Shown in pieces: positions 1 through 64,000 of a DNA stretch of 64,000 bases. Origin of the DNA: Oikopleura dioica. Lineage: Eukaryota; Animalia; Chordata. Made by a program: the position numbers and the translations under genes. The notes under the pieces are model-generated. The model did no database searches and had not been told where the DNA came from. It saw nothing but the letters and a program-made list of their open reading frames with translations. The DNA lies in NCBI GenBank assembly GCA_907165135.1, contig OU015568.1, forward strand, positions 10,292,001 through 10,356,000, in the 5' to 3' direction. Position 1 is the stretch's first letter. Each line of letters starts with the position of its first letter.

Positions 1-944
1 GCTGATATATGACAAAAAGTGAGGATGAGCATGAGGACCCCAAGCAACTTGAAAGCAATTACTGCTGTGTCATACTGGAATAACTCAATTTCTTTCCACT
101 AAAATCAGTTAGAAATATTCCCTTTTGTATATCGAAATACCTGATGCTTCGTTCGAAAAACTTTAGTAACACGAATCAGCCTGAGAAGCTGAAAGAGCTT
201 TACAATTTTCATCAAGCCCAGATTTCCATGCGTAGCGCCACTGATTGCTTCCCATATTATGCTTACTGGAATAGTTGAGATGAAATCAAAGAAGAACCAT
301 CCCCTAAAATTTACTGTTATGACGTTCTCAGAAACAAAACTTACTTGAGATATGCCATTCTTATCTTCTTTGGATCCATAACGATGATATTTTCAGCTTC
401 GTTTTCCACAATTCCCGTGCGGAAGTTGAGTAAGATGTCGGTCGCGAAGAGGACGTCTGTGATGATGTTCACAACCATTGCTGTGTAGCGGTGAGTGCAG
501 CTGCTCTCATGCCCGAAAGGAGAGTAAAAATCGAACGCGGGAAAGGCCAGAAAGACGGGAAATGTGTAGATGATAATTATAATTAGGAAGATCATCATCA
601 AGTCCCACATGAAGCGAAATGTTGAGTAAGGATGGATTATTCTCTGTAGAGCTCCTTCTCGCTAAAATATTTCAAAATTAAATTGGTTCCTTGAGTTCGA
701 AAGTACTCACGGAACTATTTATCTTCTGAAGTCGTTCGCTCTCTCTAAGAACTGCTTTGACTGATCCATACTTTCTGATAAGTCGCTGGCTGACTGGTAT
801 TCCAGTCATGCTCTCTCTGTCTTTCTTCTTTCGCCCCGCACTATTTGCAGGCATTTTTGCCGTCTCATTCGGCATCTGAAATAGATGTTCAAACCCCGAT
901 TTATCAACAATCAGTTTAGCCTTAACTTTAGAAATATCAATCAT
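1..944 (-). CDS. HCN: HCN-like cyclic-nucleotide-gated cation channel, 5' part (runs off left edge)
   Basis: Spliced reading gives RKYGSVKAVLRESERLQKINSS|REGALQRIIHPYSTFRFMWDL...DILLNFRTGIV...IVMDPKKIRMAYLK|GWFFFDFISTIP, matching the HCN domain plus S1-S3 motifs (IIHPYSxFRFxWD, LNFRTG, WF..DFISSIP). True start codon uncertain. Confidence 0.85.
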
Positions 945-1361
945 AAAATAAAAGAACTATCAATCGAAAATTGAACCCAAGTTCATACCTTTTTATATTC
1001 TTGCTGAGGACCGTCAAAGCTTTTGCAAGCTAAATGGTAAAATGTCAAAATTTTAAAAAGTCAATAGACATTCTAGAGAAATTTCAGTTTTTCAAAAATT
1101 TTGTCAATCAACTATTTTCAAAAAATATCCCAGTAAATCAGTCGTTGTAGCGTATAATTCAACAGGCAAGAGAGTAACGCCAATGACCTTCTACCAGTGC
1201 TCATTATAAAGTCTTCTTTTGCTTCAAAAATGATTTTGCGGAGACTGAAGATAAATTAAGAGAAAAATGTCGTTTTCTGAGGCTTCATTCGAGCGTCTCT
1301 AGAACACCGATGAGCACTATGTTGTCAGTTCTAATTTTTGTCAGTTTGTAAGGAACCCGAA

Positions 1362-2424
1362 ATGGCTGCGCGTCGCCCGACTACGATTCAGCTCGGCAGG
1401 CTCACAAGTAGGCTATCAAAAACTCTCTTTCTCAGAATTTTTTTTTTCAATTTTAGACGATTATGAACTCGGGGAATACTTAGCATCAGGAGGATGCGGG
1501 ACTGTAATGATGTGTAAAAAGAGGGGCGACAACGAAAACAAGCAATACGTCCTAAAGTATATGGACCTCAATGAGCTCACTACAAACAAAGCGAACGGTG
1601 CCCAACGTGAAGCCGAGGAACGGGTTTAATTCAGTACATTTTGTTTTAATTTGCGTAGAATGATACCTCACCCGCAAAAAGCTGATGCAAAATATTAACC
1701 ATCCAAATATTGTTACGTTGTATGAGGTTTTTGAATGCGATAACAAGCTGCATCTTGTGATGGAATATTGCGACAGAGGGGACTTGAGAGACAGAATCAC
1801 TGAAAGGAGATACAAAAGGCGACCCTTTAACTATTCTCTTATTCGAAGATGGATGCTGCAGCTTGCAAAGGTAAGCGCTTATCATGAAATAACTTCATCA
1901 AATTGAAATTAAGGGTGTCAAGGCGCTGCATGAAGCAGGAATCGTTCACCGAGACATCAAACCTGAAAATATTTTCCTGACTGGACATACTGATGATATT
2001 CGAATCGGCGATTTGGGCATCTCGAGGAAAATTGAGACTAATCAGGTAAAAATGGACAACATACAGTCTTGTAAAACCATTGTAGCGCGCGAAAACACGA
2101 ATCGGAACGCCGCGATACGTCTCGCCAGAAGTTCTGAAAGGAGTTCCATACAGTTTCGAAACGGACATCTGGTCACTTGGAGTGATGCTGATCGAAATGT
2201 GCACGCTGCAAAAAGTCGTTGTAAAGTTGAAAAGGAAACAGAAAAATTTCCTTTGCTGGAAAAGAGACGTCACTGTGGTCGACGTTCCCGATATCCCGAA
2301 AATGTATGGATCAGAGATCATGGCTATTGCGAAGAAAATGCTCAAGGAAGATCCGCTCGCTAGACCGACGGCATCTGAATTACTCAATATGATAACGAAT
2401 CTACCTGTAACCGCCAAAGAATAG
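1362..2424 (+). CDS. NIMA-related (NEK) serine/threonine kinase, essentially kinase domain only
   Basis: ATG 1362; spliced exons give [69 protein letters not shown]; stop at 2424. DLG in place of DFG is seen in NEK4-type kinases. Confidence 0.85.
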
Positions 2425-2520
2425 CACTCTTTCCTTCTGTCCCTCCGCATATTCTTTTCATCATTTAATAATAAATTATTTAACTTGGATAAAATCAAAG
2501 TCTAATTTATTTTCATTAAA

Positions 2521-5500
2521 CTAGTTTTCAGTTAGCCAGTCGACTAGCTTAGATTCGTAGTTAGACCGCCAGTCGATATTTTTCTGGACAGTGATAAGAG
2601 CATTTTCAAAGGTCTTCTTCAAATTTGCAAGTCGATCTTCCTTCTCAAGCTGCTCGTAGAACGCTTGGAGGTCTTGTTTGTCTTCTTCAGTGGACCAGCT
2701 TTCTGCTAAGGCATCAATAATGAGACCTACGCGTGTCCAACCCTCATTGACGATCCTAAAGAAAATAAGGTCTCTTCCATGATTTCATAGAGCTTACATA
2801 TTGTAGAAATAGTCCCAGTTTGTCTTTACAAACGCCCAAGTATCATCGCGACTGTACAATCCCTTCGCAAGAGCAACGAATGAGTAGTGTTTATCTAAAT
2901 ATTGCAAGGACCGTTTAAATAACCAATATTACCTTGGAGCCTAATGTCGTCCTGAGTACTGAGCTGAAGGTAAACTTGGACCATGACGGGATCTTTCGTG
3001 CATGCAAGTGATCGGCGAATAATTGCCTGTTCGTTGGAAGATGCAGTGGCATATCTGCTCCACTGAAGTCTCCATTGATCTTGCGTTCCGACTTCGATAC
3101 CGTAGCAGTAAACAGATTCCTTTCTGTCAGCCATTGGCTCATTTTCGTAGTCAACGACGCCGTTGACTCGTGTAACAAACTGAAATTATAAAAAAAGAGT
3201 TGAAACATTTATCTATATACCAGATTGAATTCCGTCGAAGCATCACTGACACACTCACTCAAGCCAAATTTGCAAGCTACTCCGAGAGCCCGCTCCATTG
3301 CCAAATGCTCCGCGTCATTACCGACAACTGCATTTCCATACAAGTCATAGAAAGCTCTCACTTGAACTTGCATATAGTCGTCTAAAAGACTCTTGTTCTC
3401 AGTGAATCGTAAAATCGTGCTTGTGTATGCCGTCGCTGAGTTAATGACATCCCAGACGAGCTTTTCAGTTTCTTCGCTTGCAAATTTCGCGACTTCAAAA
3501 GCGTTGGTGATATCTCGACCTGTAAGTTCAACATTTTCAGCAAAGGCGAAGTAGTCAGCGATGAGTTTTGCTCGAGCAGCCTTTGGAATCATATCTTTAT
3601 CAGAAGACAGTTGGTCAAGAATTTTTCTTCGAGAGTTTCTGAGTAAAGGACTCGGTGGAACATCTTGAACTCGTGATTGACAAGGAAAAAGTCGAATTCT
3701 CCAGCGTAAAAGCTGTGCTCGTTATCACTGGATGAAAACCATGAGATTCCCTGGGTGAAGTTTTCGCCAGATAAATGATAGTACACGACGGGAACGGACC
3801 ATTTATAAGCAAAAGTACTTGGAGGCTGATCAGCGATGTTATTTTCATCTTCAGAACCAACCCATCTTTGTTGAGTAAACTTGACATAAGTATCACCGTC
3901 GATTAAATCAGTGTCGACAGTCAGCAAAGGATAACCCATTTGCTTGATGTAGGGCTCAAACGTGTCGAAGTAAGAATAGAAGTCGCTGCCATTCGCTGGA
4001 AGTCGGACACCTCCAGCTTCCTTTAAATCCTTGCAGATGCTCTGAACAGACTCTCCAGCTGTATACTTCTTTTCGTACGAGTTACCCGCAACAGTCACAT
4101 TATTGTCTCTAATAAAACCATCAAAACTATTGAGAAGATCATCAGTTTGAGCATTTTTGTAAGCAAGGTTCTGTTGATGATAGGAAGTAGCGCCAAAAAG
4201 ATCTCATCGCCAAGAATACACCGCATCATCGATAAGATTGAAGCTCCTTTTCGGTAAATGATTCCAACAGGGCCCCAAGGGCCAAGGTTCCAAGTATTTT
4301 CTTTGTTTAGAAGTGGCTGAGAATTCATCACAGAAGCATCAGTTTCTAATCCGGCCATCATTTCTCCAATAATAAACCAGTCGTCTAAATCCCATGTTCC
4401 AATCTGAGAATCTTCCTCCCAGTTCAATCGCTCATCCAAATCACTGGCATACTCAACGCCAATGTACTGGAAAATAGTTGCAAAAGCTTCGTTCAGCCAA
4501 ATTTCTTCCCATGTATCACAGGTCACATGATTACCCCACCATTGATGAGCCAGTTCGTGACTGACTGTCAGACAAATGTTGTGCTTGGTCGAAGTTCTGT
4601 CAGATGTACGATTGTAGAGCATGCTCACTTCTCGATAAAGAACAAGTCCCCAATTTTCCATTGCTCCAGCAGAAAAATCTGGTAGTGCTGTTTGGTCGAT
4701 TTTAGGAATTCCCATATCGCCGTAATACACTCCAAGGCGTCGTCCAAAAACATCAAGCGCTCGGTTTCCACATTCGGCCGCGTGAAAAGCTACATCATCT
4801 CTGTTGAATTCAGGAACGCTGTATTCAGGTCGATACGAATGCGCCATCGGAATCTGGTCAATAACAGAACTCGTGTCGATTGAGACAAAGTCAGTCACGG
4901 TGATTGCCAAGAGGTAAGTAGACATCTTCACAGTTTTAGAGAACTCTGTAGTAATAACGCCCGAGCCTTCTGGATTTTCATAAGTGAAGCCGGGCATTCC
5001 TGTATTCGCCCAGTAAGAGATTCCACCTTCAGTCCACTCAAAATCTCTCTCGTGAGTGACATTGAGCCTGAATTCAGCCTTAGCATTCGGTTGATCGATG
5101 CAAGGGAAAACTCTTCGGGCACCTTCGTCTTCAAATTGAGTTCCAGCAAGATAGTGAGTTCGTCCTTGGTCGTCATCGTACTGGGAGAGGTAGAGACCAT
5201 AGTTATTTGGTCGCATGTATCCGAAATATTTAGCCTCGAGTCGATACTCGATTCCTGCTTTGAAACCATCATGCCATGGGATGGCGACGTAGATTCTCTG
5301 TCCTTCGAGTTTGTAGATGCTATTCAGATTTACAACTTTGATTTCCGAGAAATGAAGATCATAGAAGTTTAAAATAAGGTAATCAGTATTCCTTCGCGGC
5401 TTGAAAAAGAAAGTTGTTTCTCCATCAAAATGGAAGTCACCTTCCGCTGGGTGTTCTCCTTGATTTTCGGGATCGAGCCAGAGGCGGAGATTGACGTTGT

Positions 5501-5786
5501 AGGTGAGAGGTTCAATGCTATCATCGACGTAGCCAGTTTCGTTTTCAGGACAAAAAGCCCAACCAGACTCAGAGAGAGGGCAAGGGCATCCCCCTTCGCA
5601 ATTCTTTTCACAGGGACATCCCCAGTTGCAATTGTCAAACTGTCTCAAGCATTGGGATAGACAGAAGCTATCTGTGCATTCACGATTACAGGTCTCATAA
5701 GTCTGCGTACAAAACTCTAAGCATTCTTCTGCCCCGGGACAAATCTGCCCGAGTGCAATTCCGAAAAGAATAAAAGAAACTTTCAT
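2521..5786 (-). CDS. M1 family aminopeptidase (aminopeptidase N/ERAP-like) with signal peptide and N-terminal Cys-rich module; two apparent homopolymer frameshifts
   Basis: GAMENWG, HELAH-x18-E (HELAHQWWG...WLNE), IYRKGA motifs; C-terminus NIDWRSNYESKLVDWLTEN* resembles the APN end. Frame is restored by adding one base at 4195-4199 and at 3622-3626. Confidence 0.92.
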
Positions 5787-6026
5787 TAATTTCTTAATGC
5801 CACTAAATTTCCGCAGAACTGCCTACATGTGGCTGTTTTCGCACACTTTGAGTTCAGCGATTTGCGCAAGAGGGAGATACTTTCGATTGGCAATGAGTTG
5901 GTTAGATGTTTATTTAGAGCACACGATTTATACAAGTAAAATTCGCACAAGAAAGCTTCAGATTAAACTCTTCTTGCTGGCTTCAAAAAGGAGAATAATC
6001 TGAAACGATTAAATAAGAAAAATGTT

Positions 6027-7579
6027 TCAAGCTTCTTGGAGTTGCTGTTTTTCTTCATCCCATTTTTGCTTGAACCAGGCTGAGAACTCCTCGTAGTCGA
6101 CTTTTCGTTGATACTTCTCTTCGTAATTGTATATCGTTCCAATAAGTCGCTCAATCTGGTTGTAAAGGCCGTATTTGTTGTCTTGATATTTGGCGCAGTA
6201 TTCTGTCTTCCAGTAAAGAACTTTTTGGTAGATTTTGAGGGTGTTTTTGAGCTGTTCTTGATGGAAAGGTCGATTGAGTTCTCCGTGCAGTTGGTCTGCG
6301 AGGAACTTTGGCATCATGTCTGTTTTCGAATCTATTTTGAAACGTTTTGTGAGTGCAGCTATTTCGATATTTACCTCGGAGACAATTTTCGTGCTTCAAA
6401 TTTTTGAAAATATCCTCCCGTCTATTCGAATGATCCCGCCACAAGTTGTAAGCCCGTTGACGAATTTGACGCATTTCATTGGGGTTAGTACCAGAGGAGG
6501 TTTCGATTTTGACTTGTTTCAGGAGACCCCAGCTACTTCCACGAGCGTTGCCAGCAATTTTCTTGAGAAGGACTTTATCAGCTTCGATGAGTGGGATATC
6601 GGCGGTGGGGAGTGGTGGTGGAGGGTGAGGAGCGTCTTCGGTCGTCCATTCAACGGTAAAGCCTGTTTAGGTCAAAATTTGAACAAGCAAAATTTTAGTT
6701 TTATCGCATTTTGAGCCTTTCCTGTGTACTCTTCCTTCTGATCAGCGTCGAAAGCGATTGTCACCGAGTTCGTCTGCAGGTCAATCCAGTTGTCGAATCC
6801 ATTTTGCAGGCACTTTTTCTCAACATTTACAACCTTACCTTTTCGCTTCTTTTTCTCTGTCGGACATTGCCCTTTTCTGTAGAACTTAGTCAGTGTTGTC
6901 GAAGCGTCGTGAAATGATCTCCAGTGTCGCATCGGACCATTTCCCCGATTTTTGTCCTAACAAAGCATCGTAAGTCTCTACGGCATAAGAACTGTACTCA
7001 CTGGGTTTCGGCCGCCACAGAGTCGTCCCACTCTCATTGTCGGATTTTTCTTGACGAGTTGTGCCGTGAATCCCCCTGTTGGAATTCCACCTTTGAAAAT
7101 GTGAACGCGATCGAGACCACAGTGAGCGTCGTATTCTACGTCCAAGTAGGTAACTCTTAGTTTGAGCCATTTTCCTGGAGTTGCTGCGGTGATTTGCCAG
7201 ATGCAACTGTCTCGTCTCTGGTAGTTCGATCGATTGCCGTCCTTGTCAAGTAGAGGGTAGCTGAGAGATCCACTGTCCTTCATCAGAGGAACACCGTTTT
7301 TGTTGACACATCCTCGCTGCTCGAATTCAACCAAATCTTTTCCTTTTTGGCCACAAGTTCCATCCAAACATCTCGGGTACTCAAACAGCCATCTATAAAT
7401 GATGTTATAGAAGATTTCTTTCGCAAAAATTCAAATCAATTTTTATTAAACACTTTCCTTTCCGTCGGCATTCGCATAAAAGCATGATCGTGCTGCAAAC
7501 GATGTTCAATGTGTCGATTTCCTCTGTATTCACTCTGTGCATGCGAAAAACTCGATAATAACAAACTCAACAGCTTCAT
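6027..7579 (-). CDS. Secreted CUB-domain protein with a helical C-terminal region
   Basis: Signal-like MKLLSLLLSSFSHA; CUB motifs SGSLSYP..NY...CIWQI...LRVTYLDVEYDAHCGLDRVHI...GRLCG...VTIAFDAD...GFTVEW. Five exons join in frame; two of the four introns need GA donors (7393-7457, 6663-6721). Confidence 0.8.
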
Positions 7580-8208
7580 CGCGGTTGATTTTTATTTCAG
7601 TTACAAATCCTTAACTGTTCACAATTCTAGTGCATAATTCGTTTTTATACACATTGGTGGCGCTGTCGCGGGGCGCCGCGCAAGTATGGAAATGGCGCGC
7701 GACACACTTTCGTGAGCTTTCATGAAATTCTAAATATCTCGAATATCTAAAACTATTTGTTCATCCTTTCAATGTCAATATATTAGCAGTATATTAAAGT
7801 TATTAAAAGATTCACTAAAGCTTACATTTAAACTGATAGCAAGTTTCAAAACTACAAAACTATGCTGGTAGTCCACTTTCAAGAGGTTTTTTAGTATAGT
7901 AAAAATAGCGTTTTTTCTTTTTCACTTTCGCAGTAGAAATTCTTAGAATTTCCTGTAATTTGAATTCCGAGACACGTTTCTCTCCAACCAAGTTTGATAG
8001 AACCGATTTCAAAAGACCAATTATCCCTTTATTTTCTTTTCATCACCCATTCGACGTGCCGCGCCAAGTATCTGTCAAATGCAGCACTTTGGCAGGCACT
8101 TTTGATGTTTAAAAATCAGATTGAGTTGAATATCCGAAGATCACCGGAAGTAGTAGAGATCCGTTTATTTTTTCGCAGTTCAGTGCTTTAAAAATATTAT
8201 AAGTACAG

Positions 8209-9788
8209 CTAGCGAGTCGGATAAGGTTTGATCTGGCCATCTTTGGAGAAACCGTTTTTGTCGACCAGCAGATTTTGTGGAGAGTTCCAGAGCTTTTTCA
8301 GCAATTTAAAGCTTTCTTTTTTAAAAATGTTCATTGATGCATCGTCTTGCTGTGAAATTATAAAATACCTGGGTCGTATTCTTTGAGTTGTCCGCGAGTA
8401 AATGGCCAGTAATCATTGTAACCACGAAGAAACGCCACGCTCAAGGATGCCCACAGCTCTTATCGGCATCATCAATTGAGCAATTGCGCAAGAGCTATTT
8501 CCCAAAAGAAGGAAACTTGGAATTATGATTACCTCGTGGATCCTGCATTCCATACGTTTTTGGCACCAGGCCGGCAATGGCGGATGGAACGTTGAAGTAA
8601 ATTCCAGTCTTGTTGCATCGCGCGAAGTTGTCGAGAATTTCCTGTTATTGAAAATCAACGGAGTTAGCCTTTTGACCTAAATGCCCGTCTAGATTTAATA
8701 TATTCAATTTTCTAGCGTCCCTGATGTTCAAAGCCAAGAAGTGCATGCCACGCGTGTGATAACTCATGTACTAAATCATGTTCTCATCTTGAACTTACCC
8801 AATAACTTTTTACTCAAGAACCAAATTCAACTAAAATTTCCTGTCGTTGATGAACACCTTTTACAAAAAAAAAACTTTCGAAATTGCAATTTCATTAGAT
8901 GTTTAGACTTCTGATCCAGGTTTATTTTGATTAGGACTTATCCAAAATATTTCGCTCATTGAAAGTCACTTAGCGACTGAGCTAGTTTAAAATCATCGAG
9001 TCAACAGCTTCTGCGTTTCTCCAGGTGGAATATCAAATCTCGAGTGTAGCTTTTCGGTACTTACGCTTTCAAAAAGGATCAAGTAAGGAGCTTGACTACT
9101 TTAGAAAGTAGGGTTATATAAGTTTGATCCCAAACAACGCGTCCGTGTGGTTGAGAGTGCCGTTGACGAAATCGCGGTAGTTGTAGATCTCCACGATCAT
9201 ATCCGATACAAACTCACCACCTGTACATTAGCCGATTCTGCGAGCATTACTGTATTACCTGGTTGGTTTTCTCGAGGCCATTTTTTGAAGAGAAAGAAGA
9301 GATTTCTCATCTCAACATGCGTCCGATTAAAAATCTTTGAAGTTGCTTCGTCGTAGAAAAAGTCTTTCGACATGAAGATGTCCACATTCTTCCTCAACAC
9401 TTTTCTCGCTGCCTTTGGGAATTTCCTCGCTGCTTTGAATAAATCCTTTCGAAGTATATCGAACGGTTCCTGTCCGTGCTCCTCTCTTAGTCGGTCATCA
9501 ACAAACACCCGCTAAAAGTGAGGTAGTCTGCGTTTTTTACTTGTAAATTTAAAATATTTTCAAGAGCCCCGGAAGCTGAATCCAAAACATTTTAAGTTGG
9601 TGTCTAGTGATCAGTGAATCAAGTAAGTACCAACGGATGTTTCTACTCACCCATCCTGCTAGTTTGCTTTCTGTATAATTTACATCGTGATTCCCGTGTC
9701 TTTCGATTCCTGACCATTTATCCCACTCTGGATATCTCGAGCTTTCACCCAGATAAACCAAACAAGTCAAAAAGTAAAAGGTTTTCAT
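8209..9788 (-). CDS. Secreted zinc metallopeptidase (HEXXH) resembling a bacterial peptidase family; 7 exons, about 278 aa
   Basis: Exons 9788-9651, 9511-9259, 9220-9131, 8770-8721, 8641-8533, 8458-8369, 8315-8209 total 837 nt in frame: signal peptide ...GW|RVFVDDRL...WPREN...VEIYNYRDF...VHELSHAWHALLGFEHQEI...YGMQDPRELWA...NDYWPFTRGQLKEYDPESFKLLKKLW. Confidence 0.75.
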
Positions 9789-10008
9789 TACAAACTCTGC
9801 TGATGTATCAACTGCGGATGGCGTCTGAGGCCTTGCTTTTTCAACTGAATAGAAGGGGAAACAACAAAAGGCAAAGTACAGTTATTTCACTGTAAATTGA
9901 GTTCATATTTTAATCATCATATGGTTAGCCTTTATTCATTTGTTAGCAAGAGATAAAGTGTGTATTGGGTGCAGGGAACTGATTGGAGGTAATTGCAAAA
10001 ATTTTGTT

Positions 10009-10679
10009 TCAGGCAGTTTTAGCTTTCTTTTCAGAATTGATTTCGAAGGAAAGATACAGATTCCAGCAATAGCTGGCGCACATGACCGCTGTGAGACGAT
10101 ATAAAATGGGCACGTAGGAGAAAATGACCAGTTGAGCGGGAATCCACCAACACCAAGCCTTTGGCATCAGCTCTGGCAAGTCTGCAACAACATTACTGAT
10201 CAACTCAGACATGGCTGGCAATTCAGCTTTTCCTGTCAAGTGCCTTGCGTCCGATTGAAGGGCTTTCCCGTACGCGGCGAGTGACACGATAGCGGTGAGT
10301 AAAAAGGGATAGAACACGAGTTGATCCGCAAACACAGCTGGCACTGGGCGCAGGCCGAAGCGGTTGAGCGTGAGCAACCAGCCCAAGTTTAACGGACCAG
10401 CGAAAAAGACGTAGATTGAAAAGAATCGAAATGTCCTTGAGGGGTCGAAACTTGGCTCTGAAAAGACATGTTATAGAAGACTTTTCATAGTGAGCTGACC
10501 AAGGACTTTTGGAAGGTTTCCGATAAGACATGAAAAATTGTTCAAATCGTCACCTCAATAAAAATAATCCTCGCTGTACCTGTGATTATTTGAACAGTTG
10601 CGTCACTTGTAGCTGCTATCCCAGCAGATATCATTATCTGTGTGGCTTTTGGCCACCTCGCAGCCAGTTGCCGAATCAT
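10009..10679 (-). CDS. Mpv17/PMP22 family membrane protein
   Basis: N-terminal ISAGIAATSDATVQ; ADQLVFYP and WIPAQLVIFSYVPILYR...WNLYLS motifs typical of Mpv17/PMP22. Confidence 0.85.
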
Positions 10680-10799
10680 CCCTCTTTCTAAACAAGAAAG
10701 GTATAAAGAAAATTTGTATAAAAATGAAATTCAGGATTAAAAAACTAAAGAAACAAAAATTTTACAGGCAGTAATTCTTGGAAGCTCTTGAATCTTCAT

Positions 10800-13700
10800 C
10801 TAGACGAAGCTCTTTCTGAATGGATAGAGGAAGTTGGTTGGGAGCTCCACGTTGATCGCCGGCGGTTTATTGAACACTTGAGTCGGCTTGGAAGATATGT
10901 CCACGAAAGTCACCGAGCTAGAAAGCTGGATTTGCCAATTGCCAGCAACTACTGAGTCCGGGATTTTCATAAGTTTAACGCGCGATAAAAATCTCAACTT
11001 CACTGCTCTTTCTTGAGTGCCTCGCACTTGGATAAATTAATCCTATTTAGACTACTCTTGGACGGAAGCGTCTTGGAGCTTAAAGATGTTTAAGTCCGTC
11101 TCTTTCTCGCTCTCTTGATGGAAAATCCCGGGCCTTGTGCAGCACTAGCAGCTTCCCAGAGCATTTCAACAGCGACAATCTAATGAAATCGTTTATTTTG
11201 AAAGTCTAAAATCTTGGACTGGCGTGTATAAACATCTTGTTTTGATGATCATAATATTCTAGGGCGTTCAGCTGGTTCAAAGTGAATAGCTTCTAATGCT
11301 TTTATAATGTATTGATGCTCTTCAAAAATGTGGAAGAAGCTTTATTGGGATGTCGAACTTAAAAAAGTTATTAAGGTGCTTTGGTGAGAAAATGAGGCGA
11401 CATTCGCCGGGAGATAACTGTCGGATCCGACATCAATAGGGACCTAAATTCAGAACAAGCAATGTTGGGTTGCAAAAGAAATCTTTTTCAATAAGAGAAA
11501 AATAATTTTAAAGAAGATGAAAAGAAAAATGTAAGTCGATCAAAATTGGAGGATTGCCTGAAAGGTCGTAAACATCACCGGCAACAACAATGGTCTTTAC
11601 TAGACTCGGTAATGGAAACAATTATTAGTCTGCATAATTATATAGAGGACGGCCTTTCGGTCATAGAATCAGATTTAAACACCGGACCGGCGTTGGAAGA
11701 GTGCTGAAATCGCTGCCGCAAGGCAAGGCGGTTTTACTGCTACTTTTTCCAGTGGTGTGTTGTTCAGCACCGCTAGAATCAACCTCACCTAACGCCTTAT
11801 ATAAACATCATGAGAGATTACCGAGAGATACTATTTTGAAAAGGGATCTTTGCTCCAGACGACCGGAAAGGGGTAAGACAACTTTTTTATATCTTTCATG
11901 AGCGCTATTTCGAACTAATTAATCAATGCACCTTCATAAAATATGCCTTGAAATTTCTGATTGCAGAATAGCAAGCTGCCAAAATAATGGAAACTTTCAC
12001 TTATGATGTGTCAAATTTGAAAAATGTCGAGTCGAATTCTAAAAAACTTTTAGAACGTCAATGGTCCCCCTACGTTGGGCGGTAAAAATCCGAAGGGTCA
12101 TTCTTTTTGGTCTCATTTGGACACTAATGATTGTTACCCTAATTCAATGGCAGCAAAAGAAACTAAGACGGAAGGAGAAGCATAGACGATTTAACTTGAG
12201 CGATGAAAGCGAATCCTCATCAGGTGAGGATTTTCCAGGATTAGTTTTAAGTTCCTAAACGTCCGCTTATAGAGTTGGATTTTGACAAGAGTCTCGACGT
12301 TCTTCTATCTGTGGACTCGCATGATGCCGAAGAACGATTTCCGATAGAAAAATTTATATCCCAAAAGAACAAGAACCGAAGAAGAAGGAGAAGATTCCTA
12401 AAGTAGAAGAAAAGAAACAAAGTCAGAAATCAATTGAAACAGAAGATACGTGTACAATTAAAGAAGGCGTCAATTGGGAGGAAATTGTGGAGCCAAAATA
12501 TAAGCTGGATCCAAATAAATTTCTCATCCCTGTGTTCACCTATGGCCCGAACAATCAATTACATGGCTTTAGAGAAACGGTCTTTATGGCAATTAAACTG
12601 AACCGAACCGTGATTCTGCCGCCTTTTTCAAACACGTACGAAACGATGCCACTGTTGAGCAACAAAATGAAATCGTTCCAGCTTATCTACGTCTGGACGT
12701 AGCGAAATTGCGAGAAACTGTTTCACTTAGCCCGCCTGAAACAGTTGCTGGATCATGTGATAGAAGATTTGATGCGTTCTTCACTACACGATCGTCTTAT
12801 TGCACGAATACGAAGATATCGCGGTTCAGAGCCGTTTGTGACTTTTTACACATGAATTGCGAGACTCCAACGGGTTACTAAGCATTTTCTATGAACCTCT
12901 TTCATTATAAAATTCAAGGTCAATTCATAATCAACGATATCAACCGAGCCGACCGAAATAAAAAGTGGTGCCCAGAACCTAACATAGACATTTTTCCTTC
13001 ATACTCCGCGATTCCAAAAACAACCAGAGACGGACCTTTCTCATTCATCGAAAACTTAGAACTTGTATGTAACAATTTAGATAACAAGAAGCAAGTTAAA
13101 TGTTCAATGGTGACATAACTCTTTCAGATTAACAAGTACTACGATACGGATAAGAAGTGCGCCGTTCTTGGTTTCCCATATCGTGGGATCTCATTCCACA
13201 TGGCATTACAGGGTCCCAAGCATTCTCAAGGACTCACTGAAGAGGAAAAGGCCACAATGAAGCGAATTATTACGATGACGCCGAGGCCGAAGCACGTCAC
13301 TGAGAGCGTGAGGGAATTCCACGTACAAAGGATGAAACGAAAATACGTGGCGATTCACTGGAGATATAATGACGACGACTGGGCGAACCATTGCAAGGTT
13401 TCAACCTCCTTCTTTGTTGCATATTATAGAATGTTATTAAGGGAAATCATGGAAATCCAAGAGCCTGTCAACAAATATTAGAAGTGATGCACGACGCTGG
13501 CCGTCTAGGAAAAGCCTTCGTAAACTTCCTTGGAAAGGTTAAAAGCAAACTTGGCATTGAAGTCATGTACATAGCCGCGCCACCCGATGAGATGGAAATG
13601 CTTGAGCGTGTCAAAATTGAAATCCTGAAGGACATGCCGACAGTCGAGATTTTCTTATCGCAACAAGTCAGATAAACCAACAAAAGAGTTGAAGTTCTAA

Positions 13701-15444
13701 CAAGTCTTTTTAGCTGTTACCATTCTTAGATGAGCGCTTCCAATCTCAAGGGTGCACCAACTATCAAGAAAATAGATTTGAGATTCTTTCGCTGGCGGAA
13801 ATGGAGCTTTGTGCAAAGTAAGTAACCCAGAAAATACTTTTTGATAAGAAAATCTAGATCTGAAATATTCTTGCGATCATCGGGCTCATCCTGGAGCATG
13901 AATATCAACTTAGAGCGAGTTATCGCCGAAAAAGACGCATACGACCTTCAAAATTTAGACCTGTTAAAAGATTACTAAGTCCACTCTCTGTGGATCACCA
14001 CTGTGTAAAGAAAAACCAAAACGCCAATCTATTTATGAAATATATAAAACCAATTCTTCAAACCTTTTTTTGAGGCGCTTGAATATAGCCGGTGTTTTGA
14101 TAGAAGATCCGGTAATGGAGGCCTGAGACGAAAGTGTTTTGGGAAACATCACATTGAGCAGAAGGCTCGCAATTGTCATTTGAACAGATTGGAGCGAGCC
14201 AGAGAGATTGGTCTTCAGCATCGGCGAGTACATTTCCAAAGGCGGCAAAGAGCTTCGACTCTTGTTGCCGCAGAGCGTTTTTGATAAGAGCTATTAAAAA
14301 TTTTAAGCAAAATGTTTACGGGTGTTTCTTACCTTGAGTAGCATCACAAGTCGCATCAGTGGCAACTTGATAAACACAAGACGCAGAGTAGTCAATGCCA
14401 AAGTTGACAATGTGAGATCGATCGAAGAAAGCGTCGTTAATGTTATCGCAAATCGTTCTGTCCATCGCTCTGAATGTGTAATCTCCAGCGACATTTGAGC
14501 CGCTCTCCACTTTGATCTGTCGGAGCGGGCGACCGACAATGTAACCTGGATTACCAGAGAAGAATTTTGTATCCTGGGGTAAGAAGGAAAGTGAGATTGT
14601 CTGAGAAGTGACCGCAGTTGAGACATCTTTCAAGGTGTTAATTATCGTCACTGCAGTTATTGCTCCGTTGGCGAAGGTAAAGTTTATTTCTGATTTGACC
14701 ACAGCGTTGGAGCAGGTGGAAGTAGCGTAAGAACTAGGCTGACAAGTCATTGCGTTGCCTGCTGAATCTAAGCAGGAGATCGTAGGAGTGATTCCAGAAG
14801 GAGTGATCGTCAGAAAAGTTGATGAGTCGAGCCAGTTGCCAGTTCCACAGTCAGTCTGCGTGTTGTGAAAGCATGATGACTCTCGTTCGGACAGAAAACT
14901 TATTCCAACTGAGGAGCATTTTTTGAAAATCGGCTTCCAGGTATTTTTACTGCAACACCAGATGAGTCCGTAAGAGCGCTTCCGAAGACGAAAGATGTTG
15001 AACCTGATACTGCTGGAGTAGGCCATGGGTTCACATCAATGTTGGTGATCGCGTTGTTAAGAGCCTCGGCTGTTGTGATCGGGTCTGAAGCAACGAAGCT
15101 CTCGCGGAAGTCTGTGTTGTCGATTTTGATGCAAAGTGGATTCGAGGAATCAGTTGAAACTGTCGTGAATTCGTACTGTGATAATGTTAGTCTAATTGTC
15201 AGCGTATAATGCTTACCTGTGACTGCGCAAGTTTTGAAAAGGTACAAAATTGTGTATCCACATCTAAGCCAGGGACTTTTATGCAATCCGAGAAGAGAGC
15301 TTTATCTTCGGCCGTACAGCTCGAATCACAACAACAATTAAAGTCGCACTTATTAGTCAAGTCGCATGTGCAAATGCTGGCAACTGAGTTTATATCTTGC
15401 GAAGAAGCGCCAAACAGACCTAGCAAAATGCCAAAAACGCGCAT
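10800..15444 (-). CDS. TCTN: Tectonic (ciliary transition-zone protein); last two exons lie beyond a 2.9-kb intron that hosts another gene
   Basis: N-terminal CTCDLT.KCDFNCCCDSSC, SGNPGYIVGRP, FAAFGN...W, YQNTGYIQAPQKK (donor 14063) joins in phase 0 to IVAVEMLW (acceptor 11180). Last exon SSSVTFVDIS...PPAINVELPTNFLYPF matches the TCTN1/3 C-terminus. One homopolymer frameshift at 14919-14924. Confidence 0.85.
11798..12053 (+). promoter_or_regulatory. Putative TATA promoter, non-coding first exon and first intron of the nested glycosyltransferase gene
   Basis: TATATAAA at 11798-11805, donor G|GTAAG at 11873, acceptor TTTAG at 12053 just before ATG 12061. Confidence 0.45.
12061..13978 (+). CDS. 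GDP-fucose O-fucosyltransferase family (POFUT-like) type II membrane glycosyltransferase, nested antisense in a tectonic intron
   Basis: N-terminal TM helix; GPNNQ...F...A..LNRTVILPPF, YVAIHWRY, EMELCAKSEIFLRSSGSSWS motifs. Frameshifts at homopolymers 12348-12352 and 12624-12628. Confidence 0.8.
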
Positions 15445-15789
15445 TCTAAAATGAAGACGTGAAAATTTTAGAATAGATAATTTATTGTGAATAGAAAGGT
15501 TGAAACATCACCACCAGGGTTGCGTTTTGTGAAATATGTACAGAAAAAATAAGAAATGGTCTTCAATCTTGAAAATGAGACAAGAACGATGAGATCTACT
15601 GTATCTACTACAGTCAAACTGTTACCTTTTTAGCAATAAGCAAGTTTGTTTACAGTCAGTAATAAGTATGAAAAGCGAGAATTAAGATGATGAATCCGGG
15701 TCTTGATGTCGGGATTTTAAAGAGCAAGAACCGCTATTGTTAGTCTTTGAATAAAGAATAGTCTTGAAAGGTTAGAAATATTTAAAATC

Positions 15790-16360
15790 TCAGGCTTGTT
15801 CCGAGTTAGGGTCATACATAAACGCCATAGTGCGATGATTTTGCATTAGTTCTCGGAAATCGCGATGCACGCGCCCTTCGATTCCAGTTCGCTCTGGCCG
15901 TTCTTGGATCAATGCTACTTCGAGGATGGTCTTGCCTTCTTTGTATTGCTATAATTCCGCTTTAGATATCATTGTTATCTAAGATAAAGTAGTTACTTGG
16001 TCATCATTGACAGCAAATTCGTACATCCATCCAAGCTTAGTATCGCAGTTCTTGCAGTAAACGTCTCTGACCTTAATTGACCATAAACTCTCGCTAAAAT
16101 TCTTAATTTTCAAACAATATGTCGACCAGTGAGCATCACTCGACAATTCGAATCGCTGTGGACGACGTTGACAACGCGATTGAACAAGTAGGCCCGCCCA
16201 GTTGAGCCAGTGAATCGTTTCGAAAACTGAACATTCATTTACCGGGTTTCAACCAGAGTCAACAAATTACAATTTCGTCTTTATTTGTCAGTGGCGCATC
16301 GCATTCCTTGCAAGAGTAGATGTGTGTTCCATTCGGGTGGTGGAGAAAAGTAACTCCCAT
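15790..16360 (-). CDS. YPEL5: Yippee-like protein (YPEL5 type)
   Basis: [20 protein letters not shown]...[17 protein letters not shown]...VMLTGRHI|[20 protein letters not shown]...YKEGKTILE; 4 exons, missed by the ORF track. Confidence 0.92.
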
Positions 16361-16956
16361 TTTTATCCTGAATTTATTAAAATTCAATTGAAATTTTTGA
16401 GGTGACATGTCTCTCATTGATTCTGGCAGTAGTTCCTAGAAAGGCAACATAACGAAACTTAAAAAAATCAAACGGAAAAGAAAAAAAATGTAGCTGACTC
16501 AGATCGATTTTAAGCTCACTGGCACATGGATTCTTCGAAAACACTTGGCTTCGAACAAACTTAGGAGATAGAGGATGGTGATACTTTGAATGCTGTTAGT
16601 TGACTTCAGACAGAAAGGGGGGAAAGGGAACATGTGAGTAATAATAATATTGACTAGTAATTGGAGTAAATAGAGGATAAAATGCGAAGTGATACAAAAA
16701 AGAAGGTAGACTATAAATTGCCTATTTTGTTAATGAGGTTAAACTGATGTTTTGAGAATTCTAAACTATACAAAGATATAACGCACTAGATACAAGGAAA
16801 AAAGATCAATTAACAATTAAAGATAAACGATAATTAAAAATAAACGAAAAGAATCCTAGAAAGAATCAGACGACTTCGATTTGAAACACTGTGGATGAGT
16901 TCCAGCCTCAGAATCACTCGAATAGAGACACTATCGGAAGTAGAAACTTTCAATCT

Positions 16957-17613
16957 TTAGATATCGTCGAAGTCAGAGGTAGGGGATTCCGAATCACTGG
17001 AAGTCTCAGAGTGTATGTTAAGTGGGTCTTCCTGAAGCTTGAATAGGTCACAGATCGTCATTGGACGCGAGACTTGCTTGTTGACGATTTTTAGATGTTT
17101 CCATTGGATTGCGTATGTCCCTTCGCTCCATCTCTATTTAAAAAGGATTGAAAAACAAAGTTAATATTGAGAGAAATTGAACCTGTGATTCAATAGTTGA
17201 GTATTCGTGATATCTTCCCAGTTTTGCTTTACATGAAACGCAGTTTATATCTCGAAACTAAACGATTCATTGGAGATAAAAGGAGAACAACAACGATAAA
17301 TAAATAGGAGTTGATATAACGTACATCGAAAATATAAGAAATTACAATGATTGTCTGATGAGGTACTCTGGCAAAATGAAACGTGGATTGCTTGCTTGCG
17401 CGTTTGCGAGTTCCTTGCGTCGTATTCATGATCTTCTTGTAGTGCAAGGATTGCGTCGCGTTTCCGTCCTCTGACGGTTTTACCGCTTCCGCGGTCGATA
17501 CTGATCATTGATGATTCAAGGATGATTTTGACTCACTTACCGATTGGTGTACTACACTTTCCACAAGCGATGTAACTATCAGTGGTTGGGTACTGGATAA
17601 ACAAAACGCCCAT
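16957..17613 (-). CDS. Diverged yippee-family paralog
   Basis: MGVLFIQYPTTDSYIACGKCSTPI ... FRDINCVSCKAKLGRYHEYSTIESQ|RWSEGTYAI; both CxxC pairs are kept and two intron positions match the neighbouring YPEL5. Confidence 0.7.
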
Positions 17614-17762
17614 ATTGAATATCGGAAACCACGAGGTTACAAAACTGAAAGCAAACGACTGAAATTGAAATTTTCGCTTTTGCAAATGTTCATTTTTGTA
17701 TGAAATTCAAATTAATAAAAAATTATTATAATGAATAACAGGTTCAGTAGAATGAAAAAATA

Positions 17763-18307
17763 TCAGAACTTGAGAGGTGGCAGGCGTTTGTCTTCGGGCA
17801 ATTTCATATTGATATTATTTATTGATCTAGCGAGATCATGAAGGTTTTTTGAAAGTTTTTCTGTGCGGGACTGCATCGTTTCAAGCTTGCTCATTTCGGA
17901 GCAGTACTTGCTCAGATTTTGCTTCAAGTTGCGAATTAAAAATTTTATGATGAGAGCAACAAAAGCTACCTTTTCTATTCTTTCGTCTACTTTAGCAAGG
18001 CCCTGGTCGATTTGAATAAGTTGATTTTGAATACCAGTTTGTTTGACAGCGATATCAGCCGCCGACTTTTCAAGGAAAACTGAAATTTCGGAGCAAATAG
18101 TTGTTAGATTTTCAGGATTCAGCTTGCTGGAAAAACGTTCAAACGAAATTCAAAGTGATTTTCTTACTTGATTTGCTTCCTAAAAGTTGTCACTTGTCCT
18201 TGAGTGTCTCCAAGAAGAGGCTTTGCAATCGGGATTTCTCTAAGATCGCTTTTTGACGATCTGGATGATTCTGTTCTTGGGCGAGCTACTATCCTTATTT
18301 CATCCAT
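17763..18307 (-). CDS. BORCS5: BLOC-1-related complex subunit 5 (myrlysin/LOH12CR1)-like
   Basis: MDEIRIVA...LREIPIAKPLL...KLNPENL..IC...A.DIA.KQ...INMKLPEDKRLPPLKF aligns with recalled BORCS5 (MDDIVVVA, LQEIPTFQPLL, LNSMLPEGERLEPF); 3 exons. Confidence 0.75.
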
Positions 18308-18451
18308 TCTAAGACACGAAAGATGAAACTGATGTTTTTCTGTACCAGTGTATTGTTGATTTTCGTGAGGCAATGAACTGATGAGAGCAGATAGAGCAAG
18401 ATAGATTGAACTAAGATTGAGGGTCAGGAATGCGCATCTAACATAAAAAGC

Positions 18452-20604
18452 TTATTTCTTCGTGAAGAAAGAAGATATCTTGGCTTGACCAGCAGAAGGA
18501 GTAGACTTGCGTTTTTGTGAAATTATCTTGCGCGATGGTGTGAGCTTTTTCGGGGAAGCTTTTACAGGCGATTTCTTGGACACGAAAACAATCTCGTCGG
18601 AGTTCTTCTCTTCCTTTACTTCTTCTTTTTGAGAAGCTGTTTTATTGGCTTCTTTTGAAAGAAAAAGCTTATCGAAACTGGATAGATCCGGCTTTGGTGC
18701 TTCTTCTTTTGGCTTCAAGGGACGAGATGCCGACAGAAATTCCTCGTCTCCAGCAAATAAATCGTCGAGAAATTTAGATTTTGTTGGAGGAGTTATGCTT
18801 CGAGAAGAGCTTTGAGTATCAGAAACGGAGCCAACCGAGGATTCTCTAAAGTTATCGTGAGGTTTACACACTTGAAATAAGTTAAAATAATTAAACGAAG
18901 AAATCAGACGAAAGAAATTCATAAAATCAAGCAAGCGTAAAACTGGCCCAGTTGAAAACAGAATAAACAGAAAATAAAGTACCTGAAGTATTTACTACGC
19001 ATTTCAGCATCTGGCGTTTCCACCGTTTTTCGTCCGGGCACGACCGATTTGAACGATTTTCGGCAATCATTTGAGACTGGCAAGAGGCTTTCGCTGCCCA
19101 TGGCTTTTGTGATGTCCAAGCGCCACGATTTGTCAGGCTTGAATTCCTTCTTTCGGATGCCTCCGTCGTGGTCGCTTTTTCGTTTCAGCGAAGTCGCAGT
19201 TTTAGGCGATTGAACAATCATCGGATTGTCTTTTGCCTCCATTTTCACTTCCGCTTTGCCCCCGACGGCCTCTAGAATATTCAAATTCTTTTCTTGCAGC
19301 GACTTTCGAACATCTTCAATCGTCTTGATCGAGCCACATTGAGGATAGTCAGCGTCCGATTTTCCTTCTGGATAGGGTTGAAACGGCTGCACGGACTTAT
19401 TTTTTGTGTCAACAATCAGCTGGTAGTAAAATGTGTCCTCCGCATCGGTTATCTTTTCGGCCGTGTTTGGCTCCCACTTTGCTTTCGAACGGTTCAAAAA
19501 TAATGAGGCTAAGTAAAGATTGACAGAAGGACGGATTGAGGGCAGTGATAAGCGCTTCCGACAATTTAAGACATTCGAGATTTCATTTTTCATGTGAAAG
19601 TAAAATGAGTGCTTTTAAAAACTGCTTTATTGCAGATGCTGTTCGACCATATTTTTTGAACACTGCCTAATTGTTTTGAATTAAAATAAGAGTTCTTTTT
19701 CTCCATAATCGCTTTCAACGAGTGATCATCCTGTTCAAACGCACGCACAAGCAGTTTTATAGACGTCTTCAGTCCAAAACCAGGAATTCCTTTCGGAAAA
19801 TAATCGCAGCCCTGCATTATGCAAGCATATCTAAGCCATCGCAGCTTATCATCAAATTTTTCTAATTCTTTGACGGAGTCAATTTTGTTTTGATCGACGA
19901 TTTGGCATTTTCCGTCGTCTTGTAGTTTTGTGATGAGACGCTTGGTTCCGAAAATGAACAGATCGGAGTCCTCTTTAAAAAAGTTCAAAAATGAAAATAG
20001 ATAAGAGATGAAATTAGATCATGCTTTACTGTGATAGTAGGAACTTTTCCTGTAATAACTGCATCAACTCGTTTTTCACGTGAAAGCCAGGCCAATTGCG
20101 CATCCGCTTCATACGGCGCCGTAATGACCATGTATCCCTTCTCTCTGCACATGCTCTTGACGCCTTGAGTAATTTCCGGGGAGATGCGAATCGCTTGGAT
20201 GAAGAAATTCCACGAGCTTTGATTATTCTTCAACGCCTCAATTGCTTTCTGTCGATTTTCCTCGCGACGGGCCCGGCGAGTTTCGTTCGTTGCTTTTTTC
20301 GATGGAAGTTTTTCGCCGTCAAAGACGCAGATTGGAGTGATATTGAATTTTTTCAAAAGCTCGAGTCGCTTGAGACAGAAAGCATTGATTTCTACAAGAG
20401 TAAAAATGAAGTTGAAATCAAGGAAGACTCCCTACTTTCTGATGGTCTTTCTGGATTCATAACGACGCCTTGTGCATCTTGAACTGCTCCTCTATGCACC
20501 CAGCAGGGCATATCCACTGCCACAACTTGTCCCCTTATCGCTTTGAGCGTCTGTATTTTATCCACGCATGGTTTTATGAATTCATAGAGTCCGGAAATTC
20601 CCAT
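18452..20604 (-). CDS. EXO1: Exonuclease 1 (XPG/FEN1 family)
   Basis: MGISGLYEFIK...GQVVAVD..CWVHRGA, VFDGEKLPSK, APYEADAQLA, VIT|EDSDL, GCDYF..IPGFGLK; C-terminal PIP-box-like QAKISSFF. Confidence 0.93.
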
Positions 20605-21237
20605 TGCCTAAAATCTAAAAATATTGAATTATATAAAAGCACTGATGTTTTTCATGAAAGGTTGTTTTCAAAGGAACGGGAATCTTTTGGAGCGAATATA
20701 ATAAAATAATAAAACTACAAAGGCAGAAAGTGAGAGTAGAAGTGCAATCGTTGTTAATAGAAGAATGGGTTCTAGGAAAAAACTGAATGAAAGAGAATAA
20801 AAATGCATTTCGATGCATTTTGAGAAGGAAAACTGATAATGAAAGAAGTACGTTAATTTTTAGTTAAATTTCTTGCGAAAAAATGGCTCAAATGGCTAGA
20901 ATTAAACTAAAACTACAGAATATAACTAATAACACATAAATCGGAAAAATAACACACATAAAACACTGAACTTTGTTTACGATGTATTTAAATTAATATT
21001 TAATAAGGTTTTGTATAACTAATACAGTAAGAGAAATTCTTATCTTCGTTCATATTTTTGGAAAGAGGATGCTTTTTTTTTTCTTCAGGTAGTGCTGGAA
21101 GCAGAAGTTTGGAAGTAGAACTCGTTAAGTTTTTTTTGTTATTCGATCAGATCACCAGCTGATCAATTGCTCGCTTCTTGTTCGGCGAGAGTAAGAGTTA
21201 TTTTTTGGAACTGTAATTAGGAAGAAGGGCTGAAGCT

Positions 21238-25073
<3,836 letters not shown>

Positions 25074-25515
25074 TGGGAGACAACAAGGACTCTACTCAGA
25101 ACAAAATCACAATCTCACAACGCGTGCTGCAAAACGAACGCCCTGCTTCCACTTTTTCTTTGTTGCATATCTGAAACAATAAAAATTCGGAGAGAGATAG
25201 GCACTAATCGTCTAATCCGACTGTATCCTGCTGTTAAAACAATTGTGTATTGATTTTCGTCTGCTTGAGACACATTTTATTTTTGAACCATTGTGGAGAA
25301 TTCAGAATCGGGGCTAACGTGCGAGGAGACGGTTGAGTGGGGGATGGTTGAGTTTTATATTTATTGGAGAACGGGGGACATTGATCAGGGGCAAGGGGGG
25401 TGGTTGATTATTGAACGTAGTAGGACACCAGAAAGATGGGTTATATTTAGATGAGATATGAAATTTCGATGCACAGAAATTTAACCTAGATGGATGAAAT
25501 TAAATTAAAATTAAC

Positions 25516-28500
25516 CTAACGGCGTTTGCCAACTGCAGTGCTCCAGCCATCAGACTCGGCAGGAGGCGCGTCACGCTTAGGAGATGGCTCGCGACGTGGT
25601 GGGGCACCACGGGGCTAGAATATGTTAACTTTAGAAAAAATATCACTTTCTTACCTCATCTCGGCGATCGTCCCGTCGCCAAGCAGGTGGTCCATCTCGT
25701 CGAGGCGGAGAACCTCCTCGTCGCGGTGGCGAGGCACCTCGTCGTGGGGGAGGGCCTCGATCATCCCGTGGACCTGCTCGCCAGGCGCCTTCTGATCTTG
25801 GTGGCGAGAATCGTCGGCGAGGTGGGGAACCTCCTCGTCTCGGTGGAGAGCCTCCGCGTCGTGGAGGAGACATTCGTCGTCCAGGTGGACCTCGTGGTGG
25901 GGAAAATCGTCTTGGAGGCGATCGTCGACCTGGAGAGAAGCGTCGTGGGCCTGGTCCATCTCGTCGTGGAGGCGAGTATGGTCGTCGGCCACCTGGCGAT
26001 GGTGATCGTCGACGAGGAGAGAATCGTCGGGGACCTGGTCCATCTCGAGGTGGTCCGTCCCGTCGAGGAGAGAATCGTCGAGGTGGAGATCGACGGCCGG
26101 GAGATGGGCCTCTTCTCCAAGCACCGCCTCCTCGGCCAGGAGATGGAGATCGACGAGCACCGAATGAACGGATGGGTGGTCCGCGGCGGTCGGGCGAGGG
26201 TCCTCGTCTTGGCGGGGATCGACGGCCAGGGGAGCCTCTTCGGGGAGGAGAGCCTCCACGTCGCCAAGGACCAGCACCTCCGGGCGATGGAGATCGTCTT
26301 CGGTCGAAACCTCCTGGTGGTCGATAACGATCGTCTCGAGGTGGGCTTCGTTTACGCATTCGCTCCTCTTCTGCTTGAAAATTTATGACTTTGCTAAGAA
26401 ATAAGACTTTACCTTCGCGTCGGGCGGCTTCCCTTCGTCGTTCTTCTTCGGCGGCCTCGATTTCTTCTAAAAAATAAATAAGACTTGAGAAAAGAAAAAT
26501 AATCTTACTTTGTCGACGGGCCTCGGCTTCTTCTTCCTTTCGTCGAATTTCTTCTTTTCGGCATTCTTCAAGCCATTCTTCGCGTCGTTCTGCGATTCGG
26601 TCTTGTCTTCTTTGTTCAAGACGGATCTTTCGTTCGGCTGCAACCTCCGCATCGAAGGCTTTCTTCTTCTTTTCGTAGAGCTCTCGTCGCTCTCGCTAAA
26701 ACACATTTAGATCCATTTGGCAGTCGTTTCTGTATACCTTGAGCTTTTCTTTGAAACCTGCAGCATCTTCTGACATAAAAGACAGTCGTTGCTTCGTCGC
26801 CAAATCATTTTCCCAGTCAGATCGCATTTGTTGCATTCGGACGTCTTCCATTTCCTCCATGAGGAGTCGAGTCTTGGCAGCTTGCTCTCGATTGTACTCC
26901 TCCATTTTGGGAATCTCAGCGAGTCGCTTCGCTCGTTCGAAGTAATCAAACTATAATTTACGATAAGAAAAATGCTTTATCAAATTCAAACTTACGCTAC
27001 GCTCGACCTTCTTGAGCTTTTCTTGGTCTTCACGCTTGATTTCCTTGAATTTCTTGACTCGCTCCTGGAAGAGCTCGTTCAAGTCAACAGTCAGCAGCAT
27101 CTCAGCTGTGAGATCAGAGAACAGCTTCGCACCAAGTTCAGACTTGCGCATGCTCTCGAGCTTTTCACGAGCCTGTCGGAGTTGCTCAGCCTTCTCTTCT
27201 TCTGTCTTTCGGAGAGCTTCCAATCGATCTCGGTCTCGCTTTTCTTTATCAGCGATTTCCTTCTCCTTATCAGCCTTGTCTCGGGCTTTCTTTTCTCGCT
27301 CACGGGTGGCTCGCTCTCGAACTTCAGTTTCACACTCTTCAATGCGCTCTTCGATTTCATCTCGTCGGTTCTTGAGTCGGTTGGACTCTCGGGATCGTGC
27401 CTTGATGTAAGCGGCATAGTTGTTCGTTCGGCGCTTGATCGTAAGTTTCTGCTCCTCATCAGACTTGAGCTGGATGATGGCCATTTCGAGGACTCGCGAG
27501 AGATCGTTCAGACGGTTGGAGATCCATTCATTTTGGGTGTCAGTTCTTGAAGCAGTCAAAGGATCAATGGACATTTCGTCATCGACGTAGAGTGGTGCGG
27601 GGTCGGATTCTCGGCCAAAGTTGATGATGTCCTTTGAATGATCAATTCGGACGCGGAGCTGACCGATTCGAGAAGCATCGACGATCATTCGCTCAACTTC
27701 TTGTCGAGACATGTCGGGGAGAAGCTTGATAAGCTTGGGGAACTTGACAGTCATGTAGATCTTGGAGACCTGGATCAGAATTCGAGAAGCCATCACGTTC
27801 TTGATTTTCTGAGCGTAGAGAGCGTGGTACTCTCGCATACGCTCGGACTCGTGATTTTCAAGCCATTTGAGGATGTCCTCGACTTCGCCCTTCATCTTCA
27901 AAGAGCCTTCTTCGGTCTCGAGAAGCTCGTAAAGTCGGACGAGCTGCTTTGGGATGATTCGCAGAACGCCATATCGAGAGATCATGTCGGTCATGAGAGA
28001 AGCACGAGTTGGGGTTCGCTCAAGCTCAAGGAGACGAGCCATCTTCTGATGCTTTTCGACTAGAGCATTTTCGATGTCGAGCATCTTTCCGAGACCGTGC
28101 TTGACCGATGTGATGGGGATGGACATGGTCGAGATAAGCATCATCGAGGCAAGGGTGGAGAGCTCTTGCTGAGACAGATTCTTCCGAAGATCACGAGTGA
28201 GCTTGAAGAGCTTATGTCGGGTGCAAGCATGGAAGAGATGCATGTTGGCTTTCATGAAGACAACACCGAGCTTGGTATAGAACTCAGCGAGTTTACCAGG
28301 GTGTGGTTGTCGCTTCGGGATGTTCATCAAGTAGTGAATATCCTCAACAGCCTTGAAGGCTTCTTGCCAGAGTTCGATTTTGATGCCGAAATCCAGCTGG
28401 GCGATTCGGATGTCCAAATGAATAGCTTGAGACTCGGGATTCTGGAGGGAAATCGCAGTCGCGGCGTTCTTACCCTTGGTTCCTCGAGTGATCTGGTTCA

Positions 28501-29220
28501 AATGGCTTCGGAGAGTGTCGGAAAGTCGTCGGAACTCGTTCTTTCGATCGTACTTGACACAGAAGGTCATAGCGAGCTTGGCAATATCTTGGTAGAGTCG
28601 CTCGACTGGCTTGTTGTTTCGGAGAAGGTCCAAGCAGTTTCTGTACGCGTCCCAGAGGAACTTGATCCATGGCACAAGGATTTCGATGTTGGCTCGATCT
28701 TGGGTATCTTCGCCGGTGACAGCGCCGAGCATCATGTCTTCAGGAGTCATAGGAACTTCCAAATCCTCAATCGCAGCGAGAGTCTCGCTATCAGCTTCTT
28801 CCGACGCATCGACGCCGCCCATTGCAATCTTGCGCTCAAGAGCGAGCTTCTTACTTTCTTCCTGAGCCTGCTTGACGCGGGCCTCAGCCTTCGACAAATA
28901 CTTTCGGACGACGTATTCGAGACTTTGAACATTCATCGTGTGGCAAGTGAGCTTGTACTGGAACAGCGACTCTTTTGCTGCTTTTGAGTCCTTCAACTGG
29001 ACGTTTAAGTCGATCAGGGTTTCCATAATCTGTTCATGGACCTAAGAACGCATGAGTCTTCGTTGGTTTAAAAAGAAGCGAGTACCTTGGTCCAATTTCG
29101 ATGTCGCTTACTCTTGATGACATCGATGAGAACTTCCTGGGCCGACTTGGGCTTCTGGACGACCAGAAACTCCTGTGCCTTTTTGAGAGCATTCTCAGGA
29201 CGCTGAAAATGCTCAGGCAT
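25516..29220 (-). CDS. EIF3A: Eukaryotic translation initiation factor 3 subunit A
   Basis: [18 protein letters not shown]...[47 protein letters not shown] domain, coiled coil, Arg/Pro-rich tail. Confidence 0.96.
25643..26359 (-). repeat. Coding imperfect tandem repeats (RRFSPPRR / GGSPPRR / AWRRG) in the eIF3a C-terminal exon
   Basis: Recurring GAGAATCGTCG and CCTCCTCGTC units on the + strand; about 20 S-P-x-R motifs in translation. Confidence 0.85.
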
Positions 29221-29637
29221 CCTGAATATCATACAATTGTTAGTAACTCCTTTTGGAACAGATATAAAATAACTCTTAGTGTCACAAGTAGTTTTAGAAC
29301 AGACAGGGCTTGAGCTCGGACAGGAGAAATAGAAAGGAAACGATCAATGAAGAAAATTATTTCAATAGTAAATATTTTCAAAAAAGAGAAAACTATAGTA
29401 AAAATCGGGAAATCGCAACTAGCCTGGAAAATTTTTCACAGCTTTTTTATGTTGTTTTTGCATTTTTCATTAAAATATTACCGTTTAGTTTTCACGTGTA
29501 TGTTTGTGTGTACGCGTATTCAGAATAGAATAATTGGTTGAAAAGGCATTTAGTAAATGAAAAAATAAATGCGGTAATCGAAATAGTAAATGAGTCCACA
29601 GAAAACTAATGCGCAAAAATTTTTAACAAAAAATCGT

Positions 29638-30678
29638 TTATTGAACGGTGTTTCGAACGGGGATCACAATTTCGCCGGGATCTTTGTCCCCAGGGCCGTA
29701 ATACAGCTCCTCTTCTCCGATTCCTCTGATGACTACCGAGCAATGCTCCGTTCTCTGGCGCATCGGGGGCCCGAAGAGTTCCATGTAATGTTGTGGGGGT
29801 CCAAACAAGTCCAATCGCGGGGGCCCGTACCTCAATGAAAACGTAAATGACTCATCAAATATGACTCAGAGCAGTGGCGCTAGGCACGTACGCTACTACA
29901 GTTATCTTTCATCCCTCTTTTAAAAAACGTTGCTAATACGGGTATTAATTAACTCGAAAATAAAGCTCGATTGAGAAAAAACATTTTTTAGTAATTCACT
30001 TTTTAGGCTTAGACTTCGTTTTTTGCTTCTTCTCCTCTGATTCTGCTTCTGTAGGCTCGACCACGGGGGCTTCATTCTTTGGCGATCCAGGAAGATTCTC
30101 CGAAAGGACTTCCTCTCGTTCGCGTTCGCTTTGGATATCACTGTGGTTGACCTGAATGCGAATTCTATTTTTTCTAGAGAAAACGAGAGTCTTTTACCTC
30201 CAAATGTCGCGTTGGAGTTCCTTTTCGTTTTCTTTTGTTAGGCCTGGCAGAGTGTTCGGAATTAGCGACAGAGGCAGGAGAGTCGGTTTGTCTTACGTTG
30301 CTGATATTCTGAAGTCAAAACTAAAAGGGCTACTTTTCGCATAAAAATTACATTTTCGGAAGTAGAGTCTTTTGTACTCATTTCGTCATCTTCCTTCATT
30401 GGTTCGGCTGTTTCTTCTTCACCAGCTTCAGAGCGAGTACCTTCGACAGGCTCCTCTTCACCAAGAGGTGAGTCCTCGTTGTCTTCACCATCTTTTTCAC
30501 TTTCTTTTGAATGCTCATCATAATGTACTGGGGTTTCTTCCGATTCGACTGGTGTCTCTTCCTCCGATTTAGTCTCCATTTCCATCGGTTCGTCTGGATT
30601 AGAGGCTTTCTCAGCTTCAGAACTCTCTACTGGAGAAGTTTCCTCAGGAGCTATAGCCTCTGGTTCTGACGCTTCCAT
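29638..30678 (-). CDS. Acidic low-complexity orphan protein with a KRKRK NLS-like motif
   Basis: Exons 30678-~30351, ~30308-30198 and ~30151-30000 join in frame via GT-AG introns. The ATG-less ORF 29638-29835 fits as last exon through a phase-2 junction (AA|G); otherwise the gene stops at 29996. Confidence 0.6.
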
Positions 30679-31372
30679 TATTAGTAAATCTGAATTCGCT
30701 ATTTTTCGTTTTCAAGTTTTATTGAATATAAATGTTTATTTGAACAATTATCTCGCTTATTATTGCACATAAGTATAGAGAAAAAAGCAGTAGGAAAAAT
30801 AAAACACGCGATAAAATAAAATAATGAATTGGTAACGAAAAAAATAGTTATATCTTCTTTTGATGATAGATAGGGAGTATGAAGAGAGGGAATAGTAGTT
30901 TGATATAAGAACGAGAAAAAAGCTTCTTATTTTTGGATGATGAAAAATAGTCTTTATAAATAAATATTGTTCTTTATGTTTTGTTTTGAGATTGCATATG
31001 GTACAAAATTGAAGAAATTTTCTGCAGATTCAACGTATTGAACATTTTTATCATGGTTTCTTGTTTGCGAAAGCAATCCGACTTGTTTATGGTGTAATAA
31101 AAGCTTTTTATTAGGTTGATGCAAAAAATGAAAAAAAAAACGGCTACGAAGATACTTCTACTTTGATAAGGGAAAGGTTCATCTTGAGCAATAAGGAAGT
31201 TAAGGAAGATGCTGATTTGGCACGCAGAATATGAAAAAATAGTCTACTAAAGATAGAATTCTTCTAGCGCTTTCTCTCTAGAATAATAGGAAATAGGGAT
31301 TTTCGAGCTGAATGACGATGACGCATTTTGAAAAACTGGGCGAACAAGTGTTCAGGTGTTGAAGTGCATTTT

Positions 31373-34300
31373 TTACATCGAGGGGTTCTCTTCGAACTTC
31401 GTATACGACTCAGATAGTTGCATAAAAATAGCTCTGGCGAGTTTCTCGTGCTCTCCGCCTGTGTGCTTATCCGGGTGCACGACGAGACAGGCTCGTCGAT
31501 ACGATTTCTTTACAGCGACAGGCTGACGATTAAATATTAATCCCCAAGTTTTTTTCCTCGTTTTGTTACCTGTAAAATTTCGCCGACAGAGATTGGCTTC
31601 CAAGTGTTGCCCTCCCAGAGGACATCTTGAAGCGAGGCAATTAATGCTCTTACATTTGCCTCTTTGCCCTTGGCCCAAGTCTCTACTTTCACATCGATTG
31701 GATCTCGATATTTGTTTTCAGTCTCGCGCTAAGCAGATGCGGCGTTAAATAACATCCGTAAGTAAATAAATTACCTTCATGTCGCCCATTTTCCTATTCT
31801 TTTCCGCCGATTTTTGACCAATATTGCCGAAGCCAGAAAGCAGGTCGTCAAAAGCGCCACCCTTCTTGGCACCAGAAGCTTGACCATTTGTTTGGGCAGA
31901 AGGAGGCTGTTGTGCTTTGGTTTGTTGCTGTTTGTAAGCATTTACGTTCGTCTGAAAGGATGCCGATTTACACTGATGCCGATAAAGAAGACGAAGTTAC
32001 CTGCATGTACGCATTCGGATTCCACCCGCCTGAAGCCTGTCCGGGATTTGCTGCTGGTCTTGTTTGGAATGTGGCTCCCCAAGCACCGCCAGCCATTCCT
32101 GCTGACTGCTGCTGCTGTTGTGGTTGTCTATATTGCTGTTGTTGCTGCTGTTGTTGTGGACGAGTGGGTTGAAATCCAGCAGCCATGTTGTTTGATCCAT
32201 TCATTTGGTTCATCGAAGGCTTTGGAAGAGAGCTACCCATGGAAGTTAAGTTGGCAAATGGATCGTAAGATTGTTGACTTTGTTGCTGAGATTGCTGCAT
32301 GTTCGAAAAGTTTGCTCGGCTTGCACCAGCGCTGCTTGATAGAATATTTGAGGCGCTCCAGTCGCCCATAAGATCTGGTCCGTCATCTTTTTTCTGAGGG
32401 GCTAGAAATTGAATTTGAAAATTTATACAGGAGTCTTGAAGTAGTACCTGGGGCCATAGGATCAAAGGCATTGGGCGTATTGTTGTTCGTTGGAGTCCTT
32501 TGCTCCCATTGAGAAAAGGGATCATAGTTTTTATCGGCCGTTGAAGCAGCTGGTTGCGATGCAGGTTGAGAAGGAGCAGAATTCATTCCTCCAAGAAGAT
32601 CAGCGACCGGTGCACTCTGAGCTGGAGCTGCTTGTGCGACAGGCTCTGACGGTTTTGGTGCTAAGAAAACGATGATAAGAAGTGTAATGATTAAGAGAAT
32701 CAAAAACCTGACGACCAATCAAGAGTGTCAAAAAAGTTAGCGTCCTGTGCTGGTGCTTGCGCCGGAGCAGCTTGTGGCTCTGGCTGCTTTGACACTACTG
32801 GCTCGGGATCGGGATCAAACGTCTGGTAGGACGGCTCGTCTCTACCACGATCATGATCGTTGAAGTCAGAGTATGGATTGAACTCCTGCGGAGCCTACAG
32901 AATAGTTTTTACTTTGATGACAAATAAATTTTGAAAAAGAAAATGATGAGAAATTAATCCAACAGCACCTGAGAGTGCTTTGGTCCCGATCGCGGGATAT
33001 TGATTCCATTCTTTCGTAACTGGTGGTCCCATCCTTTTTGCTCGGCGAACTCAGCCGCACTGCCCACAGCGTCGTTAATACCTGACTTGAGTTTCGAGAA
33101 AAGACCGGAGCCGATTTTGGCAGCTTTGTTGAGCGCCGAACCAGCCTAAAGATAAGAATAGTTTCGTTTAATCCAAAAATTTTTTTTTAAAACACCCTAG
33201 GTAGTAAAATATCTCGTCTATAGTTAGCACCAGTTGTAAAGTGAAATTTAGTCACCTATCAAACCTTTTTCTTATTCCAGTATTGTGCCTGCTTACGTCT
33301 TTTTAAAGAAATCATGTAAATATCGTCAGATAACTTACCTGCTCGCCAAAGGATGAGCTATTCGACATTCCCTGCTGATCGGGAGAAGGAGAAGGCGAGA
33401 ACTTAGGAGGGCTTTCTGCTCGAGCCGGCACTGGTGTTATTGGATCGCTAACAATTTATGATTGGTTTTATGATACGCGCATGGTCGAATTATACCTTCC
33501 TTGGATGTTACAATTATCCGCCACGGCTCTCAACGTATCCATAAGGTCTGGAATGTTTCCACAACGATTTCTTGGGTCCAAAACCAGGAGTTTCTTGACT
33601 ATACTCGAGAAAGGAGCATGCTCAGGTCTTGTTGAAGGCGAGTACCGTCCATTGATGATTGCTAGTTTTTCGCCGAGTTCAAAAGGATGCTTTCCTGTTG
33701 TTAGAAGCACCAGTAAACAACCCATTGCCCATAAATCCTGTCGTTTATCAATCGGAAAGTTTGAATATAAATCACATATTTCGGGAGCACGATAAGCAGG
33801 AGTTGTGCATCTTTGACTGTCTTCTTCGACTTGTGTACGCTTCATGTGATTCCACGAGTCGTCTGGAATATATGTTTCAGTCGTTACGCTGCCGAAGTCG
33901 CATAATTTCACGATGCCACCTTGAGTTAGCAGAAGGTTCTCTCCCTTGATATCTCTGTGAATATGCGGCGGGTTGAGTTTGTGAAGGGCGCCAATAGCTG
34001 ATGCAGCTTGGTACATGACTTTTGTAGTTTCGTTTCGATCTAGATATCCTCCTCTGTCTTTAAGTAAATCTGTGACTTGAACGGGGCACCATTCCATGAC
34101 AACCAAGAGCTCATCATATCCTGCAGCGTTTTTGCCAACTTGCGCAGCTTAAAAAGTCTTCAAGATTTATAAACCGACACTAGAACTTACCAGTGACAAA
34201 TCCGACGATATTCTTGTGGTTCATCTTTTTGAGAAGTCCCGCTTCTCTGATAACTTCCTTCTTTCGCTCGGGATCACTGGACAACAATCTCTTTATCGCA

Positions 34301-34461
34301 ACTGTCTGTCCACTCATCTCATTCGTCGCCTTATAAACAATCGCGAAGCCCCCTTCTGCCACTTTTTTCGTGACATTGAGTCTGTGTTGGCCAGCTTCGA
34401 CGACCGACCCGACTAGATTATCTCCCGAACCTCCTAACATCGACCGGAACAAGTCGGCCAT
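31373..34461 (-). CDS. GAK: Cyclin G-associated kinase / auxilin (NAK kinase plus C-terminal J domain)
   Basis: VAEGGFAIVY, HRDIKGENLLL, KLCDFGS, TTPAYRAPE; DPF motifs in the linker; J domain NVRALIASLQDVLWEG...VKKSYRRACLVVHPDKHTG...ARAIFMQLSESY. Confidence 0.93.
32106..32156 (-). repeat. CAG/CAA polyglutamine tract in the GAK linker
   Basis: PQQQQQQQQYRQPQQQQQ in frame. Confidence 0.8.
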
Positions 34462-34986
34462 GTTCTGGTCTGTAGGCTTTCTGAAGACATAGAAGATAAG
34501 AACAACGATCATTTTTTCTTTCCAATTTCGAGTTACTGTTGTTAAATTTAACAAATTTTACTGAAGAAGTTCAGAAGATACAACTACTTTAAGCTAAGAG
34601 AGTCGGCGTTACGAATCAGGGAACTGGATGAATGAATACTGTGGGAATTGTTTTAGTTTATTGTTTTTAACTGTTCGCCCTTATGTAAGGTTGTCCAGAC
34701 ATGTCAAGAGAGTTAATGGAGTATACGAAGGAAATCGCTGCGCCTTGCTGGGCTCAGCACTGCACAGGGGAGTATGGTTGCTTTTTGAATTAATGAACAA
34801 TTACATATGGTGGCAGTGAGGTACAGTCCTAACAATTTGTCCTAATGCTCTGCGATTTTGATATTCGGCGAGGTTACTGTAACAATTTTCAATTATACTA
34901 TTATAGTAAATAAAGTAGGCGATCCAAGTGGCATAAAATATGGCACAAGGATCGGACATGTGAGTGACTTTTTCAATCTTCCGTAT

Positions 34987-35768
34987 TTACAAATCGTCGT
35001 CTTCATCGGGAAGGGCAGACTCCTTGAGTATAGATTGAGAGAGGGATTAACGTATAAGGGACTTACGGAAGCCTTCTTGAGCTCATCCTCGTAGGCCTTG
35101 ATCATCTGAGGATCCATCTGCACTTCTGGTGGCGCGAGAGCTGGCGCAGCGACGAATTCGAGGTTGGGATCTCCGACGAGCTTTCGAGCGAGCCACAAGA
35201 AGGGCTTCTCGAAGTTGTAGTTTGACTTCGCTGAGATGTCATAGTACTAAAAGAGTAGAAAGGTGCTCTTGTGAGAGATGTCTTACTTGGAGATTTTTCT
35301 TTCGGTGGAAGACGATCGACTTAGCCTTGACTTTTCTGTCCTTGATGTCGACCTTGTTGCCAGTGAGGACGATGGGGATATTTTCGCATACTCGGGTGAG
35401 ATCTCTGTGCCAGTTGGGCACGTTTTTGTAAGTCACACGGGAGGTGACGTCGAACATGACGATCGCACATTGTCCTGCAAATGAAAACAGTATTGATCTC
35501 GCTCAAATCGATTGATTAGCCTCTTACCCTGAATATAGTATCCGTCCCGAAGACCGCCGAACTTCTCCTGGCCAGCAGTGTCCCAGACGTTGAAGCGAAG
35601 GGGGCCACGGTTGGTGTGGAAGACGAGGGGGTGAACTTCGACTCCCAATGTGGCGACGTATTTCTTCTCGAACTCACCAGTCAAGTGGCGCTTGACAAAG
35701 GTTGTCTTGCCGACACCACCGTCGCCGACAAGCACGAGCTTGAAAGTGGGCATTTCTTGATCTGCCAT
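34987..35768 (-). CDS. RAN: GTP-binding nuclear protein Ran
   Basis: [59 protein letters not shown], acidic end ALPDEDDDL*; 4 exons. Confidence 0.98.
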
Positions 35769-35840
35769 AGTGACCTTCCCTCACAGTCTTAACAAAATCG
35801 AGTATTCGAAAGGGCATTTGTTGAATAGAAGAAGAAAGAG

Positions 35841-37107
35841 TTAGAGAACGCGCTTGTTGTTAATATAAACGCCTTGAAAGCCCCCGTCGTCACTTTGACG
35901 AGTATAATCTTGGTAAAGAATTGAAGAAATTAAACCCATTATCGCTAGGAAAAGAGAATAGTAAACAGCACGGCGGACGGTGGATGTGGTGTCCCACTCC
36001 TTGCCCTTTGCATCGCGAACGCTATCAGATTTGTAAATTGTGGGAATGGAAGTGTCCACTGTTTCTGTCGGCGGATCCAAATGAAGCTCTGAGTCGACGT
36101 ATTCTAGTGATAAAGATAAGGGTTTGCAACTGTGGAGTTGTCCTACCTCGCTGGAGCTCTGTAGCTTGACTGAATTCACCGGCTCTTATTTTCGCTTTCA
36201 GATCTTTTTTACTCTTTTCGCGTGCTCGAAATGAGTCTATTGCTTGTTTCATCTAGAAAATTGATAGAAAAAATCGGGTTTCAGTGGACAATCTTACCTG
36301 CATAAATTTACTTCGCTTGTGCCCCCTTTGTAAAGAAATGGCCCTCGCACTGTTGATGTACTCCTGTTCGTTGTCCAAAAAGGCCTTTGTGATATTTTTC
36401 TGTTCATCTGGCGATAAGCTGTTGAATTCCTTCAACGACATGCCATAGAAACTCTGGTAGGTCAGATTCAATCTCGTGGGCGTTTTTAAATTTTCAGTGA
36501 AATTTCTCTGTCGCTCGACGAGAATGTCCGTGTCTCTAGAAACTGAATTTGCGATCGAGTTTTTGTTATTTCCGGTGTCTTACCGTGCGTAATCGACTGC
36601 ATACTGGTTCGACTGGAGACGCTCGATCGAGTTCATCAATAGTTCCATCTCGCGGACCGTGTTTTCCTGAAAATAGTCGATAAATATTTTTGTCAAGCCT
36701 GGATGAGTGAATAATCGAAACTGTCGAGCCCGGAAGTGAGCAAAGATCGTTAATGCAGTACGTTGTAATTCTCGAACTTTTACCTTCATTGCTTCAGAGC
36801 CAGATTTATTAATCTTCTCGATTCCGTATTCAATATCTTCGATGACTCGTTGAGAAATGTCTTTTCCAAGTCTGACTTTGTTTCCGTCGATTTCTTCCAA
36901 ATTCGACAAAACACGTGGAATCGCTTTTGATAATCTTGTCCCCTTTGGAATACTGACAGCCAGCTCCGCTCCTTTTTTAGGTTTGAAAAGCAAGCTCTTG
37001 AAAATGATTCATAATTCAGATAAAAACCCTTTTCCTTGGTCGCTGACGGAACTAGTCAATCGAATGTTGCCGATTCGCCATCTTCTGGAAAGACTAGGCC
37101 TTAGCAT
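35841..37107 (-). CDS. Orphan protein with putative mitochondrial presequence, helical core and C-terminal TM helix
   Basis: MLRPSLSRRWRIGNIRLTSS start (ATG 37107), four downstream ORFs flanked by splice signals, TM segment AVYYSLFLAIMGLISSILY. Some junctions unresolved. Confidence 0.55.
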
Positions 37108-37541
37108 CTCTCAAATTACGATTAATTTTGTCGAATCTCTTTTTTGTAACGGTTTTGAAGGTGTCTTTTCGCTCGAAGAAAACGCTGCACCAACTATCGA
37201 AAGCGCGCGCTCATTGGCCAAAAAGCCAATGACTCATCTGGTCAGAGGAATTTTCGCACTTCATGAAATAATACGTTTCTCAGTGTTTCAGTCTATAAAA
37301 AAACTGACGGAAACGAATTACTATTTATTGTCTTATCATTTATCATAAAGGACCCCCCTTCAACTTTTCCGCGAAAAAATCGAAAATTTCCAAACCTCTT
37401 TATTCTTGGTTCTCGGTGCGTCAGGGGGTTAATTGTTGTTTGAAAACTTGACCAGAGCGAGTTAAGACCAAGAAAATTCGATATATTTGCCAAAATTGCT
37501 CCATTTTCGCTATTTTTCGGCCAAAAGGCCAATTTTCAAGC

Positions 37542-37765
37542 ACGATTTTGAGGGTGTTAGAGTCGAGGTAGTCTCCAAAAAATGAAGCCTTAAAATCGTA
37601 TTATTACTCAAGCGACCAAAAACACTTAGAAAAGTGTGGACTCACCGCTCAACCGCTCACTGATCTCAAGTTGAGCGAGCGAGCGGCTGAGCGGTCTTGA
37701 GACATGTCGGTTGCGCTGAGCGAGCTCATCGCTCAGACATCGCTCAAATACCGCTTACTGCTCAA
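37542..37765. repeat. Cluster of inverted repeats built on GCTCA/TGAGC (possible MITE-like remnant or structured RNA)
   Basis: ACCGCTCA(37644)..TGAGCGGT(37695) stem with inner CCGCTC/GAGCGG and CTCAA/TTGAG; second stem CTGAGCGA..TCGCTCAG 37716-37736; ACGATTTTGAGG/CCTTAAAATCGT 37542-37599. Confidence 0.55.
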
Positions 37766-38002
37766 TCAAAATTTGAACCTTGCTCACAAAGGGTGCGGAA
37801 ACTCTTCACAGAACTGTACAAGTTATTTAGTAGTCTTTCCTCGAAAAAGCTCAGGCCTCCTTATACAAGCAAATTGCTCAATTGAATATTCTAAAGAGGG
37901 AAATTTATAGCGGGAAAACTCAACTTGTTCCATATAAATTGCTGAACGGAGGAAGAAATAATCGTTCCTTTTCTCAAAATATTATTATAAAGATTTTCTT
38001 GC

Positions 38003-38336
38003 ATGAGATTAACAATAATATTTTACGTTTTTGCTAGAGCCCTCGACTTGTACAAGCTGAATGACTCTTATCTTCGATGCATGCATGGTCACTTGATTCC
38101 GACAATATTTCAACTATCGTCTTACCTTTTAAGATCTTCTTTTGAAAGCGAAAGATCATCGTTCCCGTGCTCTGATCCACGATCATCTCAATTTGGAATA
38201 CGTCTGCCAGCACCACATGATGATCAAACACATGATGAATTCATCGATGGGCAATTATTTTGGCGGCGATTTTAGAAGACATTCAAATCACGATCACGAA
38301 CAAAGCATTGGCTTTCTAGGAAATTTTCTTCGATAG
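38003..38336 (+). CDS. Small secreted His/Met-rich protein A (95 aa)
   Basis: TATAAA 37933, signal-like MRLTIIFYVFARA, 46-nt GT-AG intron 38088-38133, ends ...RRHSNHDHEQSIGFLGNFLR*, AATAAA at about 38370. Confidence 0.7.
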
Positions 38337-38535
38337 AAAGGAATCTCATTCTTTGTTATATTGCGGGAGAATAAAATATTCACTCAGTGCTCCTTGAAAA
38401 TCGTCATCCGTCTAATCGACTGTATATCTAATCGTGTCCGTTGATTAATCAAATATGAAGTGTTAGAGTACTGTATTGTCAATAGACTATCGACTCTCGG
38501 GATATAAAGAGCGGAGCCAAGGACTAAGCTTAATT

Positions 38536-38826
38536 ATGCGAGTTTTGCAATTCTGCCTTTTTCAGTTGCTTTTCATTTGTATAGTTTAAACGAGGAATAC
38601 TTGAAGTGCATGCAAAATAAGTTGAATCTCTTCAATTGATGTGTATATTTAAGCTCTACTTTTAAATGCTAAAGGAAGAGATCATGCAGATATACATGAA
38701 GTCGAAAAAATATGCCGCAGCAAACTCATAATACGGCATGAAATGGACACATCCCTGATAAATTTTCTTCAGGAAGAAAATGACCATCCCATGCAAAGAA
38801 TTGGATTCCTCGGAAATTTTATGTAA
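38536..38826 (+). CDS. Small secreted protein B, tandem paralog of A (about 84 aa; possibly a pseudogene)
   Basis: TATAAA 38503; AFHLYSLNEEYLKCMQ|TLLLNAK...VEKICRSKLIIRHEM...QRIGFLGNFM* aligns with A. Needs +1 T at 38558-38562, and the donor reads ATAAGT at 38617. Confidence 0.6.
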
Positions 38827-39425
38827 TAAATTTTTTGAACTCTGGACCAAATTACTAGTTGGCATTGAAATCAACGAAGAGAACGAGCTCTTGCTGTTCT
38901 TGAATCAGAAAAATTCAAAGAGGCTCTTAAAATCCCAAAAAAATTGAAATAAAAGGAGTCTAATTTCGATCAAAAGAATATTTTTACAGAGTAAAGTACT
39001 CGGATTACCGAAGCTTCAAAGTCAGTATTTCATACTTTTCTCTTAGTAAACACAATGATATAATATATAAAATTCCTGTTCTTATTAAGCTGCTTCGTTT
39101 CATCGAAAAGTTCGATTAAACATAAGTACTTGATGTTTACTAAAACTTTCAAGCGTTTGTATAAGCTCCCTCTTTGTAGAAAAAAAAGACGTGTTCACTT
39201 ATTTTGAACATCTTGTTATGAAAGAAAGGGGATGTAAATGAAACGTCTGTATTTGAGAAACGATACTGTCTTCTTAGTTCGTTTGCATACACTGATGATC
39301 ATTTCGCAGAGTTACGCGATTAGAACGTTCGCCTTCCTGAAAAATGTCAGCACATTCGGACTCAGCGCTTATCGACTGGTTCTGTCGCGTTAACGTCAAG
39401 GTCTGACCTTAAGGTACTACTCTCT

Positions 39426-39779
39426 TTGACACTAATGAGCGCATTTCTAAGGAGATCATCGCTTCGCCAGAATGCCTCGCTCATACTTCACTACTATAAT
39501 TTTACTGATAAAGACTATGTTGACGCAGAAACTGGTAGACACTTCGCAATTCACAATTCTCAGAAACCGGTTAAATTCATGTTCGATTTTGCGGTATTCA
39601 GTGATAAAAGTTTTAATCCTTCAATTTTCGAAGGAAAGATTTTTGTCACAGAATGTTCTATTTTCAACAGAATCGGTGTATTTCGAAATATTTTTTTTCC
39701 CAATGATCTTTCGAAATTCGAAATTAACCCAACATACATGTCATTAGAACGTCTATTTTTCATGCTTGGAAAGTCTTAA
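39426..39779 (+). CDS. Possible orphan coding exon
   Basis: 117-codon open frame with protein-like composition; no recognised motif, boundaries unknown. Confidence 0.25.
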   Translation: MTLMSAFLRRSSLRQNASLILHYYNFTDKDYVDAETGRHFAIHNSQKPVKFMFDFAVFSDKSFNPSIFEGKIFVTECSIFNRIGVFRNIFFPNDLSKFEINPTYMSLERLFFMLGKS

Positions 39780-41481
39780 TATTTTATGAAATGGCAGTAA
39801 TTCGGCACCTGGCTAGAATTAACCTCCCAGATGGCATGTTGGGGTTGCAGGGGCTAACAAGCGAGATCAACGTCTTGTCCTTAGTGACCTCGGTGGATAA
39901 GCTCGCCTCCCTCGTCGGTGGCATAAATCCGCCAGTATCCTGTATTTCAAATCGGATCGAAAGCAGCGAAACGCGCGAAAATCACACAGGGAGATGGGTA
40001 GCGCCAAAGACTTTTGAAAACATCGGATAAATCGCGCGCTGGATCAGGGCTTCTTATCAGGGTGGGAATGGGGCGAACTTTGCCATCTAATTCTAGTGCC
40101 TCAACGCCGAACCGAGCAGATTAGCCACTGCGTACATGGAATTTAAATTTAATACTACCGTTTCGCATCGAGGCAGATTTCTTGCCAGGCGCCAATTTCG
40201 ACCGGCGACTTATACGTAAGATTCTAGGGCAGTGCTCCGAATTCCTTCCTAATTGGAACATGGGACGCTTATTAATAAAGAATGGTTTTGACCCCGCTTC
40301 TAATTCACTCGTTTAAAATATTCAATAAACCTATAATAATTCTTTTAAAAAGCGGCTTCTCAATTCAAAAATAAATGAAGTGATTGAAAACGCAGCGGGT
40401 TCCTTCGTTGTAAATTTCGTCTTGAACGAAAAATAGGATTTCCTTGTTCCGAGTTAACTTGTCAACAGCGTTTCCCAGGTGCAGCGCTAGTTTATTTTCG
40501 ACGATTATTTTCGGGTTATAGCTTCTATTTTCAGGATTTATTTCCTATTCAGAAACTTGCGCCTCACTTCTCTGAAAGTGCTTATCAAAAAGGTACGTTA
40601 CTGAATAGTGAGTCAGAGTCTGAAATTTCTTGCGATGTTTGTTGACGAAAATATAGCTGCCTGGGCTTATCGGGAGCCGGAGACATGGACATGCTACCCC
40701 TTTCAAGGCGCTTTCCACGGCCGTCACGGGGTAATTCGCCGAGAAACACCTGGCTACTAGCGACGATAGCATAATTGCGTTACATTTTCTATCTTACTGC
40801 TCTTTCATCTTGCTCGCGATAGAATCATTACTGACAGCGCGGGGAGCATCAGTAAGCATGAGTTGTGAACATAAACGAATTCGTGTAACGCTAGCGGACG
40901 AAATCATGTCGAAAATAAGGTCCGAAAAATCTTCATGTTTTCCGTTTCTGTTTCCACTCTAAATTACCGAAAGAGGGAGGCAGTTTTCTCAAGAACTCGA
41001 ATTTTCTCCTAGAGTTACGAAAAGTTCAATGCTCAAACTAAAATGACCAAAAATCTGTATTAAATTTTTGCGCAGGTCAACATTATCGTGTTTGAAGAAA
41101 ATTACACTACGATGATTGATAGTCATGAAACATTATTCGCTGAGCAGGTGCTCTATCATCTTCCTCGTGACTTCCCTCCAATCTTCGCGCATCAGATCTG
41201 ATAACCAGTGTTCGATCAATGTGACTTCTCCGTGTGAGCGTGCTAACTGACAGACTCTGCAGTTTCTTACTCGTTTATTTTCCGCGGTTAGTTACTTTCG
41301 CCGCAGCTGGCCAAGAAAATGAATGAACTTCTTGTTTTCGGGCATTCATTATTTTCAAGAAGCACTTTTTTTAGTAAATCTTGAGGTCTCAGTTTGAAAG
41401 AGTCATTTTACGAGCAGATATTCTGTGACATTTTTTCAGATATTTTATTAGTAAAAGTCTCAGTGAAAAATTAAAATTGTA

Positions 41482-42490
41482 ATGGGATTCGATGCAGAGA
41501 TAGATACAACAAAAAATAACAATATAGAACTCTTCAAATGTGGAATATGCATCGAGTAAGTCAATAAACAAGATATTTTTAATTAAGACTTTATTTAGAA
41601 TTTTCGAAAACCCTGTAGAAATCAGGCTCTGAAAATAACACTAAAATTTAGATGAAAATAAAATGATCTTTTCCAGAGCTAAGTTGTTGTAGAAAAATCA
41701 TCTGTGATTGTTGCATTACTACATGGCTGGAAATGATGTCTGATGATGAAAAAGTATGCCCATTCTGTCGTCGTCCCCAGCATCCGAGAAATACACGAGA
41801 AAACAAAGCCTTCAGCGAAGTATTAGAGGGAATTCATCTTCTTTGTCGGAATGAGTGGTGTAGAATTCCGGTTCTTTATATCAACTTCAAGGCGCATCTC
41901 AAAATGTGCAGCTTACAAGATTCGATTTCCAAGCCGAAGGGAAACGGAAAAGGGTTGAAATTTGACGATGAAAGAGCATCTCGGACGATATATTACTTGG
42001 AAAAATGTCTGAGAAATTATTTGGAAGTGATGGATGATCTCAAAGAAGACCTGAAAGGTTCGTCGTTTTTTGGTATTTTCATTCGAAAAATAGTAATCAA
42101 GATGAACGTGAAAAGTCAAGAAAGAACGAGAACTGTGCTAAAGTTATCAATCGCTATAAACAAGGTCTGGATGGTTGTGCCTATGGATACCATACTCATC
42201 CTTTTTGCGAGTGCCCAAGTTGTGCTCTTCAAAGAATCAAGAGCAGATACATCTTTTCCATAACATTCTTTCACGTATTGGTTTCTCTCTTTGTCGAGAT
42301 ATATTTTAGAGCATCATACGCATGGTCCGTGTTTTTCCTTTATCTATCTTTAATGAACTCTACAGTCAACTCCGGAAACAAGAAATTCTGTATTTTAATT
42401 TTTCTCCTTATTTTTTTCTTCCCAAGAGCATTTTTCGTACGATTGTTTTTCCTCGTTAGTAAAGAAATTTGCTCAAGTTGTTTTGCATGA
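41482..42490 (+). CDS. RING plus TRAF/SIAH-type zinc finger E3 ligase (RNF41/RNF151/PDZRN3-like N-terminus) with hydrophobic C-terminal segments
   Basis: MGFD...FKCGICIE|IFENPVEIS|CCRKIICDCCITTW...CPFCR...CRNEWC...KAHLKMC; last exon is in frame with ORF 42278-42490 (2-3 TM-like stretches); AATAAA follows the stop. Confidence 0.72.
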
Positions 42491-44242
42491 AATTATTGAA
42501 TAAATACCCTAGATCGAATCATTTGTTTTTCGTAAAGCAGTGCCGGAAATCTTACACGCATTTACAAGGTGTTTCTTTTTTTCCTTCAAAGCGTCATGAA
42601 ATCCCTTGAAAATGGAATGGCAGAATTGAATTTATTTATTTACGGCAATTCTTTCAGCGCGTAGGGACTCGGATGTGTAAGTTTGCTTTGGGTGACCTAA
42701 GCCGACGAAAATTCTACCTTTCCGTTTCTTCACCGGGCAGCTAACCTTCCAGCAACGACATGTCCTTCCGGGCGCTATCTTATCTCCCTGCCACCGGCTG
42801 CTCACACTTTACCCAAGTGCAACTTATTGCTATGTACTTCAACGCGCCGTATAATTTTAGCTTTTGCCGCGTGGGGGACTTAGGCTTCACTACAGTTCGA
42901 TCACGGTTTCAGGTATTTATACGGTGTATCTTTGCAAACATATGCAAATTTTTTCGGTACACTCGTGTTCTACGATTATTTTAAGGTCAACAAAAATCCC
43001 TGTACCCATGTCCTTTGCTAGAGAGCCTGAGTTTCGTTGTTTACACATGTACTGACCCGATTTTAATTATCGATTGTAATTATCGTTGAATTCTGCTCAG
43101 TGCTCGGTGCTTTACGGTATTGCTACCCCTTTGGTCTACCTCTAATGAGCAATATCAGTAGCTTCTAATTTGAACGAAAGATCAATGCTAATTTGAAGCT
43201 TCATGGGGAAGGCTTGAAGCTTCAGTTGCGAGATAAACATCTCCAGATGTGTAAATTAACCTTTTCCCATATTATATTATTAGGCTCCTGTTTTGGGCAC
43301 ATCTGGTGATATTTACAGAGCGCAGCAACGGAAGTCGTGCGAGAATATTTCGCCGGAGTTGTTTACGCCAAAAATTGAGCGTAAAAAGCCTAATACTTCC
43401 GGAGGTCATAAAATAACACGCTCGAAGAGGCTTTTCGCGGTGTAGAATATGATTACAAGGCATGATTGATTGCGAATTTGTCAAACGCAGGGAAATCGGA
43501 TTTTGAGAGCAAAAAAAGAAATGAAATATTTGGCAAGCAAAGGAAACACGTCGTAATCGCAATTACATGCGAAGTTCAAAACTGCATCTCTGGCAAATAG
43601 AATTGCGCGGCAAAATAAACAATTCTGCTTTTTTATTCTCTGATTTTTGATTTTTAAAACTACTGAATCTGGTCGATGGTCAATCGAAAAAATACTAGGA
43701 AGATTCTTTTCGCAAATAATATGTTGAAAATAAGCCGGTGAGGAAGTTGCGCCCGTTTTTCTTTCTCATCGAGGTTGTATCCAGATGAGCTGAAAATCAC
43801 CCGCCTGGAGTAGCAAGTCTGTCATTTACTAAAGCCATGATTTGCATGTGCCGGATTTGGGATAGTCGAGAGGTTCGACATTCGTCAGTCAAGAGGAGAT
43901 TACGCGCTGCTCGCTTCAAAGAATCTCCTCCGCCACCAAAAACTCAATTTCGAGGGCCAAATATCACAAGCAATTACTGAAAGCGACGAACTTTTTGCTC
44001 ATTACCGCCCAAGCCGGCTTTAGAGTGTTTGGAGAACGTTTGGTGAATCGCAAATCGCTTCGATAAACTTGCCTGGACGGGAATAGCTATTTTATATTTG
44101 GGCGATCAACTTGGTGTTCTCCAGAACTTGGACAAGCAAAAATAACAGGAGAGGCAAACTGGCCGGTATTATTTATGAGAAATTTAATAAAGAAGGAAGT
44201 TCAAAATCATAAGTCGTAAATGAGTAGGTATAAAAGATAGGC

Positions 44243-44272
44243 TAACCCTAACCCTAACCCTAACCCTAACCC
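44243..44272. repeat. Interstitial telomeric repeat (TAACCC)5
   Basis: Five perfect TAACCC (TTAGGG-type) units. Confidence 0.9.
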
Positions 44273-45239
44273 TTAGATAGCCTATGATTCGAGCTGCTTC
44301 TGACCCTAAACCAGTCAGTAAAAAGTATTCCAGTCAAAACTGGGCTTTTCATAATGATGTTATCTTCCCTTGTCTCCATTCTTGCTGTCAGGGCGGCATT
44401 GGAGCTGCCTGCTGTGTTAACGTTTTGTCGAATCTAATTTGTGCGGAAATTACATTACTCGGTCGAACCTCCAACAAGATGAAATTTAATCCCTTTCTCT
44501 GCCATATCTCGCGATTATAAGATAATATAAGCTCTATTTGGCAAACAAATAATTAGTCCTTTCAAATATTATCATCACTCTTCTCTTTGAATAATTAGCG
44601 TTGGAAGACGGGCGCTTGTTCCTTACCACGAATTTCGACCACAACGAAAAGGCACTTATTGTATCTACTACCGGTTAAAATGTAAACCACGCAGTCGGTC
44701 GCTAGATAACGAATCGTGGTCGACCGTTATCGCGTAAATGGGTACCATTTCATCTCCTGAGTGCATCAGCTCCTTTTTTTTGAAATCGACACAGCTTGAA
44801 CTTTCAGCCTTTTTAAGTTTAGCGAAAACTCAGCATAGTTATAATTTTTACCGCATAATTGATGATTTATTTTTATTTATTATTTTTATTAACTTTTTTT
44901 TATTTTTATGGTTATTTTTGCTAGGAAAGATTCTAAGAAAAAAAAAACAATTTTATTTTTTTTTATAAGAAGATTGTTATTTTTTCGATGATTTTTCAGC
45001 TTGGAAGAGGATCAATCAGCTCTCACTTTTATCTGATTTTTTCAAAAAATCATTTTGACAGCAAATTACATTTAATTTAAAATGTTAAAAAGAAAAGTCA
45101 CTGTACTACAAAACCGCAGCGAAAACCGGACAGAAAAATAACCGCCGTTTTTACGGGTAAACAGATGTCTCGGCCGACCATCGTCATTGATTCATGAAAT
45201 TGGCGCTAGAGCGCCACGCGGGAGCGCTCACGCGCTACG

Positions 45240-46320
45240 CTGCATAAAAGAACCGGTAATGTTCAGGGGTACTCGGCACCAGAAAAAGACGATGCTCGAA
45301 AGGTAAGCGCTTCGTTTTTTTATGAAATTATTTCTTCAAATAGTCTTTTTTGAAAGAGAGAATTATTCAAAAGAGAATTGACCTGAAACGCTTTCTAACG
45401 TGCAAAATTAGTTCAGACTCATCTCCTCCGTACACACCGACGATGCTGGTCATCTAACGGTTAAAACGCCCAGAAGATGGATGTCACGTGACCTGCCCCA
45501 GTTTGTGACGCTTTGATGGCCACGTGGCCGCAGAGATGGCACGACTGAGAGAAAGGAACGGCTTTCGGATCGTCCTCGTCGAACGAGGACCCCCCGCTCG
45601 TCCAGGCTGAAGCCCCGACACCGATTGGTTAATCCCCCGACATTCCACGACCGCCAATATTGGCGCTAAGCACCAGATAAACGCAAAAAAACATATTAAT
45701 CATTCCTCCCTGTATTATTTTAATGTGCGTGTTCCACAAAAAGTTCCGTTGTACGACCTTCGTTCGATCTCGCATGCTCGAGCTCGCCGACAATGTCAAC
45801 CTTTTTATTTTTCGCTGATTTTTTTATTTGCCATTTTACTCGTTATTTGCCTCTTATTTTCTTGTAATCCATTTGTGCCTTCCGGGCATCACGTGACTGT
45901 GCTCAATAGCGCCCTATCTGTGCCCAAAACGACATTCCCTTAGTAGAATCGTTTAACGATTTGTACATTTTTGCCAAAAAACATAAGCGCGTACTGGTTT
46001 AACGGTAGTACCACGACAGTGGCCGTGGCGGCCGCGGCGTTCCACCAACCCCTGGAGGGTTAACGACGTAACCCGCGCGAGGCCGTCCGGCCCAAAGTGG
46101 CTCTTTCCTTCGCCCTACATTCCACCGTAATCAACTCTCGACTGCGGCAGCCAACTTCACCAAACATTCCATAGCTAGGGGATCCTTAAGCTAACCTCAA
46201 CCCTTTTTTTCTCTTTCCGCCTCGTAACAATTTGTTTTATGTGCCCGTTGTTTTACCCGAAAAAAGTTCTTTATTTGAAAATTTATATTGCGCCGCGTAT
46301 TATTTTTTTTGTGAATAAAG
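45240..46320 (+). promoter_or_regulatory. GC-rich motif-dense element: palindromic E-boxes, CCAAT boxes and four ACATTCC sites; possibly a spliced non-coding transcript
   Basis: CATAAAA 45243, AG|GTAAGC 45303, GTCACGTGAC 45483, GGCCACGTGGCC 45518, TCACGTGA 45889, ACATTCC at 45640, 45932, 46117 and 46164, AATAAA 46314. Confidence 0.4.
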
Positions 46321-49300
46321 TGTTAATTTTTGTAAAAAGAAAAAAAATCATGTCTTTCATTTAATTTGTTTATTGCAAAAACGCAAAATTAGGATCGTTG
46401 GTGGCGCGGGGCGACCAGCAGTCCACAAATATTCGTAGATGATCTCAATTTTGTGTGGCTCTAGCATTAGAAACCGTCATTTTGGTCAATTTTGCATCGC
46501 AGGATATTATCTTCTTACTTGTTTCTTTCAGGTTGGCAGGGAATCATGATTAGCAAGATATGATTTTCAATTTCAAATTTTGAAGCGCAACTAAACCTGC
46601 TGAACTAAAGCCAGAAGAAGACCAATCCCTTATTTGAAATCCAATACGAAAATAGCCGCCAGTTTACGCTAAGGTTATGCTGGTAGAACGGCAATTCGGA
46701 GAATACGAATCAAATCTGATCTGAAGGGGAAGCTTGGGCGGGAAGGAGAGGCACCTGTGCGGGAAGCAGCGAGTATTATTTACGCCCCGTCCGCTCGCCA
46801 TCAAAAGTATATTATCAGCCTCTGCGCGAATTGGAAGGTTCCGAGAAGCCTAAAAATTTACGCCGTGTTTTTATTATGAAAATACAATATGTCTTCTATG
46901 TACTTAGTGTACGTTCAAATTTAGAAATTAAAAAGTATATTTGATAAGTTGCGGTAGAATTTGACATTTCTGAGGCTCCCGATGCCAACATTTCAAAAAT
47001 TATGACGATCTTTCCGCCGGACAGCGATGACAAATCCCCTGACAGCGGGCATAAACGATTGGAGGCAGCGTTTTCCGGATGTTCTCACGGAAACCATATC
47101 GCGTAAAGTTCCAGACACAGGTTTTCCGAACTCTTCTTTTTCGTCAGAAAAATGAGCCACTGTATTATTCGAAATTTCAAAATACAGCTAGGTTAGTTTC
47201 TTCACAGGCCTTTTCTTTCTAACATGTTTACAGGCGGAATAATGAGAGCATTTAGGAGCAAATTTAGTTTGTGTCTTGGATGTGATTTTTTAAATTAGAT
47301 CAATTTGTAAAGATTATCATGGCATTTTTAGAAGCTATCAACGAACTGTATGAACTGTATGTGATACTCAAACAGTATTAGAAAGAGGAGGTTTCAAAGC
47401 TTTGTTTCGCGAAGTGGCCGCCTAGGAGACGTAACAAAACGACTAATGAGCTCGTAATGACGAGGTCAGGCGCACTTTAAAAAATTCTGAGAGAAAATCT
47501 TGCCCGACAAGCTGGTAGTAGTAAGTTTGGAGATGTTTTACGGGCCTGGCGGCGGACCAAGCCAGTCGAGTGGTACACCGTGTACTTTCAAAGTTGATAA
47601 ACAAAGGCATCAACAGCACGGGGCGCGCGTTTTTGATCCGGCTCAAGTCATGTGACCCTCCTCAAGTGGATGCCGTGCATAAACCACAGGACTTTGATCT
47701 GTGGATGCCCCGCCCGGCTCATGTTATTACATTTATAATTCCGCTAATTACGCGAAAAAACGTTTGCGACGTGTTCTCTCGAACACACCTAGCGCGAGGT
47801 GACGAATTTACGTTTCCTGCCAGTGACGGGTAAAATTCGTTATCAAATTCGTCCAGAAATCGACGACCTTAGGCTCCTGCCCTAAATATTTGTTCGCCAA
47901 TCTTGAACTATGATCAAGAGGCTCGGATAAAATGAAGATTTCTCAAACTTATATTCTCGTCAAAAGAAATTGTTTTCAATTGAAGCTATCTCAATATTAT
48001 CAATAATTATTTGAGAGGGGAACCGGGCGCACGTTATCAGCGAAAACGGAAAGTTCAAGAATAAAACCGGGTTCAAAACTGGGCCGATCAAGGGGTGGGC
48101 GCGCGCGGTTCCGCGTACCCACCAAACGCAAAGAAAATATTTCATCCCCCGCTGATCTCACTGATAAGAAAAATATTTTGCTGCCTAAAATATTGTGGCC
48201 GCACAGTCTTGGTCGGCCTGCATGTTGAAAAGATGGCTGGATTTGTGGAGAGGCGGTGTTTTGACGGAGACCTTGCTCAACTGCTCATCGCGTCGGCTCA
48301 TCCCTTTTTACTGTCAAAGCGAGACGGAATCAGACGCGCCGAGAGTAAGAGGATAAAAATCAAGAAAACAGTAAACATCCACTTCACAAACTCAAACATC
48401 ACTTATCATTGCGTAAAAAATGTCATTCCGATTTTTCATCAGAACAAGCAATTTTACTTGAATTTCCACCGTAATAAAAACAGTTATAAATTAAAACATT
48501 CGTATTAGCAAAACCTTCGTCGGAAAGCTCAAGTACTTCTTCGAAAGTACTAACAAACTCGGTCTGGAAAATCCGGAAAACGGAAGTGGACACCCTTAAT
48601 GCAAAGAGAGAACATCTTATATCTCGAGTTCACGTTTCGCTGAGCTAAACATAAATCTTCATTATTCCGCTAAAAACCGGGCGAGAACGTGGCCTACTGC
48701 GCACTGAGCTGATTTTCAAGTTTGGATCTCGCCAAATAATTATAATAACAATTATGTCTAGGCGCATATTTGCAGTTTATCGAGAAATAAAACAAGCCAG
48801 TTTTCATATTTTTTCTCAAAAAAGACCTGTTTCAGTAAGTTATTTTCCCTTTCAAAGCGCCTGTCTAAAGAGAGCATTTATTTGTTGTCAGCGTCAAAAT
48901 AACGAGCCGGTTCCATTTTGTGCTAAAATTAGTTTTTACTTTTCGTCTAATCAGTAATTATGGCGCCGGCAGAGATAAGAAATGATAATTTCCCGCGCCC
49001 TCTTTTTCTATTTCCAAGTTCAGTTTGCAAATTTACGAATTTCCGATCGTTCTTTTTTTTCGATTTTTTTCGCAGAGTGGACTTTCTCCAAAATTGCCAC
49101 AATACCAGAAGTGCATTCCATAAGCACCTCCTCTACATACGGCGCAATAGCGGGTGGCTATATATTCTCACCATATTCAATAGGATTATTTTTAGCTTAA
49201 CTGCCGTCAAAGTGGATTAACCGACCGGCCAGTTGACCGCCAATTCATTTCGATACTCTTGGCTTTAGTTTGTCACCAAAACACCGAGATTGCCGCATAA

Positions 49301-52042
49301 TGCAGCTTTTCCCAAACAGAGGGTCTCGCCTGATAACACCCCTGCTTCAGAAAACGAGCTCGAACTGGAGGGAGAAGAGTCGACTTTATCTGAGAGAGGC
49401 TGAGAGTTATCGCCCAGCTAAGCTGCAAAAAAAGCGAGCCGACATCCGATCAGAGTCATCCCCTTCGCCAAACTTGAAAGAGGGGAAGCAGATACGCTGC
49501 CAATAACGCGAATTCGAGAAGCGCCTCCCTCTCCAAAAATATGCTCATCGAAGGGGGTTTCTCAATTGCCTTCACCTGCGAATTTTCGTTGAACTTTTCG
49601 ACGACTCAATTTTTCACTGATTTTCGCTGATTCGGTGTTATTTTTGCTGCAATTTTGAATATTCTCAAAACAAGAATCAAAGTTCGCATGGCAGAATTTC
49701 GAAGAAACTCATTAAAAATCGAGAGTAAGTTATTTTCTCCTTCTTCGTTTTTAGCATAGCAGTGTTCTTCAATCGCCTGTTGACAAGGCGCAAGAATTTT
49801 AGTTTTTTCTCAAGAACATATTTGACGCCCGGGAACATGTTAGTACTCGAGCTGCTATTTTTAGTATTTCAGCGAATATCTTTCTTTGTTGTTGTTTATT
49901 CTGGCCGATTGTTGGAGACGCGGGTTTCTGCAACAGAGCTGATTAGCAACGTGATTTGTTTCCATCAAACATGCTGATTAAAACATAAAAGAAGGCTGGC
50001 GAAAAACGGCTTGCTTCTTGACCAATTGATGCTGTCTTTTATCAACTTTATTTTAACACCTCCTATGTAAAGGAACATTTTAAAGTCGAAGGTTCTTGAA
50101 CCTTTTTCGAAAAGGGCGGAAAATGCATTGGCAAAAATAGTCATTCAGAAGGTTAATTACAAACCAGTTTATTTTATTGCGAAAAAGAAAACGCGCTAGA
50201 AAGCGACCACAGAGTAAAAGTCAAAGTGTAATTAGAATGACCGTGACCGATTGGTCCAACCGGCGTTGCAAATGTCGAGTGGCAATTATTTTAACTAGGT
50301 CTAATTACGTTGATTAAGATTAGTCTGTAACGCTATTTTCAGTGAGTCAAGGAAGAGGAGTGGCGTAAAATCAAGTTACGTCTGAAGTCCTTCGGCATCG
50401 AGTTTTCTTATCTCTTTTCCGAAAGAGGAAGAGATGCGCTAGCCAAGAGCCGGACCCTTGATAAAATTGGATCCAATTTCGGTCAGCCACAGGAAAGGAC
50501 CGCGAAGCAAGCTTACGTGACTGATTTGAATAAGATGCCAAACCGCAGCTCCTGACTCGTGACTTTATACCAAGAAAAAACACTCGATTATCCACATGCA
50601 AAACGCCGCGAAAGAAATTTAACTCAGTGGAAACCTCAAACCGATTTCTAAAAACCAACCATACATCAAACAAGCTTTTTATTTATTTTTTCTTTAATAC
50701 AGAACACTCAAATAAAATTAAATCAGAGACTCTCGAATTTATTAAAATAATTTGAATTAAAAATATTAGTAAGAACAAATATCCGACAGGGTCAGAGGAG
50801 CACAATGAACAAGCTCTGTTTCAGGGATGGAATTTTAGTGGGCTTGGTTTCCCTAATATTTGGACATACCGGACGTCGAAGGATTGGAAATGACTATCCG
50901 TGCAGCCCTTTCTGCAAAACTAGCATGGAACGTTTTTTGAAGCTCCCCAATTATCTTCGCAAGGCCCACCGTCTTTGTTTTAGGTCAGTTGCGGGCGTCG
51001 ACCTCGATTAACCCGGCATCAATGGCTCTCCACGCTAGAACGTTACTGTAACATCCCTCGTACAAATAAGTAGGGACTAAGTAGAAAAGTACAGAAGTAA
51101 GTTCGCTTAAACCTGGTCTTTATCGTCAAAACTTTCGTGAAACAGGACCGAGAAAGAAAGAAACCTGCAACTCAACCCTTTAGTTGGCTTATTTTGGGGC
51201 TGATAAAATCGCCCCGATTTAGCAAAATTTTGTGCTTTGAGCGAAGCGACTTTCGGAAATTGTGATTTCCGCCGTCCCCTTTAAGAAAATTTCTCATTCA
51301 GAACATGTCAACCTCTGAGTCCTATCTTTTCCTTCGTTCTGCTTAACCCGGATTTCGCAAGCCGCCGTGTATGCGATTTTAATCCTCAGTTTTGGAAGGT
51401 TGAACTTCAGAGATTCGCTGTGGCGAGACCATTTGGATATTTTCTTTTCATAACGGAAAATCGAAATTATTGGGTCAATTAAGACCCCTTTCTAAGTCTT
51501 TTTCTTTTGAAAGAGTCTTTTATTAAATTCTTGCGGAAATTTCACGCGCGAAAAAATTCATTTTGGCAGACGTTTTGACGCCTGCGGTATGTTTTGTCGA
51601 GTCGTGGGACCCTTCACAATTTAGCTGTCTCAAGGCCTTTTAAAAAATAATCTCCCTGCCTCGCTCCGTTCAGCCCTTATAATCGAAATTATGCCGAGAC
51701 ATTGTTGACAGGATGCTTGAATTGGAGTAACGCCAGGTGTAGCTACTCTACACTGGCTAAATTTAACCCTTCAAAGCAAAGAAATAAATAAATTAGAAAT
51801 CTGAATTTGAATTTTCTGTTGTTTAAAATACCATGGGCTTTACTTTGCTTTAACATGGAATTTTAAGAATAGCGATGCTCTGGCCGAAGCTTTAAAAAAA
51901 CATGCTTACAAGCGTTCAAAATGAAAAGAACAAAGTAACAAGTGATTAGTCCCGGGAAGCATCAGACTTCAAGCAAGAAGCCGATGCGGATAAAAATTAT
52001 GACAATTGAGTACAGACGCAGGGACGCGCTTGTTTGAGTTTA

Positions 52043-53864
52043 TTACAGCTCGTAGCAAGTGGTTTCGTTCTCGGCAGTAACCAGCTTGAGCACTGAGAGG
52101 GTATTCACCTTTTCGGAAATAAGAGGACGACTTTCACAGGCACTTTTTGCAAGCTTTGAAAACGTGTTCGGAAAGTATTCTATTCTAAACATTCATTTGA
52201 CCACCATCATTATTATTTTACCATTATATTACAATTTCTAAAAAATGCTTAATATGAAATTATTATTCTGGAATAACAAGTTCCTAAAGTTATTAAATAT
52301 TCATGTTATCCGGTGTTGGAAGCACTTTGCAAAATGTTTTCAAAATCCTCCTCATTCAAATCTATTCAAGAGCTGCCATCGATTAGGGATTATCAGGGAA
52401 TACCGTTCCTGATCCATTCTTGGGACGCTGGTCGGGCTTTTCAACCCAGCACTGGAATTTTTCGGCAACGTAAGAGAGTGGTGTCCATTTCGTGGTGTCA
52501 GCTTTTGGCATGAATTTACGATTCATAGGCGTGTCCAAGATCACAGGTGCAAGGCAATAACTGGCCGCTCCTTCGGGAAGCCCGCCGTCTTTGGTCGACA
52601 CGGAACTAAGCATGTGATGGACAGCAGCCTAAAAAGATGAATTAGGTACTTAACTTTGAGGTCTGATAGAGACTAGTTTGTCTACTGAATGTATGTTTTT
52701 AAATGAAGTTATTTAGGACTTTATGAACTTTAAAGAAGCAGCGGTATAAGGGCAGCAGTTTGCTTGGGTAAAGAATATTATTACGTCCGCTGGGAACATA
52801 AAATTAACGAGATTTGTTTTGCAAAATTTGATCCTTGCAATCCTACATGAGCTATAATTTCAACCCAAATACGATTTCCGCCAGATTTCTGCTCGGAAAA
52901 CGATAGCATTTCATTTAATTTAACTCACTTTGGCAGCTCCGTAAGCGATCATGCCAGAAGTAGCCCCATCCAGGACAGGCGCGGCGCCCGGAAGGACGAA
53001 GAGACCGTTTTCTTTCAGGAACTTAGCGGCAAGAGAACACGTGATCGCGGAGGTCCACACTGATTGTCGAAGAGCAAGGTCAACGTTGGCCACGAATTTG
53101 TCGTCAGCAGCGTTTCCACCACACCACCCTCCGGCGACGTTGATGACGGCTGAAAATAAGTCTTAGAAATGATACTTGCTGCTTCTCCACTTTCTCGATG
53201 CTTAAAATTGCAAAAGAAAATGTGTCAAGGACGCGCGTACCGTCAACTTTCTCAGTGCCAGCGAGGGAGTCAAGGACGTGCTTGTTTTGCTCCGCAAGTG
53301 TGTCTTTGAGAGGCTCGCTTTGGGAAAAACGTCCGTTCGAGGGCGAAAAAAATTACTGCGTAAGTTATATTTCCTCCCTGCTTTAGCACCTATTGCTTTA
53401 TCATTTTTTTGATACAAATTTTTATCAACAATATTTATTGATTTAACTTGATTGAGATATTCTTTCTTTGAATGAGTTTTTATGATTTAAAAAGTCTGAA
53501 AACCGCCCTAGAATTCTCGCTCCCAGCTTTACTAACTTGAGTCCAAACTTGAAGTTCTCGCTGCATAAGCAAGTAAGCTTATCTGGTAAAGAAAATTGGG
53601 CGTCTCCGCGAAAATTGATAACGCAAAAAAACTGAGTGATAAGGAGTTTCTGGTTTTGCGTGTCGACCCCTTTAGGGTGAAATTTCGGTGTTTACGATGT
53701 TTGCCTCGCAAAACAAAGAAGAGAGCCTGCCCTTGCAAGACGATAACGTTCTTATCAGCGTTCGCGTTTTCGACTCGATCGACAGAGATAATCGAGTAGC
53801 CAGCTGCCTTGAAGTGTTCCACCAGGTGGCGTCCGAGTGCTCCAGCCCCGCCGTAGATAATCAT
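52043..53864 (-). CDS. QDPR: Dihydropteridine reductase
   Basis: IYGGAGALG, INVAGGWCGG, QSVWTS, GMIAYGAAK|AAVHH, PVILDTPMNRKFMPKADTTKWTPL; last exon VLKLVTAENETTCYEL* reached via GA-AG intron 52093-52408. Exact start uncertain. Confidence 0.93.
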
Positions 53865-55997
53865 ATTCTATGAGAAAATGTAACCAGAGCCTTATTTCAA
53901 ATAAGTTATTTGACGCCTATCAGTAAGGGCAAGGCATAATTAGCTCCCACACGTGTTATCGCTAAGAAAAATGCCCACTTTGCAAATTGAGGTGCTTTCC
54001 TCCGCAAGTTTATTCTTTTGCAAATTTATCATTTCAAAATAATTTTATTAAAAAAAAAATACCTTTGTTGCCATTTTATCTCTCTCAAAATCGTTGTAAA
54101 TCTCAAATCTGCTCGCTCACTCCAAAATAAACTTTTTTTGGGCGTGATCGATTTTGACTATAAAATACAAATAAAAATAATATTTGCTGGAATGACTCAA
54201 TGAGTGTGTACTAGAAGAACCATGGGTAAATTGCATAAAGCTCAATAGCGATGGACAGTTATTTTTAGAAGAATTGGCAATTCTGAATTGCGTTATTTTG
54301 AAGATTGATTTGAAAATAAAGAGTGCAAGTGTCAATGGTTGATCCTCAGTAAAAACAGAGAGAGAGTGTCAAAACGGGGAATAAAAATTATGGTGCCGTA
54401 AGCAAAAAAAAAAAAGAAGAGAGAGCGTAATCCTTCAAGCGCCGCCTGCAGTGCAACTTTCGCCCGTCAACCTGATCCCTTGAGATCAATTTGAGCCGTA
54501 ATAATGGTCGGAGGCTCAAGTTCTAGCCGTGAGAGCGTCTCTACGCCCTCCAAACTTCAAGTTGCGCGTTAACCTTTTGACGCCAGCAGTGCCGGTTTAA
54601 TTTTATTTCAACATATGAAAATGTTCCATAATTGAAGAGATGAAAATTCACAAGCTGCTACAAAAGCAGTTACAGTTGAGCCACATCCGGGAGCGGATGA
54701 ATTAGTGACAGCGTGATGAATTACGGGCCTCGTTGAATCGATGAATAATTCAACCCTCCTGGTCCGAGTTTGGAAATAAACGAAAGTCAAGATCTTCAGA
54801 ATACTGTGAATGTGAATTTCTATTCAAGTAGGCTCCTTCAAATCTATTTCCTCGCAAATTCTGGCCTCGGAAAACGAATACTGAAGAATTTACTGTATGA
54901 AAATTTAAGAAACTTCCATTCGGAAATGGGAGGGTTAACCACTGAACAGTATTTTTATTCTCCTGGGCGCAGTGTGCCAAGCAAACGACTTCCAAAGTCG
55001 AAAAGTATACGTCTTTGATTGAAAACAAATTTTAGGGAATGTATATTCAGCAGGGTGAAGAGTGGAAGTACGGGAATAAATTCGTTTACTCAACATGCTA
55101 GCGGCAAGAAAATACGTAAACACGAAGAGATCAGAGGGTGCGAATTTCAGTGAAACAATATTTTTATACGCAACGCTCGAGTAGCAAAGTTTTTAAGGGC
55201 GACGTTTTAGGAAGCTTTGTATTTATAGAAAATAAGAAGGCAAGAAAAAAGTTCAAAAAGGAACCGTATTTTCTATATTAATAAATAAAGAACACTTTTA
55301 TTACTTTTCCGTGAAACTCAACAGTGATTTATAACAAGAACAAACTTGCTGAATAAAACGGGGATTTAAAATTCAGCAGAAAGTAAAGCATGTGTGAGAG
55401 AAACATCAAGTTCTTTGTCCTTCCCTAACAAAGCTTCCTGGTCATTCAGCGAAAATATGGCCAAAGTTTAGTTTCTGCTAATCACGCGGTTATCGAATAT
55501 TGTAATCCGCCGCAGAACACGGAAATGAGGGCTCAGCAAGGCTCTGTCTCTCTCAAGTATTCGAATACTTGGACTAGTTGGAATGCACTTCAGGGGGCAG
55601 CTGGATCAGCCGAATTTCCCGAAGAGTTGCTCTTCTATTTTTTCGTTCGCTTGACACTCAGCTGATAAAGAAATTCAAGCTGCACGCCATCTCTTTTTCT
55701 TTCTACTTTAATTAACTTGTCAAAACGCAGGCTAATTTTATCGTGCTTGACGGGTACATTTGGTCAAGTACTTCTTCGGACAGGACGGTTTAGAATCACC
55801 CTTATTGCTGGAACGGGGTTGTTTTTAGGAAGAAAAGATAGTGATTAAACATGCCCCGCTTTTGCTGCACCTTTATAAATTTTTGAGGGGTGTACTTTTG
55901 AAGATTTGGAAAGGTAAGTCGTCGTTAGCTAGAACTGTTTATTACACACAGAAAATTTCAGAGAAGCAGAAAGAGATGTCATGGAATAGAGGGTTTT

Positions 55998-56504
55998 TCA
56001 ATAAAGTGAATCTAAAATTATAAATTCATTGTTTTTCGAGTCGTTTTCAGCCTGAATATTCTTTTGGTTTTTACTCTTCATTTCAGCTTTTCTGCCCAAG
56101 AATTTTTGCTTGATATGTTTAAAAGAAAGAGAACGAGTATTAGTCAAATGACAGTAGATATGGCTTTCAGCTTTCCTGATTTTCTTTTCATATCGTAATA
56201 TTCTTTCCTTAGATAATTTGATTGACTTGATAGCTCGGTTCCTTCTTTTCTTTATCTTTCCGGATTCGATAAGCTCTTCATCTTTCGAGAACTTTTGAAT
56301 TCGTATATTTTGGCGTCGGATATTTTCTTCGTATTCTGTTTTCTTCTTTCGCCAAAAACCAAGGTTAGCAAACAGGTCATTAACTTGGTGTCTTTTTACC
56401 CCATCAAAATCAATTTTTTTGATGGAACACTTGATCGGGCCACAGTCCGCGATCTCGTCTTCTTCGATTTTGTAAGCTCTATCAATTTGAACATATTCTG
56501 TCAT
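55998..56504 (-). CDS. Intronless Lys/Arg-rich coiled-coil orphan protein (168 aa)
   Basis: Long ATG-started ORF in an otherwise ORF-poor region; TATAAA about 40 nt upstream (56543-56548). Confidence 0.55.
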   Translation of the reverse strand: MTEYVQIDRAYKIEEDEIADCGPIKCSIKKIDFDGVKRHQVNDLFANLGFWRKKKTEYEENIRRQNIRIQKFSKDEELIESGKIKKRRNRAIKSIKLSKERILRYEKKIRKAESHIYCHLTNTRSLSFKHIKQKFLGRKAEMKSKNQKNIQAENDSKNNEFIILDSLY

Positions 56505-58025
56505 CGCTTTTTCAAACTGCTTTGCTCTTCTTATTCCCTGTCTTTATAAAGCATCGTCTCTCGTTTCCAACTGAGTATGCATTATTGGCGCTGAATAGGT
56601 TTCCAGCTGACTGCTCTGCTTGATTATAGGTCATCTGATCGACAAAAATCAAAGATGGTTGAAGATCTTTTTCTTTGAAAGATCTGACGGTGTCCTACTT
56701 TGTGCGCATATTTTATGCATATTGCACAATAAATTCAAAACCTGCAAAAGATTTATGGAATAGATTCCTTATCGCCAATTCAAATACGTAAAGAAAAAGT
56801 TTAAGAGAAGACCATCAATTCACATACAAAAGTAAACTCCAAAGAAGGGAAAGCCATGCTTGTTTGCAGTCTCCCCCACTTCCGGAATCCACAAAGTCCC
56901 AAAAGTTTGATGTAAAACTCCAAATAATGAGTATAGAACCGTATAAGAGCGGCCGTGAAATGTTCCTGCGTTAACCTTTCGAGTTTTCTATCAAACAGCG
57001 TGTCATGAAATCGCGGTGTTCTCCACTTGTTTTTTTACTTTGTCAGCTCAAAGTGACTCTCTCTTCTTCTAAACAAAGCCGGGTTTTATTGCACATGCTC
57101 AAAAGTGTATTGTTATACATTTGAGTGCCATCCATTGCGAGCAATTGAAGAACTAGCTACTTTTCGAGAAGGACTGGCGAGCGGAAAATGAATCGAACTT
57201 ATCTCTTCCTAAAACGACTTCCTGACTTAAGTGCCCTTCGAAAATATTTCCAGAACCGGCGATCGTTACTGGATTATCATCACGCAAATCGCCGCTATTT
57301 CGCGTTTTCCTCTAATCGTAGAATGTTATTCACGGACGTATCATTCCAGTATACCTTGTTGATTGTATAAAACATGCGATTTTCCTCTTCCTTGAGCAGA
57401 AGATAGCAATAAGCAAAAAGGTTGAATTGTAGCAGGAGTTGCCGCCGTGACACGAAGTTTGTAAACGTAGCCAGATGGCCGAATAGACGGATAAATAAAA
57501 TTTGGAAAATGATGATTTCACAAAATACAGAACACTGAATTCTTCTTGCTGGAACTGAATGAAATAAAATGCAGAGAACTGAGGTAACCTGCTTTGCATT
57601 TTTGTTGAATTCGACACCGGTCTCTCGTCCTGGAAAATTTGCATAACGCTGGTTGGATCGACTCGATCATCCTCGTGCCTAAGTCAAAAGTAGACCCAAC
57701 TCAGCAGTTCTTTTCTTTTTACTGTTTCGTTATTTACAAATTCCAGTTGAATATATTTCAAAAAGAAAAATTAGGCTTATCTATGTGCGAACTCGAAACT
57801 GCATAGAATTTGCAGCATAGATAGCAATTTTACTTTCCAAGAATCTGCATCGCTAGTTTCTGTTTTCTCATTTACAATAAATTATTAACTGAAAAAATCA
57901 CTTCGTTAAATTTTCTCAGTAGAAGAAACCGCTGAAAATTATTAACATGCGATTTTTGTTTTCAGCTGCAAGGTTGAAGTCGAACAAATTTGAGGTCAAT
58001 GTTTCTTGCTTTCGATGAGCACCTG

Positions 58026-58132
58026 ATGGGAACGATGCTCGCTTTTCGACATTTTCCCCGCGACGGAATTATTTCAGAGGATTACGAGTTCGAAACCACA
58101 GACGCGGGACGAACTTCGACCACGAGCAGCAA
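58026..58132 (+). CDS. Isolated putative first coding exon, partner exons unresolved
   Basis: Acceptor TTTTCAG at about 57965, ATG 58026, MGTMLAFRHFPRDGIISEDYEFETTDAGRTSTTSS, strong donor AA|GTAAGT at 58133. Confidence 0.3.
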
Positions 58133-59914
58133 GTAAGTGCCAGACTCGACAGGACACGGTCTCTGACCACTGCGAGCATATGGAGCAAAAGACTATCACG
58201 TGAGAAGCTTCGCCGATCGGCCACGGACAGATTTAATTCAAAAGGTTGAGTTTCCGGCGTGATATTCGAGTCCTTTCCGGGGTGTTAGCCGATCACTTTA
58301 GAGGATTTTAGCGGCTCCGCGGAAGCTGAATGACCAGTGCTAATTTCTCAAGCAATTTTAACGATATTATTGAGAGTCTTTAGAATCGAGATAATATTGC
58401 GTCTAATCTACCGTGGTGCAAACTTTAGAGAGGGTTGTGTCAACCCGCCCCACTGCCGGAGATTGACGCCCTTGATGGAAGGATACTATGATAACGAGCT
58501 GTTTGAGTGCGAATGATTCGAGCAGCAAATCTCCGCAATCTCAAAATTGCTTGCCACCAAAGAAATTCTAACCCGCCGTGAAAGGGGCCGTGACTCGTGT
58601 TTTCTCACTCTCGATGAAGCACCATTTCAATCTTTTGCGGTAAGCAACACGCGAGCAAACAAGATGATCAGTCAAAGAATCGCCAATCGCCAAATCATTG
58701 CTTTTTTTCAGCCACATCCGGCTCAAAGAACGCTGACGCCTCCACGACCAAGTACTCGTGGTTCGCCAGACACTTGGTGATTGTGGTATCGCAAAAAGAG
58801 ACCTTCAGTGAAAGTCATCGTCTTCTTAGATTCCATGAAAATGAGTGAGCGGTTCGATTTCTTCCGAAACAAAAGATTCGTTTTGAAAAGAACTCGTTGT
58901 TCAATATTTTAGCGTTTTTTTAAGTTTATCTGCCAATTTGTGGCATTAGAAATTGGCTCCGGATCAGCTGAGTCTTATCAGCAAAGCTCTCAAGAGCGAT
59001 TTTTTTTCTTCAACCACTGAGCCCGCCATGACTTCAACCACAACCACAACGACCACTATTTGCCAGATAACGACACCTGCAATGAGAAGCACGTTCGCAA
59101 GCAGCTTGAGAGTTGAGTATCACGTTCAAATGTAATTTGTATGCCAAGCTGTAGGCGTTGAATTGACTTATTGAATCCTAAACTTTAGGACCTAAAGAGT
59201 CACCCAAAATTCAAACATTGGGCTAAAAGAAAAGCCTATTCTTTTCGAAGAATCAAAAAGTTTTCTGATCAAAATCAAAATAAACGAAAAATAATGTCAT
59301 CCGACTTTTCAGAAGGGATAACATCGGTCAAGCCCTTTCATTTTTCGAAGTTAAATTTGAACGATATGCGACGTCAAAAAACGAGTGTAATCCGCCCGGT
59401 CATCCTTCGAACTAGACGTATCGAGTCCGGTTCTGAATTCTTAGGGCGTTAATGCTCCTATCAAGATCAGTGTCGACTTAGAGAAATAGCTCAGAAGTCG
59501 GAGCCGTCGTGTCGACCAAGGCGGGATTCTAACAACAAGCAAATAACTTACGAACTTACGTTTATTGCGGTTTTGGATTTAAATTGCTTGGAATGCATTG
59601 GTCTTTATCTTGTTTAAAACATACATGTTTTATTTACCAGTTGTTTATTAATTTATATTTGGCGAAAATTCAGGCGAAGATATAGTGCGGAGAATGTCAA
59701 CTTCGAATATCATTGAAATCAAGGAAGACATTTTTGGAAAAATTCCGTATTGAACTCATGAGAACGAAAAAAGAAATGACCATACAAAATTCGTTAATGA
59801 AATTCATGAAAAAGCAACGAAACAAAAGAAAACGCACCACTGCACGTTTTGTAAAATATTCAAACTGCATTTTTGGCTCATTTATGACGGAAGACACTTG
59901 AGTTTACTGGCGTT

Positions 59915-61518
59915 ATGAAAAGAGAGAAATTGAGATTCGATGTTTCGGGGATGATCTATGAATGTTCAGATGGACTTTTGCGACGGTTTCCGAAGACGTT
60001 GTTAGGTGATGTTTCCAGGAGATTGGAATACTACGATGAAAAAAGTGGAACTTTTGTCTTTGAGAACGGATAGACCATTTTATATTTTTAGAAGTATTTT
60101 GTTATGAGGGTTTCTATCCTGAAATAAGACTGCAACAGAAAAGTGTTCTCTTCTGTTTTGCTTTTTTATCAAACAAACGGGAAAGTGCTCCTGAAGCCGC
60201 AGTATTTTCCGCCTTATCTATTCGTGGAGGTTCTTGTTTTCTTTGGCCTCCACAACTACCGCCCGAGCAAGAGAATAACTTTCGGCAAATACAACCCTCC
60301 AAGAAACCAAAGTTCAGTCGCCATTATTTCCGATTGCACAAAAAGCTTCGTCACCGACTCAAGCTCATCAAAAGAGGCGATGATTTACAACAACATGAAC
60401 TTTGGTGCAATCTTGACGACGATCATGCTCATTATCTTCGAAACCACAGATCTTCCTGATCTCTTGAAGAGGATTTCTTTCACTTTGGAGAGGACTTGCA
60501 ATGTATTCTTTATTTGCGACATCGTTCTGATTGTCATATCAAGAATCGGGAATTTAAAAGCTCTCATTCGAGCATCATTTATTTTTGATATTTTGTCAGT
60601 CGTCCCCTTTCTTTTTCCTTCAAGGTATCTTTTCTTTCGAAAGAAGGAACTTTTAACATTTGAAATTTGAAGCTCAAGTTCGCTAAAAATATGCAAATTG
60701 GCGCGTCTGGGAAAATTGGCCAAATACAATAGATCGCTTCGTCTGGCAGGTTTGACTCTTGTTAGATCTGTCGTCCAGGTAAACAACAGGAGCCTGCTGA
60801 GAAAAAACAATTGCTTTAGATTGCTTTTATTGGAACAATGTTGCTGACAATGGCGACGATTTTTGGATCATTTGTTTTCTTCCTTGAGAAGAGCAGTAAT
60901 GAAAATATTTCTTCAATTTTTGGTAATTGTAATAGTGAATGTTTTATTGAATGATTTCAGATGCAATTTGGTACATAATTATTTCTGCACTGACAGTTGG
61001 ATACGGAGATATCGTGCCTTCAACAAATTATGGCAAGTTTCTTGGGGTTGCGGCGTCTCTCTCTGGAATCATTTTTATGTCGCTTCCGCTGCCTGGAATT
61101 ATTCAAAACTTTCATTCAGGATATTTGGTTTATTCAGATTGTATGTTCGGTAAAGCTACAGACCTTTTCGGGCCACTCGTCGTCATTTCAAAAAAATTTT
61201 GAGTGAATTGTATGCTCTCGTTGTCTTTTCTAAAAGATCCCAGCAGGTTCCCAGGTTCAGCAAATACAGCTCGATCAATCCATTTTTTGATTAATCAGTA
61301 AATACAAAACGAACCATCAAAAGTCCTCCCTATTGTCAAGATAAAACCGATACGATGATAAACCATTACAAGCTTACGCCGAGGATTCGAAGATTTTCCA
61401 AACCGAACTGGTCATCGCCAAGCTTCGACAGCGATCACATCTTCGATCACGAGAGCTGTCTGAGATTGCTTGCGACTCGCGAATCATTCATCCTGAAGTA
61501 CCAAGCAGCAACTCGTGA
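59915..61518 (+). CDS. Diverged voltage-gated K+ channel alpha subunit (Shaker superfamily: T1 plus 6TM)
   Basis: T1 FDVSGMIYE...RFPKTLLGD..RRLEYYD; S3 IFDILSVVPF; S4 LKICKLARLGKLAKY; pore AIWY...LTVGYGDIVP; S6 SLPLPGIIQNF; stop followed by AATAAA. Confidence 0.85.
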
Positions 61519-61672
61519 ATAAAATTTCTGTAAAATTGATGCAATAAACTTCTGATTCTCGTTGATGTCAAGTCTGGAAAAACTACTTTCCAAAACCTCC
61601 AATCTCTAGAAACCGGCGAAATGAAATTGTTATATCCATCGATTGTCCATAGAAACGAATCGCTAAGAGACC

Positions 61673-62261
61673 ATGAAGGACGGAAGCATCTACGATTATC
61701 AAACCGATCCCTTGCTTTCTGCTGGTTGCTGCAACATTGACGAGGAAACTATCGAGCTTTTTGGTGATGAACAACAAGTCGTTTATGCGGACGAGAGCAT
61801 CGATCGAGTCGTTCCTGCTTACGAAGCACCACTTTCAGTTGTTCACACGGAATCTATGAGTTTTATCATCAACAGGTCAGATAGTCCACAAGCACTGCAA
61901 GTTGATTCGATGGAAGAGCTACGACGCGCTTATAATCAAAAACACCGCCATCTTCAACGGGTTCAACATACTAAAAACTCATTCTGGCAATCTTCAGCTC
62001 GAGATCAACCCTATTATCAGGCAAAGTTCGAATAATGCAATCAAAAAAATTCCTGTAGAATGCGCTTATGAACTTATCGAGGCTGCGTACTTAGAACAAC
62101 AATGCCTTGCCGACAGGAATCGAAAGCAAAAATGGAACCACCGAGGGACCATTCTACCGTCGCCAACTGTTCGACCTCCATCCTCGATGAGATATAATTC
62201 CGAGATTTATGGGGATACGAAAGTTATTTCAAATTGTACTGATGAGTTACCAGCTCAGTAA
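61673..62261 (+). CDS. Orphan protein, exon structure unresolved
   Basis: Two overlapping ~120-aa ORFs with an acceptor just before ATG 61673 and internal splice-like signals; no recognised motif. Confidence 0.45.
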
Positions 62262-62469
62262 GTTTTTGATCAACGATTTGACGATTCAACAGTTATCGAC
62301 ACATTTAGAAAAAGTAAGTTCAAATGAATAATTCCAAATATTGAATACCTTCTTAGTAAGAATCTAAGATTCTTTTAACATTTAAGTTATTTTTAACATA
62401 GAATTGTTGAAAATGAACATTGTTGAAAAAAAGAATGTTGCTGAAATTTTCCCGGTCCTGACTCACTAA

Positions 62470-62790
62470 AAATAGATTTCGCGGGTTTTTAGTGATTATT
62501 TGTTGATTTAGTTGATTTTAGTTTTATTTTTTTAGTTGATTTTGCGCGGGAAAAAGCGGGCTGACGTTTCTGGAGGGCGGGATGCGCGGGCGGCGCGTAG
62601 TCAAACAGTGGGCGGTAGTGGGTGTCTGGTTGCGGCCGAGCGAGGGTGCGCTCTGGGAGGGCCGCCCCGATTTCATTTGTTGGCCACTTCGGCGAATAGG
62701 AGGGAATCTCGAGAAAATGTAAGCCAGACGAGAGGAACGATTGGAAGACAACGACCAATCATACTCTCACCGGAACACGATTAGTCGAGC
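62470..62790 (+). promoter_or_regulatory. GC-rich promoter and first-intron elements of NF-YA
   Basis: E2F-like GCGCGGGAAA at about 62544, TGACGT 62562, GGGCGG boxes 62575-62615, CCAAT boxes at 62740 (reverse) and 62755. Confidence 0.5.
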
Positions 62791-64000
62791 CACGACCCAG
62801 TCAGTAGCCGATCTGCAAGTGATCGGACTTACTACGACTCCCTTAGACACCTTAGACTTGACCCGAGTCACTTTTCCTTTTTTTCCAGAGCGAAAATCGA
62901 ATCATTTTGAGAGACTAAGTAAGAAGACGATCTTTCTTTCGACTCGATCAATTATCAATTACTATTATCGCTCAGTTTCTTTTTCATTTAAAATATTTCT
63001 CGTTTATCATTTACGGCTCTAAAATCTTAACTCGTCCTCAGTCTAACCCTTCTTTCTCAGGTCAGAAAGCAACACACAGCAATATGCAACAGTACAAGGG
63101 CAGCCCCTACAGTTGGTCACCCTGGGTGCCAACAACATCGTCGGCAACTCCGGTCAACAGGTAAATAATCACCAATTTAAATTTATAGCTCTTTTGATTG
63201 AGAAGCGGAAAATTGATTTTTTTTCTTCGTCTGAGTGTTGAGTTGTTGGAGAAAGCCGCTTTAGCTCGGGGCGCTTTTGTTTTATCAATTAGTTAACGAC
63301 CTTTTGTCAGCTCTGCACTGGGGCATATTCAATTCAATATTCTACTTTTCTCTCCATCTTTAGTCCTGCTAGCACTAGTGTCTCTATTGATTTTATGGCC
63401 CTGGTTCAGATTTAATCTCATCTACTACTAGCATCAATACTTTTCATTCTATTCATCGATTTTTGATTTTGAATCTTTTTAGATCCAACTTATTCAAACA
63501 GGAAACTCATTCAACGGCAATGGGCAGCAAATCATCACTCTTGGATCTGTTGGAAACGGCGAGCAAAAGGTGCGATTTGCACGATTCTGCAAACATTGCA
63601 TTGAGCAAATGTTTATTTCCTATTTCCCTGACTCATCTTCTTTGTTAAGCAGAGCGAGCAAGGCCAGCAACAAGGAGGATTGGTGATTCAAAATGCTGAT
63701 GGAAGCAGTCAGATCGTTCAACTGCTCTCGCCGTCTAATGCTGGACAGGGGGCCGTTATTGTAAGTATCTGTTTACGGAATAACCATTGATCGGCTTTGG
63801 CTAGATGATTCCCACGAGCATGGCTGGCGGTGGCGGCGCGCACGTCATCAAACAAGCGCCCGATCATGTCCCTGACGAAGAGCCACTCTACGTCAACGCC
63901 AAACAGGTATAAATCAATGCCTCATTAGATCTATACTTCTACCCCTCTTGAGGACTCTTGACCGCCATTTGCGGTCAATTTGAATGTCAACAAGACCCCG
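62717..64000 (+). CDS. NFYA: Nuclear transcription factor Y subunit alpha, 5' part (runs off right edge)
   Basis: Q-rich exons 63061-63160, 63483-63569 and 63649-63760, then ...DEEPLYVNAKQ|gt at 63906, the hallmark start of the NF-YA/HAP2 core domain. Confidence 0.9.

Follow-up and report, generated by a model that had tools for sequence, protein, structure and literature searches.

The window is a stretch of 64,000 nucleotides of Oikopleura dioica DNA that lies at 10.29 Mb of contig 1, in an assembly of 64,281,565 bases and 19 contigs. The Okinawan O. dioica assembly has been described as comprising 64.3 Mbp in 19 scaffolds, with a median intron length of 49 bp and with 11% of introns departing from GT/AG (PMC8008620). 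On the minus strand, from 9788 to 8209 (C1:10.30 Mb), the window carries a seven-exon gene that is single-copy in the 64.3-Mb genome and encodes a product of 277 or 278 amino acids. Its upstream neighbour is an Mpv17/PMP22 gene, and downstream lie a CUB-domain gene and an M1/ERAP1-like aminopeptidase gene, all three ordinary animal genes; the gene is physically integrated among host genes, and its six introns are of host type. Read piecewise in the window, all of its in-frame exon pieces translate without a stop.

Exon 1 (9651..9788; all exons are on the minus strand) begins with an ATG at 9788, comprises 46 codons and ends at a GT donor at 9650. It encodes a hydrophobic N-terminus which, judged by eye, is signal-peptide-like, followed by a conserved W-D-K-W-S-G..R.GN, and is conserved with exon 1 of three relatives (L002, L004 and L031). 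Exon 2 (9259..9511), itself found once in the genome, extends from RVFVDDRL to FKKWPRENQP and the first base of a Gly codon. Exon 3 (9134..9220) reads G-GEFVSDMIVEIYNYRDF...DAL and closes on the first base of a Leu codon; an alternative end at 9131, by way of a GG donor, would add one residue. The remainder of that Leu codon opens exon 4 (8721..8770), which continues with HELSHAWHALLGFEHQ, the zinc-binding HExxH helix, and is followed by a GG-AG intron. Exon 5 (8533..8641) runs from EILDNF to KTYGMQDPR, carries a conserved Tyr and ends on the first base of a Glu codon. Exon 6 (8369..8458) completes this codon, which specifies the Glu of R-E-LWA, and then reads SLSVAFLRGYNDYWPFTRGQLKEYDP, while exon 7 (8209..8315) reads E-SFKLLKKLWNS ... 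PTR up to a stop at 8211-8209. About 40 nt past the stop, a minus-strand AATAAA (8164..8169) resembles a polyadenylation signal and may act as one.

Introns 1 (139 nt), 2 (38 nt), 5 (74 nt) and 6 (8368-8316, 53 nt) are GT-AG introns, and intron 4 (79 nt) is GG-AG. Intron 3 (8771..9133, 363 nt) is TT-AG at its RNA-supported position or, at 360 nt, GG-AG. Four codons are split by introns (Gly, Leu, Glu and Glu). The summed exon lengths come to 834 nt, or 277 amino acids; with a GG donor at 9130, as proposed when the gene was first noticed from the sequence without database searches (hereafter the sequence-only reading), they come to 837 nt and 278 amino acids. The hidden seven-exon gene of that reading is confirmed, with its motifs; its length is either 277 or 278 amino acids. 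Across the exon pieces we find W-D-K-W-S-G after the hydrophobic start, GW/RVFVDDRL (the stroke marking the exon boundary), WPREN, VEIYNYRDF, HELSHAWH, Y-G-M-Q-D-P-R-E-L-W-A, NDYWPFTRGQLKEYDP and SFKLLKKLW. The HELSHAWH and downstream Glu that had been proposed are both present in the translations; a Tyr stands seven residues ahead of this Glu, and NDYWPF follows further on. The start of exon 7 is placed at 8315 because homologues carry exactly one residue between 'HD[PRL]' and 'SF..LW'. Alternative starts at 8349 or 8345 were rejected, as they leave an intron of just 20-23 nt and add 12 residues that are seen in no homologue.

Three bulk oligo-dT RNA runs carrying the same species label were compared with the window. 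Their reads are just 90-95% identical to it and so stem from a sister lineage. In this lineage, four of the six junctions are bridged (E2/E3, E3/E4, E4/E5 and E5/E6). The joint between 8640 and 8720 is bridged by 12+2 reads and resolves to the GG-AG intron 4; that between 8770 and 9135, with one intervening letter, is bridged by 10+1 reads, and the mRNA reads Ala-Leu-Leu-His-Glu-Leu-Ser-His. Loose read ends at 8533 and 9222 fit the start of exon 6 and the end of exon 2, respectively. No reads fell on exons 1, 2 and 7 at the 90% cut-off in these sister-lineage runs; E1/E2 was placed from splice signals and alignment order, and E6/E7 from spacing in homologues. One contig from a metatranscriptome shares 99% identity with the window, is unspliced across the boundary of exon 2 and intron 1, and is uninformative, and a scan of JGI metagenomes for closer cDNA yielded genomic contigs only.

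The junction between exons 3 and 4 needs to be interpreted cautiously. Its position after '..DAL' and the split Leu codon is agreed upon by the RNA joint, L002 and L031, and lies 3 nt upstream of the GG donor implied by the sequence-only reading. L002 shows a canonical GT donor at this junction. An intron placed there would start with TT in the window, as it would in four other lineage contigs, and the 'TTGGGATCAA' that follows is invariant across these contigs. In the lineage of the window, exon 3 may end at 9134, with TT opening the intron, or at 9131, where the donor would be GG. Of the two GG donors proposed among the six introns, that of intron 4 is thus confirmed by RNA, but that of intron 3 is doubtful and probably wrong.

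To trace the gene beyond this genome, the window protein was searched exon by exon, while whole-protein tests were carried out on natural uninterrupted relatives (P0014, P0015 and L031). Exon 2, used as query in an exhaustive search of 1.84 billion representatives, gave only six true matches, each a short ORF called on a marine contig and extending into an intron; a further hit (P0004) was rejected as a false match, being a repeat protein whose units read 'FSKWPE'. Among the homologues, L002 is complete and has four exons. Catalytic-half fragments were found as well, among which P0014 and P0015 hold the whole core within a single exon, and window exons 4, 5 and 6 abut without gaps against cores of this type. 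L031 is cDNA-like, with a 5' end that resembles an adaptor tail and with intron 1 retained and the others spliced; its positions 285-986 (L031:285-986) encode a natural protein of 234 amino acids.

The intron-bearing orthologues sit on marine, eukaryote-like contigs. Intron positions vary between species, except that all contigs spanning the site ahead of HExxH have an intron there. Three Tara contigs show the gene adjoining a homologue of the CUB-domain gene that neighbours it in the window. Between lineages, pN is 0.07-0.15 against a pS of about 0.75, at which synonymous sites are saturated; over exons 3-5, the RNA-read lineage differs from the window by 18 nucleotide changes but only five amino acid changes, all conservative. 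By these sequence comparisons the exons, catalytic ones included, are under purifying selection between lineages.

These observations bear on whether the locus might be bacterial contamination, an assembly error or a set of ORF fragments lined up by chance, as could be suspected of a bacterial-type protein that has no annotated eukaryotic relative in our search results and that a simple ORF track missed. We regard this explanation as refuted: the six introns have splice signals and are matched by spliced reads, the gene lies 10.3 Mb into a chromosome-scale scaffold among the Mpv17, CUB and M1-aminopeptidase genes, other lineages have intron-bearing orthologues with the same neighbour gene, synonymous change is saturated while nonsynonymous change is low, and identity to bacterial proteins is only 26-37%. 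The earlier argument against contamination, made from introns and animal neighbours, is therefore strengthened by synteny in relatives, spliced RNA and purifying selection.

The bacterial relatives were reached through the core. When the core alignment was used as query against prokaryotes (one genome per species), two loci were returned. One is a full-length ORF of 253 aa from a Phycisphaerales MAG (L019:2572-3330); the other, from a Spirosomataceae genome, is a truncated copy next to a transposase. With the full-length bacterial protein as query, 80 relatives were retrieved, and with a mixed profile 216. These relatives are 230-290 aa long and are annotated as 'hypothetical protein' or 'Metallopeptidase'; among the matches listed, those with names belong to Phycisphaerales, Planctomycetes, Lentisphaera or 'bacterium', and all are bacterial. 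In genome samples, the family occurs in 67 of 301 Planctomycetota (about 50 of them with full-length copies) and in 7 of 301 Bacteroidota. Atlas neighbours were 100% bacterial, whether taken by sequence features for the larvacean protein or by shape (TM 0.78-0.83) for the model of a bacterial member, and some of them carry a fused DPP-IV/S9 or SASA domain. Searches of single exons and cores against Pfam, NCBIfam and PDB sequences gave nothing significant, and exon 2 alone retrieved no bacterial protein among the 1.84 billion representatives.

All seven window exons match the profile of this family (alignment A5) in order and over its full length: exon 1 at positions 19-38 (a match that is weak taken alone), exon 2 at 40-89, exon 3 at 122-134, exon 4 at 144-159, exon 5 at 160-194, exon 6 at 199-224 and exon 7 at 221-239. 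For the L031 protein, hhalign against the family gives a probability of 99.5% (E = 2e-23) over 179 columns. A paralogous family of planctomycetes matches the profile at positions 141-237 only. Like the PVC-type members (L019:2572-3330 and P0121 of Lentisphaera profundi), the larvacean protein is a single domain of similar length with an N-terminal hydrophobic leader, and shares the motif order VEI.N..DF, HE..HA.H, Y-x6-E-.-[FW]-A, ND..PF and ..LW. It differs from them in its six introns, in the low identity given above, and in having one extra residue before the ND motif and another C-terminal tail. The sequence-only reading had pointed, on motif order, to a zincin family typical of Planctomycetes/Verrucomicrobia-type bacteria; such a family exists, with the same motif order and full-length homology, and its distribution over Planctomycetota genomes and bacterial Atlas clusters matches the one proposed.

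The columns invariant in A5 are H145, E146, H149, Y192, E199, F201, A202, N212, D213 and P216. Their window equivalents are HELSH, Y..E, E-L-W-A and NDYWP, with Trp in place of F201. Acidic residues at +4 (nearly invariant) and +7 (invariant) from the ligand Glu in A5, both Glu in the bacterial proteins compared above, give way to Ser and Val in the window, as they do in every larvacean-type sequence.

We modelled the structure of one bacterial member (P0016; pLDDT 95.4, pTM 0.89). A Foldseek search with this model placed Pro-Pro endopeptidases (PPEPs) and lethal factor on top. Z-scores were 12.8 for the lethal factor catalytic domain (187 residues), 12.3 for PPEP-3, 11.7 for PPEP-2 and 8.7 for MtfA, compared with 6-7 for unrelated zincins. 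The larvacean 81-aa core folded alone reached a pLDDT of 44 and was set aside. Pfam matches are below threshold throughout. For ATLF (PF07737, cut-off 27.4 bits), two bacterial relatives score 13.6 and 20.5 bits, and no match was obtained for any window exon or for L031. For Peptidase_M90 (PF06167, cut-off 26.2), P0015 scores 11.8 bits and two bacterial relatives 13.1 and 17.0, and a search of this genome with PF06167 gave no match. M91 is likewise sub-threshold, and L031 against Pfam as a whole returned nothing. The distant likeness to MtfA and lethal factor proposed earlier is thus borne out by the fold of the bacterial model and by these sub-threshold matches.

Among small single-domain proteins, the PPEPs (PPEP-1/Zmp1, PPEP-2 and PPEP-3; MEROPS M34) are the best structural match, and for PPEP-2 and PPEP-3 the alignment with the bacterial model covers most of both chains. 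The PPEPs are secreted, as the larvacean protein probably is, and they too have HExxH, with a catalytic Tyr that precedes the ligand Glu by seven residues; they differ in showing no significant sequence similarity, and the ATLF threshold is not reached. The catalytic domain of anthrax lethal factor (M34), the top structural match of the bacterial member, has the same layout of His-Glu-His, Tyr and Glu by alignment. Lethal factor itself, however, is a toxin with four domains and about 800 aa, delivered by protective antigen, whereas the larvacean protein has none of its other domains and would be the bare catalytic fold. MtfA (Peptidase_M90; PDB 3dl1/3khi) shares the gluzincin sub-fold with the bacterial model, and its Y-A-x-x-D-P-x-E-x-F-A-x-L-S parallels the larvacean Y-G-M-Q-D-P-R-E-L-W-A-S-L-S; it likewise lacks an acid at +4 but, unlike a secreted protein, is a cytoplasmic regulator-type peptidase. 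By way of the bacterial relative that was modelled, the larvacean protein is most likely an M34-like gluzincin with a fold of the LF/PPEP type.

In every larvacean sequence seen, His-Glu-His is conserved, and so are the Tyr and the ligand Glu, at the exact seven-residue spacing. For PPEP-1 and PPEP-3, the PDB titles cite inactive mutants (E143A/Y178F and E153A/Y189F) in which the equivalent Glu and Tyr were changed. In the catalytic mechanism that we propose, the two His of HELSH would bind zinc together with the Glu of R-E-LWA, while the general base would be the Glu of HExxH, and stabilisation of the transition state would fall to the Tyr that precedes the ligand Glu by seven residues. Since the +4 and +7 acids of the bacterial proteins are Ser and Val in larvaceans, activity may be altered. 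This same loss of two ligand-helix acids in every larvacean sequence, together with a long stem in the tree that points to shifted constraints, could also be read as the mark of a horizontally acquired pseudo-enzyme or binding protein on a zincin scaffold. We consider that unlikely, given that the catalytic residues and their spacing are kept without exception, that MtfA also does without the +4 acid, and that purifying selection is strong in the catalytic exons as elsewhere. Most likely, the product is a secreted, zinc-dependent endopeptidase of the LF/PPEP type, which would act outside the cell.

We reconstructed an unrooted tree of 61 rows from natural sequences only, leaving out four wrongly extracted ORFs from GC-rich loci (L023, L024, L025 and L027) and the mixed fragment alignments A6 and A9, in which MAFFT had misplaced fragments. 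All larvacean-type sequences fall into a single clade (100/100) with a long stem, and this clade groups with a Phycisphaerales-named clade at 96/80; in an earlier quick tree it had no settled position. Because the tree is unrooted and the larvacean stem long, we base nesting within bacteria, and with it the direction of transfer, on distribution instead of topology. No non-larvacean eukaryote turned up in the exon 2 search of 1.84 billion representatives, among the matches listed in word searches with the larvacean core, or among Atlas neighbours. As far as these searches reached, eukaryotic occurrence is confined to larvacean-type contigs, in keeping with the earlier statement that no vertebrate or insect ortholog was known.

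Could the gene instead be an ancient eukaryotic or metazoan one, inherited vertically and lost in nearly all other eukaryotes, with the bacterial family as an old sister or as recipient? The unrooted tree allows a root on the long larvacean stem, fast protein evolution in larvaceans could hide relatives in other animals, and exon 2 alone retrieved no bacteria either. Against these points, no eukaryote outside larvaceans was listed in the searches with exon 2, core words and the Atlas, bacteria harbour the family widely and in diverse forms, and a great many independent losses would have to be assumed. We judge such a history to be very unlikely. Bacterial distribution, in-order homology and larvacean-only occurrence among eukaryotes together support the original suspicion of horizontal transfer, and we think it highly probable that the gene came to larvaceans by an old transfer from a bacterium and was then kept, to become an expressed single-copy gene of O. 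dioica; for direction and age, we infer rather than observe.

In the history we propose, an early larvacean would have acquired the gene horizontally before the divergence of the larvacean species sampled; the source family is common among Planctomycetota and other PVC-type bacteria. Spliceosomal introns would have been gained after transfer, an N-terminal signal peptide kept or re-made, and the gene then passed on vertically under purifying selection. More tentatively, and with less confidence than doubt, we suggest a capture of Planctomycetota type whose product is an active extracellular protease with a lineage-specific job, retained across larvacean species. Candidate jobs would be the processing or clearing of the proline-rich, glycosylated house matrix, or the digestion of filtered bacterial prey. 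Secretion into the gut or house had likewise been suggested by the sequence-only reading. The metalloproteases known from the house proteome (Oik24) are of ZnMc/astacin type and so belong to another family (PMC3390340).

If the protease is active in the house or gut, it bears on how larvaceans build, discard and feed through the house. The larvacean house matters for ocean carbon flux. Well-documented bacterial gene transfers into chordates are rare, and this gene, being intron-bearing, syntenic, spliced and under selection, looks like another. It also offers a first biological foothold for a large bacterial family that has no Pfam model or known function. We found no report of the gene or of its transfer in the searchable literature. 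The standard transfer from a bacterium to tunicates is that of cellulose synthase (CesA; PMC3390340), likewise a bacterial gene that became fixed and bears introns. CesA is tied to lineage-specific biology; it belongs to another protein family, and the protease gene is seen in larvacean-type sequences only. Should the reading as an extracellular protease be true, the gene would be a second functional bacterial contribution to larvacean life, after cellulose synthase.

Intron 3 contains two blocks that are conserved across lineages, at about 9085-9050 and 8990-8908. A snoRNA or other known RNA was considered for these blocks and rejected, as they have no Rfam match and no unusual RNA folding. 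An extra coding exon at about 9095-9062, with a strong GTAAGT end, was also rejected, both because its phase fails to connect to exon 4 and because RNA joins exon 3 straight to exon 4. The intron also holds a minor alternative joint, from 8908 to 8782, which may reflect a minor isoform.

In the seven-exon zincin gene (window 9788-8209, minus strand), intron 3 (9133-8771), which separates exon 3 from the HExxH-bearing exon 4, contains two conserved non-coding blocks, at window 9085-9050 and 8990-8908 (both minus). The two blocks are near-invariant among three or more O. dioica-type lineages; the remaining intron sequence has diverged. Block 9085-9050 holds a strong donor-like AAAGC|GTAAGTACC, and three RNA reads are spliced from 8908, the end of block 8990-8908, to 8782. 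Stops are present in every frame of the blocks, and a search of them for an Rfam match or a folding signal found neither. The blocks may represent an alternative exon, either regulated or unproductive, or else an element that controls splicing.

With exons 3 and 4 joined where the RNA reads support it, intron 3 would start with TT (TTGGGATCAA, window 9133-9124); these ten bases are identical across five lineage contigs. Either TT is a very unusual donor, or there has been a lineage-specific move to GG three bases downstream. In the spliced transcript of a related larvacean-type species (L031), the first intron is kept (L031:206-282), with AA..AG ends at the site demanded by the protein alignment. 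The protein encoded by this transcript terminates in K-D-D-E-L (L031:975-986), which resembles an ER-retention signal; this ending is missing from the window protein and from the four-exon homologue L002.

The zincin and CUB-domain genes adjoin one another head-to-head, in divergent orientation, in marine contigs from a related species (L005, L010 and L011), whereas in the window the CUB-domain gene (window 6030-7430) lies in tandem with the zincin gene; this difference therefore indicates a local inversion. On the other side, a Mpv17/PMP22-like gene (window 10009-10386) is encoded on the same minus strand, and the zincin start codon (9788, minus) lies approximately 220 nt downstream of its end. 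Operon-type co-transcription with trans-splicing is common in O. dioica, and is possible for these two genes.

Among the bacterial relatives, the Spirosomataceae family member is truncated to a 147-aa ORF that stops within the ND motif, and is directly preceded by a 365-aa transposase-like ORF (L020:1581-3225); this arrangement hints that the zincin family gene is mobile among bacteria. A second, more-distant family (for example, G058:C13:126149-126439) occurs among the sampled Planctomycetota genomes, often alongside the zincin family. Its matches, with E-values of about 1e-8 to 1e-10, are confined to positions 141-237 of the bacterial family profile, which make up the catalytic half, and it could act as an outgroup to root the zincin tree. 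In some bacterial relatives (Atlas clusters), the zincin domain is fused to DPP-IV/prolyl-peptidase S9 or SASA esterase domains, a hint of breakdown of proline-rich or glycosylated substrates.
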